From Candidatus Peregrinibacteria bacterium (GTDB lineage Bacteria; Patescibacteriota; Gracilibacteria; Peribacterales; Peribacteraceae): a stretch of DNA of 64,000 nt. Every line of letters starts with the position of its first letter. The first letter of the stretch is position 1. The notes beneath the pieces were generated by a model. It made no database searches. It saw only the letters and a program-made list of their open reading frames with translations, and had not been told where the DNA came from. Both the position numbers and the translations under genes were made by a program. Shown here in pieces: positions 1-64,000 of this stretch. The stretch lies in the NCBI GenBank assembly GCA_043798355.1, contig JAZDOT010000002.1:1160-65159 (forward strand), written 5' to 3'.

Positions 1-491
1 ACATTTTTGGTCTTTTCTGAGTCTGACAGGCGATTTTGAGAGGGGGATGAATTCTGCACAATTTTGCCTTCATTCCCAAATTCAATACCATTGGATGGAA
101 CTCTGTGTGCGGCTCGTTCCAATTCGTTGGTCGGCTGGTTGCCTTGCATATGGGTTGCCGACGTTTCTACTTTCGATTGGCTGCTGTCTCCCACATTTTC
201 AGTCTTCTGGTTGTTCTTCGTGGTTTCTGAATGAAAAAGTGACTTAAGAAATACTATCAAATCAGAAATCAAAGTCCCAATTCTTGAAGAAAACGAGCCC
301 CCTTTTTTGGACAATGAGTCGGGTTCGTGAGCAGGTGACGTCTGCTTCAGGATATTCACAGCAGAAACCAGTATGGGGATTTCTTTGTCTGCTTTTGAAA
401 TGATAGCTTCCAGAGCCGGAAGGTCATTGCCCTCTATCTTTTGACTCAGTTCCGCTGTTCTGCGATGCACTTCTCTTTTCTGCTCTTCACT
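1..491 (-). CDS. Edge-truncated hypothetical ORF (about 160 N-terminal codons, continues past the left edge)
   Basis: Hand translation of the minus strand gives a stop-free frame from 479 down to base 1 (KREVHRRTAELSQKIEGNDLPALEAIISKADKEIPILVSAV...). There is an in-frame GTG at 491, directly preceded by TAA. It is absent from the ORF track because it has no stop inside the window. GC looks lower than the surroundings and I recognise no family. Confidence 0.3.
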
Positions 492-708
492 TAATGCTTG
501 TGGCTCCTCCTTTTGGGGCGTTGCTTCAGCTAAGTGCTCAGAACGATTGTTCCGCTCAATTTCTTTGGCTGAATTTGGTTTTGGAACTTCAAGCATGGTC
601 TTGTGTATATTATATCATAAGATAACCAAATCACAATGATCTGTGTCCCGATATTTCACGCTCAAAATCTCTTGCAAATCATTAAAACATACTAGACAAT
701 ACTATGCG

Positions 709-1485
709 ATGCGTAGCAAGCTCCAGTCACTCCTCCGCATGGCCGATCTCAAAGAGGAGGAAGTACAGGTGTACCTCTGGCTCCTGAAATTACAGAAGAG
801 CTCCATTCCGGAACTCCGCGCGAAGACGCACCTCCCGAACATCACGGTCTACCGCGCGGTGCAGCGGCTCGTCGGTCGGGAGCTCATCGAGCGCGAGCCG
901 GTCAACCGCAAACAATCGCTCTACAAGCCCCTCACGCTCAAGCGCCTCATTCGCAAAGTCTCCGCAGAGCAGCTGCAGCTCCGCCGCCTGGAACTGGCGC
1001 TGAAGAACCTCGACTCCTACCTTCCGTTCATGGATATGGAGCAGGAGGAGCCAGCGGAAGATATCTCCGTGCGCTTGGGGAAAGACGCCTTCAAGGAAGA
1101 GTACCTGAAGTTCCCCGAAGTGCTCGAGAATGAGTACCTGCACATCGGTAATCTCAGTAACCTCTGGAAGACGCTCGGCTTCACGTACGAGTCGCCGGAG
1201 GAGCGCGGCTTCATCCGGCGCCGCTGCGCGCGCAATCTCTTCGCGCGCGTTCTGGATGTTCCCACAGAGGATTCCCTGAAGGTGCAGGCGAATGATTCCC
1301 GGGAGAAGCGCACGCTCGTTTTCAAGGATCGGATCCCCATCAAGGAGGACTTCCTCCTCATCGGCGAGAAGCAGGTCGGTCACTTCGTCTGCAATTCCGA
1401 TGCTCCGCGCGTGATCATCATGAAGAGTCCCACCCTCCTCGCTCTGCATCATGACTATTTCGAAAAGCTGTGGAAGAGTGCGTAG
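709..1485 (+). CDS. TrmB-like winged-helix transcriptional regulator (paralog 1 of 3)
   Basis: The N-terminus LKEEEVQVYLWLLKLQKSSIPELRAKTHLPNITVYRAVQRLVGRELIERE is a TrmB/MarR-type wHTH. It has the same size and the same C-terminal DYFE.LWK ending as the ORFs at 23694 and 51708. ATG 709 is preferred over GTG 643 by alignment with those paralogs. Confidence 0.75.
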   Translation: MRSKLQSLLRMADLKEEEVQVYLWLLKLQKSSIPELRAKTHLPNITVYRAVQRLVGRELIEREPVNRKQSLYKPLTLKRLIRKVSAEQLQLRRLELALKNLDSYLPFMDMEQEEPAEDISVRLGKDAFKEEYLKFPEVLENEYLHIGNLSNLWKTLGFTYESPEERGFIRRRCARNLFARVLDVPTEDSLKVQANDSREKRTLVFKDRIPIKEDFLLIGEKQVGHFVCNSDAPRVIIMKSPTLLALHHDYFEKLWKSA

Positions 1486-1621
1486 AAAAGATTTTTTCGG
1501 CGTATGAAAAATGCTGATACTCATTTGTGAGCTTCTGGAAGGAAAAAACACCAATTCAATACCCATCATCCGGCATCTCTTTGAGTTCTTCCGTTTCCGT
1601 GCGCACGATAGGGGCAAGGCA

Positions 1622-3298
1622 ATGGACTGCACATGTGCCATGACCGGCCAATCGTTCACCGTCACGGACGAAGAGCTCGCATTCTTGCGACAGGTTTCAC
1701 CGGTGATTGCCGACAAAACGTTTCTGATTCCCCCTCCTCAACTCTGTCCCGATTGCAGACAGCAGAGAAGGCTCACGTACAGGAATGAGCGGACGTTCTA
1801 CCGGCGGACATGCAGTCAGTGCGGCAGGAACATCCTCGCGCTCTATCCGGCGGATGCCCCCTGTCCGGTGTTCTGCGACACCTGCTACTGGGGAGACCGA
1901 TGGGATCCGCTGCAGTACGGTTTTCCATTCGACCCTTCGCAGCCGTTTTTCACGCAGTTCGCCGTTCTCCAGCGTACCGTTCCACACCTCTTCTTCTCCT
2001 CAACGAATTCCGAGAACAGCGAGTACTGCAACCACGTGAGTTTCATGAAGAACTGCTACCTCGTCCACGGGTCCATGCACTCGCAGAACTGCTACTACTC
2101 GACGCGCGCCTTCCGGTGCAGCGATTGCATGGATTGCCTTTTTATCAATGACTGCGAACTCTGCTACGAATGCGTGAATTGCGATGAGTGTTACGACGTG
2201 CGTCACGCTTATCATTGCCAGGGATGTCACACGTCTTGCTGGATTCAACACTGCCACGCGAGCAGGGATCTCCTCTTCTGCGTCAACCGCCGGCAGGCGC
2301 AGTACCAGATTCTCAATCAGCAGAAGACGCGCGGAGAATATGAGCGGATCAAGGGGGAGATCGATGCATCTCCCGAGGCGCAAAAACGCTTCCTCGCGGA
2401 CTTCCAGCATCTTCTGCTCGACTCTCCCATTCCATCGAGGATCGTGGACCTGGCGGAAGCCTGTACGGGAAACTACATCCGGCAGTGTCGCAGTTGCCAT
2501 CACGTCTTCGATGCGCAGAAGTGCCAGAACGTGCGTTTCGGCTTCGATACGGAAGCGATGAACGATTGTCAGGACATCTACTCCGTCTACGGCCCCGGCG
2601 AACTCTGCTACGAACTTTATTCCGCAAATAACGCGCACTCTACGCTCTTCAGCCATGACTGCTGGCCTGCGGAGGATCTCCTGTACTGCGATCACTGCTT
2701 CGGATGCTCGAAGTGTTTCGGATGTCTGGGATTGCACAAAAAATCGTATTGCATCCTGAACAGGCAATACACGAAAGAAGAGTACGAAGCATTGACGCCG
2801 CGCATCATTGAGCACATGCAACATGGGAAGGAATTCGGGGAGTTCTTCCCGGCCAAGCACTCACCATTCGCCTACAACGAGACACCCGCACAGGAATACT
2901 TTCCGATGACGAGGGGGGCGGTCGAACAGCGCGGTTGGGCTTTTCGAGAGCAGAGAGACGAGATGCCGAATGTATCCAGAGTGATCCGGTCCACGCGATT
3001 GCCGGTACAGATCGAGGATGTTCCCGATGACATCCTCAACTGGGCAGTCGAATGCGAAGTGACCAAACGCCCGTTCAAGATCATCAAACAAGAATTGGAT
3101 TTCTACCGGAAGATGCATGTACCCGTTCCGCATGTTCATCCGGATGAACGTCACCGTCGGCGCATGAACCTGCGCAATCCCCGTAAGTTGTGGAATCGCC
3201 AATGTGCCAACTGCCAAAAGCCAATAGCTACGAGCTATTCTCCGGACAGGCCTGAGACGGTGTATTGCGAGGAGTGTTACCTGAAGGAAGTCTACTGA
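1622..3298 (+). CDS. Cysteine-rich double zinc-ribbon protein, paralog P1 (family not recognised)
   Basis: ATG at 1622 aligns with the N-termini of the paralogs (MDCTCAMTGQSFTVTDEELAFL...LCPDCRQQRR...RNERTFYRRTC). The centre is Cys-dense (CELCYECVNCDECY, CDHCFGCSKCFGCLG). The C-terminus is RPFKIIKQELDFYRKM..PHVHPDERHRRR..RNPRKLW.RQC..C...RPETVYCEECYLKEVY. Confidence 0.85.
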   Translation: MDCTCAMTGQSFTVTDEELAFLRQVSPVIADKTFLIPPPQLCPDCRQQRRLTYRNERTFYRRTCSQCGRNILALYPADAPCPVFCDTCYWGDRWDPLQYGFPFDPSQPFFTQFAVLQRTVPHLFFSSTNSENSEYCNHVSFMKNCYLVHGSMHSQNCYYSTRAFRCSDCMDCLFINDCELCYECVNCDECYDVRHAYHCQGCHTSCWIQHCHASRDLLFCVNRRQAQYQILNQQKTRGEYERIKGEIDASPEAQKRFLADFQHLLLDSPIPSRIVDLAEACTGNYIRQCRSCHHVFDAQKCQNVRFGFDTEAMNDCQDIYSVYGPGELCYELYSANNAHSTLFSHDCWPAEDLLYCDHCFGCSKCFGCLGLHKKSYCILNRQYTKEEYEALTPRIIEHMQHGKEFGEFFPAKHSPFAYNETPAQEYFPMTRGAVEQRGWAFREQRDEMPNVSRVIRSTRLPVQIEDVPDDILNWAVECEVTKRPFKIIKQELDFYRKMHVPVPHVHPDERHRRRMNLRNPRKLWNRQCANCQKPIATSYSPDRPETVYCEECYLKEVY

Positions 3299-3304
3299 AG
3301 ATTT

Positions 3305-3635
3305 TTCCTCTCCCCCAGACCCCTCCCCGCCCAACCTACACGCCTACCCGGGGAGGGGAGCACGCTTTCCACATTGCATAGTGCATGTGTAGAACGGTGC
3401 GCATATTTCATGAATGTTGATTCCTTGATACCCTGCGCTTAGCCTGCAGGCGTAGCGCAGGCACCTTGTCGTAGTCGACGTGCAGGGTCGGATGCCCTGC
3501 ACTGTCGAAATCGGATTCACTCACGGTACATGAGCGGATCATCGTATTCTTTCGCGAGAGGTGATCAAGCAGTCTCCCCCTCCCCGTGCGGGCAGCGCCG
3601 CGGGGCGGGGAGGGGGCGCATAGGGGGGAGAGGAA
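3305..3635. mobile_element. MITE-like palindromic element, copy 1 (C-run/G-run terminal inverted repeats)
   Basis: The left end cctctcccccagacccctccccgccc is the inverse complement of the right end ggggcggggagggggcgcataggggggagagg. Each end also carries its own CCCCTCCCC...GGGGAGGGG hairpin. About 70 nt at each end match the copy at 19861-20056. It starts 6 nt after the P1 stop codon. Confidence 0.7.
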
Positions 3636-3707
3636 GATCAAGGGAAGCCCCAAATCAGCCACGGAACCCGTTTACTCAAGACCTAAAATAAGGGATAATA
3701 GCTGGAG

Positions 3708-5948
3708 ATGGCCGGACTGCGTTATCTCCACATCATCGTGCCGCAGGGGACGGCGGGGGAGAAGAAGCTGGAGGTCAAGTTCCAGGATCTTCTCGTGAGC
3801 CTGCGCAATACCGTGACGGGTGTGCGGTTTTCGTTCGAATACCTCGGCTACGAGCAGTACACGTACTTCTACGCGGTCATGGAGGAGAAATATATGGAGA
3901 CGATCGAGGGTCTCATCTATGCGACTTTCCCCGATGCCGAGATCCGCGAAACGAAGGATTATGCCGCCTCCCTCGATCCGGCAAGGCATGCATTTGCCGG
4001 ATGCGAGCTTTATCCCAAGGAGAGTGACGTGTATCCCATCAAGACGTACGACAAATTCGAGGAGGACAGCATGTCGCGGCTCTTCTCGGTCCTCTCCAAA
4101 ATAGACAGCGGCGAGCAGGTGTGGGTGCAGATCATCTCGGAACCCAGAGCGGACAACGCCGCCTACCACTTTTTCCACAACCTACGCTTCCGGATCGCCG
4201 GATTCCTGAAGTTCTTCTCCCCGCGGGATCACTTGCGCAAGGAGGGGTACCGAGGCATCCAGGCCGTCCGCGCGAAGGCGGCGCACGCGAAGGACGAGAC
4301 GAAGCCGTACGAAGTCTCCATCCGCTGCGCGTATCTTTCGAAGAATTTCGAAGAGGCGAAGCGGAAGCTCACGGCGGTACAGAACAGCTTCTACCACTTC
4401 AACGATTCCGATATCAACGGGTTCACCTCCTCACGCTCAACCAATGCGGATTCTTTCCTGAAGAGGTACCGCGCGCGCGGGCACGCGAAGAAATTTGTTC
4501 TGAGTTCGATGGAACTGGCCACAATCTTCCACTTCCCGAATGCTGACTACGTGCATCACATCGTGCACGTCCTCGCGCGCAAGTCCGATCCTCCGCAGGA
4601 CCTCCCGCGGGCCGGTGAGAAGGAAGTGAGCACGTTCGGCATCACCAATTACCACAATAACTTCGTGAAGTTTGGCATCCGCCTCGAGGATCGCCGACGC
4701 CATCTCTACGTCGTCGGAAAATCGGGCGTGGGGAAATCGAAGCTCCTCGAACTCCTCATCCACGAGGATCTCGACCGCGGGCGCGGGGTGGCCGTACTCG
4801 ATCCGCACGGGGACCTCGTTGATAACGTTCTCCGGTTCGTTCCGAAGCACCGCATCGACGACGTCGTCCTCTTCGACCCGTCCGACACGGAGTTCCCCAT
4901 CGCCTTCAACCCGCTCGAGCAGGTGGAGGATGCCTACAAGATGCAGCTCACCATCGGCTTCCTCGACATCTTCAAGAAGCTCTTCGGCGATAACTGGACG
5001 TACCGTCTCGAGCACGTGTTGCGCTATACCACGCTCGCGCTCCTCGACAGCCCGAATACCACGGTGCTCTCGATCCTGAAGATGCTTAATGACAAGAACT
5101 ACCGCCAGAAGATCGTGGCGCGCATCCAGGACAACGTCGTGAAGAGCTTCTGGGTCTCGGAGTTCGCCGCGTGGAGCGAAAAGTTCGATGCCGAGGCCAT
5201 CACGCCGCTCCTCAACAAGGTCGGTCAGTTCGTGGCGACGAACATGATTCGCAACATCATCGGACAGAGTGACACGAAGTTCAAAATCCGCGACATCATG
5301 GACGGGAAGAAGATCCTGCTCATGAAGGTGTCGAAAGGACTCCTGGGAGAGGAGAACTCGTCGCTTCTCGGCTCCATGATCATCACGAAGATGTACCAGG
5401 CGGCCATGAGCCGCGCGGACGTTCTCGAGGAGCAGCGCTCTGACTTCTACTTCTACGTGGATGAGTTCCAGAACTTCGCGACGGATACCTTCTACGAGAT
5501 TCTCTCCGAGGCGCGCAAGTATCACCTCAATCTGACCATCGCCCATCAGTACATGGGGCAACTCTCAAGCAAGATCCGCCAGACGGTCTTCGGCAACGTG
5601 GGGTCCATGATCAGTTTCCGCGTGGGGGCGGAGGATGCGACGGTGCTCGAGAAGGAGTACGAGCCGATCTTCAAGGAACGCGACATCATCAACCTCGGTG
5701 TGCGTGAGTTCTACATCAAGATGTCGGTGAAAGGGGAGAGCCGCGATCCGTTCTCCGGCCGGACGGTGGATGTCCCGAAAGTCACGGCGGATCACTCCAG
5801 CGAGATCCGTGCGCTCTCGCGGGCGAAGTACTGCCAGGCGAAGCAGAAGGTGGAAGAGACCCTGAAGAAGTGGGACGAGGCTGCCAGTGCTCCGCCGAAG
5901 GAGGGTGAAGTGGATACGGAAGAGCAGTTCGACGAACCGATTATCTAG
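3708..5948 (+). CDS. VirD4/TraD (type IV coupling protein)-like HerA/FtsK-superfamily P-loop ATPase
   Basis: Walker A is YVVGKSGVGKSKLLE and Walker B is FYFYVDEFQNFA, followed by AHQYMGQL, as in TraG/TraD/VirD4-type ATPases. An N-terminal domain of about 330 aa has no obvious TM helices. Confidence 0.7.
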   Translation: MAGLRYLHIIVPQGTAGEKKLEVKFQDLLVSLRNTVTGVRFSFEYLGYEQYTYFYAVMEEKYMETIEGLIYATFPDAEIRETKDYAASLDPARHAFAGCELYPKESDVYPIKTYDKFEEDSMSRLFSVLSKIDSGEQVWVQIISEPRADNAAYHFFHNLRFRIAGFLKFFSPRDHLRKEGYRGIQAVRAKAAHAKDETKPYEVSIRCAYLSKNFEEAKRKLTAVQNSFYHFNDSDINGFTSSRSTNADSFLKRYRARGHAKKFVLSSMELATIFHFPNADYVHHIVHVLARKSDPPQDLPRAGEKEVSTFGITNYHNNFVKFGIRLEDRRRHLYVVGKSGVGKSKLLELLIHEDLDRGRGVAVLDPHGDLVDNVLRFVPKHRIDDVVLFDPSDTEFPIAFNPLEQVEDAYKMQLTIGFLDIFKKLFGDNWTYRLEHVLRYTTLALLDSPNTTVLSILKMLNDKNYRQKIVARIQDNVVKSFWVSEFAAWSEKFDAEAITPLLNKVGQFVATNMIRNIIGQSDTKFKIRDIMDGKKILLMKVSKGLLGEENSSLLGSMIITKMYQAAMSRADVLEEQRSDFYFYVDEFQNFATDTFYEILSEARKYHLNLTIAHQYMGQLSSKIRQTVFGNVGSMISFRVGAEDATVLEKEYEPIFKERDIINLGVREFYIKMSVKGESRDPFSGRTVDVPKVTADHSSEIRALSRAKYCQAKQKVEETLKKWDEAASAPPKEGEVDTEEQFDEPII

Positions 5949-5981
5949 GGATTAGGATTAGGATTAGGGTTAGGGTTAGGG
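5949..5981 (+). repeat. Hexamer tandem array (ATTAGG x3, GTTAGG x2; TTAGGG-like)
   Basis: gggattaggattaggattagggttagggttaggg begins at the TAG stop of the preceding gene. Confidence 0.9.
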
Positions 5982-6018
5982 CGAAGAAGAGCCCGAGTGG
6001 ATCATGGAAAATGCAAAA

Positions 6019-6043
6019 ATACCACATACCACATACCACATAC
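6019..6043. repeat. Heptamer tandem array (ATACCAC x3.5)
   Basis: ataccacataccacataccacatac abuts the stop codon (6044-6046) of the convergent minus-strand gene. Confidence 0.9.
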
Positions 6044-6697
6044 TTATTCCGGCTTTCTCAGAAACCAGATTCCCACGTAACTCAAGGGCGTGTAGACGAT
6101 GCCCATGCCGACCTTGAAGAGCCACCACGGGATCATGATGAGGATGATGGTTTTCACGGGGTACACGCCGACGAAAGCAATGGCCATCCAGATGGAAGTA
6201 TCGATGAGCTGTCCCCAGAGGTTCGAGAGGTTGGAGCGTAGCCAGAAGAATCTCCCGCCCAACTTCGCCTTGAGGAAGAAGAACGAGAAGACGTCCTGAT
6301 ACTCTCCGACGATGAAGGCAACCAGCGAGGCGACGGTGAAGCGGAACGAGAGGCTGAAAATCTGGTTGTATGCCTCCGGCATGAGAAAATCTTTCGATGT
6401 GGGCATCACGTTCGAGAGCAGATTGAAGCCGAGGAAGACGACGAGGCTCCAGAAGCCCATTTGGACGAAGAGCCGCGCCATCTTCTTGCCGTAGACTTCG
6501 CCGATGACATCGGTCGTGAGGAAGACGAGCGGGAAGGCGAAGATGGCCGTCGAGAGGTGCGTAGAGAAGAGGAACGGCATCAGCTTGATGCCGACGGTGT
6601 TCGATGCGAAGAGGGACGTGAGGTACAGGGTCAGGACGAGGACCATTTTGTAGTCCATGGGGCGCTGCGGCTCGGAAGGGGAGGGGGGAGTGGGCAT
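6044..6697 (-). CDS. YhhQ/DUF165 (VUT family) queuosine-precursor transporter-like membrane protein
   Basis: Polytopic membrane protein with FPLVFLTTDVIGEVYGKKMARLFV and GEYQDVFSFFFLK motifs typical of YhhQ-like proteins. The start could instead be the Met at 6658. Confidence 0.65.
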   Translation of the reverse strand: MPTPPSPSEPQRPMDYKMVLVLTLYLTSLFASNTVGIKLMPFLFSTHLSTAIFAFPLVFLTTDVIGEVYGKKMARLFVQMGFWSLVVFLGFNLLSNVMPTSKDFLMPEAYNQIFSLSFRFTVASLVAFIVGEYQDVFSFFFLKAKLGGRFFWLRSNLSNLWGQLIDTSIWMAIAFVGVYPVKTIILIMIPWWLFKVGMGIVYTPLSYVGIWFLRKPE

Positions 6698-6786
6698 GGG
6701 GACAGTGTAACGAGTTTCCTGATTCTGAAAAGCACATAAAAAGCGCCCCGTACTACGGAGGCGCTTTCCATTGGACGATCTGAAAA

Positions 6787-6957
6787 CTAAAGATCCTCCG
6801 GGCGGACCGTCTTGCGGCCGTTGGCCTTGGCGCGGGCGACAGCCTTCTTCACGCCCTCCTCGACGACACCGCTCACAGCATCCGCAAGATCACCAGAAGA
6901 CATCATGTTGAGCTTCTTAATGAGCTCCTTCAGCTTCGAAGCAACGACGTAACTCAT
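6787..6957 (-). CDS. Short histone-fold protein (bacterial histone / DUF1931-like), 56 aa
   Basis: Hand translation gives MSYVVASKLKELIKKLNMMSSGDLADAVSGVVEEGVKKAVARAKANGRKTVRPEDL*. The ending A.A...GRKTV...D(L/I) is the L2/alpha3 signature of the histone fold (compare HMfB ARHAGRKTIKAEDI and H4 KRKTVTAMDV). It is below the 60-aa cutoff of the ORF track and sits in an otherwise ORF-free gap. Confidence 0.6.
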   Translation of the reverse strand: MSYVVASKLKELIKKLNMMSSGDLADAVSGVVEEGVKKAVARAKANGRKTVRPEDL

Positions 6958-7282
6958 GGGAGAGTGGGTAAAAAGATAAAAAGCTTCGCGATTCTACGCA
7001 GGCGGGATTGCTCTGCGCAAGTGATTTTGTGAACTTACGGGCGAATCGGGCAAAAATGTGCAATTGACGGATGGCGGTTTCCTATGTGAAGAGCTTTTCT
7101 GCGTGATTGTCAGCGGTGCATGATAAGCCATCAGCCTCCCCACTTTGCGCACTGCGCTCCGCGGGGCATGTCAGCCTTTAGCCATGAGCGACAGGTGAAC
7201 GATAGCGTGTTTCATTGGGTTCTCGCCGATGATCGAAGGGGGATAGAGTATGCTTCACTCGTCACTGTGGCATACTTCCTTC

Positions 7283-8884
7283 ATGGCAGTCGTCCAATGC
7301 GCAGTTTCGGGGGAATCGTTCACCGTTTCCGATGCTGAGCGGGGCCTGCGCGAGAAATTCGGTTTCGGGGACAGCCTGCCTTCGGTGAAGATCAAATACC
7401 GTTTCCGCGAACTGGGGGCATTCTGGCCGCACTGGAACCTCCATCCGCGCACGTGTGACAAGACCGGGAAAACCATCATCTCCATCTTCCGTCCCGATTG
7501 CCCCTATCCCGTCTGGGACAGAGCCGTTTGGGTGAAGGACGCGAATCCGCCGAGTGCGGAATTCTCAAATTCCCGCAGTTTTTTCGAGCAGGCATGGGAC
7601 CTCTTCCGCCGCTGCCCCCTTCCGCACAATTTTCAGAGCCACAATGAGAACAGCGAGTACACCGATGATTTCTATTCCCAGCAGAGTCAGCTCTGCAGCG
7701 ATCTCGTGCACTCCAACAATTGCTACAGTACGATTTACGCTCTGTACTGCCAAAATGTACAGGACTCAGCATTTCTGTACGATTGCCGCAGATGCGCGCA
7801 CTGTCTGTTCTGCACGAATCTGCGGGACAAGCAGTTTTGTTTCGAGAACAAGCAACTCACGCAAGAGGAATACGCGGACAAAATATCGGGATGGAATCTG
7901 CGATCACGCCAGGATTTCAAGCGGGCGAAAGATCACCTCCATGCATTGATACTCGAGCAGGGCTGGCACAGAGCCGTCCACGTTGATCACTGTGAGAACA
8001 CGCAGGGGAACTATCTGATGCACTGCAAGAATTGCGAAGACTGCTTCATTTCACCATGGCATGAGGATTGCGTTCATGATCTCATCTCGGGCCACCATGC
8101 GAAACTCACACTCGATTCGATGGGCACGATTGGCAGCGAACTGTCGTACCATTCCGTGATGGACGTGTACTGCTACGGGATTCGATTTTCTTTCGAGCTC
8201 AACGAATGTAAATCGTGCGATTACTGTGCCTACTGCTTCAACTGCAGAGACTGCTTCGGCTGCTGCGGCCTCTTCGGAAAGCGGTACTGTATCCTCAACA
8301 GACAGTACACGGAACAGGAGTATCGATCCTTGAAAGAGAACGTCATCGCACACATGCAACGCACCCCACTTCGCCCCCCTTCGGGGAGCTACGAGGGGCA
8401 AGCAGTGGAGTGGGGGAGTTTCTTCCCCGGACACTTCGCTCCGAATCCGTACGACGAGAGCTGTTCAGGTTTCAATTTCCCTCTCTCATTACAGGAACAG
8501 AGAACTCTCGGTTTCCGGGCAGCGGAAAAGCTGGAACGAAAGACCGAGAACATGCAGTCCATGGATCGTATTCCCGATTCCGTCGATGCGTTGCGACCTG
8601 CCGATGAATCGTCGATCACCGCCACGGTGTTCTGGGACGATGCATTTGAGAGACCGTTCAAGATCACAAAAGAAGACATCGCGGCTTCCCGGAAGCTCGG
8701 TATCCCGCTCCCCTCCGGGTACTACATCAAGCGCATGCAGGAAAATCTCCGTTGGATGCCGTGTGACGGGGAACTGCGGGAAACTCTATGCGGGAAGTGC
8801 GGTTGCACCGTTCTCACGAGCTGGCCGAGTGCTTTTGACAGCCGGATTCTCTGCGAGGAGGATTACCTGAAGGTGGTGATGTAG
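7283..8884 (+). CDS. Cysteine-rich double zinc-ribbon protein, paralog P2 (most divergent)
   Basis: It shares NENSEYT, the CxxC-rich core (CKSCDYCAYCFNCRDCFGCCGLFGKRYCILNRQYTEQEY) and RPFKITKEDI with the family. Several Cys of the terminal ribbons are lost (SVKIKYRFRE in place of LCPxCRxQRR). ATG at 7283. Confidence 0.8.
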   Translation: MAVVQCAVSGESFTVSDAERGLREKFGFGDSLPSVKIKYRFRELGAFWPHWNLHPRTCDKTGKTIISIFRPDCPYPVWDRAVWVKDANPPSAEFSNSRSFFEQAWDLFRRCPLPHNFQSHNENSEYTDDFYSQQSQLCSDLVHSNNCYSTIYALYCQNVQDSAFLYDCRRCAHCLFCTNLRDKQFCFENKQLTQEEYADKISGWNLRSRQDFKRAKDHLHALILEQGWHRAVHVDHCENTQGNYLMHCKNCEDCFISPWHEDCVHDLISGHHAKLTLDSMGTIGSELSYHSVMDVYCYGIRFSFELNECKSCDYCAYCFNCRDCFGCCGLFGKRYCILNRQYTEQEYRSLKENVIAHMQRTPLRPPSGSYEGQAVEWGSFFPGHFAPNPYDESCSGFNFPLSLQEQRTLGFRAAEKLERKTENMQSMDRIPDSVDALRPADESSITATVFWDDAFERPFKITKEDIAASRKLGIPLPSGYYIKRMQENLRWMPCDGELRETLCGKCGCTVLTSWPSAFDSRILCEEDYLKVVM

Positions 8885-9017
8885 CGGTGTGTTATCAGGG
8901 ATCATTCAGCAGATGCGAAGCGAAGAGCGCCGAGCGGACAGCGGTCAGTCTTCATGAAAGAAAGACTGCCCCATTCACTTATGGCGCACATCCGGTCACT
9001 GCTACAATGCTTTTTAC

Positions 9018-9108
9018 GGAGAGGTGGCCGAGTGGTCGAAGGCGCGCGACTCGAAATCGCGTAGGCTCCAAAAGGGTCTCGAGGGTTCGAATCCCTCCCT
9101 CTCCGCCA
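9018..9108 (+). tRNA. tRNA-Ser (anticodon CGA), CCA encoded
   Basis: GGAGAGGTGGCCGAGTGGTCGAAGGCG... The anticodon stem CGCGA/TCGCG carries the loop CTCGAAA (anticodon CGA). There is a long variable arm (class II), a T-arm GGGTTCGAATCCC, and the acceptor end CTCTCCGCCA. Confidence 0.9.
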
Positions 9109-9135
9109 TCCGGCTTCGTCTGCAATCCTCATCTC

Positions 9136-9987
9136 TCAAGTTCGCTGATCAACTCCAAAGCGGGCTTCAGCGAATTGTCGGAGTGTCTTCGTCCCTCCAC
9201 TCATGTAGTAACTACGCAGGGTTTCCGCGGCTCCATTCTTATCTTCGAATGACCACCCGCCCTGTCTCTTTCCGATCTCGTTATAGTATTGCGTGAATTT
9301 GTTAAAGTCCCACTCTTCTCTTTCGTGTGTCTCAGAACTTGCCGGATCGGATGGAGCACTGAGGGGCATGGCAGGGGAGGGATCGGGCTCACTATAGGGT
9401 TGTTTGATCGTATCGAGAAGCATTTTTCGTGCATCACCCGCCCTCCTGGTCAATATCTCTGCAGCACGAGGATAACGGTTGAATTGCGTAGAAGTGACTT
9501 GTGCATACATCGGTTCCACAATAGGCAGAAACCAGCCTTCGATCCACTCTTTCCCCAGTTCCTTTCGGTTCTTCGCTACACTGCTGTAGTTGTGCCAGAG
9601 ATCAGCCAGTTTAATGAGCCTGTCCTCTTCAGGGGCGGAGTGCATATGCTCAACGTACGAACCAACATCGGTATCACCTTTCTCGTTTGTCAAGCCACGA
9701 ATGCGCTCATGCACGTCCATCCCGTATTGTGCGATGACCTGTTCCGGACGTATCGTGGTGTCCTCATACAGATCATGCCCCAAGGCACCCAACACGAATT
9801 CCCGTCGTTTTTTCTGCGGAAGATCAGTCTCTGAGTCGAGCGCATTTTCCAGTTCCTGTGCAACGGAAAGACAGTGTTCCCATTGATGCTGGCCGCCAGC
9901 CCGCATCTGTCCTTCATGTTCCTTCTTCACAAGAAGAAGAAACTGCTTTGTTTCATCGTTCCATTGATGTTCATTAAGGTGCGGCAT
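9136..9987 (-). CDS. HD-domain hydrolase of the RelA/SpoT (small alarmone hydrolase, Mesh1-like) type
   Basis: HCLSVAQEL...GALGHDLYEDTTIRPEQV...GMDVHERIRGLT...RLIKLADLWHNYS matches the H..HD..ED...KLAD..HN pattern of SpoT-type HD hydrolases. The Met at 9987 overlaps the end of the giant gene by 14 nt. The longer track ORF (to 10251) would run inside the giant gene. Confidence 0.65.
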   Translation of the reverse strand: MPHLNEHQWNDETKQFLLLVKKEHEGQMRAGGQHQWEHCLSVAQELENALDSETDLPQKKRREFVLGALGHDLYEDTTIRPEQVIAQYGMDVHERIRGLTNEKGDTDVGSYVEHMHSAPEEDRLIKLADLWHNYSSVAKNRKELGKEWIEGWFLPIVEPMYAQVTSTQFNRYPRAAEILTRRAGDARKMLLDTIKQPYSEPDPSPAMPLSAPSDPASSETHEREEWDFNKFTQYYNEIGKRQGGWSFEDKNGAAETLRSYYMSGGTKTLRQFAEARFGVDQRT

Positions 9988-12900
9988 GAAAAAGAGATGA
10001 GTAATATAAATACCATTCTTTGAATTGCCCCTCCCGTTCCCGAGGAGTATCCGATGGTGACCTTTTGGGTGCATGTCCGTAGTACTCTTCTCTTCCCCGA
10101 TAGACTGGTAGTTCCGTTCCCGCTCTCGCAAGAACCCAGGCACTGAGAGCCTTGGCAGCCTTTCCGCAGCCATCCTCGAAGAAGTGGTGGGTGAGATCGA
10201 CATTGAATTCCACCCACGCAGCGAGCTCTCGAGGATTTTGGTGCGGATCATTCAATCGGCGCAAGAATTCCTGCGAGAAATTTTCAAATGATCGCGGAAG
10301 ATCGCTGATACGGGTATACGGGAACTTATCCGAATCAGCCCGCCGGAGCAGCATTCTCTCTTTGAGGATGCCTTTATTGACATCGAGGGCTATTTGTTCA
10401 ATGAAATTTCCCAGTTCACGGGGGGAACTGAATTGGCGGCTGCGCTCTCCATGTAGGCGCCTCATGACCGACTCGAAATTTTCATTCGCCTTCCTTGCGG
10501 CGTCGTGACCGGATGCAGCCATTGAGTCGGCTTTGATCTTCGTTGCCGATGTGTCGACCACCCCCCCGCTCGTACGACTCGTGTTCCGCAGGTTCTGCAT
10601 CGATCGGTCCACGAACTGTTGTTCCTGACGGATATCCCTCGTCACATGTTTGAAGATCTGAGGCTCGTGTACTGTCATACCTTTACCTTGGTGTTCTGCT
10701 ACCATGATAGTGTCCGGACCTGCATCTGTTTTGAACAAGTAATACTCATCCACGATTTTCATCACTTCCTGACGATATTGCACGACATCTTGGTATCCAC
10801 CCTCAATTCTATCGGTGGAGACAATGGGGTCGTCCCCTTCCGGAGAGCGACCCGGGTATTTCTTCCCTTGTGCTTCGCCCCCGTGAACACGTGCGATAGA
10901 AGTGGCCAATTCCGCATCGACATCCACCATGATAACTTTGTAATCGTTCTTTCGTGCCATTTCCGTCACTTCACGGACGTCCTCGGGTGTCGCAAACCGC
11001 TTGTCTATGACAATCAAATTTAATTTCTCTTTGAGTGCCTGATCGATTGTCCGTTCTGCCATCATCGCTCCTTCGCTGTGGGCCTGATCGTGCGAGATCT
11101 GATGGGTGCCTCCTCTTTTTTCGCGGACACGGACTTTGGCTTTGAGACCATCGGGATTGATTGCCGTGTCGGGATTTGCGTTGAGTTCTCGTAATCGGGG
11201 AGCGCTTGCCATGCGCAAGCAACTGCTCTTCCCTGCCGCGGTATTTCCACGCAACATCACGATCACTCTCTGCGCACCCACTGCTTCAGGTTTCATGGCC
11301 ATCGATCCCTTGCGAAGTGCCACCATTGTTTCCGAGAAAATTCGTTCATGGAATACGCTTATCTCCGGAATCCAATGGCTCGGATCGGCGATGTATGCCT
11401 TCATGGCCACTTTTCCCTTTGGAAGTTCTCCCACGGTATAGGCAACGTGTGATGCGATTTCGGGATTTCTTCGCAGACACTCCTGTCGTACTTCAAACCC
11501 GGAATGAGCGGGATTTCTTTCTGTCTGCGCCTTCACGCGACTCAGAACATCGCGGGCATTGGCGGCGTTGATCTCTATGAACTCCGCATGCCCCGCCTCG
11601 TTGATGGCCACGATGCCTTTCTCCGTGCTTCGAAGCACTTTAAATGACTGCTCAGGCATGCCTTGAGGTTGTTCTCGATTGAAGCGTTCGATCTTCTCCA
11701 GCAATTGATGCTCCTGCGCTTCTGCAATTTGCTTGGACATAATTTCCCACTTTTCTTGCGTTTTCGCCTCTGTCCGTTCATGCGGAGCAGTTTCCTTTTC
11801 CATGTTCGGTTTTTGTCCGACCTGTTCTTGCTTGGCAGCTTGCCGTTCTGTGCCACGGAGTTCTCCTTCAGGTTTCGACGGAGTTTCTGCGGGTGCCTTC
11901 GCCGCGCGGCCCTCGGCGGCTGCGTGCAATGATTGCTCGGGAGAGCCGGCACGTTGCGTCGGTACGGCATCCGGATGGTCCGGCGTCTTCACTGGTTCTT
12001 CCGTGAAGCGGACAATGGACTCATTCCCAGCCCTGTCCCGCAATCTCGGCACTCCGGATTCATCCACGATCACTGTGAGTCCCCGCTTCGCTCCGAAGGA
12101 CAAGAGATCACAACCTTTCGGCGCAGAAAGTTCGCCCATCATTTTGCCGCCAGGCTGCGTGTGCACAGCCACGGGATGGAGAAATCCTCCCAGACATGCG
12201 AGCGCGAACGTGGATGCCGCCCCGAGTCGATGATCGATGTTGTTCAAACCGGCACCGACAGCGGATTCTTTGACTGTCCATTCCATTTGGTCTGTGACCC
12301 CTTTGAAAAATTCCTTGAGGAACATCTTCCCCGCGCCGCTCTCCGCCGTAATGTTCGCGAGACGCTGCTCTATGAGTCGTGCGAGACTGGCATACTTGGA
12401 AAAAGCGACGATCCACTTTGGATTGCCAGCGGCAGAACGAAGAGCTTCACCAAGTTTCGCTCCGAGTCCCATCGTCACGAACATCACACCCACCCCCTCG
12501 GCAAATTCCAGCGCGAGCGGACCCGCCACGTCTGTCAGGAACTTCGGCGACACTTCCCTGCCGGTCTCGGGGTCGATGACGGTTCCCCCCGTCACCCAGG
12601 CCATCAATGCTGGACGATCGGTGTAGGTCGCTTTCCCGCTTCGAACATCTTCATCGAAATGCTGATGCCACTGGTACTGGATTTCCCGCACGCCTCCGTA
12701 TGTAGCCATACCCGCTGCCGTTGCGGTACTCGCTGAAGCGAGCATGACCAACATGGGTGCCATGGCTGCGCCGCACGTGGCGACAACGAGAGCTGCTGCT
12801 GCGGCTGCGACGGCAATGGATGCGGCGATCCTGGGCCCCTCGTGCTCGAGCCACGACACCCAGCCATCGTCCGTGAACCGGGATTTGTCGACGATCGTTT

Positions 12901-15076
12901 CGAGCATCCTTCGCACCTCCCCTCCGGTTTTCAGAAGATCGATCATGCCGTCGATCGCGCGAATGCGTTCAGAGATCTTCTGGTCCCAATCGTTCCCGGC
13001 GAGAGGGTTGCCGGTTTTTCTCAACTGATACAGGCGGTTTCGGGCTTGTTCCAGTTGCTGAGGGAGCTGCCGGTCATCCAATACTTTCTTGACGGCATCC
13101 AGCGGCCCATTCGCGCGTTCACGGAGGAAGGAGATGAATTCCGGAGATTTGCTTGCCTTCGGATTCATGGCATCGGAGAAGAGCGACTGCACCTCTCCCA
13201 GCCCACCGCTCATTGCCGTTGCCTGTTTCGAGACGTACTGGATGGACGGTTCGCGGTCCACTGCTCGGAACACATCGCGCCCCGTCTCCTCATCTTCCCG
13301 CTCGAGCGAAGGAATATCATGCGACGACAGCGGTCTCCTCTCCCCATCGCGGACGACGAGCGTTCTCCCCTCCCGTTTCGCATAGCCGAGATCCCGACTC
13401 GTCACTGTACGGTACATCATGTCATTGCCGTCTCCGTGGATGAGCAGTGGCGGTCTGCGCAGGATGACACGCTGATCCGAGGGAACTTCGGTGATGATGC
13501 GGGATGCTTCCGCTGAGAGGAACACCGAATATTCCTGTCCGCTCGCAGCTTGTATCGTTGTCGGACGGAGAGGGGAGCGTGCATCGGCCAGGGAGCCGTC
13601 GGGGAGCCGAATACGGCCATCCTGTTCCTGGTAGCCGACGAGAAATCCGCCTTTCGTTTCCACAAGCATCGGGGGCTCATGGAATCTCAGGCCGGATGAT
13701 CTGATGTCATTGTTGACTGAAAAGCGCGGAGCAAGGAGGGGGTGGGGAGAGAATGATCGGAACACATCTGCCGGTCGCTGCCCGGTTTCCGCATGAACGG
13801 TGATCGTTCTGGATTTCACGCGCACATCTCTCCATCCACGCAACTGATGGAGAATGGAGCGCCCGTCGGCGTCTCCCTCTTTGCGCTGGCGAACCGCCGC
13901 ATCGATCGCCTCTCCATCCAGGTTTTCCCCGAAGAGCGAGTGCTCGAAGGAACGCAGGAGCCCCTGTTGTTTCATTTCCATGGATGCAGTTTGCCCATCG
14001 TGGAAGAGGGCGGCATTCACAGTCTCCAATTGGGGACCGAACCGCTCGAACGCCCGCAGGCTGATTCTCTGCGCCAGGGCTTCTCCCCCTTCCGTTCTCG
14101 CCGTCACGGCATCGAACCGTGCGAATGCGATGTCCAATTGTTGCACCTGTGCCTGCAATGCGTTGCGCTGGCCTTTTCGCTCTCCCAGTTCTTTCTGCAG
14201 AACCTTCAGTGATTCGATTTCCTTTCCTTGTCCTTTCCAATCCTTCTGCTTGAGAAGATCAGAGAGATGTTTCAGCATCTCCCCCTCTTTTTCCTGAAGC
14301 TGATCCACTTCTTTTTGTGACGTCTCCACATCATTCGCCAGCCGCCCCCTCAATCCCTCTGCCGCTTCGACAGGCGACTCAAGAAGCGTCTGGAGAGGAC
14401 GGAGGACGGGGTCAGTATCTCTCTTCATCTTCTCTCGAGGTTCGCACACTAACTGAGAGACTATCAATGTCGTATCAACAGGCGACTGTGATCCCAGAAC
14501 GGCTTTGTGTTGCGAAGGAGTCAAACTCTCCATGAGTGCGATCCGGGCATGGAGTGACCGCAGCGTTCCATCGTCGTACCCGTTTTCGCGGATCTTCCCT
14601 GCAAGGGAAGGAATTTGTTCTTTGACAATACCCCATTGCTCGAGAAGCGCTTCAACCGGGGTCGGCGGTTTCTCCGGACGCCCGGACAGTTCCTCCGTTG
14701 TCCGGAAGGATTGGAGGATTTCCGCAATCGCATTGTTGAAATCCGCCATTCCCTGGAAGAGCGTCGGGCGATCAACCTTCTCGATGCGGCTGAGAAGTTT
14801 CTGCTCTGCATCTCTGCAGAGCGTTTCCATCTCTTGCCATCCCGGTTTCCTCTGATCCCGAAGGAGCGCAGCTCGTTCGTGCATTCGTGCGATTTTTCCC
14901 TGCACCTGATCCACCCGATGGATGTATGTCTCGGTAGGATTCCCGTTTGCGGCTTCCCGGGCATTCGGTTTCATGTCAATCTGGCGGTCTTCTTTGGCAT
15001 CCAGTCGGTCGAGTCGCTGCTGTTCACGACCGATCTGTCCGGCTGCCGGATCATGGTTGGGTGTTTCAGAACTCAT
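9974..15076 (-). CDS. Giant multidomain protein (1700 aa): coiled-coil N-terminal half, hydrophobic segment, zeta-toxin-like P-loop kinase, C-terminal Fic/Doc-like domain
   Basis: Single uninterrupted ORF. The Ala/Val-rich hydrophobic stretch IAASIAVAAAAAALVVATCGAAMAPMLVMLA lies near aa 749-795. Walker A is VIVMLRGNTAAGKSS and NLIVIDKRF follows it. The Fic-like motif HFFEDGCGKAAK is near the C-terminus. Confidence 0.85.
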   Translation of the reverse strand: MSSETPNHDPAAGQIGREQQRLDRLDAKEDRQIDMKPNAREAANGNPTETYIHRVDQVQGKIARMHERAALLRDQRKPGWQEMETLCRDAEQKLLSRIEKVDRPTLFQGMADFNNAIAEILQSFRTTEELSGRPEKPPTPVEALLEQWGIVKEQIPSLAGKIRENGYDDGTLRSLHARIALMESLTPSQHKAVLGSQSPVDTTLIVSQLVCEPREKMKRDTDPVLRPLQTLLESPVEAAEGLRGRLANDVETSQKEVDQLQEKEGEMLKHLSDLLKQKDWKGQGKEIESLKVLQKELGERKGQRNALQAQVQQLDIAFARFDAVTARTEGGEALAQRISLRAFERFGPQLETVNAALFHDGQTASMEMKQQGLLRSFEHSLFGENLDGEAIDAAVRQRKEGDADGRSILHQLRGWRDVRVKSRTITVHAETGQRPADVFRSFSPHPLLAPRFSVNNDIRSSGLRFHEPPMLVETKGGFLVGYQEQDGRIRLPDGSLADARSPLRPTTIQAASGQEYSVFLSAEASRIITEVPSDQRVILRRPPLLIHGDGNDMMYRTVTSRDLGYAKREGRTLVVRDGERRPLSSHDIPSLEREDEETGRDVFRAVDREPSIQYVSKQATAMSGGLGEVQSLFSDAMNPKASKSPEFISFLRERANGPLDAVKKVLDDRQLPQQLEQARNRLYQLRKTGNPLAGNDWDQKISERIRAIDGMIDLLKTGGEVRRMLETIVDKSRFTDDGWVSWLEHEGPRIAASIAVAAAAAALVVATCGAAMAPMLVMLASASTATAAGMATYGGVREIQYQWHQHFDEDVRSGKATYTDRPALMAWVTGGTVIDPETGREVSPKFLTDVAGPLALEFAEGVGVMFVTMGLGAKLGEALRSAAGNPKWIVAFSKYASLARLIEQRLANITAESGAGKMFLKEFFKGVTDQMEWTVKESAVGAGLNNIDHRLGAASTFALACLGGFLHPVAVHTQPGGKMMGELSAPKGCDLLSFGAKRGLTVIVDESGVPRLRDRAGNESIVRFTEEPVKTPDHPDAVPTQRAGSPEQSLHAAAEGRAAKAPAETPSKPEGELRGTERQAAKQEQVGQKPNMEKETAPHERTEAKTQEKWEIMSKQIAEAQEHQLLEKIERFNREQPQGMPEQSFKVLRSTEKGIVAINEAGHAEFIEINAANARDVLSRVKAQTERNPAHSGFEVRQECLRRNPEIASHVAYTVGELPKGKVAMKAYIADPSHWIPEISVFHERIFSETMVALRKGSMAMKPEAVGAQRVIVMLRGNTAAGKSSCLRMASAPRLRELNANPDTAINPDGLKAKVRVREKRGGTHQISHDQAHSEGAMMAERTIDQALKEKLNLIVIDKRFATPEDVREVTEMARKNDYKVIMVDVDAELATSIARVHGGEAQGKKYPGRSPEGDDPIVSTDRIEGGYQDVVQYRQEVMKIVDEYYLFKTDAGPDTIMVAEHQGKGMTVHEPQIFKHVTRDIRQEQQFVDRSMQNLRNTSRTSGGVVDTSATKIKADSMAASGHDAARKANENFESVMRRLHGERSRQFSSPRELGNFIEQIALDVNKGILKERMLLRRADSDKFPYTRISDLPRSFENFSQEFLRRLNDPHQNPRELAAWVEFNVDLTHHFFEDGCGKAAKALSAWVLARAGTELPVYRGREEYYGHAPKRSPSDTPREREGQFKEWYLYYSSLFHAAP
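10151..10186 (-). other. Variant Fic/Doc core motif HFFEDGCGKAAK
   Basis: The reverse complement reads CAC TTC TTC GAG GAT GGC TGC GGA AAG GCT GCC AAG. It aligns to HxFx(D/E)GNGRxxR with the substitutions N to C, R to K and R to K. Confidence 0.6.
11225..11248 (-). other. Walker A (GNTAAGKS) of the zeta-toxin-like kinase domain (domain about 10697-11266)
   Basis: The reverse complement reads GGA AAT ACC GCG GCA GGG AAG AGC. Confidence 0.7.
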
Positions 15077-15414
15077 GGCAGAGTATCGAAGAGGCTCTCT
15101 GTGTTTTTTTGTTCCTCCTTCGTCTCCTCCCGTTCTATTCCCTGATTGAGAGTCCTGTTCACCGTCTGGAGATCGCGATCCATATACGCAAGGGAAACGG
15201 CGTTACCGGAGGAAACAACGGTGCGAATGGATTCGCCGAGCATCTCCCCGATCACCTTGCCCTCGCCGAGAAGCATGTTTTTGAGCGTTGCCAGTTGGTC
15301 GGCGCCGAGTGAGTCCAGTTTCTCCGTCAGGGTCTTTTTCAACTCGCGGGAAAGCAGATTGCTCCGTTCGATGAGCAGGAGGACAGCGCTGTTGGTTTGT
15401 GTCGGGAGAGGCAT
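15073..15414 (-). CDS. Small helical hypothetical protein, translationally coupled to the giant gene
   Basis: 113-aa ORF. Its TGA overlaps the ATG of the giant gene (ATGA at 15073-15076). No family recognised. Confidence 0.6.
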   Translation of the reverse strand: MPLPTQTNSAVLLLIERSNLLSRELKKTLTEKLDSLGADQLATLKNMLLGEGKVIGEMLGESIRTVVSSGNAVSLAYMDRDLQTVNRTLNQGIEREETKEEQKNTESLFDTLP

Positions 15415-15687
15415 ATCAAAATATTATAGCGGAATGCGACTTTCTTGGCTATAGACAAGGTTTTCCGTCTCCTCATGATCGCCATTCCGGAATTTGATAT
15501 TCTATTGCTATATCCATTGATCCTTTCGAGCTTCCAGGAACGGCATTCCAGCGCTCTGTGTGGTCTGAGATCGCGAAGATTCCGTTCGGACGGAACATTG
15601 GGCGGGTATTCGGGACGGGGGGTACGGAGGAAGAGGACGCTTCTCAAACAGGAGGGGGTGTCTATCCAAACGCCTGCCACAGAAGTT

Positions 15688-16795
15688 TCAGTGCGGATGC
15701 GAGGGCGACCACGATGAGGAGGAGCGCTTCAGCATCGCATCGATGAACTGCTGAATATCCCCATCCAGCACTGCTGTTGTATTACTCGTCTCCACCTCGG
15801 TCCTCAGGTCCTTCACCATCTGGTATGGGTGCAGGACGTAACTTCTGATCTGCTGGCCGAAGTCGGCACTCTCCTTCGCGCCTTTCAGTTCCGACTTCGT
15901 TTCGCTCCGCTCGCGCTGTTCCTTCTCGAGCAGTTTTGCCCTCAGCATGTTCATGGCCTGCTCGCGGTTCTGGAGTTGGCTCCTCTCGTTCTGGCACGCG
16001 ACCACGATCCCAGTCGGCATATGCGTGATGCGGATGGCGCTCTCGACCTTATTCACATTCTGACCTCCCGCGCCGCCGCTCCTATAGGTATCGACTCTCA
16101 GATCCGAAGGATTGATATCCACGGCGGCGGATGCCGGGAGTTCGGGTAAGACCTCCACGAGCGCGAAGCTGGTCTGGCGGAGATTTTTCGCATTGAACGG
16201 CGAGAGGCGCACGAGTCGGTGCGTGCCCTTCTCGCACTTGAGATAGCCGTACGCCAGTTCGCCTTTCACGTGGATGGCGGCCGACTTGATGCCGGCTTCC
16301 TGTCCGTCCGTTTTTTCGATGATGTCCGTCTTCCAGCCTTTCCGCTCGCAGTAGCGTAGATACATCCTGAGCAGCATGGCGGCCCAGTCCTGCGCTTCGG
16401 TGCCTCCCGCCCCGCCGCTCACGGTGAGGTAGCAGTTGAGCGCATCGAATTCGCCGCTCAGGTAGAGCTGCAACTCGATCGTGTTCCAGAGCTCCACGAA
16501 TTTTCCATAGTCCTCCTCGAGCATCGGAACATCGGAAGGATCCGCATGCTCCGCCATTTCCAGGAGCGCCGAGACATCACTCAGCATCTTCGAGACGGGC
16601 TCCCACTGTTTCTTCAGGAGCTTCAGTTCCGTGAAGAGCATGTTGGCCGAGCGTTGGTCGTCCCAGAGGTGCGGGTCGGCAGTCTGCTCTTCGAGCTTCC
16701 GAATGCGCTGGGGTATATTTTTTTTCTCAAAGAGAGTCCTTTCCCGTGTTGATGGCGGACCGGAGTTCACAGAGTTTTTGCAGGAGATCCTCCAC
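15688..16795 (-). CDS. prfB: Peptide chain release factor 2, with programmed +1 frameshift
   Basis: The RF2 body includes [20 protein letters not shown] (the GGQ motif). Frame 0 runs from GTG 16795 as (M)[21 protein letters not shown], then CTT TGA at 16732-16727. A +1 shift continues as [24 protein letters not shown]. The 5' part of the track ORF (16796-16935) is read-through of a repeat array and is not coding. Confidence 0.9.
16727..16732 (-). promoter_or_regulatory. prfB: prfB +1 frameshift site CTT TGA G
   Basis: The minus strand reads GGAAAGGAC TCT CTT TGA GAA. This is the same CUU UGA slippery/stop arrangement as in E. coli prfB, with a purine-rich SD-like tract upstream. Confidence 0.85.
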
Positions 16796-16865
16796 GGGGA
16801 AGGGGGGATGAGGTACGTGCTTAAGCGTAGCCGTGTCTTTCCCGAAGCGGAAGGGGAGGCGGAAA

Positions 16866-16900
16866 GGCTAAGGCTAAGGTTAAGGCTAGGGTTAGGATTA
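16866..16900 (+). repeat. Hexamer tandem array (GGCTAA/GGTTAA/GGCTAG/GGTTAG)
   Basis: ggctaaggctaaggttaaggctagggttaggatta lies between the divergent prfB and the gene at 16977. Confidence 0.9.
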
Positions 16901-16976
16901 CATACTAATAAGAAATTCATGCAATTATTGGCCATGGCTCGGAGGCCGAAAATCCGCTACAATGAGAGGAAAACAC

Positions 16977-17579
16977 ATGGCTGAACTCACACAAACCCAA
17001 CCGGCGAATAGAGGGCAGAAGAGCCTGCTTCAGGTCATCGCCGTTCCGATGTTTCTCTTCGGTTGTACCCTCGCTCTCTTTCTCCTCCTCTCTCTCTGGC
17101 TCCTCCTCCCGCGATTCACGAGTGTGCAGGCGGACGGACGGCAACTCAGTCAGAGTGAATTGGCGACATTCGTCCATGATTTGCAGGCGAAGATCACGGC
17201 AGCCGAGACGAAGAGGGACGCACTCGTGACGCCCGGGCGGGAGGGGGTGCATGCGGCGCTCGTCCGCAGGAAGACCGGAACGGTCACTGCGCTCCGTGCC
17301 CGTGCCGAGATCGAGGCGGTCGCGGCCCGGATGGTTCTACAGACTCCCGACGCCGTTCATCTTTCCTCACTGCATTTCTTCCCGCTCACGCGCTGCGTCG
17401 AACTGGCCGGAAGCGTCCACAGCGTCGGACCGCGCAGCATGACGGTGCTGGCGCAGTTCGTGGAAACGCTTCGTTCCCTGCCGTGGGTTTCCTCCGTCAC
17501 GCTGCCGCGTTTTGCCCGTGAGGAAGATCCCGAGCACGGAACGTTCTCTCCATTCGTTTTCCAGCTCACAGTGTTATGA
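16977..17579 (+). CDS. Hypothetical membrane-anchored protein
   Basis: MAELTQTQPANRGQKSLLQVIAVPMFLFGCTLALFLLLSLWLLLP has a single N-terminal TM helix. It overlaps the next gene by ATGA. Confidence 0.55.
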   Translation: MAELTQTQPANRGQKSLLQVIAVPMFLFGCTLALFLLLSLWLLLPRFTSVQADGRQLSQSELATFVHDLQAKITAAETKRDALVTPGREGVHAALVRRKTGTVTALRARAEIEAVAARMVLQTPDAVHLSSLHFFPLTRCVELAGSVHSVGPRSMTVLAQFVETLRSLPWVSSVTLPRFAREEDPEHGTFSPFVFQLTVL

Positions 17580-18460
17580 CGTGCGCCTCTCCCACGCGCC
17601 GACTCACACAGTGGCTCTTCGCCGTCGCAGGCGTCGTATGCCTGTCTCTTTCCATGCAACTCCTCTTCGTGCACATCCATGCCGTGCAGAACGTCCGAGC
17701 CGCCATCGTGCCTCTCCTCGCGAAATTACCGCTCCTCGAAGAACGGTTGGCGGTTCTCACGGAACAGGTGGAGATTTCCGAACGAAGTTTCGAGTGGTTG
17801 GGTGGGTCCGCACAGGAGCGGATCGCTGCGTTCGCTCTCCCGGAGCAGACGGAGGTGACGCGCCTGGTTGCCTCCTTCGATGCGCTTGCGCTCTCTCTCA
17901 AGAAAGAACTTCACCTCGCCGAGATGTCTGGTGTGCAGATCGGTGAAGCGGCGCCGTTTGATGCGGAGAGCGGTGTACGTGCCCGCCCCCTCACAGTCCG
18001 TTTCACCGTGGATGAGGAGGGGTTGCATCGGGTCCTGTCATTCGTGCATCTCTCCGGCCTCCTCACCGTCGCCGATGCGCTCACGGACGAAGAAATCCGG
18101 CGTCTCGAAGATCTGACGGAGAAGGAGAACCCCGTCGGGATCGTCTCCCTTGAACAGTTCTTCTCGCAGGACATCCTGCGCTATGCGCGCGACGCGAAGG
18201 CGGCGGAAGATCAGCTGCTGCGGTCCTTCGCCAGCCCGACGTTCACTTCCGTTCTGCAGACCGTGCTCAGGACGTCCGCGCTCGCCGATGCGGAGCGCCT
18301 CTTTATGGGGAATCTGGGGAAGGACTACGACGAGCGAAGACTCTGGCCGGTGCAGTTCCTCTTCCCGAACGAGATCATGATCGAAGAGGGGGGGGCGGAG
18401 GGGTGGTACACACTGGATCTGGAGCTGCTGGTTCTGGAGCGAAAAGTTATTGGTTTTTAG
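17576..18460 (+). CDS. Hypothetical membrane-anchored coiled-coil protein
   Basis: N-terminal TM helix (WLFAVAGVVCLSLSMQLLFV) followed by a helical region. Translationally coupled to the upstream ORF. Confidence 0.55.
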   Translation: MTCASPTRRLTQWLFAVAGVVCLSLSMQLLFVHIHAVQNVRAAIVPLLAKLPLLEERLAVLTEQVEISERSFEWLGGSAQERIAAFALPEQTEVTRLVASFDALALSLKKELHLAEMSGVQIGEAAPFDAESGVRARPLTVRFTVDEEGLHRVLSFVHLSGLLTVADALTDEEIRRLEDLTEKENPVGIVSLEQFFSQDILRYARDAKAAEDQLLRSFASPTFTSVLQTVLRTSALADAERLFMGNLGKDYDERRLWPVQFLFPNEIMIEEGGAEGWYTLDLELLVLERKVIGF

Positions 18461-18536
18461 TTTATGGTTATTGGTTCTGCGTACTATACGAAAGACACTG
18501 CAAGGAAGAACTAATAACTAATAACCAATCAACCAG
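18447..18536. repeat. Two heptamer arrays in inverted orientation (TTATTGG-type / AACTAAT-type) around a 30-nt core
   Basis: ttattggtttttagtttatggttattggtt ... aactaataactaataaccaatcaaccag. The first array contains the stop codon of the upstream gene (18458-18460). Confidence 0.75.
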
Positions 18537-18650
18537 TGAACTTTTTGGAGAGGAAGTGCCTTGTTTCTTCAAGTCGATGCACTCTATGATAGTCACGTTC
18601 CCTTCGTTCCCCCCTTTCTTCTGTACCGACGATCGCATCACGGTTCGATA

Positions 18651-19157
18651 ATGAATGAAAAGCGTCCGCGCACCAATGAACAGATCCGCGTGCCGGAGGT
18701 GCTCCTCGTTTCCGATGACGGTGCGGAGAAAGTTTTGATCGCCGACGCGCTGGCACGGGCGAAAGCTCTGGAGCTGGACCTCATCGAGATCGCTCCGAAG
18801 GGGGTTCCGCCCGTCGTGAAGATCGGCGATATCGGCCAGTACATGTATCAGGTGAAGAAGAAGGAACGCAAGCAGCGAGCGCACAGCAAGCAGACGGAGG
18901 TGAAGACGCTCCGGTTCGGGTTCCGCACGGACCGCCACGATCTCGACCGCCTCACGGATCGCGCGCGGGAGTTCTTCGCCGAACGGCACCTCGTGAAGTT
19001 CGTCGTGCGTCTGCGGGGACGGGAACTGACGAATAAGTCGTACGCCAAACAGAAATTGGAGTCCCTTGTCACCAGTCTTGCGAACGAAGCGGAGATCGAA
19101 TCGGAGGTGAAGCAGCAGGGGACGCAGTACATTGTCGTTCTTAGAGGTAAAAGGTAA
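18651..19157 (+). CDS. infC: Translation initiation factor IF-3
   Basis: MNEKRPRTNEQIRVPEVLLVSDDGAEKVLIADALARAKALELDLIEIAP... It lies upstream of rpmI-rplT in the conserved operon order. Confidence 0.9.
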   Translation: MNEKRPRTNEQIRVPEVLLVSDDGAEKVLIADALARAKALELDLIEIAPKGVPPVVKIGDIGQYMYQVKKKERKQRAHSKQTEVKTLRFGFRTDRHDLDRLTDRAREFFAERHLVKFVVRLRGRELTNKSYAKQKLESLVTSLANEAEIESEVKQQGTQYIVVLRGKR

Positions 19158-19255
19158 TTCAGTTGTGGTGAGGGTATTGAGAAATCACGTTTTTCATTTG
19201 CTTCCTCTTTCCGCCTCTCTATACTGCGCCCATTCCGTGCGGAATTTTGTTTTCT

Positions 19256-19450
19256 ATGCCAAAGCTCAAGTCCCACAGCGGCACGAAGAAGCGCGTCCGG
19301 CGCACAGGGAGTGGGAAACTCGCGGTGCAGCGGCATAGCCGCAATCACCTCCTCATGCAGAAGAACAAGCGCCAGAAGCGCCTCAACCGCACGGTCATCG
19401 TCGAACTGACCGAGCGGCGCACACTCCAGAATCTCGTTCCCTATCTCTAG
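19256..19450 (+). CDS. rpmI: 50S ribosomal protein L35
   Basis: MPKLKSHSGTKKRVRRTGSGKLAVQRHSRNHLL... Confidence 0.9.
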   Translation: MPKLKSHSGTKKRVRRTGSGKLAVQRHSRNHLLMQKNKRQKRLNRTVIVELTERRTLQNLVPYL

Positions 19451-19514
19451 AACATGCGCGTGATGGTTCGGCTTCGCTCACCATGACACGCCCCCTCCTC
19501 TTCCTCTCCACTTC

Positions 19515-19856
19515 ATGCGTGTCAAACGTGGCATCGTCCGGCATCGTCGTCATACGAAAATCCGCGCCATGGCGAAGGGGTACCGCGGCATGCGGCACTC
19601 CACCTTCAAGAAGGCCAAGGAAGCCGTGTACCGCGCCGGGCAGAATGCATACCGCGATCGCAAGAAGAAGAAGCGGGTCTTCCGCGGTCTCTGGATCGTC
19701 CGTTTGAGTGCGGCGCTCAAGGAGCGCGGTCTCTCCTATGCCCCGTTCATCAAGGCGCTCACCGTGAAAAAGATCCTCCTCAACCGCAAGGTCCTGAGCG
19801 AGCTGGCTATTCACGAGCCGGCGGCGTTCGATGCCGTTGTGAAGGCGACGCGGTAA
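19515..19856 (+). CDS. rplT: 50S ribosomal protein L20
   Basis: MRVKRGIVRHRRHTKIRAMAKGYRG...RDRKKKKRVFRGLWIVRLSAA... Confidence 0.92.
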   Translation: MRVKRGIVRHRRHTKIRAMAKGYRGMRHSTFKKAKEAVYRAGQNAYRDRKKKKRVFRGLWIVRLSAALKERGLSYAPFIKALTVKKILLNRKVLSELAIHEPAAFDAVVKATR

Positions 19857-19860
19857 TTAT

Positions 19861-20056
19861 CCTCTCCTTTTAGACCCCTCCCCGCCCAACCCGTTTTCCC
19901 GCACGGGGAGGGGAGCACGTTTTCAAGATTGCATTGATGATTTCGGGTCATGCAGGGAGTACTCCATGCTTTTGCTAACGGAGGTTCATGCAGTCTCCCC
20001 CTCCCCTGGAAGGCTGGTGGGTGGGGAGGGGAGGGGGCGCAGAGGGGGGAGAGGAA
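19861..20056. mobile_element. MITE-like palindromic element, copy 2 (shorter core)
   Basis: cctctccttttagacccctccccgcccaacc...ggggaggggagcacgttttcaagattgcat ... gcagtctccccctcccc...ggggaggggagggggcgcagaggggggagagg. Both ends match copy 1. It ends 2 nt from the stop codon of a paralog stub. Confidence 0.7.
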
Positions 20057-20058
20057 AA

Positions 20059-20118
20059 TTAATAGACTTCTTTAAGATAACACTCCTCGCACAGCACTCT
20101 CTCCGGCCTCTCGGGAGC
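20059..20118 (-). pseudogene. 3'-terminal stub of a further Cys-rich paralog
   Basis: The minus strand reads ...A P E R P E R V L C E E C Y L K E V Y TAA. This is nearly identical to the C-termini of P1 (RPETVYCEECYLKEVY) and P4 (APERPEIVHCEQCYLKEVY). There is no upstream coding continuity, and it lies directly 3' of the P3 stop. Confidence 0.75.
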
Positions 20119-20147
20119 GCCTGCCGGCCGTAGCGGCCAATCGATGA

Positions 20148-21815
20148 TCAATAAACAAGAGAGAGATAGCAGGATTCACAGTAAACGATTTCAGGCCGCG
20201 AAGGCTGGAATGTGGATTCCACCTCTTTGCTACACCGAGAGCACAGTCTTCTCCAGAGTCTGCGGGGCGGACGTCTCTTCAGACGCTCCTCGTGGCGTTC
20301 CTCCGGGTGGAGGTGTGGTGGGGGGAGGGCGTACGTCCGGTAGAACTGGAGTTCCTGTTTGGTGATGCGGAAGGGGCGTCCTGTCCGAGCGGAGGTCACG
20401 GCCCAGTTTAGGACATCGTCGGGGATCTCCGTGATTGAATCTGGCAATTGGGCAGCCGGGATGATTTTTTTTACATCCAACGGTTCATCCGTTTCGTCAT
20501 GCCACTTATATCCGCGTTTGATTGCTTCCTCCTTCGCGAGCGGGAAGTACTCCATGGCAATCGTTTCGTTGTAGGCGTAGGGGCACACATCCTTCGGAAA
20601 GAATTGTCCCCATTCACCTGTACGCTGCATGTGAGCAACAAGCGCTTCATGCAGCTTCTCATATTCTTTTTCTGAATATTGCTTGTTCAAAATACAGTGC
20701 TGTTTTTTCTTCAGTCCCACGCAGCCGAAACAATCCTTGCATCCCGTGCAACCGTCGCAGTAGAGAAGATCGGAATTGTTGGTCGTGCAGGTGGTGCAGA
20801 ACTTGAGCTGGAACGCGTTATTGCCGCATGCCGCGCACTGGTACAGCTGCTCGGCTTTGTCGCCCCAAGAGGTGTAATCCCTGCTCGATTTCACCCCCAT
20901 GGCCACCTTTTCGCAGTGTGCGCAGTCCTCCAGATCCTTGCAGTCCATGCAGGAGAAGGAGTTCTTGGAGTCGTATAAATGATCTCCCGTGCAGTTTTCG
21001 TTGCGTTCCGCCTGAACGAAGCGTTGCGGTTGCCTCTGGAAGAAGGCTTCTGCTTGTGTGCGAAACATTTCAATGCCTTTCGCCGATTCCAGATGCAGCG
21101 TCGCTTTGCGTTTCAGATATTCCTCCTCCGTCAGTTGTTCGTTTCGGATCATGTGCCGTTTCTGACGCTGGTTGATGCACCCGATGCACTCCCGGCACCC
21201 GATGCAGTTCTTCAGGAAATAACTCTCGGAGCAGTTCTGGCAATCCTGCGAGAAGAACAGGCTGTGACTTCCGGTACAGTCTGTGCACTCGTAACAAATT
21301 TCGGAGTCGTAACAATTGCTGCAGTCCACTACATTTTTGCAGTGGTAGATGCGGTTGCAGTAGTAGCAATCCTCGTTGTAATCCACTTCGAAACACAAGT
21401 AGCAATTCTTCATGAATCCCGCGCAATTGGTGTAATCACTGTTCTCCATCGAGCCCTGGATGACGAACCGTGCCTGATGGGGGACGACATTCTTGAGTGC
21501 AAGGAATTGCGGGAAAAACGGTTTGTCGAGGTCAACATTCCTTCCGGCATCCAGACCGTCCCACACATCACTCCACCACACTTCCGGTGCGAAGACCGGA
21601 AAGGGATGCTCGGCGTGGTACTGCGAGAGAATGCGTTTCCCCGTGCGTGAGCATGTTCGCCAGTAGAGTTTGCGGGCATTGCGTTCATTCATGCGACGCA
21701 TGAGGCGGCACTCCGGACAGGAGAGCGGCGGCGGCACGTCGAAGTCGCGCAGAAATTTCTGATCGTCATCCGTGATCTCGAAGGATGTGCCGCATTCGGA
21801 GCAGGTGCGCTGCAT
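20148..21815 (-). CDS. Cysteine-rich double zinc-ribbon protein, paralog P3
   Basis: MQRTCSECGTSFEITDDDQKFL...SCPECRLMRR..RNARKLYWRTC...WWSDVWD; CIGCRECIGCINQRQKRHMIRNEQLTEEEY; CDGCTGCKDCFGCVGLKKKQHCILNKQYSEKEY; RPFRITKQELQFYR...RPEIVYCESCYLSLVY. Confidence 0.88.
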   Translation of the reverse strand: MQRTCSECGTSFEITDDDQKFLRDFDVPPPLSCPECRLMRRMNERNARKLYWRTCSRTGKRILSQYHAEHPFPVFAPEVWWSDVWDGLDAGRNVDLDKPFFPQFLALKNVVPHQARFVIQGSMENSDYTNCAGFMKNCYLCFEVDYNEDCYYCNRIYHCKNVVDCSNCYDSEICYECTDCTGSHSLFFSQDCQNCSESYFLKNCIGCRECIGCINQRQKRHMIRNEQLTEEEYLKRKATLHLESAKGIEMFRTQAEAFFQRQPQRFVQAERNENCTGDHLYDSKNSFSCMDCKDLEDCAHCEKVAMGVKSSRDYTSWGDKAEQLYQCAACGNNAFQLKFCTTCTTNNSDLLYCDGCTGCKDCFGCVGLKKKQHCILNKQYSEKEYEKLHEALVAHMQRTGEWGQFFPKDVCPYAYNETIAMEYFPLAKEEAIKRGYKWHDETDEPLDVKKIIPAAQLPDSITEIPDDVLNWAVTSARTGRPFRITKQELQFYRTYALPPPHLHPEERHEERLKRRPPRRLWRRLCSRCSKEVESTFQPSRPEIVYCESCYLSLVY

Positions 21816-21818
21816 TGC

Positions 21819-23600
21819 TCAATATACTTCCTTCAAGTAACACTGTTCGCAATGGACGATCTCAGGCCGCTCAGGTGCGTACGTTGTTTCAATGGTTTTC
21901 TGACACTCCGCACACTTCCGGCTCCAGAGCTTCCTTGGATTCCGAAGCGTCATACGCAGGCGATGCCGCTCGTCGGGATGGCGGTGTGGAACCGGAAGCT
22001 TCATCTGACGGTAAAGATCCAATTCCTGCTTGATGATCCTGAAGGGGCGCTTGGTTTTCTCGCAGGTCACAGCCCAATTGAGGATATCGTCAGGAACGTC
22101 GGCGATGGTGTTTGGCAACCGGGCACCAGGGATGGTTTTCACGACCTTCGGCATGTCATCGCTCTCGTCTCTCCACTTCCAGCCTACGCGCAGCGGAGGC
22201 TGCCCACCGTAGCCTTGGCATAGGTGGGCATTCGAAGATTGCGCAGAGGCTGCGCTACGGCCGGCAGGCCAGCCACCATTCAGGACTTCCTCCTTTGTGA
22301 GAGGGAAGTACGTTTGCGCCTGCGTCGTGTTGTACGGGAAGCAGGCGTACTGGATCGGGAAGTATTCTCCCCACTCTCCTGACTTCTGCATGTGCTCGAT
22401 GATCCGGCCTGCGAGTTTCTCGTACTCCTCCTTTTGGTACTGCTTGTTGAAGATGCAATACTGGTTCCGTTTCATGCCCACGCAGCCGAAGAGGTCGCTG
22501 CAGTTCATGCAGTATGTGCAGTACGTGAGGCGCACGTTGCTGAAGCAGTGCGAGGTGAAGAGGAGGTTTCTGGTCTTGAGTCCTCCGAACGCGCTCTCAT
22601 AGCACAGTTCTGCGTCGCCGATCTCCTGCAGGTCGAGGGAATCCTTCACCGGCTCCCAGATCTGGTAGCAGTACGTGCAGTCCCACATGTCGGAGGAGTC
22701 GAAGCAGTGGTACGCGTGCTTGCTCCCCGTGATGTAGTCGCCGAGAACGTCTTCGTTCTGCACGCCGTGCATGTACTTCTGCGGGAACCGCAGGCGGAAC
22801 GCCTCGAATTCCTTGTCGAAGGCCTGGAGCGCGGCGAACGATTGAAGCTCGGCCACCGTGCGCTCGAACTCCTGGCGGGAGACCTTCACATTCCGGATGC
22901 AGTACTCCTTGTTCTGCTGGTTGGCACACAGGATGCAGTGCTTGCAGCCGATGCAGTTACTGAGGAACAGGGAATCATGGCAGTTTTGGCAGTCGCGCAC
23001 GTATTTGCAGTTGTAGCATTCCACGCAGTCCACACACTCGTAGCAGAGCTCACCCTTGCGCAGGCGGAAGCAATCCATGCAGCTTTCGCAGTGGTTCAAG
23101 CTGTAACTGTAGAAGCAATCGCGGTTGTAGTCAGAGTCGAAGATGAGGTAACAGTTCTTGTTATTCGTCGCGTAGTTCGTGTAGTCCGCGTTCTCATCGA
23201 ACTCGTAGGCAGTGTTGACGTTGTGCCGGGGAACGGAGAGGAGCAACTCGTTGTACTGCTCAAAGAACGGGCGCGAGAAGTCGAAGTCCCGTCCGTACTT
23301 CAGCGGATCGTAGCGGTCCGACCACCAAACCTTCTGCTTGTAGACGGGATAGGGATCTGCGGGATGGTAATTCGACACCATTTCCTCTCCCGTGAGATCG
23401 CACTTGCGCTTGTAGAGGTGCATCTGGTTCGCCTGTGCCACTCTGCGCTGCTGGCGGCACTCGGGGCAGTGGGTCGGCCGGGGGATGTCGTACTTCTTCC
23501 CGGCGAACACGGGCGCGATCTTCGCGCGGAAGGCGTCTTCTTCCGGAGAGACCGCATATGCATTGCCGCAGTGGATACAGGTGTGTGCAGAACTTGCCAT
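21819..23600 (-). CDS. Cysteine-rich double zinc-ribbon protein, paralog P4
   Basis: The Met at 23600 (MASSAHTCIHCGNAYAVSPEEDAF...HCPECRQQRR) aligns with the paralogs. The stop lies 3 nt upstream of the P3 start, so the two form a tandem pair. It has an extra insert of about 30 aa (PAGRSAASAQSSNAHLCQGYGGQPPLRV) relative to the others. The track ORF extension to 23894 is not supported. Confidence 0.85.
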   Translation of the reverse strand: MASSAHTCIHCGNAYAVSPEEDAFRAKIAPVFAGKKYDIPRPTHCPECRQQRRVAQANQMHLYKRKCDLTGEEMVSNYHPADPYPVYKQKVWWSDRYDPLKYGRDFDFSRPFFEQYNELLLSVPRHNVNTAYEFDENADYTNYATNNKNCYLIFDSDYNRDCFYSYSLNHCESCMDCFRLRKGELCYECVDCVECYNCKYVRDCQNCHDSLFLSNCIGCKHCILCANQQNKEYCIRNVKVSRQEFERTVAELQSFAALQAFDKEFEAFRLRFPQKYMHGVQNEDVLGDYITGSKHAYHCFDSSDMWDCTYCYQIWEPVKDSLDLQEIGDAELCYESAFGGLKTRNLLFTSHCFSNVRLTYCTYCMNCSDLFGCVGMKRNQYCIFNKQYQKEEYEKLAGRIIEHMQKSGEWGEYFPIQYACFPYNTTQAQTYFPLTKEEVLNGGWPAGRSAASAQSSNAHLCQGYGGQPPLRVGWKWRDESDDMPKVVKTIPGARLPNTIADVPDDILNWAVTCEKTKRPFRIIKQELDLYRQMKLPVPHRHPDERHRLRMTLRNPRKLWSRKCAECQKTIETTYAPERPEIVHCEQCYLKEVY

Positions 23601-23641
23601 ATACCCGGAAATGTATATTGGATATTTGTGTATGTCAATAC

Positions 23642-23662
23642 TTTCACAAATAATATGTGAAA
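23642..23662. promoter_or_regulatory. Perfect 7-7-7 palindrome TTTCACA-aataata-TGTGAAA in the divergent P4/TrmB-2 promoter region
   Basis: Seen directly. TACAAT at 23679-23684 lies only about 10 nt before the TrmB-2 ATG. This is a candidate operator and -10 box. Confidence 0.4.
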
Positions 23663-23693
23663 CTGTGAAGAGCCATGGTACAATACTTCTTGG

Positions 23694-24428
23694 ATGCCCA
23701 TCGACATTCTCCAATCGTTCGGCCTTTCCAAAGCGGAAGCCGAACTCTACGAGTTGCTCCTGCCGCTCGGCGATGTTCCCATGGCGGCGGTGACGCGCGT
23801 CACCGGGAGACATCCACAGAGCATCTACCGTCTCGTGGATCAGCTGGTTGCCAAGGGGCTCGTGATTTCCGAGGTCCGCCAGCATCGCCGGCACATCCGT
23901 GCGGAAGATCCACGTGTGTTCGAGCAGAAGCAGGCGGAGCGATTACGCCGTCTCCGTGAGTCCCTGCCGGCCCTCCGGGCACTCCAGGAGAGGCCGCAGG
24001 AGGCTGTCGTGCGCATCGAACGGGGGCCCGAAGCGGTCCGCAATCTGCGACGGCGCGCATTTTCCGCGCTCGGGGCGGGGGAGACGTACTACATCCTCAG
24101 CGCGTCCGGCAGCCGTTTCTACGAGATCATGGGGGACGCGATGGAGAAGACCGAGCGCCTGCGCATCAGGCGGAAAGTCCGCAAGAAGATGCTCGCGTTC
24201 GAGAGCCAGCGCGCGCTCCTCACGCAGAACGAGGTCTTCCGGACGTACGTAGAGATGCGCTACCTGCCGGAGACGTTTCCGGTTCCATCCAGTACCAATA
24301 TCTACGGGAATGTCACCGCCATCCAGATCTGGTCGGAGGATCCCATTGTCATTCTCATGGAGAGCAGGGAAGTCGCTCAGAGTTACAAGGACTACTTCGA
24401 GACGCTGTGGAAGATGGGAAGGGGGTAG
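23694..24428 (+). CDS. TrmB-like winged-helix transcriptional regulator (paralog 2 of 3)
   Basis: MPIDILQSFGLSKAEAELYELLLPLGDVPMAAVTRVTGRHPQSIYRLVDQLVAKGLVISE... The C-terminus is SYKDYFETLWKMGRG. Divergent from P4. Confidence 0.78.
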   Translation: MPIDILQSFGLSKAEAELYELLLPLGDVPMAAVTRVTGRHPQSIYRLVDQLVAKGLVISEVRQHRRHIRAEDPRVFEQKQAERLRRLRESLPALRALQERPQEAVVRIERGPEAVRNLRRRAFSALGAGETYYILSASGSRFYEIMGDAMEKTERLRIRRKVRKKMLAFESQRALLTQNEVFRTYVEMRYLPETFPVPSSTNIYGNVTAIQIWSEDPIVILMESREVAQSYKDYFETLWKMGRG

Positions 24429-24448
24429 GGTCGATCTCCACGGCAGGG

Positions 24449-24712
24449 TTACCGGTAGATCTCGCGGCGGTGCCCTACTTTCAGAACGAGGAACATCCCG
24501 TCATTCTCGTCTCGCAGAAGCAGCCGATAATCGCCGATACGCAGGCGATGGGTGGCGGGGTCCATATCGATCATTGGTTCGAGTACGGAGAAGATAGCAG
24601 GATGTTTCTTGAGCTCCTGCAGTTTTTCACGGATTCTCTGCTGCGTTGCAGCATCCCATTTCAGGAAGAGCCTCTTCGCCTTTTTGGTAAAGCAGAAGGT
24701 GTTCATCCTCAA
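24449..24712 (-). CDS. RelE/ParE-family type II toxin
   Basis: ...ATHRLRIGDYRLLLRDENDGMFLVLKVGHRREIYR is the typical RelE/ParE C-terminal signature. It overlaps the upstream antitoxin gene by 4 nt. Confidence 0.8.
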   Translation of the reverse strand: MRMNTFCFTKKAKRLFLKWDAATQQRIREKLQELKKHPAIFSVLEPMIDMDPATHRLRIGDYRLLLRDENDGMFLVLKVGHRREIYR

Positions 24713-24957
24713 ATAGCGAGATTCGAACGGCCGCTTTCCTGAGATGTGCGCAGTTCTGTCTTCAGTGCGGCGGCATTCCGGTACATCTCGTAATCTTCCA
24801 TGTACTGTGCAACCGCTTCGTCATTCTCACTGAAGTAGGGCAACACCACGGCACTCGCCTTGCCGCGATTCGTAATGATAACGCTCGCACGGCCCAGCCA
24901 CAGGAGCAGCTTCCCGATATTTTTCTGGAGCTCGGAGGTGGTGACGATTTTCGGCAT
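24709..24957 (-). CDS. Phd/YefM-family type II antitoxin
   Basis: MPKIVTTSELQKNIGKLLLWLGRASVIITNRGKASAVVLPYFSENDE... is a Phd/YefM-type N-terminus. It lies immediately upstream of the toxin. Confidence 0.75.
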   Translation of the reverse strand: MPKIVTTSELQKNIGKLLLWLGRASVIITNRGKASAVVLPYFSENDEAVAQYMEDYEMYRNAAALKTELRTSQESGRSNLAI

Positions 24958-25014
24958 ATATCACTGACTATATTATCAACGATATATCTAAAGTCAAGGA
25001 CTTTCTGTGCTCAG

Positions 25015-25101
25015 GATCCCATTGTCATCATCGAGAGCACGGAGGCGGCACAGAGCTACAAGGATTACTTCGAGATGCTGTGGAAGATGGGGCGATCTTA
25101 A
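25015..25101 (+). pseudogene. 3'-terminal stub of a TrmB-like regulator gene
   Basis: It reads D P I V I I E S T E A A Q S Y K D Y F E M L W K M G R S TAA, versus DPIVILMESREVAQSYKDYFETLWKMGRG* at the end of TrmB-2 (24339-24428). There is no upstream reading frame. Confidence 0.75.
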
Positions 25102-25240
25102 GAAATTGCTTTCACCATGCCCTTCGTGTGCACGACAAAATCTTTGTTCATGCCTTTTCTTAGGTATCTCACAACCAATAGCCACATGCTTCGATATTTG
25201 CTTTTCATGAGCGGGAAAGTGGAGGAGAAAGGACGCTGAA

Positions 25241-25320
25241 CTAATAGACGGCTTTCAAATAGCATTCCTCACCCATTCGACTCGTCGCCTCTGGGCGAAC
25301 TTCGCTCAGGGCGAATCTTG
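25241..25320 (-). pseudogene. Degenerate 3'-terminal stub of a further Cys-rich paralog
   Basis: The minus strand reads ...E V R P E A T S R M G E E C Y L K A V Y TAG (compare RPETVYCEECYLKEVY). It lies directly 3' of the P5 stop. Confidence 0.6.
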
Positions 25321-25352
25321 CATGGCCGCTGATGATTGAACGGAGTGACATT

Positions 25353-27068
25353 TCAGTAAACGGAAGATAGATAGCAAGATTCGCAGTACACGATCTCCGG
25401 TTTTTCCGGCGCGTACGTCGTCTCCATCTTCTGCCCGCACTTGGCGCATGGACGTCGGTAGAGCCGGCATCGGTGACGGAGGAGCATGCGTCGGCGGTGG
25501 CGCTCGTCGGGGTGAAGATGGGGAACAGGGAGACGCATGTTCCGGTAGAACGCGAGTTCCTGTCTGATGATTTTGAATGGCCGCTTCGTTGCGTCGCACC
25601 GGATGGCCCAGTTCAGGATATCGTCCGGAATGTCGTCGATGGCGTCCGGCAATTGATCCGCAGGGATGATCCGTGTGACCTTCGGCATGTCATCCGCTTC
25701 CTCTTTCCATTCCCAGCCCCTTTCCAGAACCTGTTCTTTCGTGAGCGGGAAGTATTCTTGCGCCGTCGTTTCGTTGTAGGCGAACGGCGAGAGGGACATC
25801 GGAAAGAATTCCCCGTACTCATACCCCGCGGAGCTCCCATCTGGGGAGCGAAGTGGGGTCTTCCGCATATGGTCGATGATCTTCGCTCCGAGTGATTCAT
25901 ATTCCTCCTTCGTGTACTGCCGGTTCAGGATGCAGTACTGATGGTGGCGCAGGCCGACGCACCCGAAGAGGTTCTTGCTGTTGTGGCAGATGTCGCAGTA
26001 CGCGACATCGCTTACATCGTAGCTGATGGCACAGGAGAGGATGCGCTTCCCGCGGTTGCAGGCGTAGCCTTCATACTGCAGTTCGCAGTCGAATGCCGAT
26101 TCGTACGTGTCATAGCAGTCTTGCAGGCCGTCACTCAGGTAGCAGTGCGCGCAGTCCCGCGCGTTACCGACGTCGTAGGAGTCGGTGACGCTTTTGCAAT
26201 GATGGAGGGCTGCGCCGGAACTGTCCTCGCAGTGGACGAGGAGGGAGGGCTGATGGATGGCCCGGAGGATGACCTCTTCGAAGCGGCGGCGCGTCCGCTC
26301 GAAGCCGGAGAACGAGTCGAGACGCAGCGCGCGGACGCGTTCTCCATACTCTGCCTCCGTGTACTGGACGTTTTCGATGCAGTAACTCTTTCCGCGAAGG
26401 TTCCACGAGAGGCAGCAGTGATGGCACGATTTGCAGTCGTACAAGAACGTGGAATCCGACACCTCCTCGCACTGCCGCGTAGCGATGCAGCGGTACCCTT
26501 CCGTGTAGAGCGTTTCGTAGCAGAGTTCCGAGTTATTCGTCATGTAGCAATCCATGCAGTCTTTCGCGCGGATGACGTACTTCGAGAAGAAGATGTCCTC
26601 GCCGAATCCGACGTCGGCGCAGAGGTAGCAGTTCTTCGCGTGGTCGCAGTGGTTCGTGTACGGACTGTTCTCATTGGCTTTCGCGAACAGAGCCGGCCGC
26701 GGGACCCTGGAGCGCAGCGTCTGCAGCTGTTCGAAGAAGGAACGGGACGGGTCGAACGGTTGTCCGAAGGAGAGGGGATCCCACCGATCGCTCCACCACG
26801 CGTCGACGCCGTACACCGTGTACGGACTCTCGGGGGCATACATGGTGATGAGCGGTTCTCCGGTGAGCGCGCAGGTGCGGTGGTAGAACGTGCGTTCGTT
26901 GCGGAAGGCCGCTCGCCGCTGCTGCCGGCACTCCGGGCAGAGGGTCGGTGGCGGGATCAGCTCCTTTTTCCCGTTGAAGATCGGGGAAACTTTCTCATAG
27001 AGCGCGAGATCGGACGGGGTGATCTCGAAGGATTGTTGACACCATTGGTTGCGGCAGGTGCATTGCAT
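25353..27068 (-). CDS. Cysteine-rich double zinc-ribbon protein, paralog P5
   Basis: The Met at 27068 gives MQCTCRNQWCQQSFEITPSDLALYEKVSP...LCPECRQQRRAAFRNERTFYHRTC...WWSDRWDP. The C-terminus is RPFKIIRQELAFYRNMRLPVPHLHPDERHRRR...KPEIVYCESCYLSSVY. Confidence 0.88.
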   Translation of the reverse strand: MQCTCRNQWCQQSFEITPSDLALYEKVSPIFNGKKELIPPPTLCPECRQQRRAAFRNERTFYHRTCALTGEPLITMYAPESPYTVYGVDAWWSDRWDPLSFGQPFDPSRSFFEQLQTLRSRVPRPALFAKANENSPYTNHCDHAKNCYLCADVGFGEDIFFSKYVIRAKDCMDCYMTNNSELCYETLYTEGYRCIATRQCEEVSDSTFLYDCKSCHHCCLSWNLRGKSYCIENVQYTEAEYGERVRALRLDSFSGFERTRRRFEEVILRAIHQPSLLVHCEDSSGAALHHCKSVTDSYDVGNARDCAHCYLSDGLQDCYDTYESAFDCELQYEGYACNRGKRILSCAISYDVSDVAYCDICHNSKNLFGCVGLRHHQYCILNRQYTKEEYESLGAKIIDHMRKTPLRSPDGSSAGYEYGEFFPMSLSPFAYNETTAQEYFPLTKEQVLERGWEWKEEADDMPKVTRIIPADQLPDAIDDIPDDILNWAIRCDATKRPFKIIRQELAFYRNMRLPVPHLHPDERHRRRMLLRHRCRLYRRPCAKCGQKMETTYAPEKPEIVYCESCYLSSVY

Positions 27069-27260
27069 CGCAGGGAGAATATCAGAACGAAGACCGATAC
27101 TCCCGTATTCCCATACACCCATAACCGTTCTGTCCCCTCATGGAACGTCTTTCTGTTCATCCTGAAGAGCAAAAGAAGCTTACCCCCTTGTGAAGTTTCA
27201 TTGGGTGATTGGATCAGGCCAGACCGGTGCTACACTGACGCTCCTGTGGCACGAAAACGC

Positions 27261-27509
27261 ATGTCCTGCGCAGGCATTACCAATGCAGTTCTCCTGCAGC
27301 ATATGCAGGCGATGCGTTCTTCGCTCGAGGGACGCATTGATCGGATGGAGTGTCGGATGGGAAGGCTCGAGCGCAGGATGGAGGACGGATTTACTGATGC
27401 ACAAGGCCAATTCAAGAAGATCAACGATGCGCTTCGGCGTCTCTACGCGCATCGTGTCAACATGCTCGGACGCATTGAGCGGTTGGAAGAAACCGTGGGG
27501 ATCGCGTAG
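27261..27509 (+). CDS. Possible small coiled-coil protein
   Basis: This is the in-frame tail of the antisense track ORF 25941-27509, taken from ATG 27261: MSCAGITNAVLLQHMQAMRSSLEGRIDRMECRMGRLERRMEDGF...RIERLEETVGIA. It has heptad-like character and lies in a gap between genes. Confidence 0.35.
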   Translation: MSCAGITNAVLLQHMQAMRSSLEGRIDRMECRMGRLERRMEDGFTDAQGQFKKINDALRRLYAHRVNMLGRIERLEETVGIA

Positions 27510-27525
27510 GTGGAGAGCCGTCGCC

Positions 27526-28281
27526 CTACACACTCCCGACCGGGTGCTTCTTCAGTTCCCCATACAATGCGACCATCGTGAGGAGGAAGAGCACGCAGGG
27601 AACGGTGAAGAGTGCTGCGGACACGAGGGGGGTGAAGGCAGCGAGGGCGGGGTGGAGGAGGGTCGCCGCCGTTTCGATGATTCCTGCGATCACCAGTGTC
27701 GGGAGGAAGAACATAAGTGCGACGAGGGCGAGGAGGACGAAGACCGTCGTCGTCCGTCCCTTCACAACTTCTCTGCTAGATTTGAGCGCCCTGCGCGGAG
27801 ACCCTCCTTCGATGACGGTTACGGGGTAGAGTACGGTGCGGATGGAGTAGACGATGCCGGGGACAATGAAGAGGATTCCCCAGAGGATGGTGAAACAGCT
27901 GCGCAGCACGCTCGTGAAAATGAGTGGGAGAACGAAGCGACCCGCTTCGGTGCGGACCGCATGGAAGGATGTTTTTGTTCTTCCCGCGCGGTTCCCGATC
28001 ATGCGTTTCCCAACGAGCAAAACGCAGGAGATCCCCCAGACGATGAGGAGAGAGAGGATGATTTCGGCGAGGAGAACGAGGGAGACCAGCCGAAGGTCAG
28101 TAGCAGGACCGATGCCGTTCTCCGTGACGGCGCGCAGGACGGGGTTCTCGGACTCAAACCAGGCGAGGCCCATGAGGCCGGCGATCGGAAGGGTGAAGAA
28201 CCACACGGCAACGGGGACCAGGACCGGTTGTTTTCGGGCGAAGTCCCACGAGAGACCGATGAGAGTGAAAATATTTCGCAT
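27526..28281 (-). CDS. Polytopic membrane protein, unknown function
   Basis: Several hydrophobic helices (VLVPVAVWFFTLPIAGLMGLAWF, LVSLVLLAEIILSLLIVWGISCVLLV, FVLLALVALMFFLPTLVIAGII). The Met at 28281 is preferred. Confidence 0.6.
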   Translation of the reverse strand: MRNIFTLIGLSWDFARKQPVLVPVAVWFFTLPIAGLMGLAWFESENPVLRAVTENGIGPATDLRLVSLVLLAEIILSLLIVWGISCVLLVGKRMIGNRAGRTKTSFHAVRTEAGRFVLPLIFTSVLRSCFTILWGILFIVPGIVYSIRTVLYPVTVIEGGSPRRALKSSREVVKGRTTTVFVLLALVALMFFLPTLVIAGIIETAATLLHPALAAFTPLVSAALFTVPCVLFLLTMVALYGELKKHPVGSV

Positions 28282-28381
28282 GAGGAGCAATGAAGTTCGG
28301 ATGATGCAAATGTACGTAAATCTGCAGAGAAGACAAGACATTGAATGAATTTCTATTATGTGATATAATCATCTTAAATCT

Positions 28382-31210
28382 ATGCCAAAGAATAACTCCA
28401 ACAGTCCGCCGGAAGGTGTTCCTGCCGAACTCGATCAGAAGATGCGTGAAGAGCGGGAGAAGAAAGTGAAGCAGCCTTTGGATCAGGCAGAGGCCAAAGG
28501 CAAGCCCATTCGTAAGCCTGCACAGCCGCCCGCTCCCTCTCCCGAAAAGAGAGAGTGGTTTGAAACGATGACGAGAGGTCTTCTGGCATTCGATGCGAAG
28601 TCGAAAGACGAACTGGCGAAGCTTGATATACAATCCGAGGAACTCCGCCTCATTCTCTACCATGAGAATCCGGAGATCCGCCTCAGGGCTGTTGAATCGC
28701 TTCTTCAAAAATCAGAGAAGACTGAGGATATTCTTGTGGAACTCGCAGGAATGCTCTCGGATGAGAGCGGGGAGATCCGTCACATGACCGGCACTTTTCT
28801 CCGCGAGAGAGAAGGGGATCTCCGCGCGGTTGTTCCCTCTGTGGTCGAAGCCGTCCACAACGACTCTACGTCCGGCGATCAGAAGATCCGTTATGTGTCC
28901 TTCCTTGCGGAAGCCGGAGAGAGCGCGGCGAAAACTTCCCCCGAACTTGCGGAGCTTCTTCATACCATCGTTTTGCATGAACAGTCGCGGGAGCAGGGGG
29001 GAGAGGGTCTCCGAGTAGCGGCAGTCGATGCTGCCCGACGGGTGCTTCCGGGCGAGAGTATCCGGTATAACGATCTCCTGAAAGTTTACCAGGAGAACGT
29101 GCCGGAGAGCCCGCTTGCGGTGGCCATCGCCGTGACCGTCCTCACGGAGAGAGCCGGAAAGGTCGGGGAACAGATACCCCCTGAACTCTTCGGTTCCCTT
29201 GCGGTGTCGGCGCTTCATCATGAACAGGCCGCCGTCCGTTTCGGCGTGCTCACGCAGATCTTCCGGGGTTCTCATCTCGAGAAACCTATCGCTCCGCTCC
29301 TCTCCATCCTGGTCGATACGCTCGGGCGTTCCGACGAGAGCGATGATAACCGCTGCATGGCGGCGGAAGCCCTCTCCGTCGTGGCGCGGCGTCAACCCGA
29401 AGCGCTCAGAGGAAATGCAAAGGCAATTTCGGCGCTCAAGAAAGGACTGGAGGATTCGTCATTGATCGTTCGTTTCCATGCGGCCATTGGACTTGGTGCT
29501 GTGAAACCGGATGAGCTCAATGGGACGCGGGCCAGTCCCGAGCTCGTCGAAAAGATTCTCCACCCCAAAGAAGATGCTCCGGAGAGGGATCGTACGAGAG
29601 ACGAGCAGAAGCTGCTCCGGAAGCTCTTCGATAAAAACGTGAAGGTTCCCGGTGGCGCCATGGATGTCCCTCCGCTCGAACAACCCCCCGACAAATTTTT
29701 TGCATCGTGTACGGCGGACTTCGATGCAACAGAGGAGATCATCCGGAGAGAGCGGGGGCAAAGACGGGACCCCATTCAAAAACTCACGGAGTACCACGAG
29801 GCAAAGATCACTGTGCTGCAGGAACAGAAAATTTCCATGATCATCGAGAAGGTATTCGGCGGAGATGCGCCGCAAGCCCCAAAGGAGCGTGAGAACTTTT
29901 TGAAGGAAAAACAGCAGATCCTCTCCGTGGTTCTTGAGAAAGCGCTCGGAAAGGAGTGGGATGATGAATTGCTCCTGCCGCTCACGCCGGAGGAGGAGGC
30001 GAATCTCCGCATGGAGCTGGCCGTGCAGTTCCGCGACGGGGAAGGCCGCATAGGCGAAACGATTTTCCAGGAACTGTTACAACACGATGAAATCGCTCTG
30101 CGTGCCAGCACGCACCGGCATGCGCTCGCATTCCTCTCTCTGCAGGATCTGTCCGTCTACGAAGAATTTTCATCCATCATCCGCCGTCAGGGTGACGATA
30201 TGGGGAAGATGACGGACATCCGTCTGCTCTTCTGGCAGTGCGCCTCGGCCCAGTACGGGATGGAGCTGCGCGCCCTGCAGGCGATGAGCCGGGCACAGGG
30301 AATTCCTGTGGATGTGCTCCTCCTCAGGCGGCAGCAGGGATTGGACCAGAATCCGTTCCTCCAGAGGCTCGGGCAAATGGCCTCTACGGTCGAAGCGAAA
30401 CAGACCGTGCAGGCACTCGGACAAGTCTTGCCGGCCATCATCGCCACGGTGCAGTCTCCTCCTCTCGCATGGTCTCCTCTGCAGACCATGCAGACCATGG
30501 GGGTCACCGCCTTCGCTCATGAAATGCAGGGTTCCTCTCAGAGCGCACAGAAAGCCATTGCCATCGAGACGCTGAGAAAAACCGGAGGAGGGGATCTGGC
30601 GCCTGCCATCGCAGAGTCATCCTCCATTCACGTCCGGGAAAACGGCTCTTCGGTCTTCATCGAATCGCGGGTGTACGACGCACCGCTGGTGATCGAAATG
30701 GGGAAATCCGGAACGGTATCGACCTACTTCAGGGCCGAGGAGAACCGGAGAGTCTTCCTGCCGGTTCACACTATTCCGGCGCTCCTCAATGCGCGGTTGG
30801 GTGTTTCGGAGGTCACGGGAAAACTGCCACGGGGGATGATGTCGCAGAATAAAAAAATGCAGCAGTACTTTCTCGGATTGCATCCGGACGAGCCGGCGCT
30901 GCTGCGTCCGCGGGATGTGCAGCGCTTCGAGATCATGCTCTCGGTTCTCGGACGCACGCGGGAGGAGCCGTGGTGTCTTCTCAAGGAGCTCGGCGTCATC
31001 GATGCCACACGTGCCGTGCAGGAAGGGCGGGCGAGGCAATTTGAAACGTGGTTTGAGCGCCTGCAGCCGCGTTTACCTGCGATGCATGTGACGGTGCAGG
31101 ATCTGCGGACACTCACGCAACTGTGGGATCGTTATCCGGAGAGGACAGACTTGCTTTCGGTGTCCCCCCTGGAGGCGCGACGGCTCCTGAAGGAAGGGAT
31201 CACCGCTTGA
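28382..31210 (+). CDS. Large (942 aa) HEAT/ARM-like repeat protein, unknown function
   Basis: The N-terminal third has HEAT-like units (LILYHENPEIRLRAVESLLQ, LAGMLSDESGEIRHMTGTFL, DSSLIVRFHAAIGLGAV). The remainder is unassigned. Confidence 0.6.
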   Translation: MPKNNSNSPPEGVPAELDQKMREEREKKVKQPLDQAEAKGKPIRKPAQPPAPSPEKREWFETMTRGLLAFDAKSKDELAKLDIQSEELRLILYHENPEIRLRAVESLLQKSEKTEDILVELAGMLSDESGEIRHMTGTFLREREGDLRAVVPSVVEAVHNDSTSGDQKIRYVSFLAEAGESAAKTSPELAELLHTIVLHEQSREQGGEGLRVAAVDAARRVLPGESIRYNDLLKVYQENVPESPLAVAIAVTVLTERAGKVGEQIPPELFGSLAVSALHHEQAAVRFGVLTQIFRGSHLEKPIAPLLSILVDTLGRSDESDDNRCMAAEALSVVARRQPEALRGNAKAISALKKGLEDSSLIVRFHAAIGLGAVKPDELNGTRASPELVEKILHPKEDAPERDRTRDEQKLLRKLFDKNVKVPGGAMDVPPLEQPPDKFFASCTADFDATEEIIRRERGQRRDPIQKLTEYHEAKITVLQEQKISMIIEKVFGGDAPQAPKERENFLKEKQQILSVVLEKALGKEWDDELLLPLTPEEEANLRMELAVQFRDGEGRIGETIFQELLQHDEIALRASTHRHALAFLSLQDLSVYEEFSSIIRRQGDDMGKMTDIRLLFWQCASAQYGMELRALQAMSRAQGIPVDVLLLRRQQGLDQNPFLQRLGQMASTVEAKQTVQALGQVLPAIIATVQSPPLAWSPLQTMQTMGVTAFAHEMQGSSQSAQKAIAIETLRKTGGGDLAPAIAESSSIHVRENGSSVFIESRVYDAPLVIEMGKSGTVSTYFRAEENRRVFLPVHTIPALLNARLGVSEVTGKLPRGMMSQNKKMQQYFLGLHPDEPALLRPRDVQRFEIMLSVLGRTREEPWCLLKELGVIDATRAVQEGRARQFETWFERLQPRLPAMHVTVQDLRTLTQLWDRYPERTDLLSVSPLEARRLLKEGITA

Positions 31211-32159
31211 TCCGCACGAAGCCGGAGACCGGGAACACGCTCAGCTTCTTCTCCGCTTTGGTGAGGACATCGAGCATCAGGTTCACGCCGATGGCATCGG
31301 ACGCCATGTGGCTGCACTGGATCATGTTCACGTGATGCTCTTTCGCTTTCTCCAGAGATTTTTCCGTGGCGTGCATGGTGAGGATGGTGCCGACTCCGGC
31401 GTGTGCCTGCGCGAGGATGAATTCCTCGGGACCGTTCGTCCCGCCGGTGAATTCCGTCGCGACTACTTTGCCCGGACGGTTGCTCTTCTCCCCGTGGGCG
31501 ATGATGGGGGGGTTGCCTTTTTTCGCATAGTATTTGTACTCCGGGATGTCCGTGAGGGCGCGGATGATGTCATCCAGCTCATCCCACTCCTTCGCGCAGA
31601 TCTGCTTCATCACGAATTGCCAGACGAGGTTGTCCGCGGCGGTGTGGCAGGTGAACATGGGAAAACCGAGGAGCTCGGCGGCGCGCTCCGCACGGAAGAG
31701 ATTGTCCGGATGAATGGCGCGCCAGATGCGTTCGATGCGCGGTCGCAAGAAGGCTTCGCTCTGATTCACCGGCACACCGGCCCCCGCGAGGAGATCCACC
31801 TGCAGTCCCATGACTTTGTCGAGGTCTGCGAGTGCCCGGCCTTCCGGATGATGTGTGAAGACGGCGTCGATCTTCTCACCCTTTTCCCGCAGACGGTCGG
31901 CGAGGAGGATCTCGGGCGTTTCCATATCGATGCCGACGAGGAGACGCGTGATGTCCTCTTCCCCCGTTCCATTGATGATACGGGTATCCGGGAACGGGTT
32001 CCACGTGCGCTCACTGTCGAAGAGCTCCTTCTCGAGACCTTCCGCTTTCTCCATCTGTTCCTTTTTCTTTTTGAGCATCTTCTCGATTTGTTTCCTGCCG
32101 CGCGGGTCGGCCTTGATCCCCGTTTCGACGACTACCTGGAAGAGTTTTTTGAGCTTCAT
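31200..32159 (-). CDS. NIF3-family (GTP cyclohydrolase 1 type 2 homolog) dinuclear-metal protein
   Basis: IDAVFTHHPEG, FTCHTAADN and MIQCSHMASDAIGVN match conserved NIF3/YbgI metal-ligand regions. Confidence 0.65.
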   Translation of the reverse strand: MKLKKLFQVVVETGIKADPRGRKQIEKMLKKKKEQMEKAEGLEKELFDSERTWNPFPDTRIINGTGEEDITRLLVGIDMETPEILLADRLREKGEKIDAVFTHHPEGRALADLDKVMGLQVDLLAGAGVPVNQSEAFLRPRIERIWRAIHPDNLFRAERAAELLGFPMFTCHTAADNLVWQFVMKQICAKEWDELDDIIRALTDIPEYKYYAKKGNPPIIAHGEKSNRPGKVVATEFTGGTNGPEEFILAQAHAGVGTILTMHATEKSLEKAKEHHVNMIQCSHMASDAIGVNLMLDVLTKAEKKLSVFPVSGFVRIKR

Positions 32160-32281
32160 GCATTCCAGCCTACAGCGCGCATCCGCTTTGCTGCAAATGT
32201 TTGCATGTTTTGATAGCGCCGCTTTTACTCTTCTTTTGACTTACGAAGCGCTATTCTCTTGCGTGCCTTGCACGGTTTTCC

Positions 32282-32974
32282 ATGCGCATCGATATTCTCA
32301 CGTTATTTCCGGCCATGTTCACGGGTCCTCTCACGGAGAGCATCCTCAAGCGTGCTCAAGATACCGGAGTGATCGATCTGCACTTGCACGATGTGCGCTC
32401 GTTCGGTCTCGGGAAATATCATCAGGTGGATGATGCTCCGTATGGAGGAGGGGCGGGGATGGTGATGAGAGCCGATGTACTGGTGAAAGCGATGGAGGAT
32501 GTTTGTGCGAAGGGGGTGGAAGGAAGCCGAGGAATCCGAAGAAGCCGAGGAGACCGAGGAAAACCGTTTCGGGTGTATCTTTCCCCGAGAGGAAAGAAAC
32601 TCACACAGAGCAGGGTTGAACAATTGGCGAAGAAGCCATGGATCGTGCTGCTCTGCGGGCATTACGAAGGCATCGACCAGCGGGTCATCGACGGCGGATG
32701 GATCGACGAGGAAATTTCCATCGGAGATTACGTCCTCACCGGCGGCGAGCTTCCCGCGATGGTCGTCATCGATGCGGTTGCCCGTCAGATTCCGGGGGTG
32801 CTCGGGAAAGATGAGTCCGCGCTGGAGGAGAGCTTCTCCAGGGTTCTCAAACGAAAAAAAGAATATCCGCACTACACGCGGCCGGAGGAATTTTGCGGGA
32901 GGAAAGTTCCGGATGTTCTCCTCTCGGGGCATCACAGAGAGATCGGGAAGTGGAGGCATTCGAAACTGCAATGA
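32282..32974 (+). CDS. trmD: tRNA (guanine37-N1)-methyltransferase
   Basis: [13 protein letters not shown]...[13 protein letters not shown]...[13 protein letters not shown]...[21 protein letters not shown]...YPHYTRP...VLLSGHH. Confidence 0.92.
32523..32567 (+). repeat. 9-nt tandem array (GAAGCCGAG-type, x5) inside trmD
   Basis: gaagccgag gaatccgaa gaagccgag gagaccgag gaaaaccgt is translated as part of [15 protein letters not shown], in a loop that is shorter in E. coli TrmD. Confidence 0.85.
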
Positions 32975-32992
32975 GATTTTTTCTTTGTATTC

Positions 32993-33397
32993 ATGCTGGA
33001 TTTTTTCCGTGACCGGGTGCAGAAGAACGGGGAGATGATGTTTTCCGTCCGTGTCCGTCCCGGTTCGCCGAAATCGAAGATCAGAGGAGTGATGGCGGAT
33101 GGGACCTTGAAGATCGACATTGCCGCTCCCGCTGACAAAGGGAAGGCGAATGAGGAACTCATTCGTTTCCTTGCCGGGGAGTCGGGCACCCTGTCGGCGC
33201 ACGTGGAAATTCTTCGCGGGAAGACGGGGAGACAGAAGACCGTGAAGATCAGTGTGCTTCCCTCAGTTTCTCCCCGATCATCCCCCTCAGATCCGCCTCG
33301 TCCGGCAGGCCGATCGTCTTCTCGCCACTCAGGAAGAACGTCGGGACGAGGGAGACTGCGAGCGAGCGGGCGAGAGAGGCGTGCTGGGCGAGGATGA
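32993..33397 (+). CDS. DUF167 (YggU-like) protein with an unusual C-terminal tail
   Basis: FSVRVRPGSPKSKIRGVMADGTLKIDIAAPADKGKANEELIRFLA...VEILRGKTGRQKTVKI matches the YggU family. The ORF runs on for about 50 low-complexity codons into the convergent gene. Confidence 0.6.
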   Translation: MLDFFRDRVQKNGEMMFSVRVRPGSPKSKIRGVMADGTLKIDIAAPADKGKANEELIRFLAGESGTLSAHVEILRGKTGRQKTVKISVLPSVSPRSSPSDPPRPAGRSSSRHSGRTSGRGRLRASGRERRAGRG

Positions 33398-33965
33398 CTG
33401 CCGTGCTTCCGTCCTCCATGCAGGATTTGAATTTCTTCGGATCGAGACCCGCATCTTCGGCGTAGGCGGCGGGGGTCGGCCGCGCTTTCGTGAATCCGCG
33501 GAAGAGGAGACCGTGCATGGGAAGGCCTTTCCCCTCCATGGCAGCGCACAGAAGCGCCGCGGCGCTCTCCTTCGAGTACTCGTACTTCTGTAGCGGGAAG
33601 ATCACGATGTCGATTTTCAACCGGCCCTGCTTCACGAAGTCCTCCGTGAGGCCGGGCAGCATCGTGCGTTCGAAGTCCCTGCAGTAGCGGCAGTGTGGTT
33701 CGGTGAAGACGAGGAGGGTCACGGGAGCGGTCGCTTCGCCCAGTTCCAGGATGCTGGTCGGGAGCAGGTGTTCCCTCACTCCTCCCGAACCCGAGAGAAT
33801 GAGCGCGGGAGATCTTTGCTCCGATGACCCTGCTTCAGCCCGTTCTTCCGGTGGGGAAGAGGGGGAAGGCGGAGGTATTCCGGAGGATGGCTGCGGCAGC
33901 GTGCAGCCGGCGAGGAGGAAGGTTACCGCGAGGAGAAAGCCGGTGGGAATCATGTTTCTGCGCAC
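33249..33965 (-). CDS. DsbA-like thioredoxin-fold lipoprotein
   Basis: The lipobox is FLLAGC. The redox motif is CRYC in TLLVFTEPHCRYCRDFE. The rest is DsbA-like. Confidence 0.7.
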   Translation of the reverse strand: MRRNMIPTGFLLAVTFLLAGCTLPQPSSGIPPPSPSSPPEERAEAGSSEQRSPALILSGSGGVREHLLPTSILELGEATAPVTLLVFTEPHCRYCRDFERTMLPGLTEDFVKQGRLKIDIVIFPLQKYEYSKESAAALLCAAMEGKGLPMHGLLFRGFTKARPTPAAYAEDAGLDPKKFKSCMEDGSTAVILAQHASLARSLAVSLVPTFFLSGEKTIGLPDEADLRGMIGEKLREAH

Positions 33966-34020
33966 GGAAGAACTATAAACGATGCTGTGTGGGGAGCGAT
34001 AGGGCTGCTAGGATTCTTCG

Positions 34021-34767
34021 GTGCCTCCTTCCCGCGTCCATCTCCTTGGCGTACCGATCGATGCCGTCACCTTTCCTGCGGCCATCGCCGCCATTCGCGG
34101 ATTTCTGGAGAATTCCCGCCAGCATCATGTCATGACGCCCAACAGCGAGATGCTCGTCGAAGCGACGAAGAATTCCGATTTTCTTTCAGTGCTCCGCGCA
34201 ACCAGTCTGAATCTGCCCGACAGTTTCGGTATCGTCCTGATGTCCCGTCTTCGCGGTCAGCCTCTTCCCGGGCGCGTTTCCGGTGTCGATGTTTCCTCTG
34301 AGCTTCTGCGATCGCTCACACGAGAACATCCGGTTTTCCTCCTCGGTGCGGCACCGGGTATTGCCGAGAAGGTTGCGCTTCGCATGCAGCAGGAAAATCC
34401 AAACTTAAAGATCGTCGGAGTGTACGCTGGGTCGCCCCGCGAGGAAGACAGTCAAGTTATTCTCGCGATGATCCGCGCCTCTGCTCCGCACTTGCTCCTC
34501 GTGGCCTTCGGTGCGCCTCTGCAGGATCTCTGGATCAGTCGTCACATCAAAGAAATGCCGAGCGTGCGTATCGCGATGGGGGTGGGCGGTACGTTCGATT
34601 TCCTTGCCGGCGTGCGGAAGCGTGCGCCTGCATGGATGCAGAAGAGCGGGCTGGAGTGGCTTTTCCGGCTTCTCAGAGAGCCGCGGAGGATTAGAAGGAT
34701 TTTCAATGCAGTGGTGGTGTTTCCATTGCTCGTACTTTTTCGGGGTGGAACAGGAGCGAATAATTGA
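34021..34767 (+). CDS. WecG/TagA/CpsF-family glycosyltransferase
   Basis: VHLLGVPIDAVTFPAAIAAI...HHVMTPNSEMLVEA...LLVAFGAPLQDLWI...MGVGGTFDFLAG..KRAP.WMQKSGLEWLFRL. GTG start. Confidence 0.8.
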   Translation: MPPSRVHLLGVPIDAVTFPAAIAAIRGFLENSRQHHVMTPNSEMLVEATKNSDFLSVLRATSLNLPDSFGIVLMSRLRGQPLPGRVSGVDVSSELLRSLTREHPVFLLGAAPGIAEKVALRMQQENPNLKIVGVYAGSPREEDSQVILAMIRASAPHLLLVAFGAPLQDLWISRHIKEMPSVRIAMGVGGTFDFLAGVRKRAPAWMQKSGLEWLFRLLREPRRIRRIFNAVVVFPLLVLFRGGTGANN

Positions 34768-34789
34768 TAATTGAAAATTGAAAATTGAA
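34762..34789. repeat. Heptamer tandem array (AATTGAT/AATTGAA x4)
   Basis: aattgataattgaaaattgaaaattgaa contains the stop codon of the WecG-like gene. Confidence 0.9.
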
Positions 34790-34823
34790 CCTTCGCGCAC
34801 CTGATGATTTGGTGCAGGGTATT

Positions 34824-35141
34824 TTACTGGTGTAGCTGTTCCATCTCCGACACATACCATTCCTTTTCGCCTTTCTTCAGGATGATCAGCTTGGGTCCGT
34901 CTTTGGTCTCGGCGATGTACTGGCGTTCCTCGGTGCGTTCGCGCACGAGGGACGAGGTCGTGATCTCCTCGTCCGGGAGGAGCAGGTAGAGGGCGATGTC
35001 GGGCTTGTCCGTGAGGGCGGCATTCAGATTGAGGGTCGCCCGCGCGAGGAACGACGCCACGATGACAATGAGGCAGCTCACCAGAACCGCCCAGAAGGTT
35101 GTCTGGAGGAAGCGCGGCCGGGAGAGACGGTGGATGTCCAT
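34824..35141 (-). CDS. Small membrane-anchored hypothetical protein
   Basis: 105-aa ORF with one TM helix (TTFWAVLVSCLIVIVASFLA). Confidence 0.5.
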   Translation of the reverse strand: MDIHRLSRPRFLQTTFWAVLVSCLIVIVASFLARATLNLNAALTDKPDIALYLLLPDEEITTSSLVRERTEERQYIAETKDGPKLIILKKGEKEWYVSEMEQLHQ

Positions 35142-35192
35142 TTCGTTCCATTATAGCATCAGTTCGTTTCTCGTGGTAGCGTGCAGAGCGAA

Positions 35193-36695
35193 ATGCGACG
35201 ACTCTGCCTCATCATCCTCGACGGGTTCGGCGTCGCCCCACCCGGCCCCGGGAATGCCCGCACACTTTCGAAGATGCCGACGGTGAAGCATCTCGAACAA
35301 GAAGTTCCGAATGTCATCATGCAGGCCGCGGGCAATGCGGTCGGCCTTCCCGAGGGGCAGCAGGGGGCCAGCGAGCCCGGTCACCTCACCATCGGTGCGG
35401 GGCGGATCGTCTGGCAGCCGCTCGAGGAGATCAACCAATCCATCAGGAGCGGTGCCTTCTTCGAAAATCCCGTCCTCACGGCCGCCTGCGACCGCGCGAA
35501 GGCGAAGAACGGCCCCCTCCATCTGGAGGTGATTTTCTCATACGGCGGCGTCCACGGGCACATCGATCACCTGTTCGCCATGATCCGCATGGCCAAAGAG
35601 CGCTCTGTACCACGTGTCATTCTTCATCTCGTGGGAGACGGCAGGGATGTCCCCGAACAGCAGTTCACGATCGACTACGATCTCTTCCGGAAGAAGATCG
35701 ATCGCGAGACATTCGTGAAGATCGCTTCCCTCGTCGGTCGCTACTACGCCATGGACCGCGACCGGCAATATGCCACCCGGACCAAGGTCGCCTATGACCT
35801 CTTCACGCTCGGGAAAGGCGAAGAGTGCCCCGATCTCTCCATCGGGGCGAAGGAGTGGTACGCGAAAGCCCCCGACAAGGAGAAGACCGACTACTACATT
35901 CATCCGCTCAAGACGAAGGATTTCCAGCCGATCCGTGCGGAGGATACGGTGGTCATCGTGAACTTCCGCTCCGATCGGGAGATCCAGATCGTCCGCGCGC
36001 TCGAGGACGAGCACTTCACCGAATTCCTCCGCCCCGTCCGTGTCACGGACGTGACCTGCATGGGGCCGTACTCCGATCATCTGCCCGTCGCCTTCCCCGC
36101 CGTAGAAGTGAAGAACACCTTGGGCGAAGTGATTTCCAGAGCTGGTCTCAAGCAGCTTCGTGTCGGGGAAACCGACAAGTTCGCGCACATCACCTTCTTC
36201 TTCAACGCCCAGCGCCACGAGCCGTATCCCGGCGAGGAGCGCATCCTCATCGAATCCCCCAAGGTGCCGAACTTCGCCGATGCGCCGGAGATGAGTGCGG
36301 ACGGGGTGACGAAAACGGTCGTCGAACATCTGGGGAAGTACGACCTCATCATCATGAACTACGCCAACCCCGACCTCGTGGGGCACGGAGGCAAACTGGA
36401 TGCGGCGATCATTGCATGTGAGACGGTGGACCGTAATTTGGCTGTGCTCCTCCCGCAGCTGGAGGCAGCAGGTTACGATTGGATCATCACGGCGGACCAC
36501 GGCAATGCCGAGATCATGCTCCTTCCGGACGGCGTCACTGCGAATCCCAGCCACACCGCGAGTCCCGTACAGACGTTCGTGCACTCCTCCCTCATTCAGT
36601 CATCCAAAGATCTCAAAGGCATGAAGGGTCTCAAGGACATTGCCCCGCTGTGCCTGAAGATCATGGGGATCGAAGTTCCTGAGGAGATGCAATAA
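35193..36695 (+). CDS. gpmI: 2,3-bisphosphoglycerate-independent phosphoglycerate mutase
   Basis: MRRLCLIILDGFGV...GASEPGHLTIGAGRIV...HLVGDGRDV...ETDKFAHITFFFN...NYANPDLVGH...ITADHGNAE. Confidence 0.88.
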   Translation: MRRLCLIILDGFGVAPPGPGNARTLSKMPTVKHLEQEVPNVIMQAAGNAVGLPEGQQGASEPGHLTIGAGRIVWQPLEEINQSIRSGAFFENPVLTAACDRAKAKNGPLHLEVIFSYGGVHGHIDHLFAMIRMAKERSVPRVILHLVGDGRDVPEQQFTIDYDLFRKKIDRETFVKIASLVGRYYAMDRDRQYATRTKVAYDLFTLGKGEECPDLSIGAKEWYAKAPDKEKTDYYIHPLKTKDFQPIRAEDTVVIVNFRSDREIQIVRALEDEHFTEFLRPVRVTDVTCMGPYSDHLPVAFPAVEVKNTLGEVISRAGLKQLRVGETDKFAHITFFFNAQRHEPYPGEERILIESPKVPNFADAPEMSADGVTKTVVEHLGKYDLIIMNYANPDLVGHGGKLDAAIIACETVDRNLAVLLPQLEAAGYDWIITADHGNAEIMLLPDGVTANPSHTASPVQTFVHSSLIQSSKDLKGMKGLKDIAPLCLKIMGIEVPEEMQ

Positions 36696-36956
36696 GCAGC
36701 CTCAGCCAGCCGTTTCGCTGGTCGGATCGGCAGGCTTTTCTTGAGCCTGTGCGACTTTCGGTTCCTGCGGTTTGCCGGGAATTGCTGCGATCTTGCTTCG
36801 AGTATCTATCTCTAGTGCAGGCAGGTCGGTGCCGGTTCGTACAACTTTACACAATTGCGCATCCTCCGGACGTTCCCAAGGTTTTAATCCCATAGTTGGG
36901 TGGGGAAAAAAAGTGGCAGTAAGATAATTCCCTCTTTCTGGAATGCAAGCTAATCT

Positions 36957-38345
36957 ATGAGAAATCTCATGGAAGAGATCACCACCCGTTCGGCGCGCTT
37001 CTACGATGACCTTGCCGGCCACCCGGATCGTCATGTGCATCTCATTCTGATCGCGACGAAGCCGGACATCATCAAGCAGGTGCCTCTCTACCTGGAATTG
37101 AAGCGGCGCGGGCACCTGGTCCTCCTGGGGCATACCGGCCAGCACTACGACGAGAACCTGAGCGGCGGGATGCTGAAGGAGTTCGGCGTCGAACCGGATT
37201 TCAACCTGAATGTCCGCGGCAGTCTGTATGAGGTCGTTGCTCAGATCATCGGGAGGCTGGGATATGTGATCGGAGAACTCAAGTCGCGCGGGAAAATTGT
37301 GATTCCGTACGTGCACGGCGACACGACGACGGCGATGGCGGCATCGAATGCAGGATTTTGTCATGGGTTTGCGGCGGTGCATGTGGAGGCAGGGATACGG
37401 ACATTGACACCGCGGTATAGGGATTGGGGATTGGGGATTGGGGATTGGGACGGGCAGAAAGGACTAAGGACTAAGGACAAAGGACAAAGGATACAGATTA
37501 ATAATGTATCAGTGTGGAGGAAGTTTCTGATGGATCGAAAGAACTGGGAGCGGGGGAGCCTGGAGCCGTATCCGGAGCAGTTCAATACGCGCTGCTCTGA
37601 GGCGGCAACAGGAATTCATCTTGCTCCCGTTGAGCTCGATCGTGAGTTTATGCTCAGTGAAGGATTCCCCGCAGACAGGATCTTTGTCACGGGAAACTCC
37701 GTTGCGGACGCAACGCGTGAGGCGCAGGCTCGTGCGAAACATTCAGCGATCTTCGAGAGGTTCCCCTTACTCGCGAAGGGGGATTTCGTGCGTTTCTGCA
37801 TCCATCGCAGGGAGAACTGCGCATCGGACAAGCGGTTTATGGCCATCTATGAAGCGATGAAATCCCTGATTCTTTCCGGGCGAACGGTGCTCCTTATCTC
37901 CATGTTCCAGACGGAAGCTGCATTTGTGCGGTTGGGATTGAAAAACGAAGTGGATGCTCTCGTAAAATCACACAAAAATTTCATCTACTCTCCGGTGTGG
38001 AGCGAGTACGGCGACGTCATCGCCGCCATGGAGCGCGCAGCCGTCTGCGCCACGGACAGCGGATCCATGCAGGAGGAGATGAACGTGCTCGGTATACCGT
38101 GTGTGACGCTCCGGTTCGGTTCCGATCGCAGTGAATCCGTAATGAACGGCGGGAACATTATCGCGCCGCCGGTGGATGCGTCCGTCATTCAAACTATCAT
38201 CGAGTATGCGTGGAATCATGCGGAGATGAAGAAGGCGCCGAAGCTCTACGGCGAGAATGTCAGCGCGCGATCGATCGACGCAGTTGAGAGTGTGCTCAAA
38301 ACAGGAGACGTATTTCGGGACGAAGAGAAGAGACTCGGGTTTTGA
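36957..38345 (+). CDS. UDP-N-acetylglucosamine 2-epimerase-like protein (WecB family) with a repeat-derived insert
   Basis: KPDIIKQVPLY..., HTGQHYDENLS, YVHGDTTTAMA, VHVEAGIRT ... PEQFNTR ... IFVTGNSVADA ... DSGSMQEEMNVLGIPCVTLR. An extra segment of about 50 aa lies between IRT and PEQFNTR. Confidence 0.8.
   Translation: MRNLMEEITTRSARFYDDLAGHPDRHVHLILIATKPDIIKQVPLYLELKRRGHLVLLGHTGQHYDENLSGGMLKEFGVEPDFNLNVRGSLYEVVAQIIGRLGYVIGELKSRGKIVIPYVHGDTTTAMAASNAGFCHGFAAVHVEAGIRTLTPRYRDWGLGIGDWDGQKGLRTKDKGQRIQINNVSVWRKFLMDRKNWERGSLEPYPEQFNTRCSEAATGIHLAPVELDREFMLSEGFPADRIFVTGNSVADATREAQARAKHSAIFERFPLLAKGDFVRFCIHRRENCASDKRFMAIYEAMKSLILSGRTVLLISMFQTEAAFVRLGLKNEVDALVKSHKNFIYSPVWSEYGDVIAAMERAAVCATDSGSMQEEMNVLGIPCVTLRFGSDRSESVMNGGNIIAPPVDASVIQTIIEYAWNHAEMKKAPKLYGENVSARSIDAVESVLKTGDVFRDEEKRLGF
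37420..37490 (+). repeat. Two heptamer arrays (GGGATTG x4; GGACTAA/GGACAAA x4) inside the epimerase ORF
   Basis: gggattggggattggggattggggattggga cgggcagaaa ggactaaggactaaggacaaaggacaaagg is followed by the palindrome gatacagattaataatgtatc (37490-37510). Confidence 0.9.
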
Positions 38346-38348
38346 CGG

Positions 38349-38369
38349 AGCTTTGAGCTTTGAGCGATC
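38349..38369. repeat. Heptamer array (AGCTTTG x2.5)
   Basis: agctttgagctttgagcgatc starts 4 nt after the epimerase stop. Confidence 0.8.
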
Positions 38370-38541
38370 AGTCTTCAGGGAGATATTGAAGAGCCCTCGC
38401 ACACGCTCTTCGGTCGGCCTATTTACTACTCTTCAACCGATGGGGCGCGAGGGCTCTTAATTTGGCTCATCCAACTGGACAAGTTGGATGAATTTTATGC
38501 TTGTGTGTTTCAGGCACAAGGGAAAAGGCAGGATTTTTGCT

Positions 38542-40026
38542 ATGCTCCTTTCCATGCTCCAGGTCACCCGCGAACGCCTCACGCTCATTCTTCTCACTCT
38601 CCTCCCGTTCCACGCGTTCCTGGTGACGGTTCTGACGAAGGTTGTCGTAGGTCCGGGACATGCGCCGCTGACGGTCCTTGCTCTCTGGAAGGAGATTCTC
38701 CTTGGCATAGTGTTTCTGGTGTCATGTTTGGAGCTCAGTTGTGAGTTTGGGCGGAAGGACTTAGGACTTAGGACGAAGGACTTAGGACGAAGAGTTGATG
38801 CTATCGACTGGTGCATCATTGCTTTGTTGCTCCTTGCCGTTCTCGTCAGTGCTTACAGCTTACAGCTTACAGCTTACAGCTTCGCTCTCGGCTTCAAATA
38901 CGACTTTCTCCCCCTCGTCGCATTCCTCGTCCTGCGTCGCATTCCGTGGTCGGAGAAATTCATCGGGAATGTTCTTCGTGTCATTCCGATCATCGCCATC
39001 ATCATTGTCGCGTATGGATTGGCCTCGCTGTTCCTTCCCGCATCCTTCTTCACGCGGCTCGGATACAGTGATCTCCATTCCCTCTATGTTCCGAGCGGGC
39101 CGCTGGCTGCCTTCCAGTACATCTCTGAGCTCGGGATTCGCCGCATGCAGAGTGTCATGAGCGGGCCGAATCAACTGGGGATGTGGATGCTCACTCCCTT
39201 GAGTTTCGCCGTTGTCACATGGGTACGGGAGAGAGCGATGAGCGGACAGCGCACAGCGATCAGTACGATCGTTATTCTCGGTGTGGCGCTTTTTCTGACA
39301 TTCTCGCGGGCGGCGTGGGTCGCAGCTACGGCGATCCTGATTACATTCGCCGCGTTTCATTGGCGTGAGCCGCTCGTGCGGCGCATTTCCATGATCGCAG
39401 TCGCTCTGGGCATTCTTGTTTTCTCTGCATTGATGATCGTTGCACCGGGGATATGGCTTCGGTCCGTGTCCAATAGCGGGCATCTGCAGAGGCCGATGGT
39501 CGCTCTGCAAACGATGCTCGCTCACCCCTTCGGCCTCGGCCTCGGCGCTGCCGGTCCGGCATCGAATGCCGTGAGTGATGTGTGCGTGGAACTTCCCGCG
39601 GGGTCGGATGCTTCGTGGGCGAACGACCGGCCGGAGCTCTGCGTCTTCGTCGGGGATATGCAAGTTCAACCCATCGGCAAGATTTGCCGTTGCCCCATGC
39701 TCACGGAGAACTGGTACCTCCAAGTCGGCGTAGAACTTGGGTTTCTCGGTTTTGGGTTATTTGTCGTTCTCATACTGTTGGTTCTGCGCCGACTTGGAAT
39801 GAAAAATGGAAAATGGAACATGGAAGATTTCAGATCGGATGATCGGATTCATTCCGAAGAATTTTCAATTTTCAATTTTCAATTTTCAATTTTCCTCGTT
39901 TTCCTCGGCATCAGCATTGCGGCGCTCTTTTTGCATGCGTGGGAAGACAGTGCCGTCGCGTATACGGCGTGGATCGTTGTGGCCATAAGTTTGCATTCAC
40001 CGAAAGCGTCTTTGCATGGGCATTAA
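38542..40026 (+). CDS. O-antigen ligase (Wzy_C)-like polytopic membrane protein
   Basis: About 10 or more TM helices, with the FLTFSRAAWVA motif typical of O-antigen ligase-like proteins. It carries four tandem arrays. The start is uncertain (38488, 38542 or 38554). Confidence 0.65.
   Translation: MLLSMLQVTRERLTLILLTLLPFHAFLVTVLTKVVVGPGHAPLTVLALWKEILLGIVFLVSCLELSCEFGRKDLGLRTKDLGRRVDAIDWCIIALLLLAVLVSAYSLQLTAYSFALGFKYDFLPLVAFLVLRRIPWSEKFIGNVLRVIPIIAIIIVAYGLASLFLPASFFTRLGYSDLHSLYVPSGPLAAFQYISELGIRRMQSVMSGPNQLGMWMLTPLSFAVVTWVRERAMSGQRTAISTIVILGVALFLTFSRAAWVAATAILITFAAFHWREPLVRRISMIAVALGILVFSALMIVAPGIWLRSVSNSGHLQRPMVALQTMLAHPFGLGLGAAGPASNAVSDVCVELPAGSDASWANDRPELCVFVGDMQVQPIGKICRCPMLTENWYLQVGVELGFLGFGLFVVLILLVLRRLGMKNGKWNMEDFRSDDRIHSEEFSIFNFQFSIFLVFLGISIAALFLHAWEDSAVAYTAWIVVAISLHSPKASLHGH
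38756..38792 (+). repeat. Heptamer array (AGGACTT/AGGACGA x5) inside the ligase-like ORF
   Basis: aggacttaggacttaggacgaaggacttaggacgaag is translated as KDLGLRTKDLGRR. Confidence 0.9.
38851..38885 (+). repeat. Heptamer array (GCTTACA x4) inside the ligase-like ORF
   Basis: gcttacagcttacagcttacagcttacagcttcgc is translated as AYSLQLTAYSFA. Confidence 0.9.
39803..39830 (+). repeat. Heptamer array (AAAATGG x2, AACATGG, AAGATTT) inside the ligase-like ORF
   Basis: aaaatggaaaatggaacatggaagattt is translated as KNGKWNMEDF. Confidence 0.8.
39863..39890 (+). repeat. Heptamer array (TTTTCAA x4) inside the ligase-like ORF
   Basis: ttttcaattttcaattttcaattttcaa is translated as FSIFNFQFSIF. Confidence 0.9.
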
Positions 40027-40031
40027 GTCGC

Positions 40032-40436
40032 TCAAGTTTCCATATCCTGTTCGGCTATGAATGCCCAAAAGGCATCATCCGCCAGTACCGTACCCAGTTT
40101 CCCGAAGAGACGTATATGCTGTGTGATAGCCTGTACGACAGTATCTTTATGCTGTTCTGCGACATGCACGCCGGGACCAACGCGAGCCGTCACTGCATCA
40201 TGCCGTTCGATTCGGTCTCCCGCGTTCTTGCATGCTGTCTCAACCTGTGTTGCTGCATCGTGTGGTAATGCTGCCAGCATCTGTTTTTGACGTCTGAAAA
40301 AATCGTTCACGGTATCGACAATCGTCTTTGCTGCCCCCCTTTCTGTCGTGTCGGCTAAGCGCAATAACTCTGTGGTAGCCGTTTCGGCTTCTTCACAGAG
40401 CGTACGGAGGGATTGCCGATTGTTATCAATTGTCAT
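40032..40436 (-). CDS. Hypothetical helical protein
   Basis: 134-aa ORF filling the gap between convergent and divergent neighbours. No family recognised. Confidence 0.45.
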   Translation of the reverse strand: MTIDNNRQSLRTLCEEAETATTELLRLADTTERGAAKTIVDTVNDFFRRQKQMLAALPHDAATQVETACKNAGDRIERHDAVTARVGPGVHVAEQHKDTVVQAITQHIRLFGKLGTVLADDAFWAFIAEQDMET

Positions 40437-40513
40437 AGAGCAGGTATGCTGCCTACATTTATTAGTTTGTCAACTGTCTCGTAGTTCTTTCTTGCAATCG
40501 TTATGCTGTCTCC

Positions 40514-42304
40514 ATGTCGGATTCCCATCCCATCGTCGTCTTGGATTGCGGCGGACAGTACGCGCACCTGATCGCGCGGAGGGTCCGGAGCCTCGGCGCA
40601 TGTTCGGTCATTCGCATCGCGGAAACGAGCGCGGCAGACTTGCGTGATGCCGCCGGGATCATCCTCTCGGGCGGACCGCAGAGCGTGTACGAAGAGGGGA
40701 GCCCGCAGGCGGATCCGGGGATTTTCACGTTAGGGGTCCCCGTGCTCGGGATCTGTTACGGCCTGCACTGGATGGCGCACGCGCTCGGGGGGACGGTCAC
40801 GCCCGGCAATGTGAAGGAGTACGGTCACACGGATATCCGTACCGTTACGGGCGGAGGGATGCTTCTCAGAGATTGTGGGCAGGAATTCGTTGCCTGGATG
40901 TCGCATGGGGACGAGGCGCAGAAACTCCCGCCGGGCTTCACCCTGACCGCAACCTCCGATGCCTGCCGGAATGTCGCTTTCGAGGATGCCGCACGGAAGC
41001 TCTTCGCCGTGCAGTTCCACCCGGAAGTGACGCACACAGAGCACGGTACGGACATACTCCGCCGCTTCGTCGCTCTCTGTGGCGCCACGCCCTGGACGAT
41101 GCACGGCTATGCGGAGCGCATCGCCGGAGAGATTCGCCGACAGACGGGGGACAGGAAAGTCTTCATGCTCGTCTCGGGCGGCGTGGATTCCACTGTCGCC
41201 TTCACCCTGCTCAATCAGGTTCTGGGGACCGGCCGCGTGCAGGGGCTCCTGGTGGATACCGGGCTCATGCGCAAGAACGAGATCGCGGAAATCCGTGCCG
41301 CCTTCGATCGATTGCATGTTTCTAACCTGAAGATTGAAGATGCCTCGGATGAGTTCTTCCGGAATTTAAAAGGTGTCTACGATCCCGAAGCGAAGCGACG
41401 CATCATCGGGGATACGTTCCTCGCGGTGCAGGCGCGGGTGAGCGAAGGGCTGGGTTTGACGGCGGGCAAAGGGTGGATGCTCGGTCAGGGGACGATCTAC
41501 CCCGATACCATCGAGACCAAGGGGACGAAGCATGCCGACCACATCAAGACGCACCACAACCGTGTGGCTGCCGTGCAGGAGTTGATTGCCAAGGGGCTCG
41601 TGATCGAACCGCTGCGAGAACTCTACAAAGACGAGGTGCGCATGCTCGGCGAGGAATTGGGATTGCCGCACGAGCTCGTCTGGCGTCACCCGTTCCCGGG
41701 GCCGGGACTGGGAGTGAGGATCCTGTGTGCAGAGAATGCCGATCTTGCGGAGGCTCAAAGCTCAAAGCTCAACGCTCAAAGCTTCACCGTTCTTCCCGTG
41801 AAGTCCGTGGGCGTTCAGGGAGACGGACGCACCTACCGGCATGCGGTGGCCGTGTTCAAAGATGATCCCTGTGTCGTCACTGACGAACTGTGGGAGATCG
41901 CAAAAAGTGTTCCCAATACATACCGGGAATTCAACCGGGTTCTCCTCTGTACGTCTTCTTCGGTGCCCCCATCGTTCACCTTCATGCCGGGATTCCTCAC
42001 GCGGGAGCGGGCCGATCTCCTGCGCGAAGCGGATGCCATCGTGGCGGAAGAGATCGGGAGAAGTCACCTCACGGAAGCCATTTGGCAATTTCCGGTGGTA
42101 CTCCTCCCCTTCGGTACATGCATAGGAGGGCAATCCATCGTGCTGCGTCCGGTCGCATCGCAGGAGGCCATGACGGCGAGCGCGTTCCCTCTGCCGGAGG
42201 ACGTCGTGCAACGCATGACGGAGCGTATTCTTCGGCTCCCGGGAATTGATTGTGTGTTCTACGATCTGACCAGTAAGCCGCCGGGGACGATTGAGTGGGA
42301 GTGA
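40514..42304 (+). CDS. guaA: GMP synthase (glutamine-hydrolysing)
   Basis: GATase N-terminus IVVLDCGGQYAHLIARRVR...CYG...FAVQFHPEV. PP-loop VSGGVDSTV. ...HHNRV...HPFPGPGLGVRI...SVGVQGDGRTY...KPPGTIEWE. Confidence 0.9.
   Translation: MSDSHPIVVLDCGGQYAHLIARRVRSLGACSVIRIAETSAADLRDAAGIILSGGPQSVYEEGSPQADPGIFTLGVPVLGICYGLHWMAHALGGTVTPGNVKEYGHTDIRTVTGGGMLLRDCGQEFVAWMSHGDEAQKLPPGFTLTATSDACRNVAFEDAARKLFAVQFHPEVTHTEHGTDILRRFVALCGATPWTMHGYAERIAGEIRRQTGDRKVFMLVSGGVDSTVAFTLLNQVLGTGRVQGLLVDTGLMRKNEIAEIRAAFDRLHVSNLKIEDASDEFFRNLKGVYDPEAKRRIIGDTFLAVQARVSEGLGLTAGKGWMLGQGTIYPDTIETKGTKHADHIKTHHNRVAAVQELIAKGLVIEPLRELYKDEVRMLGEELGLPHELVWRHPFPGPGLGVRILCAENADLAEAQSSKLNAQSFTVLPVKSVGVQGDGRTYRHAVAVFKDDPCVVTDELWEIAKSVPNTYREFNRVLLCTSSSVPPSFTFMPGFLTRERADLLREADAIVAEEIGRSHLTEAIWQFPVVLLPFGTCIGGQSIVLRPVASQEAMTASAFPLPEDVVQRMTERILRLPGIDCVFYDLTSKPPGTIEWE
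41753..41787 (+). repeat. Heptamer array (GCTCAAA x3, GCTCAAC, GCTTCAC) inside guaA
   Basis: gctcaaagctcaaagctcaacgctcaaagcttcac is translated as AQSSKLNAQSFT. Confidence 0.9.
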
Positions 42305-42342
42305 AGGACGAGGACGAAGGACAGAGGACGAAGGACGAAGGG
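42303..42342. repeat. About 7-nt array (GAAGGAC-type x6) starting at the guaA stop codon
   Basis: gaaggacgaggacgaaggacagaggacgaaggacgaaggg. Confidence 0.85.
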
Positions 42343-42394
42343 CCGCGCGAAAGAATGGGAGTCAACAATATGGTCATTCAGCAAGAGAACGCTT

Positions 42395-42982
42395 ATGCTT
42401 GGTCTCTCCATGGCAGATGCTGCCGCTCTCACCGAGCCCGAAATTCTTGCCCTTGTCCGAAAGGCCAAGGACGGCGATACCGATGCGTTCGAGCAGATCT
42501 ATCGGCACTTCTTCACGCCCGTGTACCGGTTCGCGGCCATCCGCGTGCCGGAAGCGGTTGCCGAGGATGTCGTTGCCGATGTGTTCGTGAAAGTGTGGGA
42601 GAAGCTCCACAAGTACACGGAACGCAAGGGGATTCCCTTCGGGGCGTGGGTGTTTCGCATCGCCAGAAACGTCGTCGTGGACAGCTACCGTACTTCGAAA
42701 TCATGGGAGGAGATGCCTGAGGACGTGCGCGATCCGGACGAGTGGAACAAGGCGGATACCGGCATCCGTCGCGCGCTTCTCCTTAAAACCGTCCGCTCCG
42801 CGTTCGATCATTTGCCACGGCGTTACCGCGATGTCCTCACACTCTCGTTCATGGCGGATCTCTCCCATGCGGAAGTGGCGAAGACGCTGCGCATTTCCGA
42901 AGGGACGGTCCGGATACGCAAGTTCCGCGCTCTCAAGAAGCTCGAAGACCTCCTTCCGCCAGAAAGCAAGGAACATCTGTAA
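42395..42982 (+). CDS. ECF-type RNA polymerase sigma-70 family factor
   Basis: Region 2 is DAFEQIYRHFFTPVYRFAAIRV...EDVVADVFVKVWEKL. Region 4 is LPRRYRDVLTLSFMADLSHAEVAKTLRISEGTVRIRKFRALKKL. Confidence 0.85.
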   Translation: MLGLSMADAAALTEPEILALVRKAKDGDTDAFEQIYRHFFTPVYRFAAIRVPEAVAEDVVADVFVKVWEKLHKYTERKGIPFGAWVFRIARNVVVDSYRTSKSWEEMPEDVRDPDEWNKADTGIRRALLLKTVRSAFDHLPRRYRDVLTLSFMADLSHAEVAKTLRISEGTVRIRKFRALKKLEDLLPPESKEHL

Positions 42983-43019
42983 CAGAAGCCACTTTTTTCC
43001 GTTTTAACTCTTGCAATAC

Positions 43020-44951
43020 ATGCCCGCTCCGGATGTCCTCACACGGCTCGCAGAAGACCTCACCCCATCACGGGAGGTGCAGATGCGCGCGTTTCGGAAG
43101 ATCAAGCGCAGGATCGAAGGGAGCGGTGTCTTGGAGGAAGTGAAGGGGGTCCTCACTCCCGATGAAGCGCTCAGGCAGAGCATTTGGGTACGCATCCTCC
43201 GTTCGATTTCCGCACCCGAAGCATCGGCTCTCCTTGACCGCGTACGGGGGGCGCTCACTCCGCCGGCAGCACTCCTCTCCGGTTTGGGGAGTCATCTTGC
43301 CCTGCGGCTCTCTCCTGTGGCAGTCGTTCCTGTGCGGCGCCGTGCGCTCCAGTGGGTCGCGGCGTTTGCCCTCTTCGTTCTCCTTGTGCAGCTCACCCCG
43401 CAATATCTTTTGACTCCGCGCACCAAAGCGGAGAGCAAGGTGACCCTCATCGCCTTGAACGGCGAAGTCGCGGTTTCCCTCGGCGGGCTCTGGCAGCCGG
43501 TGACGCAGGAGATCGCTCTCGAGCCGGGGATGGTGCTCCGGACACGTTCCGGGCAGGCGAGCATCGTTCTTCGGGATGACGGCGTCATCCGTCTGGACCG
43601 TGCGACGACGGTCGAGATGACGGATACGTCCGATCGTGCGGACCTCTCCTCTTCCGCGCCCGAGACGCTGCGCCTCATCACGGGGCGCGTCTGGGTTCAG
43701 GGATTGATCCCGTCCCACCTGCGCAGCATCGATATCCACACCGACAACGGATCCGTTTCGATCAACGAAGGGAGTGCCTCTATCAGTGAAGGGGAGGAGG
43801 GGACCGATGTCGAGCTCTGGGATCACCGTGCGCGCATCCTGGCATCCGGAGAGGAGAAACTCCTGGTCGCGGGCGAACGCGTCCGTCTTCCGGAGAACTC
43901 TCCGTCAGTCGTGAAGAGGATTTCCGAAGAGTCGTACGAAGATCCGTGGATCACCCAGAACCTCGAGCGGGATGCGGTCCACCGTCGCACGATCGCGCAG
44001 ATGCAGCAGGAACGCCGCGCAGCCCGCGCCGGGATTCTCCCCACTTCCACGCTCTATCCGGTGAAGAGGATTGCCGAGAAGGTCGATGTCCTCCTGACGT
44101 TCGACTCGGGCGCGCGCACCCAGAAGCTCCTCGATCAGGCGAACGGCCGTCTCGATGAAGCTGCCGCCCTCCTGCAGGAGGGGGAAGTCGATGCTGTTTC
44201 CGTGACGCTCGCGGATTACCAGGATTCGCTCGTCGCTCTCGCCACCGGTTCCGGCGATGATCTTGTTCGTGCACTCGTAGAGCAGTCGATTGCCGAGGCC
44301 AGCGGCGACAGCGCGGCGCTCCTGCCGGGCGACAGCGGGTACCTCATCAAGGAGGCGGTGCTCGCCGCAGGGGCATCCGTTCCTGACGGCGCCGTGACGA
44401 CGGGGGATGTCCAGGGCGTGCTTCTGCTCGATGCCATCTCTTCCCTCATTCGCTCGATCGATGAAGGAGCCATCGCCGATGTGTCGCGGATTTGGGGTCA
44501 ATTATCCGGATCCGGTTCCCTTACCCTCCTCAATGATGCGGATTCCCCGCTCAAGCCGGAGGTCCGGAAAGAGGCGACGATGCTTCTCTCCGAATTGGCC
44601 TTTGCGGTATCGGAGCTCTCTTCACGCGGGAATGATGCAATTGATCCCGCGTTCGAAAAGGACGTCGCCGCCTACATGCCCCCCCCTCTCGATTCGGTCG
44701 TACCGGCGCTCTCCGAAGAAGAAATCATGGGGATCGTGAAGGCCATCCGCGAGAGGATCTTCATCTACAACATGCCGAACTCGCGTATTAATCAACTCAT
44801 CGCCGAGTTCCGCGCGCTCGAGGGACATCCGGATCAGGGGAGTATTCTGCGCAGACTGTACTTCAATCTTCCGGACGGCCAAGAGCACTTCCCGGAGCGG
44901 GTGCGCAAAGAGATCATCCGGTTGCAGTGGCAGAAAGCGGCTCAATTGTGA
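43020..44951 (+). CDS. FecR-domain / anti-sigma-like membrane protein
   Basis: It lies directly downstream of the sigma factor gene. One TM helix (WVAAFALFVLLVQL). The FecR-like segment is GEVAVSLGGLWQPVTQEIALEPGMVLRTRSGQASIVLRDDGVIRLDRATTVEM. A long helical C-terminal region follows. Confidence 0.6.
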   Translation: MPAPDVLTRLAEDLTPSREVQMRAFRKIKRRIEGSGVLEEVKGVLTPDEALRQSIWVRILRSISAPEASALLDRVRGALTPPAALLSGLGSHLALRLSPVAVVPVRRRALQWVAAFALFVLLVQLTPQYLLTPRTKAESKVTLIALNGEVAVSLGGLWQPVTQEIALEPGMVLRTRSGQASIVLRDDGVIRLDRATTVEMTDTSDRADLSSSAPETLRLITGRVWVQGLIPSHLRSIDIHTDNGSVSINEGSASISEGEEGTDVELWDHRARILASGEEKLLVAGERVRLPENSPSVVKRISEESYEDPWITQNLERDAVHRRTIAQMQQERRAARAGILPTSTLYPVKRIAEKVDVLLTFDSGARTQKLLDQANGRLDEAAALLQEGEVDAVSVTLADYQDSLVALATGSGDDLVRALVEQSIAEASGDSAALLPGDSGYLIKEAVLAAGASVPDGAVTTGDVQGVLLLDAISSLIRSIDEGAIADVSRIWGQLSGSGSLTLLNDADSPLKPEVRKEATMLLSELAFAVSELSSRGNDAIDPAFEKDVAAYMPPPLDSVVPALSEEEIMGIVKAIRERIFIYNMPNSRINQLIAEFRALEGHPDQGSILRRLYFNLPDGQEHFPERVRKEIIRLQWQKAAQL

Positions 44952-45044
44952 TGCGGGAAGATCTGTGCGCAGTGTGGTTGTGCGGTTTATTCTCTTCTCC
45001 TTCCTTGACGACTTCACGCTTCATCGGACACACTACGCCTCACG

Positions 45045-45602
45045 ATGTACGAAATTACCGATCTCAAACCCGGCAGAGCCATCCAGATCGACGGGATCCC
45101 TTACCTCATTATCTCCTCGCAGTTCGGCCGCAAGAGCCAGAGCAAGGCGAACATGCAGTGCAAGATCAAGAACCTCAAGACCGGAGCGGTCATTCCGAAG
45201 AACTTCCAGGGGAGCGAGCAGATCGAGCAGGCGGACATCGGGTACCGGCACGTGCAGTTCCTCTACTCTGACGGAGAGTCTTTCACCTTCATGGATCTCA
45301 GCAGTTACGATCAGTTTGCGTTGCCGAAAGACGTTGTCGGCGAAGCGGCGAATTACCTCTTCGAGGGGTTGGAACTGGATGCGCTCCTGTTCGAGGAGAA
45401 CCCGATCGGCATCACGCTTCCCTCCACGGTGGACATCAAGGTCATCGAGACGTCTCCGGGCGTCCGCGGAGATACGGCGACGGGCGGGACGAAGCCGGCA
45501 AAGCTCATAAGCGGCTTCTCCGTGGCCGTTCCGCTCTTCATTAGCGAGGGGGACACGGTCAAAGTGAATACGGAGACGGGGGAGTATATGCGCAAGGCGT
45601 AG
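45045..45602 (+). CDS. efp: Elongation factor P
   Basis: MYEITDLKPGRAIQIDGIPYLII...KNLKTGAV...VIETSPGVRGDTATGGTKPAKL..G..V.VPLFI.EGD.VKV.T.TGEY. Confidence 0.92.
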   Translation: MYEITDLKPGRAIQIDGIPYLIISSQFGRKSQSKANMQCKIKNLKTGAVIPKNFQGSEQIEQADIGYRHVQFLYSDGESFTFMDLSSYDQFALPKDVVGEAANYLFEGLELDALLFEENPIGITLPSTVDIKVIETSPGVRGDTATGGTKPAKLISGFSVAVPLFISEGDTVKVNTETGEYMRKA

Positions 45603-45636
45603 GGATTAGGGTTAGGATTAGGGTTAGAGTTAGGGC
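45603..45636 (+). repeat. Hexamer array (GATTAG/GGTTAG x5.5, TTAGGG-like) starting at the efp stop
   Basis: ggattagggttaggattagggttagagttagggc. Confidence 0.9.
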
Positions 45637-45645
45637 GAAGCAATG

Positions 45646-45676
45646 AGCCTCCAGCCGTTAGCCTTTAGCTTTCAGC
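45646..45676. repeat. Heptamer array (AGCCTCC/AGCCGTT/AGCCTTT/AGCTTTC)
   Basis: agcctccagccgttagcctttagctttcagc. Confidence 0.75.
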
Positions 45677-45727
45677 AATAAGGATAGCGCGTACCATCGG
45701 CGGGACGCCGGTGGGTAAAGGTTCCTA

Positions 45728-46465
45728 CTATGGCAATAATTTTTCTGCGCTTTCGCGTTCCGTGCGCTCGGCCGTCTCTTTCGCTTTCGTTATGGCATCA
45801 TGCAAAGCCTTACCCAGCCGTACGAGTGATTCTTCTTCCAGTTCCAGTTCCTGCAATCGCTTCCCCGTTCGCTCTATCAGACCTGTGTCTTGCTGGTCAC
45901 CGCCTTTCACCCTCTCGTAGCGCAGTATAGTTTGGAGAATGCGTTTTTCCGTGAGAAGGAAAGGTTTGAGAGCCGTCGAATATTGTGCAGATATGTTCCT
46001 TTTCAATTCCTCCAGTTCTTTCAGTGGTTGATTCTGCAGGTTCCGTTCCGCAAGGATACTTTTGAAATCTGAAAATCTATTGTCATTGTGGCCTCTCAAG
46101 CGATCCATTGCTTCTCTGAACACGATCATTTCCCGATGATCAATATCATCGAGAATCTTTTGCTGCGTTCGAATTTGACCATTGATACTATCAGGCTTTG
46201 ATGCAGTGGTTCCGCCGGATTTCAGAGCTTTCTTGAGAAGTTCAAGCGTTGTTTCTTGCGGGCTTCTTTCCTTAAAGAAAGCATCAATCTTGTGCTGCAT
46301 TGCTTGTAATCTGCATTGTTGTGGAAGGGGCGTATCGGGGAATACTTGGTTCACGTTCTGATATACCCACATCATCCCTATTTGATCTGGTAGACTATCA
46401 ATAGTTTTTATCTCTTCCTGAGTGAGGGGCTCTTTGGAATTGTCGGGGGTATTTATTTGTGCCAT
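45728..46465 (-). CDS. Hypothetical protein (visibly AT-richer gene)
   Basis: ORF starting at ATG 46465 (MAQINTPDNSKEPLTQEEIK...). No family recognised. Composition differs from its neighbours. Confidence 0.55.
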   Translation of the reverse strand: MAQINTPDNSKEPLTQEEIKTIDSLPDQIGMMWVYQNVNQVFPDTPLPQQCRLQAMQHKIDAFFKERSPQETTLELLKKALKSGGTTASKPDSINGQIRTQQKILDDIDHREMIVFREAMDRLRGHNDNRFSDFKSILAERNLQNQPLKELEELKRNISAQYSTALKPFLLTEKRILQTILRYERVKGGDQQDTGLIERTGKRLQELELEEESLVRLGKALHDAITKAKETAERTERESAEKLLP

Positions 46466-46585
46466 ATAGATATTATACAACTATTTATACATATTTTCAA
46501 ATTCTAGTCTTTCCCTACACTGTAGCGTTTTCCCGAGCCCCACTTCCACCTCTGCCACTGTGAGAGTGGTAGAGGTTCTTCGTGG

Positions 46586-48031
46586 TCATGCAATCTTCTT
46601 CAAAAGGATCGCGTTCACTTTTCCAGGATCGGCTTGTCCGCGTGTCTCCTTCATGACCCACCCGACGATGGCGCCGAGGGCCTGAGCTTTGCCTGCGCGG
46701 TAGGACTCGACTGTCTTCGGGTTCGCTTCGATCGCCTTCAGGACGATCTGCTCGATCTCTGCGTCATCGGAAATCTGCTGCGAGCCGGATTCAGAGATGA
46801 TTTCTTTTGCCGATTTTCCTGAATCCACCATCATTTCCAATATTTCCTTCCCCTTGTTTGCGGAAATAGTTTTCTTGTCGATGGCCCCGATGAGTTCGAT
46901 GATTCTATCGGCAGTCGGCGCTTGTGCGATGGTTTTATTCCCCGCTTTGAGGAATCCGACGAGTTGTGTCAGAACGATGCTCCCCGCGCGTCGCGGATCG
47001 TTGGTGTGCGCATGGATTGCGTCGAACAGGGAGCGGAGGTCCGCATCATCAGAGAGCTGGATCACCTGGGCGGGGTCGAGAGCGAGGGAACGGTAGTGCT
47101 TGCGGAGTGCAGAGGGAAGAGTGGGGAGGGAGAGGTGGACTCGTTCGATCTCCTCTTCCTTGAATGTGAGGGGCGGGATATCCGGCTCGGGAAAGTAGCG
47201 GTAGTCGTCCGCGGTCTCTTTGTCGCGCAGCAGGCGCGTTTTCTCCTCATCATCAAGCCATCCGACGGTGATGTCGTTCTTGAGGGGGCCCTTGTCCTCC
47301 TCCCATAATCTTCTGAGGCGTTTTTCTTCGTACAGGAGCGCCCTCTCGAGTGATTTGAACGAGTTGAGATTTTTGATTTCACTCCGCGGATTGAGCTTTG
47401 CCGATCCTCTCTCCCGGAGCGAAATGGAGGCGTCGAAGCGCATCATCCCTTTGAACATGTCGGCTTCGGAGGCACCTACGACGATGAGAATCCGCCGCAG
47501 TTCCTGCGCGAAGGCGACGGCATCTTGGGCGGACCGGAGGTCCGGTTCCGTCACGATCTCCATGAGAGGCGTTCCTGCGCGGTTGAAGTCGCAGAGGGTC
47601 TTTGTGCCACGATGCGAGAGTTTGCCTGCATCGTTCTCCATGTGGAGGCGAGTGATGCGGCAGGTGCGCTCCAAAGTTTTCCCGTCCGGTCCCGAACGAT
47701 CGAAGGATACCGCTCCTCCTTTCGCGAGAGGGAAGTCGTACTGGGAGATCTGGAATCCCGCCGGGAGGTCGGGATAGAAGTAGTGCTTGCGGTCGAAGTG
47801 GCAGGAAGGCGCTACCGTAGAGCCGATGGCAAGAGAAGCGCGAACGGCTTTTGCGACAGCCTCTTTATTCGGTACGGGGAGCGTGCCGGGGTGGCCCATG
47901 CAGACGGGGCAGACGGTGACGTTCGGCGGCTTGCCGAAGGCGTCGTTATCGCAGGAGCAGAACATCTTCGTCTTCGTGCTCATCTGGGCGTGGACTTCGA
48001 GGCCGATGATTACTTCGAGGGATAGGGTCAT
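46586..48031 (-). CDS. gatB: Asp-tRNA(Asn)/Glu-tRNA(Gln) amidotransferase subunit B
   Basis: VIIGLEVHAQMSTKTKMFCSC...CPVCMGHPGTLP...FDRKHYFYPDLP..FQISQ...TRLHMENDAGK... with the C-terminal GatB/YqeY domain. The Met at 48031 is preferred. Confidence 0.92.
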   Translation of the reverse strand: MTLSLEVIIGLEVHAQMSTKTKMFCSCDNDAFGKPPNVTVCPVCMGHPGTLPVPNKEAVAKAVRASLAIGSTVAPSCHFDRKHYFYPDLPAGFQISQYDFPLAKGGAVSFDRSGPDGKTLERTCRITRLHMENDAGKLSHRGTKTLCDFNRAGTPLMEIVTEPDLRSAQDAVAFAQELRRILIVVGASEADMFKGMMRFDASISLRERGSAKLNPRSEIKNLNSFKSLERALLYEEKRLRRLWEEDKGPLKNDITVGWLDDEEKTRLLRDKETADDYRYFPEPDIPPLTFKEEEIERVHLSLPTLPSALRKHYRSLALDPAQVIQLSDDADLRSLFDAIHAHTNDPRRAGSIVLTQLVGFLKAGNKTIAQAPTADRIIELIGAIDKKTISANKGKEILEMMVDSGKSAKEIISESGSQQISDDAEIEQIVLKAIEANPKTVESYRAGKAQALGAIVGWVMKETRGQADPGKVNAILLKKIA

Positions 48032-48060
48032 CAGTTCGTATGGAGTACCTGGTAAGAAAG

Positions 48061-48358
48061 ATACAAGATCCAAGATCCAAGATACAGGATCTTGGAGGAG
48101 GCATTATGGTGTAGACCGGTCGGATTTTTGTCTCTGGTTTCGTTCGAAGGTCAGGATTATGGCGCTAAAAATTCGCACAAGTTCCTGTGCTTCCCCGAGG
48201 AATTTTTTGTCTTTTGCGAATCTCATTGTTCTTTTGGAGAGGTCATACACACGTTGCGGGTTTGCCGATGGTTCATTTGCAGTCATAAGATCAAGGAAAG
48301 ATGGCCGTTTTCCTGCTCTTAGAGGTTGTTGTCTACTTGGATCCTGGATCTTGTATCC
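48061..48358. mobile_element. Inverted heptamer arrays flanking an AT-rich core that holds a decayed four-helix-bundle gene
   Basis: The left array is atacaagatccaagatccaagatacaggatcttgg (48061-48095). The right array cttggatcctggatcttgtatcc (48336-48358) is its inverse complement. The core looks AT-richer than the flanks. Confidence 0.65.
48104..48247 (-). pseudogene. Remnant of a four-helix-bundle (23S rRNA-intervening-sequence type) protein gene
   Basis: YDLSKRTMRFAKDKKFL resembles the N-terminus of such proteins (DLxERTxxFA) and EAQELVRIFSAIILTFERN resembles their C-terminus. The middle is missing. Confidence 0.4.
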
Positions 48359-48800
48359 TTTGCTGATAATCCACAATCAACTTCGCGTCCAGGTGGTCCA
48401 TCTCATGCTGCGTAACGCGTGCGTCGAAGCCTGAGAGTTTGCGTTCCTGAGGTTTGCCCTTTCCATCGGTGTACTTCACGACGATCTCCGTCGGGCGGGT
48501 GACGGAAACGGTGAGATCGGGGAGGCTGAGGCACCCCTCCTCCGCAGAGTCCGTCTCAGAGCCGTACCACGTGATTTCCGGATCGATCATCGGGTGGAGC
48601 TTGCCGTTGAAGGTGGCCAGACACACACGGAGCGATACGCTCACCTGCGGGGCGGCGAGGCCGAGACCGCCAACATTTTCGAGGGTATCCGCGAGATCCC
48701 TCAGGAGTTTCAGGACTTCTTTCGTGGCTCCTCTGGTTCTGGCCGCCTTCGTGCGCAGGATGGGGTTGTCTTTGCCGGTCTGGATGGGGAGGACGGCCAA
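48333..48800 (-). CDS. def: Peptide deformylase
   Basis: The motifs GLGLAAPQV, EEGCLSLP and QHEMDHL are present. TTG start. The last 8 codons and the stop (QQRIQDPGSK*) are encoded by the heptamer array at 48336-48358. Confidence 0.9.
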   Translation of the reverse strand: MAVLPIQTGKDNPILRTKAARTRGATKEVLKLLRDLADTLENVGGLGLAAPQVSVSLRVCLATFNGKLHPMIDPEITWYGSETDSAEEGCLSLPDLTVSVTRPTEIVVKYTDGKGKPQERKLSGFDARVTQHEMDHLDAKLIVDYQQRIQDPGSK

Positions 48801-48805
48801 GGGAA

Positions 48806-48843
48806 ATGAATAATTGATAATTGATAATTAATAATTAAAAATT
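48806..48843. repeat. Heptamer array (AATAATT/GATAATT x5)
   Basis: atgaataattgataattgataattaataattaaaaatt is the same family and orientation as 34762-34789. Confidence 0.85.
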
Positions 48844-48902
48844 GGAATCAGGAGAGATATCTGTTTTGAGTATAGCGAGGTTCGTTTGGATCTGCATACG
48901 AA

Positions 48903-49478
48903 TCAGGCCACCATTTGGCGGATGCCGGCCATCCTGCGGAGGTCCTCCATTCTCTCGATTTTTCCGGCGGAGAGCATTTTTACGAATGCCTGTGCCGTGA
49001 GGAGGACATCCGGGAGCGCGCGGTGGAGGGCTGTTGGCAGGGTGATACCGAGACGTGCGCCGACGATGTCCAGGCTGTGGCGGTATTCGTGCGGGTAGAG
49101 CGTGCGGCTGAGCTTGAGCGTGCAGAGGCACTCGGGGAGATCGATATAACCCCAGCAACATTCCTTCTCGGTTTCGAGGAATCCCATGTCAAATTCCGCG
49201 TTGTGGGCGATGAGAACGGACTCTTTCGAAAAAGAAAGAAACCGCGGGAGCACCTGATCGATGGTCGGGGAATCCCGCACGTCCTGATCGCGTATTTTAT
49301 TGATTCTGCCCGCTTCCGGAGGAATGGGGCGTTCGGGGTTCACCAGCTCGACGAACGTGCGGTCTGCGATGACGTGCCCCGCTTCGATGCGCACGGCGGC
49401 GATCTCGATGATGCGGTGTCCGCGCTTGGGGTCGAGGCCGGTTGTTTCCACGTCGAAGACAGTGAATGCGGGTAACAT
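48903..49478 (-). CDS. DnaQ-like 3'-5' exonuclease (DNA polymerase III epsilon family)
   Basis: MLPAFTVFDVETTGLDPKRGHRIIEIAAV (Exo I), LIAHNAEFDMGFL (Exo II), HRALPDVLLTA (Exo III). The Met at 49478 is preferred over the track start 49715, which reads through repeat arrays. Confidence 0.82.
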   Translation of the reverse strand: MLPAFTVFDVETTGLDPKRGHRIIEIAAVRIEAGHVIADRTFVELVNPERPIPPEAGRINKIRDQDVRDSPTIDQVLPRFLSFSKESVLIAHNAEFDMGFLETEKECCWGYIDLPECLCTLKLSRTLYPHEYRHSLDIVGARLGITLPTALHRALPDVLLTAQAFVKMLSAGKIERMEDLRRMAGIRQMVA

Positions 49479-49532
49479 TGGAGAGCGACTATAGCTGATG
49501 TGAGCGCGTGAGCCAGAGAGTGATCTTGACGA

Positions 49533-49661
49533 AAGATCCAAGACGCAAGATACAAGATGCAAACCTTCGTTAGGCACTTCGATATTCCTCTGAAGCAAAC
49601 TTGGATCTTGTATCTTGTTTCTTGCATCTTCCTTGAGTCCTGTATCTTGTACCTTGTGTCC
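49533..49661. repeat. Hairpin element built from heptamer arrays (AAGATNC x4; inverse CTTGNAT x8)
   Basis: aagatccaagacgcaagatacaagatgcaa (49533-49562), then a 37-nt loop, then cttggatcttgtatcttgtttcttgcatctt (49600-49630), continuing as ccttgagtcctgtatcttgtaccttgtgtcc. Confidence 0.85.
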
Positions 49662-50318
49662 TCCCTCGGTATTCCTCCAGGCACTGTCCTTCGTGTTTTC
49701 AGACACCTCTATCACCCTCCGCCTTCATTCTTGAGGTGGGAGACTCCCCTCGATCTGATCGTCGCCACCATCCTGAGTGCGCAGTGCACGGATGTGCGGG
49801 TGAATATCGTGACGCCGCCATTATTCGCACGCTGCCGCACGCCAGAGGATTACCTGAAGATGCCGCGGAAACGTCTGGAGACGATGATCCACTCCTGCGG
49901 GACTTTTCGCAGCAAGGCGAAGTACATCCACGGGCTCTGCCGCATGCTCGTGCGGAAATTCGATGGCAAAGTTCCGCAGACGATGCAAGAACTCGTGCGT
50001 CTCCCCGGAGTCGGCAGGAAAACCGCTGCCATCGTTCTTTTCGCGGCATTCGGGAAGAATGAGGGGATCGCTGTCGATACGCATGTTCTGAGGCTCGCGC
50101 GGCGCATGGGGCTCAGCCGCGGAAAAACGCCCGAGAACGTGGAGAAAGACCTTATGAAGAAGTTTTCACGGAAGGAATGGGGGCTTCTCAACACGCTGAT
50201 GATCAGTCACGGCAGAGCGGTCTGCACGGCGCGCAGCAGGGAGTGTGAGAAGTGCGTGTTTCGGAAGAAGTGTCCATCGTCGCTTGCGATGACGAAGAGG
50301 GATTTGGCAAAGAATTAG
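49557..50318 (+). CDS. nth: Endonuclease III
   Basis: PLDLIVATILSAQCTDVRVN...LPGVGRKTAAIVL...AVDTHV.RL..R.GL... with the C-terminal 4Fe-4S cluster C..R..C..C....C. The start is uncertain. ATG 49557 would translate the repeat hairpin. The in-frame GTG at 49656 gives a conventional N-terminus. Confidence 0.85.
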   Translation: MQTFVRHFDIPLKQTWILYLVSCIFLESCILYLVSSLGIPPGTVLRVFRHLYHPPPSFLRWETPLDLIVATILSAQCTDVRVNIVTPPLFARCRTPEDYLKMPRKRLETMIHSCGTFRSKAKYIHGLCRMLVRKFDGKVPQTMQELVRLPGVGRKTAAIVLFAAFGKNEGIAVDTHVLRLARRMGLSRGKTPENVEKDLMKKFSRKEWGLLNTLMISHGRAVCTARSRECEKCVFRKKCPSSLAMTKRDLAKN

Positions 50319-50363
50319 TCGAACATTGTTGACTTGTATCCTGTTTATCGGAATAAATGCGAT

Positions 50364-50972
50364 ATGGAGTCATCTGAACTTCGGTCTCGCCTATTGAAGC
50401 AATTGAACGAATTCCCCGTCGGGAAGCCCGCTTTCTTCATGCACGAGGACTGGATGGATGGGCGTCCTACCGTGCGTCAGGCGGTGTGGACATACTTGGA
50501 ATTGTTCCATAACGGTTTGCCGCATCAGCGCTTTTTGCATGGAACGGTGGACGATCACTTGGGGGGCGAGCATCACGTGTGGTTGTATGACACTCCGGAC
50601 GAGGCGCGTGGTTCGTACATCACCCATGCCCGGTGGTGTTTGGAGCATCTCTTCAAAGATCCCAATCGTCCTGGCGATCGTATTGGTATCGAATCCGTAC
50701 AAAGAAATGCGAACATTCTCCTGCGGACGAGGTGGAGCGAGGCAGTCAATCTGGCCCAGGCTCGCTTACGGGAGCAGTTGCAGGAGGCAGGATTGCTCGA
50801 TCTGCCCTTACCGCGGCAGGAGTATCCCATTGGTGGTTCGTTGACTGCACAAGACGGAGCTCAGGTCATCGTGGGGAGCGCCAGTTGGAGCAGGGAGTTC
50901 CAAGAAGGCGCAGGTTGGCAGCCGCCACTCATGGGGTATCGCGACGAGTTTGGGCAGCCGATTAGATTGTAA
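50364..50972 (+). CDS. Hypothetical protein
   Basis: ORF starting at ATG 50364 (MESSELRSRLLKQLNEFPV...). No family recognised. Confidence 0.5.
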   Translation: MESSELRSRLLKQLNEFPVGKPAFFMHEDWMDGRPTVRQAVWTYLELFHNGLPHQRFLHGTVDDHLGGEHHVWLYDTPDEARGSYITHARWCLEHLFKDPNRPGDRIGIESVQRNANILLRTRWSEAVNLAQARLREQLQEAGLLDLPLPRQEYPIGGSLTAQDGAQVIVGSASWSREFQEGAGWQPPLMGYRDEFGQPIRL

Positions 50973-51058
50973 GCAGATAGGATCGTGCGGGATGGTCTTG
51001 CCTATGAAGGGGCGTAAGGAGTATGATATTATCATATGATATTTTCACATCCTTCTCC

Positions 51059-51265
51059 ATGACGACCGTATCCGTTCCGCTCCCCTCCGATCTCCTCGAT
51101 GCGCTCGAGAAGCTCATCGCGCGCGGAAGCGCTTCCAACAAAGCCGATGTCATTCGCAGAGCACTCCGTTGCTATCTGGAGCAGCAGGCTGTTGAGGATG
51201 TTCTCAGGGCGAGTGAAGAGCCGCGTCTGAGGGGGAAACTCCGCAATCTTGCAAGGAAGTTATGA
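51059..51265 (+). CDS. Ribbon-helix-helix (CopG/ParD-like) antitoxin
   Basis: MTTVSVPLPSDLLDALEKLIARGSASNKADVIRRALRCYLEQ is an RHH motif. It overlaps the toxin gene by ATGA. Confidence 0.7.
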   Translation: MTTVSVPLPSDLLDALEKLIARGSASNKADVIRRALRCYLEQQAVEDVLRASEEPRLRGKLRNLARKL

Positions 51266-51522
51266 CGCAGATTCTCTTCACGCCCAGTTTTCTCCGGCAG
51301 TTCAACAAGCTTCCTCCGGAGTTGCAGGACGAAGTCGATGCGGCCGTCCTCCGTTTCCAGTCTCATCCCCGCGATCGTTCACTGAAGTTGCATCGGCTGA
51401 AGGGCAAGCTGCGGCGCTTCTTCAGCTTTTCCGTGAATTACCGTTACAGAATCGTTTGTCAGAACGATGCCCACGATGTCTGGGCACTTCTTTCTGTGGG
51501 GGATCACGATGTATATCGCTAA
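51262..51522 (+). CDS. RelE/ParE-superfamily type II toxin
   Basis: ...LKLHRLKGKLRRFFSFSVNYRYRIVCQNDAHDVWALLSVGDHDVYR. Confidence 0.7.
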   Translation: MTQILFTPSFLRQFNKLPPELQDEVDAAVLRFQSHPRDRSLKLHRLKGKLRRFFSFSVNYRYRIVCQNDAHDVWALLSVGDHDVYR

Positions 51523-51707
51523 TCGTGAGCGTGTGCAGCGGAGATGTGTCGAGTGAACCGAGACGCACCCACGGTGCGTCTTTACAGTGGATTGTATGTT
51601 GTATTTTCCGACAACATTGATACCCTTTTGCTTTGTGGGATTCATGCATGCGTGCATACACGATTTTGTTTCGCAATCCTAAGAAGCTACCACCTAAGAA
51701 GCTATCC

Positions 51708-52454
51708 ATGTCCAGCGATCATCTCCACATCCTCCGCTCGGTCGGGCTCGATCCCAAAGAGGCGGCCCTGTACCTCGCCGGGCTGGAACTACACTCGGCT
51801 CCGGCGTCGGAGTATGCCAAAGCGGCGGGCATGAACCGCATCACCGCCTACAACACGCTCGAAGGGTTGGCGCGCAGGGGAACGGTGACGGTTACCAAGA
51901 AGGCGAGGGCGAAGTGGTACAGTCCCGTTCTTCCGGAACAGCTGGCGATCGAGGCGCGCAAGAATGCCGATGCTCTTGCGCGGGTCCTTCCGGAACTGCG
52001 GTCGATGCAGGGGGGCGGGGGACGACGGCCGGTCGTGCGGTTCTTCGAGGGGTGGGAGGGGCTCAGGAGCGTCTACGAAGACACGCTGACGGCCAAAAGC
52101 GAACTTCTCAATTTCGCGAATTCCGCGGTGGTGCGTCGCTTCTGGCCCGATTATGACGGGGAATACGTTGTCGAGCGCGTACGAAGGGGGATTTATCTTC
52201 GTGGCATAGCACCGGACGATGAGGCCGGGCGGAAGGTCCATGGTGAAGATCGGAAACGCAAGCGTGAAATCCGGCTTGTTCCAGTCAAAGACTTCGATTT
52301 CGGCAATGAGATCAACATCTACGACCACAAGGTCGCTATCTGCTCGTTCGGGTCTCCCGAAAAGATGTTCGCGGTCATCATTGAGAGTAAGGAGGTCGCC
52401 GAGACGCAGAGGCAAATTTTTGAGATGGCGTGGAGGTTTGCCAAAAGCTTGTAG
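51708..52454 (+). CDS. TrmB-like winged-helix transcriptional regulator (paralog 3 of 3)
   Basis: MSSDHLHILRSVGLDPKEAALYLAGLELHSAPASEYAKAAGMNRITAYNTLEGLARRGTVTV... Confidence 0.75.
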   Translation: MSSDHLHILRSVGLDPKEAALYLAGLELHSAPASEYAKAAGMNRITAYNTLEGLARRGTVTVTKKARAKWYSPVLPEQLAIEARKNADALARVLPELRSMQGGGGRRPVVRFFEGWEGLRSVYEDTLTAKSELLNFANSAVVRRFWPDYDGEYVVERVRRGIYLRGIAPDDEAGRKVHGEDRKRKREIRLVPVKDFDFGNEINIYDHKVAICSFGSPEKMFAVIIESKEVAETQRQIFEMAWRFAKSL

Positions 52455-52481
52455 CTTGTAGCTGGTAGCTGGTAGCTTGGG
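52452..52481. repeat. Heptamer array (TAGCTTG/TAGCTGG x4)
   Basis: tagcttgtagctggtagctggtagcttggg. The first unit is the TrmB-3 stop codon, and the array ends 5 nt before the thyA ATG. Confidence 0.9.
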
Positions 52482-52486
52482 GGTCA

Positions 52487-53305
52487 ATGAGACAGTACCT
52501 CTCTCTTCTCGGCCATGTACTCGAAAACGGAGTAAAAAAGAAGGATCGGACCGGTACGGGCACGCTCTCGGTTTTCGGCGCGCAGATGCGCTTCGATCTC
52601 TCTCAGGGCTTCCCGCTCCTCACGACGAAAAAGCTCCACACGCGGTCCATTTTCCATGAGCTCCTGTGGTTCCTGCGCGGTGAGACGAACACGCGCTCGC
52701 TTGCGGAACAGGGGGTTTCCATCTGGGACGAGTGGGCGGATGCAAACGGGGATCTGGGACCGCTCTACGGCAAACAGTGGCGGGATTTCAACGGGGTCGA
52801 TCAGATTGCCTCAGTGGTCGAACAGATCCGTCTGCGGCCGCACTCGCGTCGAATGGTCGTGTCGGCGTGGAATCCGGCTTCTCTCCCGGATGAATCCGTC
52901 TCTCCGCAGGAGAACGTGCGGCAGGGGCGCATGGCGCTCGCTCCCTGTCATTGCCTCTTTCAGTTCTACGTCGCGGATGGGAAATTGAGTTGTCAGCTCT
53001 ACCAGCGCAGTGCCGACCTCTTCCTCGGTGTTCCCTTCAACATTGCCAGTTACAGCCTTCTCACACACATGATCGCGCAGGTGACAGGACTCTCCGTCGG
53101 GGATTTCGTCCATACGTTCGGGGATCTGCATTTGTACTCGAATCACCTGGATCAGGCCCGCGAGCAACTCTCGCGCACGCCTCGTGCCTTGCCGCAGCTC
53201 CGGCTCAATCCTGCGGTCCGGTCGATCTTCTCTTTCACATTCGCGGATTTTGAAGTCCTGAATTACGATCCGCTGTCGGCGATTAAGGCGCCGATAGCCG
53301 TGTAA
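52487..53305 (+). CDS. thyA: Thymidylate synthase (ThyA type)
   Basis: [46 protein letters not shown]...[11 protein letters not shown]...[12 protein letters not shown]...[18 protein letters not shown]. Confidence 0.93.
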
Positions 53306-53339
53306 GGGATAAGGCTAAGGCTAAGGTTAGGGTTAGGGC
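53306..53339 (+). repeat. Hexamer array (GATAAG/GCTAAG/GTTAGG, TTAGGG-like) directly after the thyA stop
   Basis: gggataaggctaaggctaaggttagggttagggc. Confidence 0.9.
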
Positions 53340-53343
53340 AGGG

Positions 53344-53378
53344 AGAGCTTTGAGCTTTGAGCTTTAAGCTTTAAGCTA
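53344..53378. repeat. Heptamer array (GAGCTTT x3, AAGCTTT, AAGCTAT) ending 5 nt before the folA ATG
   Basis: gagctttgagctttgagctttaagctttaagctat. Confidence 0.9.
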
Positions 53379-53383
53379 TTGGC

Positions 53384-53899
53384 ATGATTGTCTCACTGAT
53401 TGTCGCAGCGTCGGAAAACAACGTCATCGGCCGCGAAAACGATCTCCCGTGGAGCTTGCCGGATGACTTGAAATTCTTCCGGGAAAAGACGCGCGGAGCA
53501 CCCGTGATCATGGGGCGGAAAAATTTCGAATCCATCATCCGGCGCAACGGAAGGGCTCTGCCTGGGAGGACCAACATCGTCGTCACACGACAGGCGGATT
53601 GGAAGCACGAGGGGTGCGTCGCTGTACGTTCCATCGAAGAGGCGATCGAGCGGGCTCGGCAGGAGACGCGTGAGGAGATTTTCATTATCGGTGGAGGGGA
53701 GATCTATCGCCTCGCGATGTCGATTGCCAACCGCATCTATCTCACACGCGTGCATGCCGAGGTACCGGGAGACGTGTTCTTTCCGGAGATTTCCTCTGAC
53801 GAGTGGAAGGAAGTCAGCCGACAAGATCATGCCAAAGACGACCGGCACCCGTACCCGTTCACGTTCCTCACCTACGAGCGGCGCAGGAAGAAGCAGTGA
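53384..53899 (+). CDS. folA: Dihydrofolate reductase
   Basis: MIVSLIVAASENNVIGRENDLPWSLPDDLKFFREKT...VIMGRKNFESI...GRTNIVVTR...IFIIGGGEIY. Confidence 0.9.
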   Translation: MIVSLIVAASENNVIGRENDLPWSLPDDLKFFREKTRGAPVIMGRKNFESIIRRNGRALPGRTNIVVTRQADWKHEGCVAVRSIEEAIERARQETREEIFIIGGGEIYRLAMSIANRIYLTRVHAEVPGDVFFPEISSDEWKEVSRQDHAKDDRHPYPFTFLTYERRRKKQ

Positions 53900-53916
53900 C
53901 GGCCGAAAGAGAGGCA

Positions 53917-56373
53917 TCAGATGTTGTCAGGATCACTCGAGGCCGCAGCCTGCTCCTTCACTCCGAAGAGCCAGAGGTGTCGGCCCAGGCGGGTCGTGAT
54001 GACGCGCTCCACCAGCCAGCGGGTGACGATGATGGCGGTGAACATGGAGATGAGCACGCCCATGCCGAGCGTGATGGCGAAGCCGCGCACGATGGAGGTT
54101 CCGATGATGAAGAGGATGGCGCAGGTCATCAGTGTGGACACGTTGCCGTCCCGGATGCTCGGCCACGCACGTTGGAAGCCGAGTGCCACGGAGGTCTTCA
54201 GGAGCTTGCCTTTGCGCAGCTCCTCCTTTGTTCGTTCGAAGATGAGGATATTCGCATCCACCGCCATGCCGATGGAGAGGAGGATGCCGGCCACGCCCGC
54301 GAGCGTGAGGACGATATACTGGCTGGAGAAGAAGAGGAGGGGGAGCTTCGTGACGGCGATGAGGATGAGGGCATAGACGAAGAGGGCGACGTTCGCGAGA
54401 AGGCCGAGGAGTCGGTAGAGGATCACCATGTACAGGAAGACGAAGACGATGCCGATGAGGGCTGCCCGCGTGGACGTGCGCACGGCCTCGGCGCCGAGAG
54501 TGGGCTCGATCGTCCGTTGCCCCACGAGGTAGATGGGGGCGGGAATCGCTCCGGTATTCAGATCGGTGGCGAGGCGCTGCGCCTCTTCGAAGGTTTGGCT
54601 TCCCGTGATGACGGCGATGCCACCGCTGATCTCGGTCTGCACGGTCGGCGCGGAGACGATTTCCCCTCCGACGAAAATGGCGATGCGCTTAGAGATGTTC
54701 TTCTTCGTGAGTTCCTGGAAGAGCTGGCCCCCCTCCGTATCGAAAGAGATCTGTACAATAGGGAGATTGCTCATCTGATCCGTCGTGACGGCGGCGGCGC
54801 GGAAGTGCTTTCCGTTGAGATCCGTATCCTTCCAGCCGGTTGGCAGGAGCGAGAAGAAGAGGAGGCGGATGAATGTGACTTCTTCCATGCGGACGACCTT
54901 TCCCGATTTCAGGAGCTCTGCCGCCGCGGAGGCATCCGCAGCCGCATTCTTTCCGGTGAATCGGATCTCCTCGACGGTGACGCGGTCAGGGGGAGTCCAC
55001 GGAGCGCGATCGGACCGGATAATGTGGAAACCGAACTGGGTTTCAACCGGATCGCTGATCTGTCCCTGCGGGAGGGAGAACGCCGCATCTTCGAAGGCCG
55101 GAACCATGGTTCCTCTTCCGAAGACGCCGAGGTTGCCACCTTTCTTCGCGGACGGGCCCTCCGAGTACGTGGCCGCGAGCGATTCGAATTTTTCCCCCTT
55201 CAGGAGGCGTGCATGGATATCCTGGGCGAGGGCGAGAGCTTCCTCTTTCGTCCGTTCGGAAGACTTTTCCCCCATGACGGCGCCGGAGAGCGTTCCCTGG
55301 TAGGAGATGAGAATGTGGCTGGCTTCCATCTGCTCCGTGCCTTTCTTGAGTGCCCGCATGGCGATGACCAGCGCGGATCCGTCTGGGAGCGTGACATCTT
55401 TGAACTGCCCTTCCGTCATGGTTCGGAGAGCGACAGTGACCGGAGCGGGGAAAGAATCAACGGAGACATCGGTGGACTTCGAAACGCGAATGTTTTGCTG
55501 CAAAGCGAGCTCGTTGAGCGCCTCGGAGATATCCCCGATGGTCCGGCCGGACTGTGTTTTGGGGCGTATCACCTGTGCGAGGAAAATGCCAGGGATTTCC
55601 TGCATGGAGACCTGCCCGTCCTGTCCCTGTGACGGGAGACGCAAGATCCCCTCCTTCTCCATGACCGTCGGTCCGGGTTTCGTGTTCCAGAGGGGCTCCA
55701 AACCTTCGGGGAGCTGGCCGCGGAAATACGGCCGCTCATCGGAGTAGGCAACCCCCAACTGGCCGCTCATATCCTGGCCCACCGTTGCGAGCGAAGTGCC
55801 GCTCTCCGTAATGCGTTTCAGCGCGGAGTCGGCACGGGCACGGACAGTCGCCTCGTACTCCGCCGTCGGTTCGGTGAACTCTTCCTTGAATTCCAGCTGG
55901 ATGGTTTTTCCGACGGTTGCGATGCAGGTCTGCGTGTCCACGACGCCGGGGCAGTCGACGAGAAGATGTTTCTCGTTGGCGATGAAGGACGGGGTGATGA
56001 CGGCTTCGCTCACGCCCATTGCATTGATACGGCGCTCCAGCACGGTACGGATGGCTTCAACGATGGTGGTCTGCTGTTCCACAGTTGCCATTCGTTGCCC
56101 ACGGAGGGGATCAATCTCATTCGCGCTCTTTCCCTGTGCCTCCAACTCGGCAATCTTCTGGTCGATCTGGGTGATCTGATCCTGCATTTCCACTTCCGAG
56201 ATCCGGAAATCCAGTTGCGTGCCTCCCACAAGATCGAGACCATAGTGAATTTTCGGAGACTGGAGGAAGGACGGCGCCCACTTCCGCGCAGACTGCGGGA
56301 GGGTGATCGTGACGATCAGGAACGCAAGGACGACGGTGACGATAGGCCAGAATTTCGGTCGGTGGGCAGCCAT
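53917..56373 (-). CDS. secD: Protein translocase subunit SecD with an embedded parvulin-type PPIase domain
   Basis: N-terminal TM helix, YGLDLVGGTQL, the P1 region, then IAIFVGGEIVSAPTVQTEISGGIAVITG and five C-terminal TM helices (LAGVAGILLSIGMAVDANILIFER). There is no SecF-like second half and no adjacent secF. Confidence 0.85.
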   Translation of the reverse strand: MAAHRPKFWPIVTVVLAFLIVTITLPQSARKWAPSFLQSPKIHYGLDLVGGTQLDFRISEVEMQDQITQIDQKIAELEAQGKSANEIDPLRGQRMATVEQQTTIVEAIRTVLERRINAMGVSEAVITPSFIANEKHLLVDCPGVVDTQTCIATVGKTIQLEFKEEFTEPTAEYEATVRARADSALKRITESGTSLATVGQDMSGQLGVAYSDERPYFRGQLPEGLEPLWNTKPGPTVMEKEGILRLPSQGQDGQVSMQEIPGIFLAQVIRPKTQSGRTIGDISEALNELALQQNIRVSKSTDVSVDSFPAPVTVALRTMTEGQFKDVTLPDGSALVIAMRALKKGTEQMEASHILISYQGTLSGAVMGEKSSERTKEEALALAQDIHARLLKGEKFESLAATYSEGPSAKKGGNLGVFGRGTMVPAFEDAAFSLPQGQISDPVETQFGFHIIRSDRAPWTPPDRVTVEEIRFTGKNAAADASAAAELLKSGKVVRMEEVTFIRLLFFSLLPTGWKDTDLNGKHFRAAAVTTDQMSNLPIVQISFDTEGGQLFQELTKKNISKRIAIFVGGEIVSAPTVQTEISGGIAVITGSQTFEEAQRLATDLNTGAIPAPIYLVGQRTIEPTLGAEAVRTSTRAALIGIVFVFLYMVILYRLLGLLANVALFVYALILIAVTKLPLLFFSSQYIVLTLAGVAGILLSIGMAVDANILIFERTKEELRKGKLLKTSVALGFQRAWPSIRDGNVSTLMTCAILFIIGTSIVRGFAITLGMGVLISMFTAIIVTRWLVERVITTRLGRHLWLFGVKEQAAASSDPDNI
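55006..55341 (-). other. Parvulin (PpiC/PrsA-type rotamase) domain inserted in the SecD periplasmic region (about aa 345-456)
   Basis: MEASHILISYQG...EEALALAQDIHARLLKGEKFESLAATYSEGPSAKKGGNLGVFGRGTMVPAFEDAAFSLPQGQISDPVETQFGFHIIRSD matches the parvulin consensus (HIL..., GG.LG.F..G.M...F, FG.HII). Confidence 0.75.
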
Positions 56374-56386
56374 AGAGAGCGGATCG

Positions 56387-57046
56387 TTAGCGGGAGCGGA
56401 AGGTGACGTGCGCTCCGGTATTCACGTCGTCGGCGAACGCCTGTGCGAGAGCAAAACTGGGGATGCCTCCGATGACGATATTATCTTTCAGACCTTTCTC
56501 CTGCGCCTGATAGGATGACACCAGTCCGCCGCGCACGAAGAGGCCGATCATGGATCCCTTGTTCTCTTCGAAGGTCTTCTGGAGGAGCTTTTGCCCTTCT
56601 TTGGTGAAGGTGATGGTGACCCTTCCCTTCTGCCCCGGTTCCTCTTCTGCTTGCACCCAGTCCAGCATGGCATCGGTGATGCCGCCGTCCACAAACGACC
56701 CCCGCTGTTCCAGCGTGATCGTGGGGGTTTCCCCCTTCTTTGCCTCACGCATGATGCGGAAATCGAGGGGGGACGAGAGTTGCTGCGTCAGGAGGGCGGC
56801 GGTCTCCGCCTGATTCACACGGAAGGTGAGGCGGACGGTCTCACCGCTCGTGCGGGCAGTGACAACCGGCTTCGCGCCTTCGAGCGTTTCGACTCTCCGT
56901 TCAATGACATGCTGGCTGGCCGTCACGAGGAGCGCCTTGCGTTCCGGGGAATCGGCATGAACGGAGAGCGTCAAGGATACGGGGGTCGTGCGCGTGCAGC
57001 CGATGAGGGCAGCGATGAAGAGGAACGGGAGGATGGAACGTTTCAT
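56387..57046 (-). CDS. Lipoprotein with a SecD-P1-head-like domain
   Basis: MKRSILPFLFIAALIGC is a lipobox. GLFVRGGLVSS...IGGIPSFALAQAFADDVNTGA parallels SecD IAIFVGGEIVSA...ITGSQTFEEAQRLATDLNTGA. It lies immediately upstream of secD. Confidence 0.55.
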   Translation of the reverse strand: MKRSILPFLFIAALIGCTRTTPVSLTLSVHADSPERKALLVTASQHVIERRVETLEGAKPVVTARTSGETVRLTFRVNQAETAALLTQQLSSPLDFRIMREAKKGETPTITLEQRGSFVDGGITDAMLDWVQAEEEPGQKGRVTITFTKEGQKLLQKTFEENKGSMIGLFVRGGLVSSYQAQEKGLKDNIVIGGIPSFALAQAFADDVNTGAHVTFRSR

Positions 57047-57140
57047 GCGGTTTATTGAAAGCGCCGAAAGTGTAGGGAAGATCATGGGAGGGTGCAACGA
57101 CATCGCGCCGGATTTTGAGGTGATTGGTGGTGAATGAAGG

Positions 57141-57185
57141 GCAAAGAGGTGAAAGAGGGCAAAGATGGCAAAGAGGTTAAGGTTC
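57141..57185. repeat. 9-nt tandem array (GGCAAAGAG-type x5)
   Basis: ggcaaagag gtgaaagag ggcaaagat ggcaaagag gttaaggtt. Confidence 0.85.
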
Positions 57186-57230
57186 ACCAGCAGCAGCCGT
57201 TCCCGGCTGCGGTCTTGCGAGAGGCGGTTG

Positions 57231-58184
57231 TTACAATCGCCGCAGAACCGTCCCCGCCCGCAGCATTTTTCCAGTGAGATCGATTCCTTTGAGCGCGCAC
57301 CGGTCGTCGATAACGCAGTGATCGATGACGCAATCTTCGACGGTACATCCCTCGAAGAGGACGGTGTTCCTCAGGGTGCTGTTCTCCACCCTGCAGGCCG
57401 GTCCGATGACGACGCTCCCCTCGGTCTGATTCTGCGTGAAGAGAGAGGACGGATCTCTGAGGATGCGGTCTCCCACGAGAGCTTTCGTGGCTTCGAGGTA
57501 GGAGGCGAAGGATCCGATGTCGAACCACGGTTCTCTGAAGCGGAAACACTCGACGGGGACGGAGCGGCGGATCAGTTCCTCAAAAATGCCGCCGACGTTG
57601 TCAGGATGATGCTTCGCATATGCCACGAGAACAGGAAGGACGGAAGCGGGGAGGAGCGAGCACCCTGTCGAGACGAGCGTCGATTGCGGTTCAGGCGGTT
57701 TCTCTTCGAATGCCGTGATCGTTTTCCCGTCGGGTCCGAGGATCACCGTGCCGAAGGATTTCGCCCGCTCGCGGTCACGGATGTCGTGAGCGGCGAGGAG
57801 CGGAACATCGTGTGCAGCGGCAGCCAGGAAGTCTGAGAGCGAAAAGCCGAAGTAGTTGTCTCCCGTGAGGAGCAGGACATCGTCATGGATACCCGCCCGT
57901 TCGATCCACTGGGACACCGCCCCGAGCGCTCCCAGCTTGTGATCGTCGTGCCGCGTCTCCTCGACGAGGATCTCGACGGGGCGATCGATCGTCTTCGCCC
58001 AGCCGAAGAGCCCCTCTGCGACTGCTGCATTAGTGCTCACCGTGATGGGGATGCCTTCCGGGACACGTTCGACGACAGAACTGAGGATGGGCTTGCCAGC
58101 GAGTGGCAGGAGCGGTTTTGCCCGCGTTTCCGTGAGGGGCCACAGTCTCGTCGCGAAGCCGCCAGCCAGAATGAATGCATGCAT
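57231..58184 (-). CDS. Sugar-1-phosphate nucleotidyltransferase with a C-terminal left-handed beta-helix
   Basis: MHAFILAGGFATRLWPLTETRAKPLLPLAGKPIL is the G.G.RL motif. The C-terminus has hexapeptide-like repeats (VLFEGCTVEDCVIDHCVIDDRCAL). Confidence 0.8.
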   Translation of the reverse strand: MHAFILAGGFATRLWPLTETRAKPLLPLAGKPILSSVVERVPEGIPITVSTNAAVAEGLFGWAKTIDRPVEILVEETRHDDHKLGALGAVSQWIERAGIHDDVLLLTGDNYFGFSLSDFLAAAAHDVPLLAAHDIRDRERAKSFGTVILGPDGKTITAFEEKPPEPQSTLVSTGCSLLPASVLPVLVAYAKHHPDNVGGIFEELIRRSVPVECFRFREPWFDIGSFASYLEATKALVGDRILRDPSSLFTQNQTEGSVVIGPACRVENSTLRNTVLFEGCTVEDCVIDHCVIDDRCALKGIDLTGKMLRAGTVLRRL

Positions 58185-58188
58185 GAGA

Positions 58189-58325
58189 GGACTCCGAAGA
58201 CTCCGAGGAAACCGAAGACTCCGAGGAGCAGCATAACCTTCTTGTCGCTCTGGGCGAAGAAGGAAAAGAACAAATCCTTATCCTCTTCGGCATCTTTGGA
58301 GTCCTCAGCATCCTCGGTTTCTTCC
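58189..58325. repeat. Inverted 9-nt arrays flanking a 53-nt core
   Basis: The left array is ggactccgaagactccgaggaaaccgaagactccgaggag (58189-58227). The right array tcctcttcggcatctttggagtcctcagcatcctcggtttcttcc (58281-58325) is its approximate inverse complement. Together they fill the whole spacer between two minus-strand genes. Confidence 0.8.
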
Positions 58326-59105
58326 CTACTCCGGCCTCACCACAGTCACCGGATACCCTTCGAGCGACTCCACTCTTTCATCGCGCTCGACAATGCCCAA
58401 GACCGAGGGGAGGAGCATGTAGGTGATGCCGCGTTTCCGACAGGCACTCAGGAGATTGATGGATTGCTCCAGATCGCTTGCCTGGATGAGGTGCGTGATC
58501 GCAAAGTGCTCGAGCGTCTCCTCCAGCTTATTTAATTTTCCGATATTGGGAATTCCACCCACCTCGCACTCGCTCCACCCGCGACCATCGAGGATTGCGA
58601 CGGGCTTCAGAGGATTCTTCTTCTTCTGCAGTGCTTCGATGAGCGCGCGCGATTCCCGTGTGACGCCGACAATGAGGGTGGGAAAGGTCGGCGGGTCACG
58701 GCGGAGCATGTGTCGCAGGAAGGATTGGAACAGGAGGTGCCAGATCCATGTTCCGGTTGCCGAGAGGACAAATGCCTCAATGAGGAGCTTCCGGCTGAAG
58801 AGTTCGCTGTAGCGGAAGTAGTACGTGAGGGCGTAGAAGGCCGTGCCCACGAGCGCGGCATAGGCGATGTAGGCGACATTGCGCAGCGTCCTCTGATCGC
58901 GCAGGGGATGGAACGTACGCGTCGTCGCGAGGACGAGGAGCCATAACGGGGAGGCGATCGCGGCCGAAGTGATGTGCGGGAGGAAGGGGAAGTCTGTCGA
59001 GAAGATCCATCCGACCCGGACGACGTACGCGAGAGCGTAGAGGGCGACGAAGAGGAGGAGGTCGGTGACGAGCCAGAGGGTCAGGAGGAGGCGGAAGCGC
59101 TGCAC
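58326..59105 (-). CDS. N-terminal (TM plus Rossmann-like) portion of a WbaP-type polyprenyl glycosylphosphotransferase; catalytic domain absent
   Basis: Four TM helices are followed by TLIVGVTRESRALIEAL...VAILD...IGKL..L...L....I..LI, as in EPS sugar transferases. The ORF stops before any Bac_transf-type catalytic region and is followed by a repeat element. Confidence 0.5.
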   Translation of the reverse strand: MQRFRLLLTLWLVTDLLLFVALYALAYVVRVGWIFSTDFPFLPHITSAAIASPLWLLVLATTRTFHPLRDQRTLRNVAYIAYAALVGTAFYALTYYFRYSELFSRKLLIEAFVLSATGTWIWHLLFQSFLRHMLRRDPPTFPTLIVGVTRESRALIEALQKKKNPLKPVAILDGRGWSECEVGGIPNIGKLNKLEETLEHFAITHLIQASDLEQSINLLSACRKRGITYMLLPSVLGIVERDERVESLEGYPVTVVRPE

Positions 59106-59146
59106 GGGAATAGAGTAGGGGAAAGAGGGAAAATGTGCAGCAAAAA

Positions 59147-59179
59147 GAAGCAGAGGAACGAAGAGGAAACAGAGGAGGA
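59147..59179. repeat. Purine-rich imperfect 9-10-nt repeats
   Basis: agaagcagaggaacgaagaggaaacagaggagg. Confidence 0.6.
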
Positions 59180-59539
59180 TTAGCGCGGTTTGGGTTTACC
59201 TTGCTTTCTTACTCTCCCTTCCCATTTCTGTTCTACCCAACCTAGCGTCCGCATTACTTTCTCTCGCGCAAATATGTGCGGGGCACGAGCAGCAAGAGCA
59301 TTCAATTCTGTTTCTATCTGTTCCGGAGTGGTGCCTGATGAGAATAGTGCCTCCAATGCATTTTCTTGGACTTCCTGACCCAAGCCATTGACCAGTATGC
59401 GTATATCGATGCCTCGCATGAGTGATGCGATCACGTCACCGAAAGATCTCTCGCCTCCACGGGAGCATTCACGTTCCCTAAAGTCAGGTCCGCGATGTGC
59501 CAATGGTTCCCCTGAGAATGGAAAAATTCTTTGGTACAT
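59180..59539 (-). CDS. Hypothetical protein
   Basis: 119-aa ORF in a visibly AT-richer patch. No family recognised. Confidence 0.4.
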   Translation of the reverse strand: MYQRIFPFSGEPLAHRGPDFRERECSRGGERSFGDVIASLMRGIDIRILVNGLGQEVQENALEALFSSGTTPEQIETELNALAARAPHIFAREKVMRTLGWVEQKWEGRVRKQGKPKPR

Positions 59540-59554
59540 GAGGAGGGTGAACTA

Positions 59555-60490
59555 TTACTGCTGCGCAAGAACGTTTGAGCCCAGCCAGACGTAGGGCAGC
59601 TTCGTCACGTCCCATGGTATATCGCCGCGCCACCGGAAAGAACCGGAGGCAATCGTGCGGGCGGGGATGTGGTCTTCCATCCACCGCAGTTTCATGGCCA
59701 GCGCGCGGTTGCTCTGTGCGCGTTGCACGAAGCTCTCGCGCTGGAGCAGGAAGAACGCGTACGTTTCGGCGAAGTCCTCGAAGGCATCGGAGGCGGAGTA
59801 GCCCGAGACGAAATCTTCCGCGCGCGCTTCGGGATGCTTCTCCTTCGCGCTCTTCCAGGAGATGGCATAGAAGCTCACGCTCGGATCGTCATTCCAGATG
59901 ATCTCGTTCCCGTCACGAAAAGCACTCGCGCCCATTGCGGATGTGCCTGTGAGGCAGCCGAGATCCGTCACATGTCCGAACTCGTGGACGAGGAGTGAGC
60001 GGAATTCATTCTCCTCTACAGAGCCGTCGATGACGATGGAGCTCTTTCCGGCGAGTCCCCGCTGGTTCGGTCTGTCATAGCGCACGACGAATCGTTTGAG
60101 GAAGGGGAGGCATTCGCCCGGGAGAGCGCGCAGGACTTCGCTCGCGAGCAGTTTATCTTCGAAGGTGATGTCGGGTTGGTTCACGATGGGGACGAAGGGC
60201 TGGACCCGCTCCTCTTCCGTGTCATTGGTAATGAGGTGGATCTGAGGGTTAAGGCTAGGGTTAAGGCTAAGGCTAGGGTTAAGGTTAGGGGCGGTTTTGG
60301 CGATCCAGTAGTAACTTCCGGGGTGTTCGGTCTGCGTGCGAGGTCTCGGGCTGACGGAGCGGATGGCCGCTTTATTTGCAGGGGCGATCTCCTGTGCTAT
60401 GCTCCCGCTCGAGAGTACGGTCGAGCTTCCGCCGGTCAGGCAGCAGAGAAGTCCTGTGAGGAAGAGGACATGTGCTCTCATTGGATGCAA
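59555..60490 (-). CDS. Secreted putative zinc metalloprotease (HExxH)
   Basis: It has a signal-peptide-like N-terminus (AHVLFLTGLLCCLTGG) and LLVHEFGHVTD. A hexamer array is translated as NLNPSLSLNPSLNPQ near the N-terminus. Confidence 0.6.
   Translation of the reverse strand: MHPMRAHVLFLTGLLCCLTGGSSTVLSSGSIAQEIAPANKAAIRSVSPRPRTQTEHPGSYYWIAKTAPNLNPSLSLNPSLNPQIHLITNDTEEERVQPFVPIVNQPDITFEDKLLASEVLRALPGECLPFLKRFVVRYDRPNQRGLAGKSSIVIDGSVEENEFRSLLVHEFGHVTDLGCLTGTSAMGASAFRDGNEIIWNDDPSVSFYAISWKSAKEKHPEARAEDFVSGYSASDAFEDFAETYAFFLLQRESFVQRAQSNRALAMKLRWMEDHIPARTIASGSFRWRGDIPWDVTKLPYVWLGSNVLAQQ
60245..60289 (+). repeat. Hexamer array (GGTTAA/GGCTAG/GGCTAA x7, TTAGGG-like) inside the metalloprotease ORF
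   Basis: gggttaaggctagggttaaggctaaggctagggttaaggttagggg. The G-rich strand is on the + strand and the gene is on the - strand. Confidence 0.9.
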
Positions 60491-60521
60491 AAGTGTTAAT
60501 TTATAGTACTTTTATCTTTAA

Positions 60522-61982
60522 ATGTCAACTATTTCCGAGCCTTCCCCAGTGCCGGTTCACCCCGGGGAGAAGCACATTCTGAGCGTCGAAAAGCTCACGC
60601 AGGGGGGATCCGGCTTGGCACACATCGGCGCAGTCCCCGTCTTCATTCCGGGAACTCTTCCAGGGCAATCCGTTTCGGTCACCATCACGAAGAACCGCGG
60701 GTCATTCTATGAGGCTCGCGTGGAGAGCGTGAAGAGGAAGGCCAAGGATGAGATCCCCGCACGCTGCCCGCACTTCCACGAGTGCGGCGGGTGCGTGTGG
60801 CAGAATCTTCCGTACAACAAGCAGATCGCCTACAAGGAAGATATCGTCCGCGAAACGCTCGAATATCTCACTCCTGCGGAGTCGGCCGTGCGCGCGCGCC
60901 TGCCGGGTCGTGTCCTCAAGATCATCCCCAGTCCGCAGGTGTTTCACTACCGGAACAAACTGGAGCTCACCTTCGGTTTCGAGTCTACGCGGGTGGAGGA
61001 GATCGCCGGGCGCAAAGTATTCCACGATGAGAATCCCAGTATCGGGTTCCACAGTCCCGGACAGTGGTCGACGATCATCCCCATTGCCGAGTGTCACCTT
61101 TACGACGAGCAGATCGCATCACTCCTTTCCGACATACGCCGGTTCATCGTGGACTCGCGCATCCCCGTCTACAACCCGAAGACGCATCGCGGGGTGCTCA
61201 GGACGCTGCTGCTCAGGCGCGGCATCAATACGGGGGAGCAGATGATCGCCTTCATCGTGAAGGCGAGGAAGAAGGAACTGGAGCCCCTCTTCCAGCACTT
61301 CATGCGCTTCGCCGGCCGCTCGGGCCTGAAATCTCTCCTCGTCATTGAAAATATGTCCCTGAATGACAAGCCGGAGAACCCGAAAGTGCACCCGCTCGTC
61401 GGCAAGCCGTTCATCACCGAGCGGCTGTTCGATCTCTCGTTCGACATTTCACCCTTCTCTTTCTTCCAGACGAATACGCTGGGGGCCGAGAAGCTCTACC
61501 AATCGATCGCGCAGGCGGCGGATCTCACGGAGCGCGATATCCTGCTGGATGCGTACTGCGGCATGGGGACCATCGGCCAGTACCTCGCGCGTTACTGTCA
61601 GCGGGTCGTGGGCATCGAGAGTCATCCGACTGCGGTTGAAGATGCACTCAAGAGCGCAGGCAAGAACCGCATCGCGAACATCAGCTTCTACAAAGGCCGC
61701 ACAGAACAGGTGCTCCCCGATCAGCTGAAACCGGACGGCAAATATCACTTCAGCGTTGTTGTTTTAGATCCTCCCCGTGCGGGGCTCCATCCGGATGCGC
61801 GGGATGCCGTGCTCGCCCACGCGCCGAAGAGAATCGTATACGTCTCCTGCAACATTGCCACCTTCGCGCGCGACCTCGGGGATTTCCTGAAGGCCGACTA
61901 CGATCTTCGTTCCGTGCAGCCGGTGGATATGTTTCCGCATACGGCGCATATCGAGACAGTCGCTGTATTACAGAAGAAATAG
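60522..61982 (+). CDS. rlmD: 23S rRNA (uracil-C5)-methyltransferase RlmD/RumA family
   Basis: TRAM-like N-terminus. The Fe-S Cys cluster is CPHFHECGGCVWQ. The SAM-binding motif is LLDAYCGMGTIG. The catalytic region is VVVLDPPRAGL...YVSCN..T.ARD. Confidence 0.85.
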   Translation: MSTISEPSPVPVHPGEKHILSVEKLTQGGSGLAHIGAVPVFIPGTLPGQSVSVTITKNRGSFYEARVESVKRKAKDEIPARCPHFHECGGCVWQNLPYNKQIAYKEDIVRETLEYLTPAESAVRARLPGRVLKIIPSPQVFHYRNKLELTFGFESTRVEEIAGRKVFHDENPSIGFHSPGQWSTIIPIAECHLYDEQIASLLSDIRRFIVDSRIPVYNPKTHRGVLRTLLLRRGINTGEQMIAFIVKARKKELEPLFQHFMRFAGRSGLKSLLVIENMSLNDKPENPKVHPLVGKPFITERLFDLSFDISPFSFFQTNTLGAEKLYQSIAQAADLTERDILLDAYCGMGTIGQYLARYCQRVVGIESHPTAVEDALKSAGKNRIANISFYKGRTEQVLPDQLKPDGKYHFSVVVLDPPRAGLHPDARDAVLAHAPKRIVYVSCNIATFARDLGDFLKADYDLRSVQPVDMFPHTAHIETVAVLQKK

Positions 61983-62001
61983 AGGATCGGTTTAGTACGA
62001 A

Positions 62002-62021
62002 GGGTTAGGGTTAGGGTTAGG
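62002..62021 (+). repeat. Hexamer array (GGGTTA x3)
   Basis: gggttagggttagggttagg starts 20 nt after the rlmD stop. Confidence 0.85.
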
Positions 62022-62045
62022 AAACTGGAAATTTGGAACGCGAAA

Positions 62046-62073
62046 CCCGGCACTCCCATACGGGAGCACCGGG
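62046..62073. terminator. GC-rich hairpin between convergent genes (repeated module, copy 1)
   Basis: cccggcactccc atac gggagcaccggg lies 34 nt 3' of the minus-strand gene stop. TTTCG follows it on the minus strand and TCTCTCTTT on the plus strand. Confidence 0.55.
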
Positions 62074-62106
62074 TCTCTCTTTGGCGTTGGTTGACACGAA
62101 TAGTCC

Positions 62107-63195
62107 CTACTTCGCTTGGGCCTTTTCGTCGAAGGCCGCGTCGAATGCCACGGTGCTGGGGGCGAAGTCGATGCGACGAACGTAGTCGCAGGCTTCCTTG
62201 GCTCCCTGCTCGCGGTTCATTCCCTTGTCTTCCCACTCCACCGACAATGGACCGTTGTAGCCCACGTCGTTCAGGGCACGGATGATCTCCTCGAAGTTGA
62301 CGTCGCCGCGCCCGAGGGACCGGAAGTCCCAGCCACGGCGCGGATCGCCGAAGTCGAGGTGACTCGAGAGGATGCCCCGTCGGCCATCCAGCTTCACAAT
62401 GGCATCCTTCATGTGCACGTGGTAGATCCGGTCCGAGAACGTGCGCACGAATTCGGCAGGGTCGAGGCCCTGCCAGATCAGGTGGCTGGGGTCGAAGTTG
62501 AAACCGAATTCCAGGCGGTCATCCAGCACATCGAGGGCGCGTTCGGCCGTGTACCAGTCGAACGCGATTTCGGTGGGGTGCACCTCCAGTGCGAAGCGCA
62601 CCTCGTGCTCGCCGAACACCTCCAGAATCGGATTGAACCGATCGGCCAACAGTTGGAAACCCGCATCGATCTCCGCCGGCGGCACCGGCGGGAACGAGTA
62701 GAATTTCCCCCAGATGGACGATCCGGTGAAGCCGTTCGCGACAATGCGGGGCTTACCGTTGGCCCACTTCGGCCACTTCTCCTTGACGACGGCAGGCGCG
62801 GCATCGTAGAACCGTCGGGCCGCGATCGCCAGCTTCTTCATCCACTCCACTGCGCGTAGGTTCACGCCGGCCGGATCTCCGTCGCCCCAGACGTCACCGA
62901 GAATCGCTTTATGTCGCGGTTCGATGATGTCCAACACAGCCTGACCGACCAAGTGGCCCGAGATGGCGAACGAATCGAGGCCAATCTCCTGCAACAGATC
63001 CCACTTCGTTTTGCAGTACGAGGGCCCATCGGTTCCGGCCGCTTGGGGCACGTCGAAGTGGTCTCCCCAGCAAGCCAATTCGAGGCCGTCGTAGCCCATG
63101 CGCTTCGCCATTGGGCCGAGTTTGGCCAGTGGGAGGTCCGCCCACTGACCAGTAAACAACGTCACAGCTCGCGTCATCACAGTACTCCTAAACAT
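62107..63195 (-). CDS. Xylose-isomerase-like TIM-barrel sugar phosphate isomerase/epimerase
   Basis: [16 protein letters not shown]...[12 protein letters not shown]...[12 protein letters not shown]...HVHMKD...LSVEWED is the typical AP_endonuc_2 / TIM-barrel pattern. Confidence 0.75.
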
Positions 63196-63258
63196 GCATG
63201 TTGCCTCCGTCCCAGATAAAGAATGTCAGCCGCACATGCGACTACTTCCATTCAGTTC

Positions 63259-63314
63259 CTGACGATGGCAGCCTGTCTCCGCTCTATTCTATAGAGACAC
63301 GATGCCATCGTCAG
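63259..63314. promoter_or_regulatory. Nested inverted repeat in the upstream region of the TIM-barrel gene
   Basis: ctgacgatggc (63259-63269) pairs with gccatcgtcag (63304-63314). Inside it, gtctc pairs with gagac. It lies 64-119 nt upstream of the ATG at 63195. Confidence 0.35.
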
Positions 63315-63468
63315 AGAAATACTCATGCCAATAGTGCCAAAGAGCTTCCCGGTTCTTCTTGTTTTGGATTGTCCAAAACGAACTGAAGAGCCAGGGGCGC
63401 TATTGTGCATTTCCCTTTACTTTCGTCAATGTATTTCCGGTTCGTTTGGTGATTTCCCGCATGCGAAA

Positions 63469-63497
63469 CCCGGCACTCCCGCAAGAGGAGCACCGGG
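63469..63497. terminator. GC-rich hairpin (repeated module, copy 2)
   Basis: gcgaaacccggcactccc ... ggagcaccgggtctct is identical in both arms to the copy at 62046-62073. It lies 35 nt 3' of the stop of the minus-strand gene ending at 63532. Confidence 0.5.
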
Positions 63498-63531
63498 TCT
63501 CTTCAACAGCTTTCTGCGATGGAAAGGCCGA

Positions 63532-64000
63532 CTAGACGTCCAGGAAATTCACCCACCGCCCGCGCGAGTGATGTGCGAGGTGGATGAGCTGCATGCCCGC
63601 CACCCCGTCATCGCCGTCCGAGTACTCCGCACGCATCTGGAATCTCCCGCCCTGCTGTACGAGTGCGACGTCGTTCAGAATTTCCCCGTACATCCGTTCC
63701 CACGCCCGGCCGAGGCCGCCGTTCCAGTGCCCGCCGGGTCCGTGACAGGCGGCGACGAACTTGGGGTACTTGCTCGCCCAGCCCGCATTGGGATCGTCCC
63801 GATACGTCTGGTCGGCTTGGCCGTGCCTGCGCACGGTCAGTTCGTTGGCCGTTCGCAGCTTCCACTCGGCCGAGGCGTCCCGGAAGTCCAACTCGACTTC
63901 GACATCGTTCGCACGGCTGGTGGTCACCTGACTCGCGGTAAGGGTCACCAACGCGTTTCCTTCGCACCGGAGCAGGGTGACGCTGTAGTCGTCATTCCCG
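63532..64000 (-). CDS. C-terminal part of an edge-truncated ORF, possibly a Gfo/Idh/MocA-type oxidoreductase
   Basis: The frame stays open to the right window edge (...GNDDYSVTLLRCEGNALVTLTASQVTT...), so the TTG start at 63951 in the track is not the real start. The family assignment is only by general resemblance to the C-terminal domain of such oxidoreductases. Confidence 0.45.
   Translation of the reverse strand, partial: GNDDYSVTLLRCEGNALVTLTASQVTTSRANDVEVELDFRDASAEWKLRTANELTVRRHGQADQTYRDDPNAGWASKYPKFVAACHGPGGHWNGGLGRAWERMYGEILNDVALVQQGGRFQMRAEYSDGDDGVAGMQLIHLAHHSRGRWVNFLDV

Follow-up and report, generated by a model that had tools for sequence, protein, structure and literature searches.

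The gene at 36957..38345 (+ strand) of the 64,000-nucleotide stretch analysed here (the window) is an intact WecB-like (Epimerase_2) gene of the Peribacteria long-loop subfamily, encoding 462 residues, and it carries two layers of additional sequence. The first, an ancient and structured extension of no fewer than 25–32 residues between the HVEAG (E144) and PEQ (E207) motifs, defines the subfamily; the second, at the hypervariable tip of the extended loop, consists of two in-frame heptanucleotide simple-sequence repeats (SSRs) of a kind that pervades Peribacteria genomes. We consider it probable that slippage generated the heptanucleotide repeats of the second layer and that the disordered loop tip tolerates them; on this reading, they are not an intron, an intein or a mobile element, and they have not inactivated the gene.

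The epimerase and its native loop

The protein matches Pfam PF02350 with 159.9 bits (9.7e-47; cut-off 30.6), the loop splitting the match in two, and the WecB-type open reading frame proposed in the first-pass annotation is thus upheld. Because the score against TIGR00236, the NCBIfam WecB equivalog, is 169.2 and lies under the curated cut-off of 210.15, we treat the protein, as far as its sequence goes, as a member of a divergent Epimerase_2 subfamily. The AF2 model of the 462-residue protein (pLDDT 85.3) was used for a Foldseek search that matched solved 2-epimerases with target-normalised TM-scores of 0.85–0.89 and E-values down to 1e-23; the two-Rossmann-domain fold superposes on these structures, placing the protein in their superfamily. 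The two-domain fold is common to the classical WecBs, which are non-hydrolysing UDP-GlcNAc 2-epimerases (TIGR00236; PDB: 1F6D, 4NEQ, 3BEO), as are the HGDT, HVEAG, PE..NR/TR and HRxEN motifs, although the classical PEE.NR motif is PEQFNTR in the present protein. Peribacteria orthologs are 69–76% identical to it; E144, E207, H283 and R284 are invariant in these and in distant representatives, and D122 is at least 90% conserved in both groups. In E. coli, the equivalents of the acid/base and UDP-binding residues are presumably D95, E117, E131 and H213.

The subfamily-specific loop comprises 54 residues, L150–E203 (37404..37565, + strand), between the HVEAGIRT and PYPEQFNTR motifs. Classical WecBs have ∼3–8 residues here: solved WecBs align to residues ∼30–150 and ∼203–440 of the present protein, with about 3 residues of their own in between, and no segment resembling the loop is seen at this position in the alignment with classical WecBs. 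The loop is found in 81 of 81 Peribacteria orthologs, with a length of 32–72 residues, and distant representatives of 50% clusters (27–51% identity) have a non-repetitive segment of 25–40 residues at the same position, which means that at least 25–32 extra residues are present in all 81 orthologs and in the distant representatives alike. The conserved native part of the loop, as defined by the ortholog alignment (A1) and the AF2 model, is W187–E203 (WRKFLMDRKNWERGSLE; 37515..37565, + strand), in which W187, W197, G200, S201 and E203 are invariant in the alignment. It is modelled with a helix (residues 184–191) and a strand (197–199) at pLDDT 85–90, and the same two elements are predicted, at pLDDT 80–94, in an ortholog with a minimal loop (P0027). 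Values of pLDDT below 50 are limited to the repeat-coded residues 162–178 and to the catalytic loop 206–211; the placement of the loop at the surface was deduced from pLDDT and secondary structure (DSSP) alone.

These data divide what had been described as a single insert of ∼50 residues. The protein does have some 50 residues more than classical WecBs at this point, but most of them belong to the native loop that all 81 orthologs and the distant representatives share. The AT-rich tail that had been counted as part of the insert encodes VSVWRKFLMDRKNWERGSLE, which is conserved in every ortholog, with W187, W197, G200 and S201 invariant. A tolerated surface-loop insertion therefore remains an apt description for the 24 repeat-coded codons only; the non-repeat remainder has a homologous, non-repetitive counterpart in orthologs and distant subfamily members, as expected of a native feature.

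The heptanucleotide arrays at the loop tip

The repeat-coded stretch of 72 nt (24 codons) is made up of two arrays and a spacer. Array 1 (37420..37449, + strand) has 4.3 copies of GGGATTG, equivalent to (GGGGATT)4, with 100% matches in TRF, far beyond chance, and encodes DWGLGIGDW. Array 2 (37458..37491, + strand) has 4.9 AAAGGAC-type copies with 92% matches in TRF, contains (GGACTAA)2(GGACAAA)2, and encodes KGLRTKDKGQR. The 8-nt spacer between them, ACGGGCAG (37450..37457, + strand), was read from the sequence. The first-pass annotation had listed both repeats, as GGGATTG ×4 and GGACTAA/GGACAAA ×4, and both are borne out; with 4.3 and 4.9 head-to-tail 7-nt copies, each exceeds the minimum of about three that marks a long heptanucleotide SSR. 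The two arrays are not an inverted pair (unit distance 4).

In the closest relative, L009, array 1 is identical and array 2 is absent. The longest identical stretch between the two genes, which are 74.3% identical overall, is a 37-nt run at array 1, and a 45-nt indel lies within ∼37461–37513, such that 15 of the 24 repeat-coded codons are missing in L009. The idea that two 28-nt arrays are present, neither of which could preserve the reading frame by itself, does not hold: the exact run of array 1 is 30 nt (10 codons) and array 2 lies within the 45-nt (15-codon) indel, so that each repeat piece keeps the frame alone. The 21-nt palindrome noted earlier in the hypervariable part of the loop (37490..37510, + strand) is an ordinary small hairpin with GATACA/TGTATC arms (stem of 6 bp, loop of 9 nt, −5.3 kcal/mol). 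Stems of this size occur 193 times in the window, compared with about 139 expected, and a search of the whole window with up to 3 mismatches returned only the palindrome's own site; we rejected it as a meaningful feature and judge it to be due to chance.

The arrays also bear marks of being read by the ribosome. A uniform (GGACTAA)4 array would translate to KGLRTKD*; in the window, the third unit of array 2 carries a T-to-A difference (37479, + strand) that turns the would-be in-frame TAA (GAC TAA) into AAA. Patching of every third copy is likewise seen at 38756–38792, and in the GGGCGTA arrays of L001, L003, L011 and L013 the patched copy has TGG for TAG; in each of the stop-containing units GGACTAA, AGGACTT and GGGCGTA, the change thus falls precisely on the copy whose stop would otherwise be read in frame. 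Because such edits make sense only if ribosomes read through the array, we take it from these substitutions that the array is translated, in which case the tryptic peptide YRDWGLGIGDWDGQK would be a marker of read-through across 37420–37491. The reading frame is kept across the loop in all 81 orthologs, whose loop lengths differ by whole codons only. The earlier suggestion of a recently invaded and possibly inactivated gene finds no support: the open reading frame is full length and retains all invariant family residues (including D122, E144, E207 and H283), the array is edited against in-frame stops, and neither terminal inverted repeats nor further copies of an element were found; the enzyme is probably active. 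Nor does the segment appear to be removed at the RNA or protein level, given a size far below that of inteins and introns, the whole-codon length variation in 81 orthologs and the stop-avoiding substitutions; an intron or ribozyme was dropped from consideration after an Rfam search of 36000–40500 gave no match at E ≤ 1.

The same codons hold different heptamers in relatives. The slot reads TGG GGA TTG GGG ATT GGG GAT TGG in the window and in L009 and TGG GGC GTA GGG CGT AGG GCG TGG in L001, and its units are TGGAAAG in L053, TGGAAAA in L063 and TGGACAG in L060; in all six, the array runs from codon 8 to codon 15 past the HVEAGIRT motif. Because relatives carry different heptamers in the same codons and in the same register, the sequences point to concerted unit turnover at the slot and suggest that the loop site is a long-lived permissive slot across the Peribacteria and not the scene of a one-off invasion. 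Across more distant orthologs, the copy number ranges from 2.7 to 11.3, the largest array reaching up to 136 nt (L036). Flank-anchored and array-plus-flank patterns gave 0 matches in metagenome contigs to a near-identical strain with another copy number. A neighbour-joining tree of the proteins without their loops was too coarse for dating the births of the arrays.

Beyond the loop, exact period-7 runs of at least 18 nt occur 16 times in the window, compared with 0.01 expected from Markov-1 simulations, and no such runs are present in the window at periods 4, 5 or 8–12. In a sample of 1.40 Mb (the window and 80 related loci), there are 225 period-7 arrays with 126 distinct units; periods 6 and 8 account for 38 and 19 arrays, respectively, and the remaining periods (including 3–5 and 10–12) for about 0, that is, a genome-wide over-representation specific to period 7 of the kind that characterizes short tandemly repeated repetitive (STRR) sequences. 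The epimerase loop is an 18.6-fold hotspot, with 30 of 259 arrays in 9.8 kb (3.06 per kb versus 0.165 per kb elsewhere), and even the 53 loops that lack a perfect array have a lag-7 autocorrelation of 0.380, compared with 0.222 in controls. Arrays of equally few copies are found in housekeeping genes such as guaA (41753–41783) and in intergenic DNA. One of the genome-wide arrays, GAGCTTT ×2.6 (38348..38365, + strand), begins 3 nt past the WecB stop codon; its unit recurs at 53345–53377 and, as the complement, at the guaA site, and AAGGAC-type units related to array 2 are present within 5 kb, at 38756 and 42303. Identical units are 5 times commoner between arrays of the same locus (i.e., the same genome) than between arrays of different loci, which suggests some copying between sites. 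Nearby arrays form reverse-complement pairs in 19 of 42 cases, and a conserved neighbour, a Wzy_C O-antigen-ligase-like gene, has four in-frame arrays with co-varying reverse-complement pairs.

Origin and upkeep of the arrays

On the slippage explanation that we favour, arrays would arise, expand, contract and homogenise through strand slippage in a 7-nt register during replication or repair, as classically modelled for long SSRs (Mrazek et al. 2007, as presented in PMC4679880). Heptanucleotides are the commonest class of long SSR in many bacteria, again according to the account of Mrazek et al. (2007) in PMC4679880, and GGGGATT arrays in Nostoc have a preference for four units, with about 32% of them inside genes (PMC4692102). 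Selection would retain only total lengths divisible by three and in-frame copies free of stops, a filter that is shown by the patched third units. Since 7 is not a multiple of 3, an array would be read in all three frames, giving a 7-residue-periodic, glycine- and charge-rich peptide that is predicted by the structural model to protrude, disordered, from an enzyme that is otherwise well folded. It should be noted that four-copy arrays should rarely slip, yet many are perfect. The array that L009 has in common with the window has diverged less than the coding DNA on either side; this and the perfection of the arrays hint that homogenisation is active or that selection acts on the DNA or RNA, which simple slippage does not explain.

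A broader possibility, which we regard as rather unlikely, is that an active, lineage-wide process in the Peribacteria makes and homogenises arrays in 7-nt steps, at fixed slots within and between conserved genes and across class-level divergence. Arrays that stand alone, such as those of the WecB loop, would be subject to such a process, and so would co-varying reverse-complement pairs such as those of the Wzy_C gene. The driver of the process would be more specific than generic polymerase slippage; quasi-palindrome template switching, ectopic conversion between arrays and an array-binding factor are candidates. If it operates, proteins would be continually re-tiled with new 7-residue-periodic peptides, and coding arrays would be either a by-product or a source of diversity in surface loops.

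Could array 1 instead be kept for its nucleic-acid structure? A (GGGGATT)4 G-quadruplex (G4) in DNA or RNA might modulate transcription, the speed of translation or the folding of the nascent chain at the domain boundary, and array 1 does contain a canonical sense-strand G4 motif (GGGATTGGGGATTGGGGATTGGGG, 37420–37443). In silico, the array folds at −12.6 kcal/mol when G-quadruplexes are allowed, compared with −0.4 kcal/mol when they are not (i.e., a gain of about 12 kcal/mol for the array alone), oligonucleotides with the GGGGATT repeat of Nostoc form G4 in vitro, four units being preferred (PMC4692102), and the array is unchanged in L009 despite only 74% gene identity. However, array 1 is the only one of the two with the at least four G-tracts of GGGGA(T/C)T repeats, array 2 having no G4 potential, and most orthologs fill the same slot, at similar copy number, with A/T-rich or other non-G4 heptamers (TTCAAAA, TGGAAAG, TACAAGC and others), so G4 formation is not a conserved property. 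We think this explanation improbable. As a general reason for the preference for four copies, G4 formation was rejected, most slot arrays not being G-rich.

The encoded peptide might itself be the selected entity, as a small aromatic/aliphatic β-hairpin of the form arom-x-aliph-x-x-S/G-x-arom that serves oligomerisation, regulation or partner binding. Many different slot heptamers do encode one pattern (WKVESGKW, WKMENGKW, WGLGIGDW, FKIQNSKF, FGLRTSDF), and the core is often kept at 19 residues. Several orthologs nevertheless have minimal cores of 12 residues with no repeat, the loop tip has low AF2 confidence, and KGLRTKDKGQR, the peptide of array 2, is outside the pattern; moreover, the need to patch units that contain stops speaks for the DNA repeat as the earlier of the two. 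A functional peptide is therefore, in our estimation, a doubtful basis for the arrays.

We are somewhat more sceptical of a phase-variable contingency switch, in which the gain or loss of one heptamer would shift the frame and reversibly turn off WecB and the surface glycan. The idea draws on a unit length that is not a multiple of 3, on the perfection of the arrays and on the roles of both the WecB gene and the neighbouring Wzy_C gene in making surface polysaccharide, and it has a parallel in the phase-variable surface-glycan genes of Haemophilus influenzae, where heptanucleotide SSRs are candidate phase-variation tracts (PMC2651432). The tracts differ, however, in that H. influenzae heptamers are present in 13–38 copies (PMC2651432) and the WecB array, with 4–5 copies of mixed, stop-patched units, is neither long nor uniform and would be a poor slippage substrate. 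All 81 orthologs are in frame, with no OFF alleles among them, and the equally short arrays in guaA, in other housekeeping genes and in intergenic DNA likewise speak against a switch.

Least probable is that a small mobile element of MITE or SDR type inserted here, or that the segment is removed by splicing, as an intron or intein would be. The 45-nt indel versus L009 with the small hairpin on its 3′ side, the related AAGGAC-type units within 5 kb and the 5-fold excess of shared unit types within loci could be read in this way. However, the window contains no second copy of the non-repeat part, even at 3 mismatches, neither terminal inverted repeats nor target-site duplications are visible, 126 different units speak against copies of a single element, inteins and group I/II introns are far larger than 72 nt, the Rfam search gave no match, and the stop-avoiding edits imply translation.

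Comparison with known repeat systems

To our knowledge, earlier descriptions of heptanucleotide repeats concerned chiefly cyanobacteria, Xanthomonas, Burkholderia and Beggiatoaceae; with the arrays reported here, a candidate-phylum lineage becomes their third large home. A literature search for repeats in Peribacteria or Peregrinibacteria returned nothing relevant. For annotation, the analysis shows that the unusual low-complexity segment of this CPR enzyme is not an error and does not mark a pseudogene, and that a native loop can be told apart from its repeat-coded tip. With its 81 natural variants, the WecB loop is also a compact system in which to study array birth, homogenisation and selective filtering, and why the step is seven.

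The TAACTGA repeats of Beggiatoaceae, cyanobacteria and Bacteroidetes (MacGregor 2015, PMC4679880) are likewise short heptamer arrays of 2–6 copies that are abundant genome-wide, and, like the Peribacteria arrays, they are sometimes found in open reading frames, in which they code for peptides with a 7-residue period and persist chiefly at the protein periphery. They consist of a single unit and are concentrated just upstream of start codons, whereas the Peribacteria units are diverse and the WecB array is in mid-gene, between catalytic motifs.

Also close in form are the STRR sequences of cyanobacteria, including GGGGATT in Nostoc PCC 7120, and the Xanthomonas GGGAATC repeats (Rehm et al. 2015, PMC4692102; Mrazek et al. 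2007, as presented in PMC4679880), which are also 7-nt head-to-tail arrays of ∼4 copies dispersed in the genome and, as in the Peribacteria, enriched in intergenic DNA with some inside genes. The Nostoc unit, with its G4 motif, is exactly that of array 1, and the inverted array pairs of Xanthomonas are also seen in the Peribacteria. What sets the Peribacteria arrays apart, besides their candidate-phylum host, is the diversity of their units (126 among 225 arrays, none dominant), the many arrays that lie deep inside conserved genes, and the orthologous slots that keep codon position and register while the unit is changed in all copies; together with the stop patching of every third copy and the pairing of arrays as reverse complements, these features make the Peribacteria system an unusual one.

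A long native loop and its repeat-built tip

The open reading frame at 36957..38345 (+) encodes a 462-aa Epimerase_2/WecB-type protein (Pfam PF02350, 9.7e-47) that retains all invariant family residues, including D122, E144, E207, and H283, and does not look inactivated. Solved UDP-GlcNAc 2-epimerases match residues ∼30–150 and ∼203–440 in our alignment and have only ∼3 residues in between, so that ∼50 extra residues relative to classical WecBs lie between HVEAGIRT and PYPEQFNTR. The first-pass annotation had described these as a repeat-built insert; the excess over classical WecBs stands, but only the tip of the loop can be called an insert. The top homologs (69–76% identity, 431–504 aa) belong without exception to Peregrinibacteria/Peribacteria, of the candidate phyla radiation. 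In an alignment of 27 of them, and likewise in 80 related Peribacteria genomic loci, the loop has 32–72 residues in every ortholog (consensus HVEAGIRTLTPxY[variable]DVxxWRxFLMDRKNWERGSLEPYPEQFNTR). Among 50%-identity cluster representatives, distant homologs of 430–490 aa (27–51% identity) have a non-repetitive 25–40 aa segment at this position, whereas classical ∼370-aa WecBs have none. For all but the tip, relatives thus carry a homologous non-repetitive segment, the very observation that the annotation had named as speaking against an insertion. Because W187, W197, G200, S201, and E203 are invariant across orthologs, its "AT-rich tail" is conserved coding sequence. The TIGR00236 wecB equivalog score (169.2) lies below the cut-off (210.15), and by sequence we place the protein in a divergent long-loop subfamily.

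An AlphaFold2 model built with the ortholog alignment (mean pLDDT 85.3, pTM 0.84) matches solved 2-epimerases with target-normalized TM values of up to 0.89. Internal pLDDT falls below 50 only at the repeat-coded residues 162–178 and in the catalytic loop 206–211; the conserved part of the long loop forms a helix (184–191) and a strand (197–199) at pLDDT 85–90, and in the model of P0027, a minimal-loop ortholog, the entire native loop is at 80–94. Because low confidence in the loop is limited to repeat-coded residues and the native loop is predicted confidently, the arrays add what is probably a disordered excursion, placed at the end of a structured element that is specific to the subfamily.

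Both heptamer repeats first described are present in the DNA: array 1 (GGGATTG x4.3, 30 nt, 37420–37449 (+), 100% matches) and array 2 (AAAGGAC-type x4.9, i.e., (GGACTAA)2(GGACAAA)2, 34 nt, 37458–37491 (+)). With an 8-nt spacer they make up 72 nt, or 24 codons (RDWGLGIGDWDGQKGLRTKDKGQR), and a tolerated loop insertion, the best of the three readings offered, holds for these codons only, the remainder being native. The nearest ortholog, L009 (74.3% identity over the gene), has an identical TATAGGGATTG(x4)GGGAC stretch, a 37-nt run unmatched in length by any other identity between the two genes, and lacks 45 nt (15 codons) containing array 2 and GATACAGATTAATAAT. Each repeat piece is therefore in frame by itself, which dissolves the puzzle of two frame-breaking 28-nt arrays. 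The supposed 21-nt palindrome amounts to six base pairs closing a 9-nt loop, ordinary in kind (193 such stems in the window vs. ∼139 expected) and with a sequence found there once. The initial observation is real; its scope was misjudged. A 74-aa minus-strand ORF containing SPIPNPQSLYRG (37361–37585 (−)) overlaps the arrays and appears to be no gene, only a by-product of stop-free repeats.

Stop codons within the arrays

Successive copies in a heptamer array shift through the three reading frames, so that any stop triplet in the unit must come into frame at each third copy. Uniform (GGACTAA)4 would translate as KGLRTKD*; array 2 instead has GGACAAA as its third unit, a T-to-A difference at 37479 that gives GAC AAA. 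The AGGACTT array of the gene after WecB is likewise patched, to AGGACGA, and in the GGGCGTA arrays of loci L001, L003, L011, and L013, TGG replaces the in-frame TAG. Together with a loop that is in frame in 81 of 81 orthologs, this patching argues strongly against the two other readings, an element excised from the RNA or the protein and an invaded, possibly inactivated gene; no Rfam family matches in the WecB region. The arrays are best read as translated and filtered by selection, and the pattern suggests an order in which the repeat arises in the DNA and the protein then accommodates it.

A conserved slot and its neighbors

Loop DNA (9.8 kb) contains 30 of 259 arrays; its density of 3.06 per kb exceeds the 0.165 per kb of the remaining sequence 18.6-fold. 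Perfect arrays occur in 28 of the 81 loops, all of period 7 save two of period 8. The remaining 53 look like carriers of decayed "ghost" arrays, with a lag-7 autocorrelation of 0.380 (0.222 for control segments taken from the same gene); lag 7 scores highest in 20 of these 53 (14 of 243 controls). Arrays of different orthologs share codons and register: the slot reads TGG GGA TTG GGG ATT GGG GAT TGG in the window and L009 and TGG GGC GTA GGG CGT AGG GCG TGG in L001, L003, L011, and L013, with units TGGAAAG in L053, TGGAAAA in L063, and TGGACAG in L060, and a second family comprising TTCAAAA, TTCAAGA, TTCACAA, TTCGAAA, and TTCGGAC. Units differ from one another at 1–3 bases. Because a change is present in all copies and loop length is often kept, the pattern reads as the signature of concerted tandem-array turnover rather than of independent point mutation or a one-off insertion.

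In L036 (10001–11422, protein P0071), the slot array has grown to ∼19 GGAAAGT copies (136 nt; GKWKVES six times over), so the slot can bear large expansions. L015 and L080, distant in the NJ tree, have an identical octamer array in the slot (TCGAATAC x3–4; YSNTRILEYSN), which could reflect convergence, transfer, or a weak tree. In P0033, the L011 ortholog, a low-complexity insertion of 30 residues (PTSAKAFPFAKASPSASASGDRSGDKSVGK; protein alignment columns 157–186) lies apart from the slot, at another surface position of WecB that follows the ELKE helix.

Directly after WecB, a Wzy_C/O-antigen-ligase-like membrane protein gene (38488–40026 (+), Pfam 1.5e-9; syntenic in ∼72 of 80 loci) contains in-frame arrays at 38756–38792, 38851–38882, 39798–39825, and 39860–39894 (units AGGACTT, GCTTACA, AATGGAA, and AATTTTC); in its orthologs, these three or four loop positions likewise hold repeat-type peptides, encoded by different units. 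Of 42 pairs of neighboring arrays (within 150 nt), 19 are reverse complements with ≤1 mismatch per unit, vs. 2.9% of random pairs; the hairpins that they form are long (−29.6 and −38.9 kcal/mol). Such pairs occur at 39798–39894 and 49533–49630 and in L024, L027, L038, L043, L050, L053, L063, and L078, among others. Arms in the Wzy_C gene appear to co-vary across genomes (GGAAAGT/TTTCCAC, AATGGAA/TCCATTT), and where one arm encodes a hydrophilic loop, its partner encodes a hydrophobic stretch. AAGGAC-type units occur three times within 5 kb (37458–37491, 38756–38792, 42303–42341), and the peptide RTKDKGQR is found both in array 2 and in slot 1 of the L011 Wzy_C gene. Identical units are five times commoner within a locus, and thus within one genome, than between loci (6.5% vs. 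1.2%).

A lineage-wide repeat class and its origin

Counting exact tandem runs of at least 18 nt, we find 16 of period 7 in the window (0.01 in Markov-1 simulations), and 7 of period 6 (0.03), with periods 4, 5, and 8–12 absent; the heptamer arrays are not chance. The window and 80 loci (1.40 Mb) contain 225 runs of period 7 (126 distinct units), 38 of period 6, 19 of period 8, 3 of period 9, and 0–1 at each other period within 3–12, with a steep drop in run length beyond ∼32–34 nt. Intergenic DNA and gene edges carry 0.28 arrays per kb, the deep interior of long ORFs 0.125 per kb. Core metabolic genes are hosts too: guaA (GMP synthase, 40466–42301, 612 aa; GMP_synt_C match in two stretches) carries an in-frame GCTCAAA x4.4 array (41753–41783), and a GAAGGAC x5.7 array (42303–42341) begins exactly at its stop codon. 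The hexamer arrays (5946–5981, 16864–16894, 45600–45635, 53310–53326, 60247–60287, 62001–62021), in contrast, look like one dispersed motif, all belonging to a telomere-like YTARGG family (TTAGGG, CTAAGG, TTAAGG); four start within a few bases of a + strand gene's stop codon, and the same TTAGGGCGAAG closes two.

We consider it fairly likely that slippage-type events create and turn over a heptanucleotide simple-sequence repeat in a permissive loop tip, where translation would read it through into a disordered peptide. Plain slippage does not wholly account for four-copy arrays that stay perfect, for an L009-shared array better conserved than flanking coding DNA, or for the excesses of identical units within loci and of reverse-complementary neighbors. 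A G-quadruplex role for array 1 is possible given its computed fold (−12.6 kcal/mol with a quadruplex vs. −0.4 kcal/mol without), but it cannot be general because slot units are mostly not G-rich. A periodic aromatic/aliphatic peptide with a protein-level function is conceivable, though contradicted by minimal-loop orthologs and by the required stop patching. Phase variation is unlikely, given only 4–5 copies, mixed units, no out-of-frame ortholog among 81, and similar arrays in guaA and intergenic DNA.

We found no literature report of this class in Peribacteria, and the wider pattern, in which slots persist while their units turn over, stops are patched, and inverted pairs co-vary, merits a dedicated genome-scale study. 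Heptanucleotides are the commonest long simple-sequence repeats in many bacteria, with polymerase slippage as the proposed cause (Mrazek 2007, as cited in PMC4679880). The GGGGATT arrays of Nostoc and the GGGAATC arrays of Xanthomonas share a preference for four units and a potential for G-quadruplexes, and some of them occur as inverted pairs (PMC4692102); TAACTGA arrays of Beggiatoaceae are now and then translated, at protein peripheries (PMC4679880). The WecB-loop repeats are a new variant of this known class, in a new lineage.
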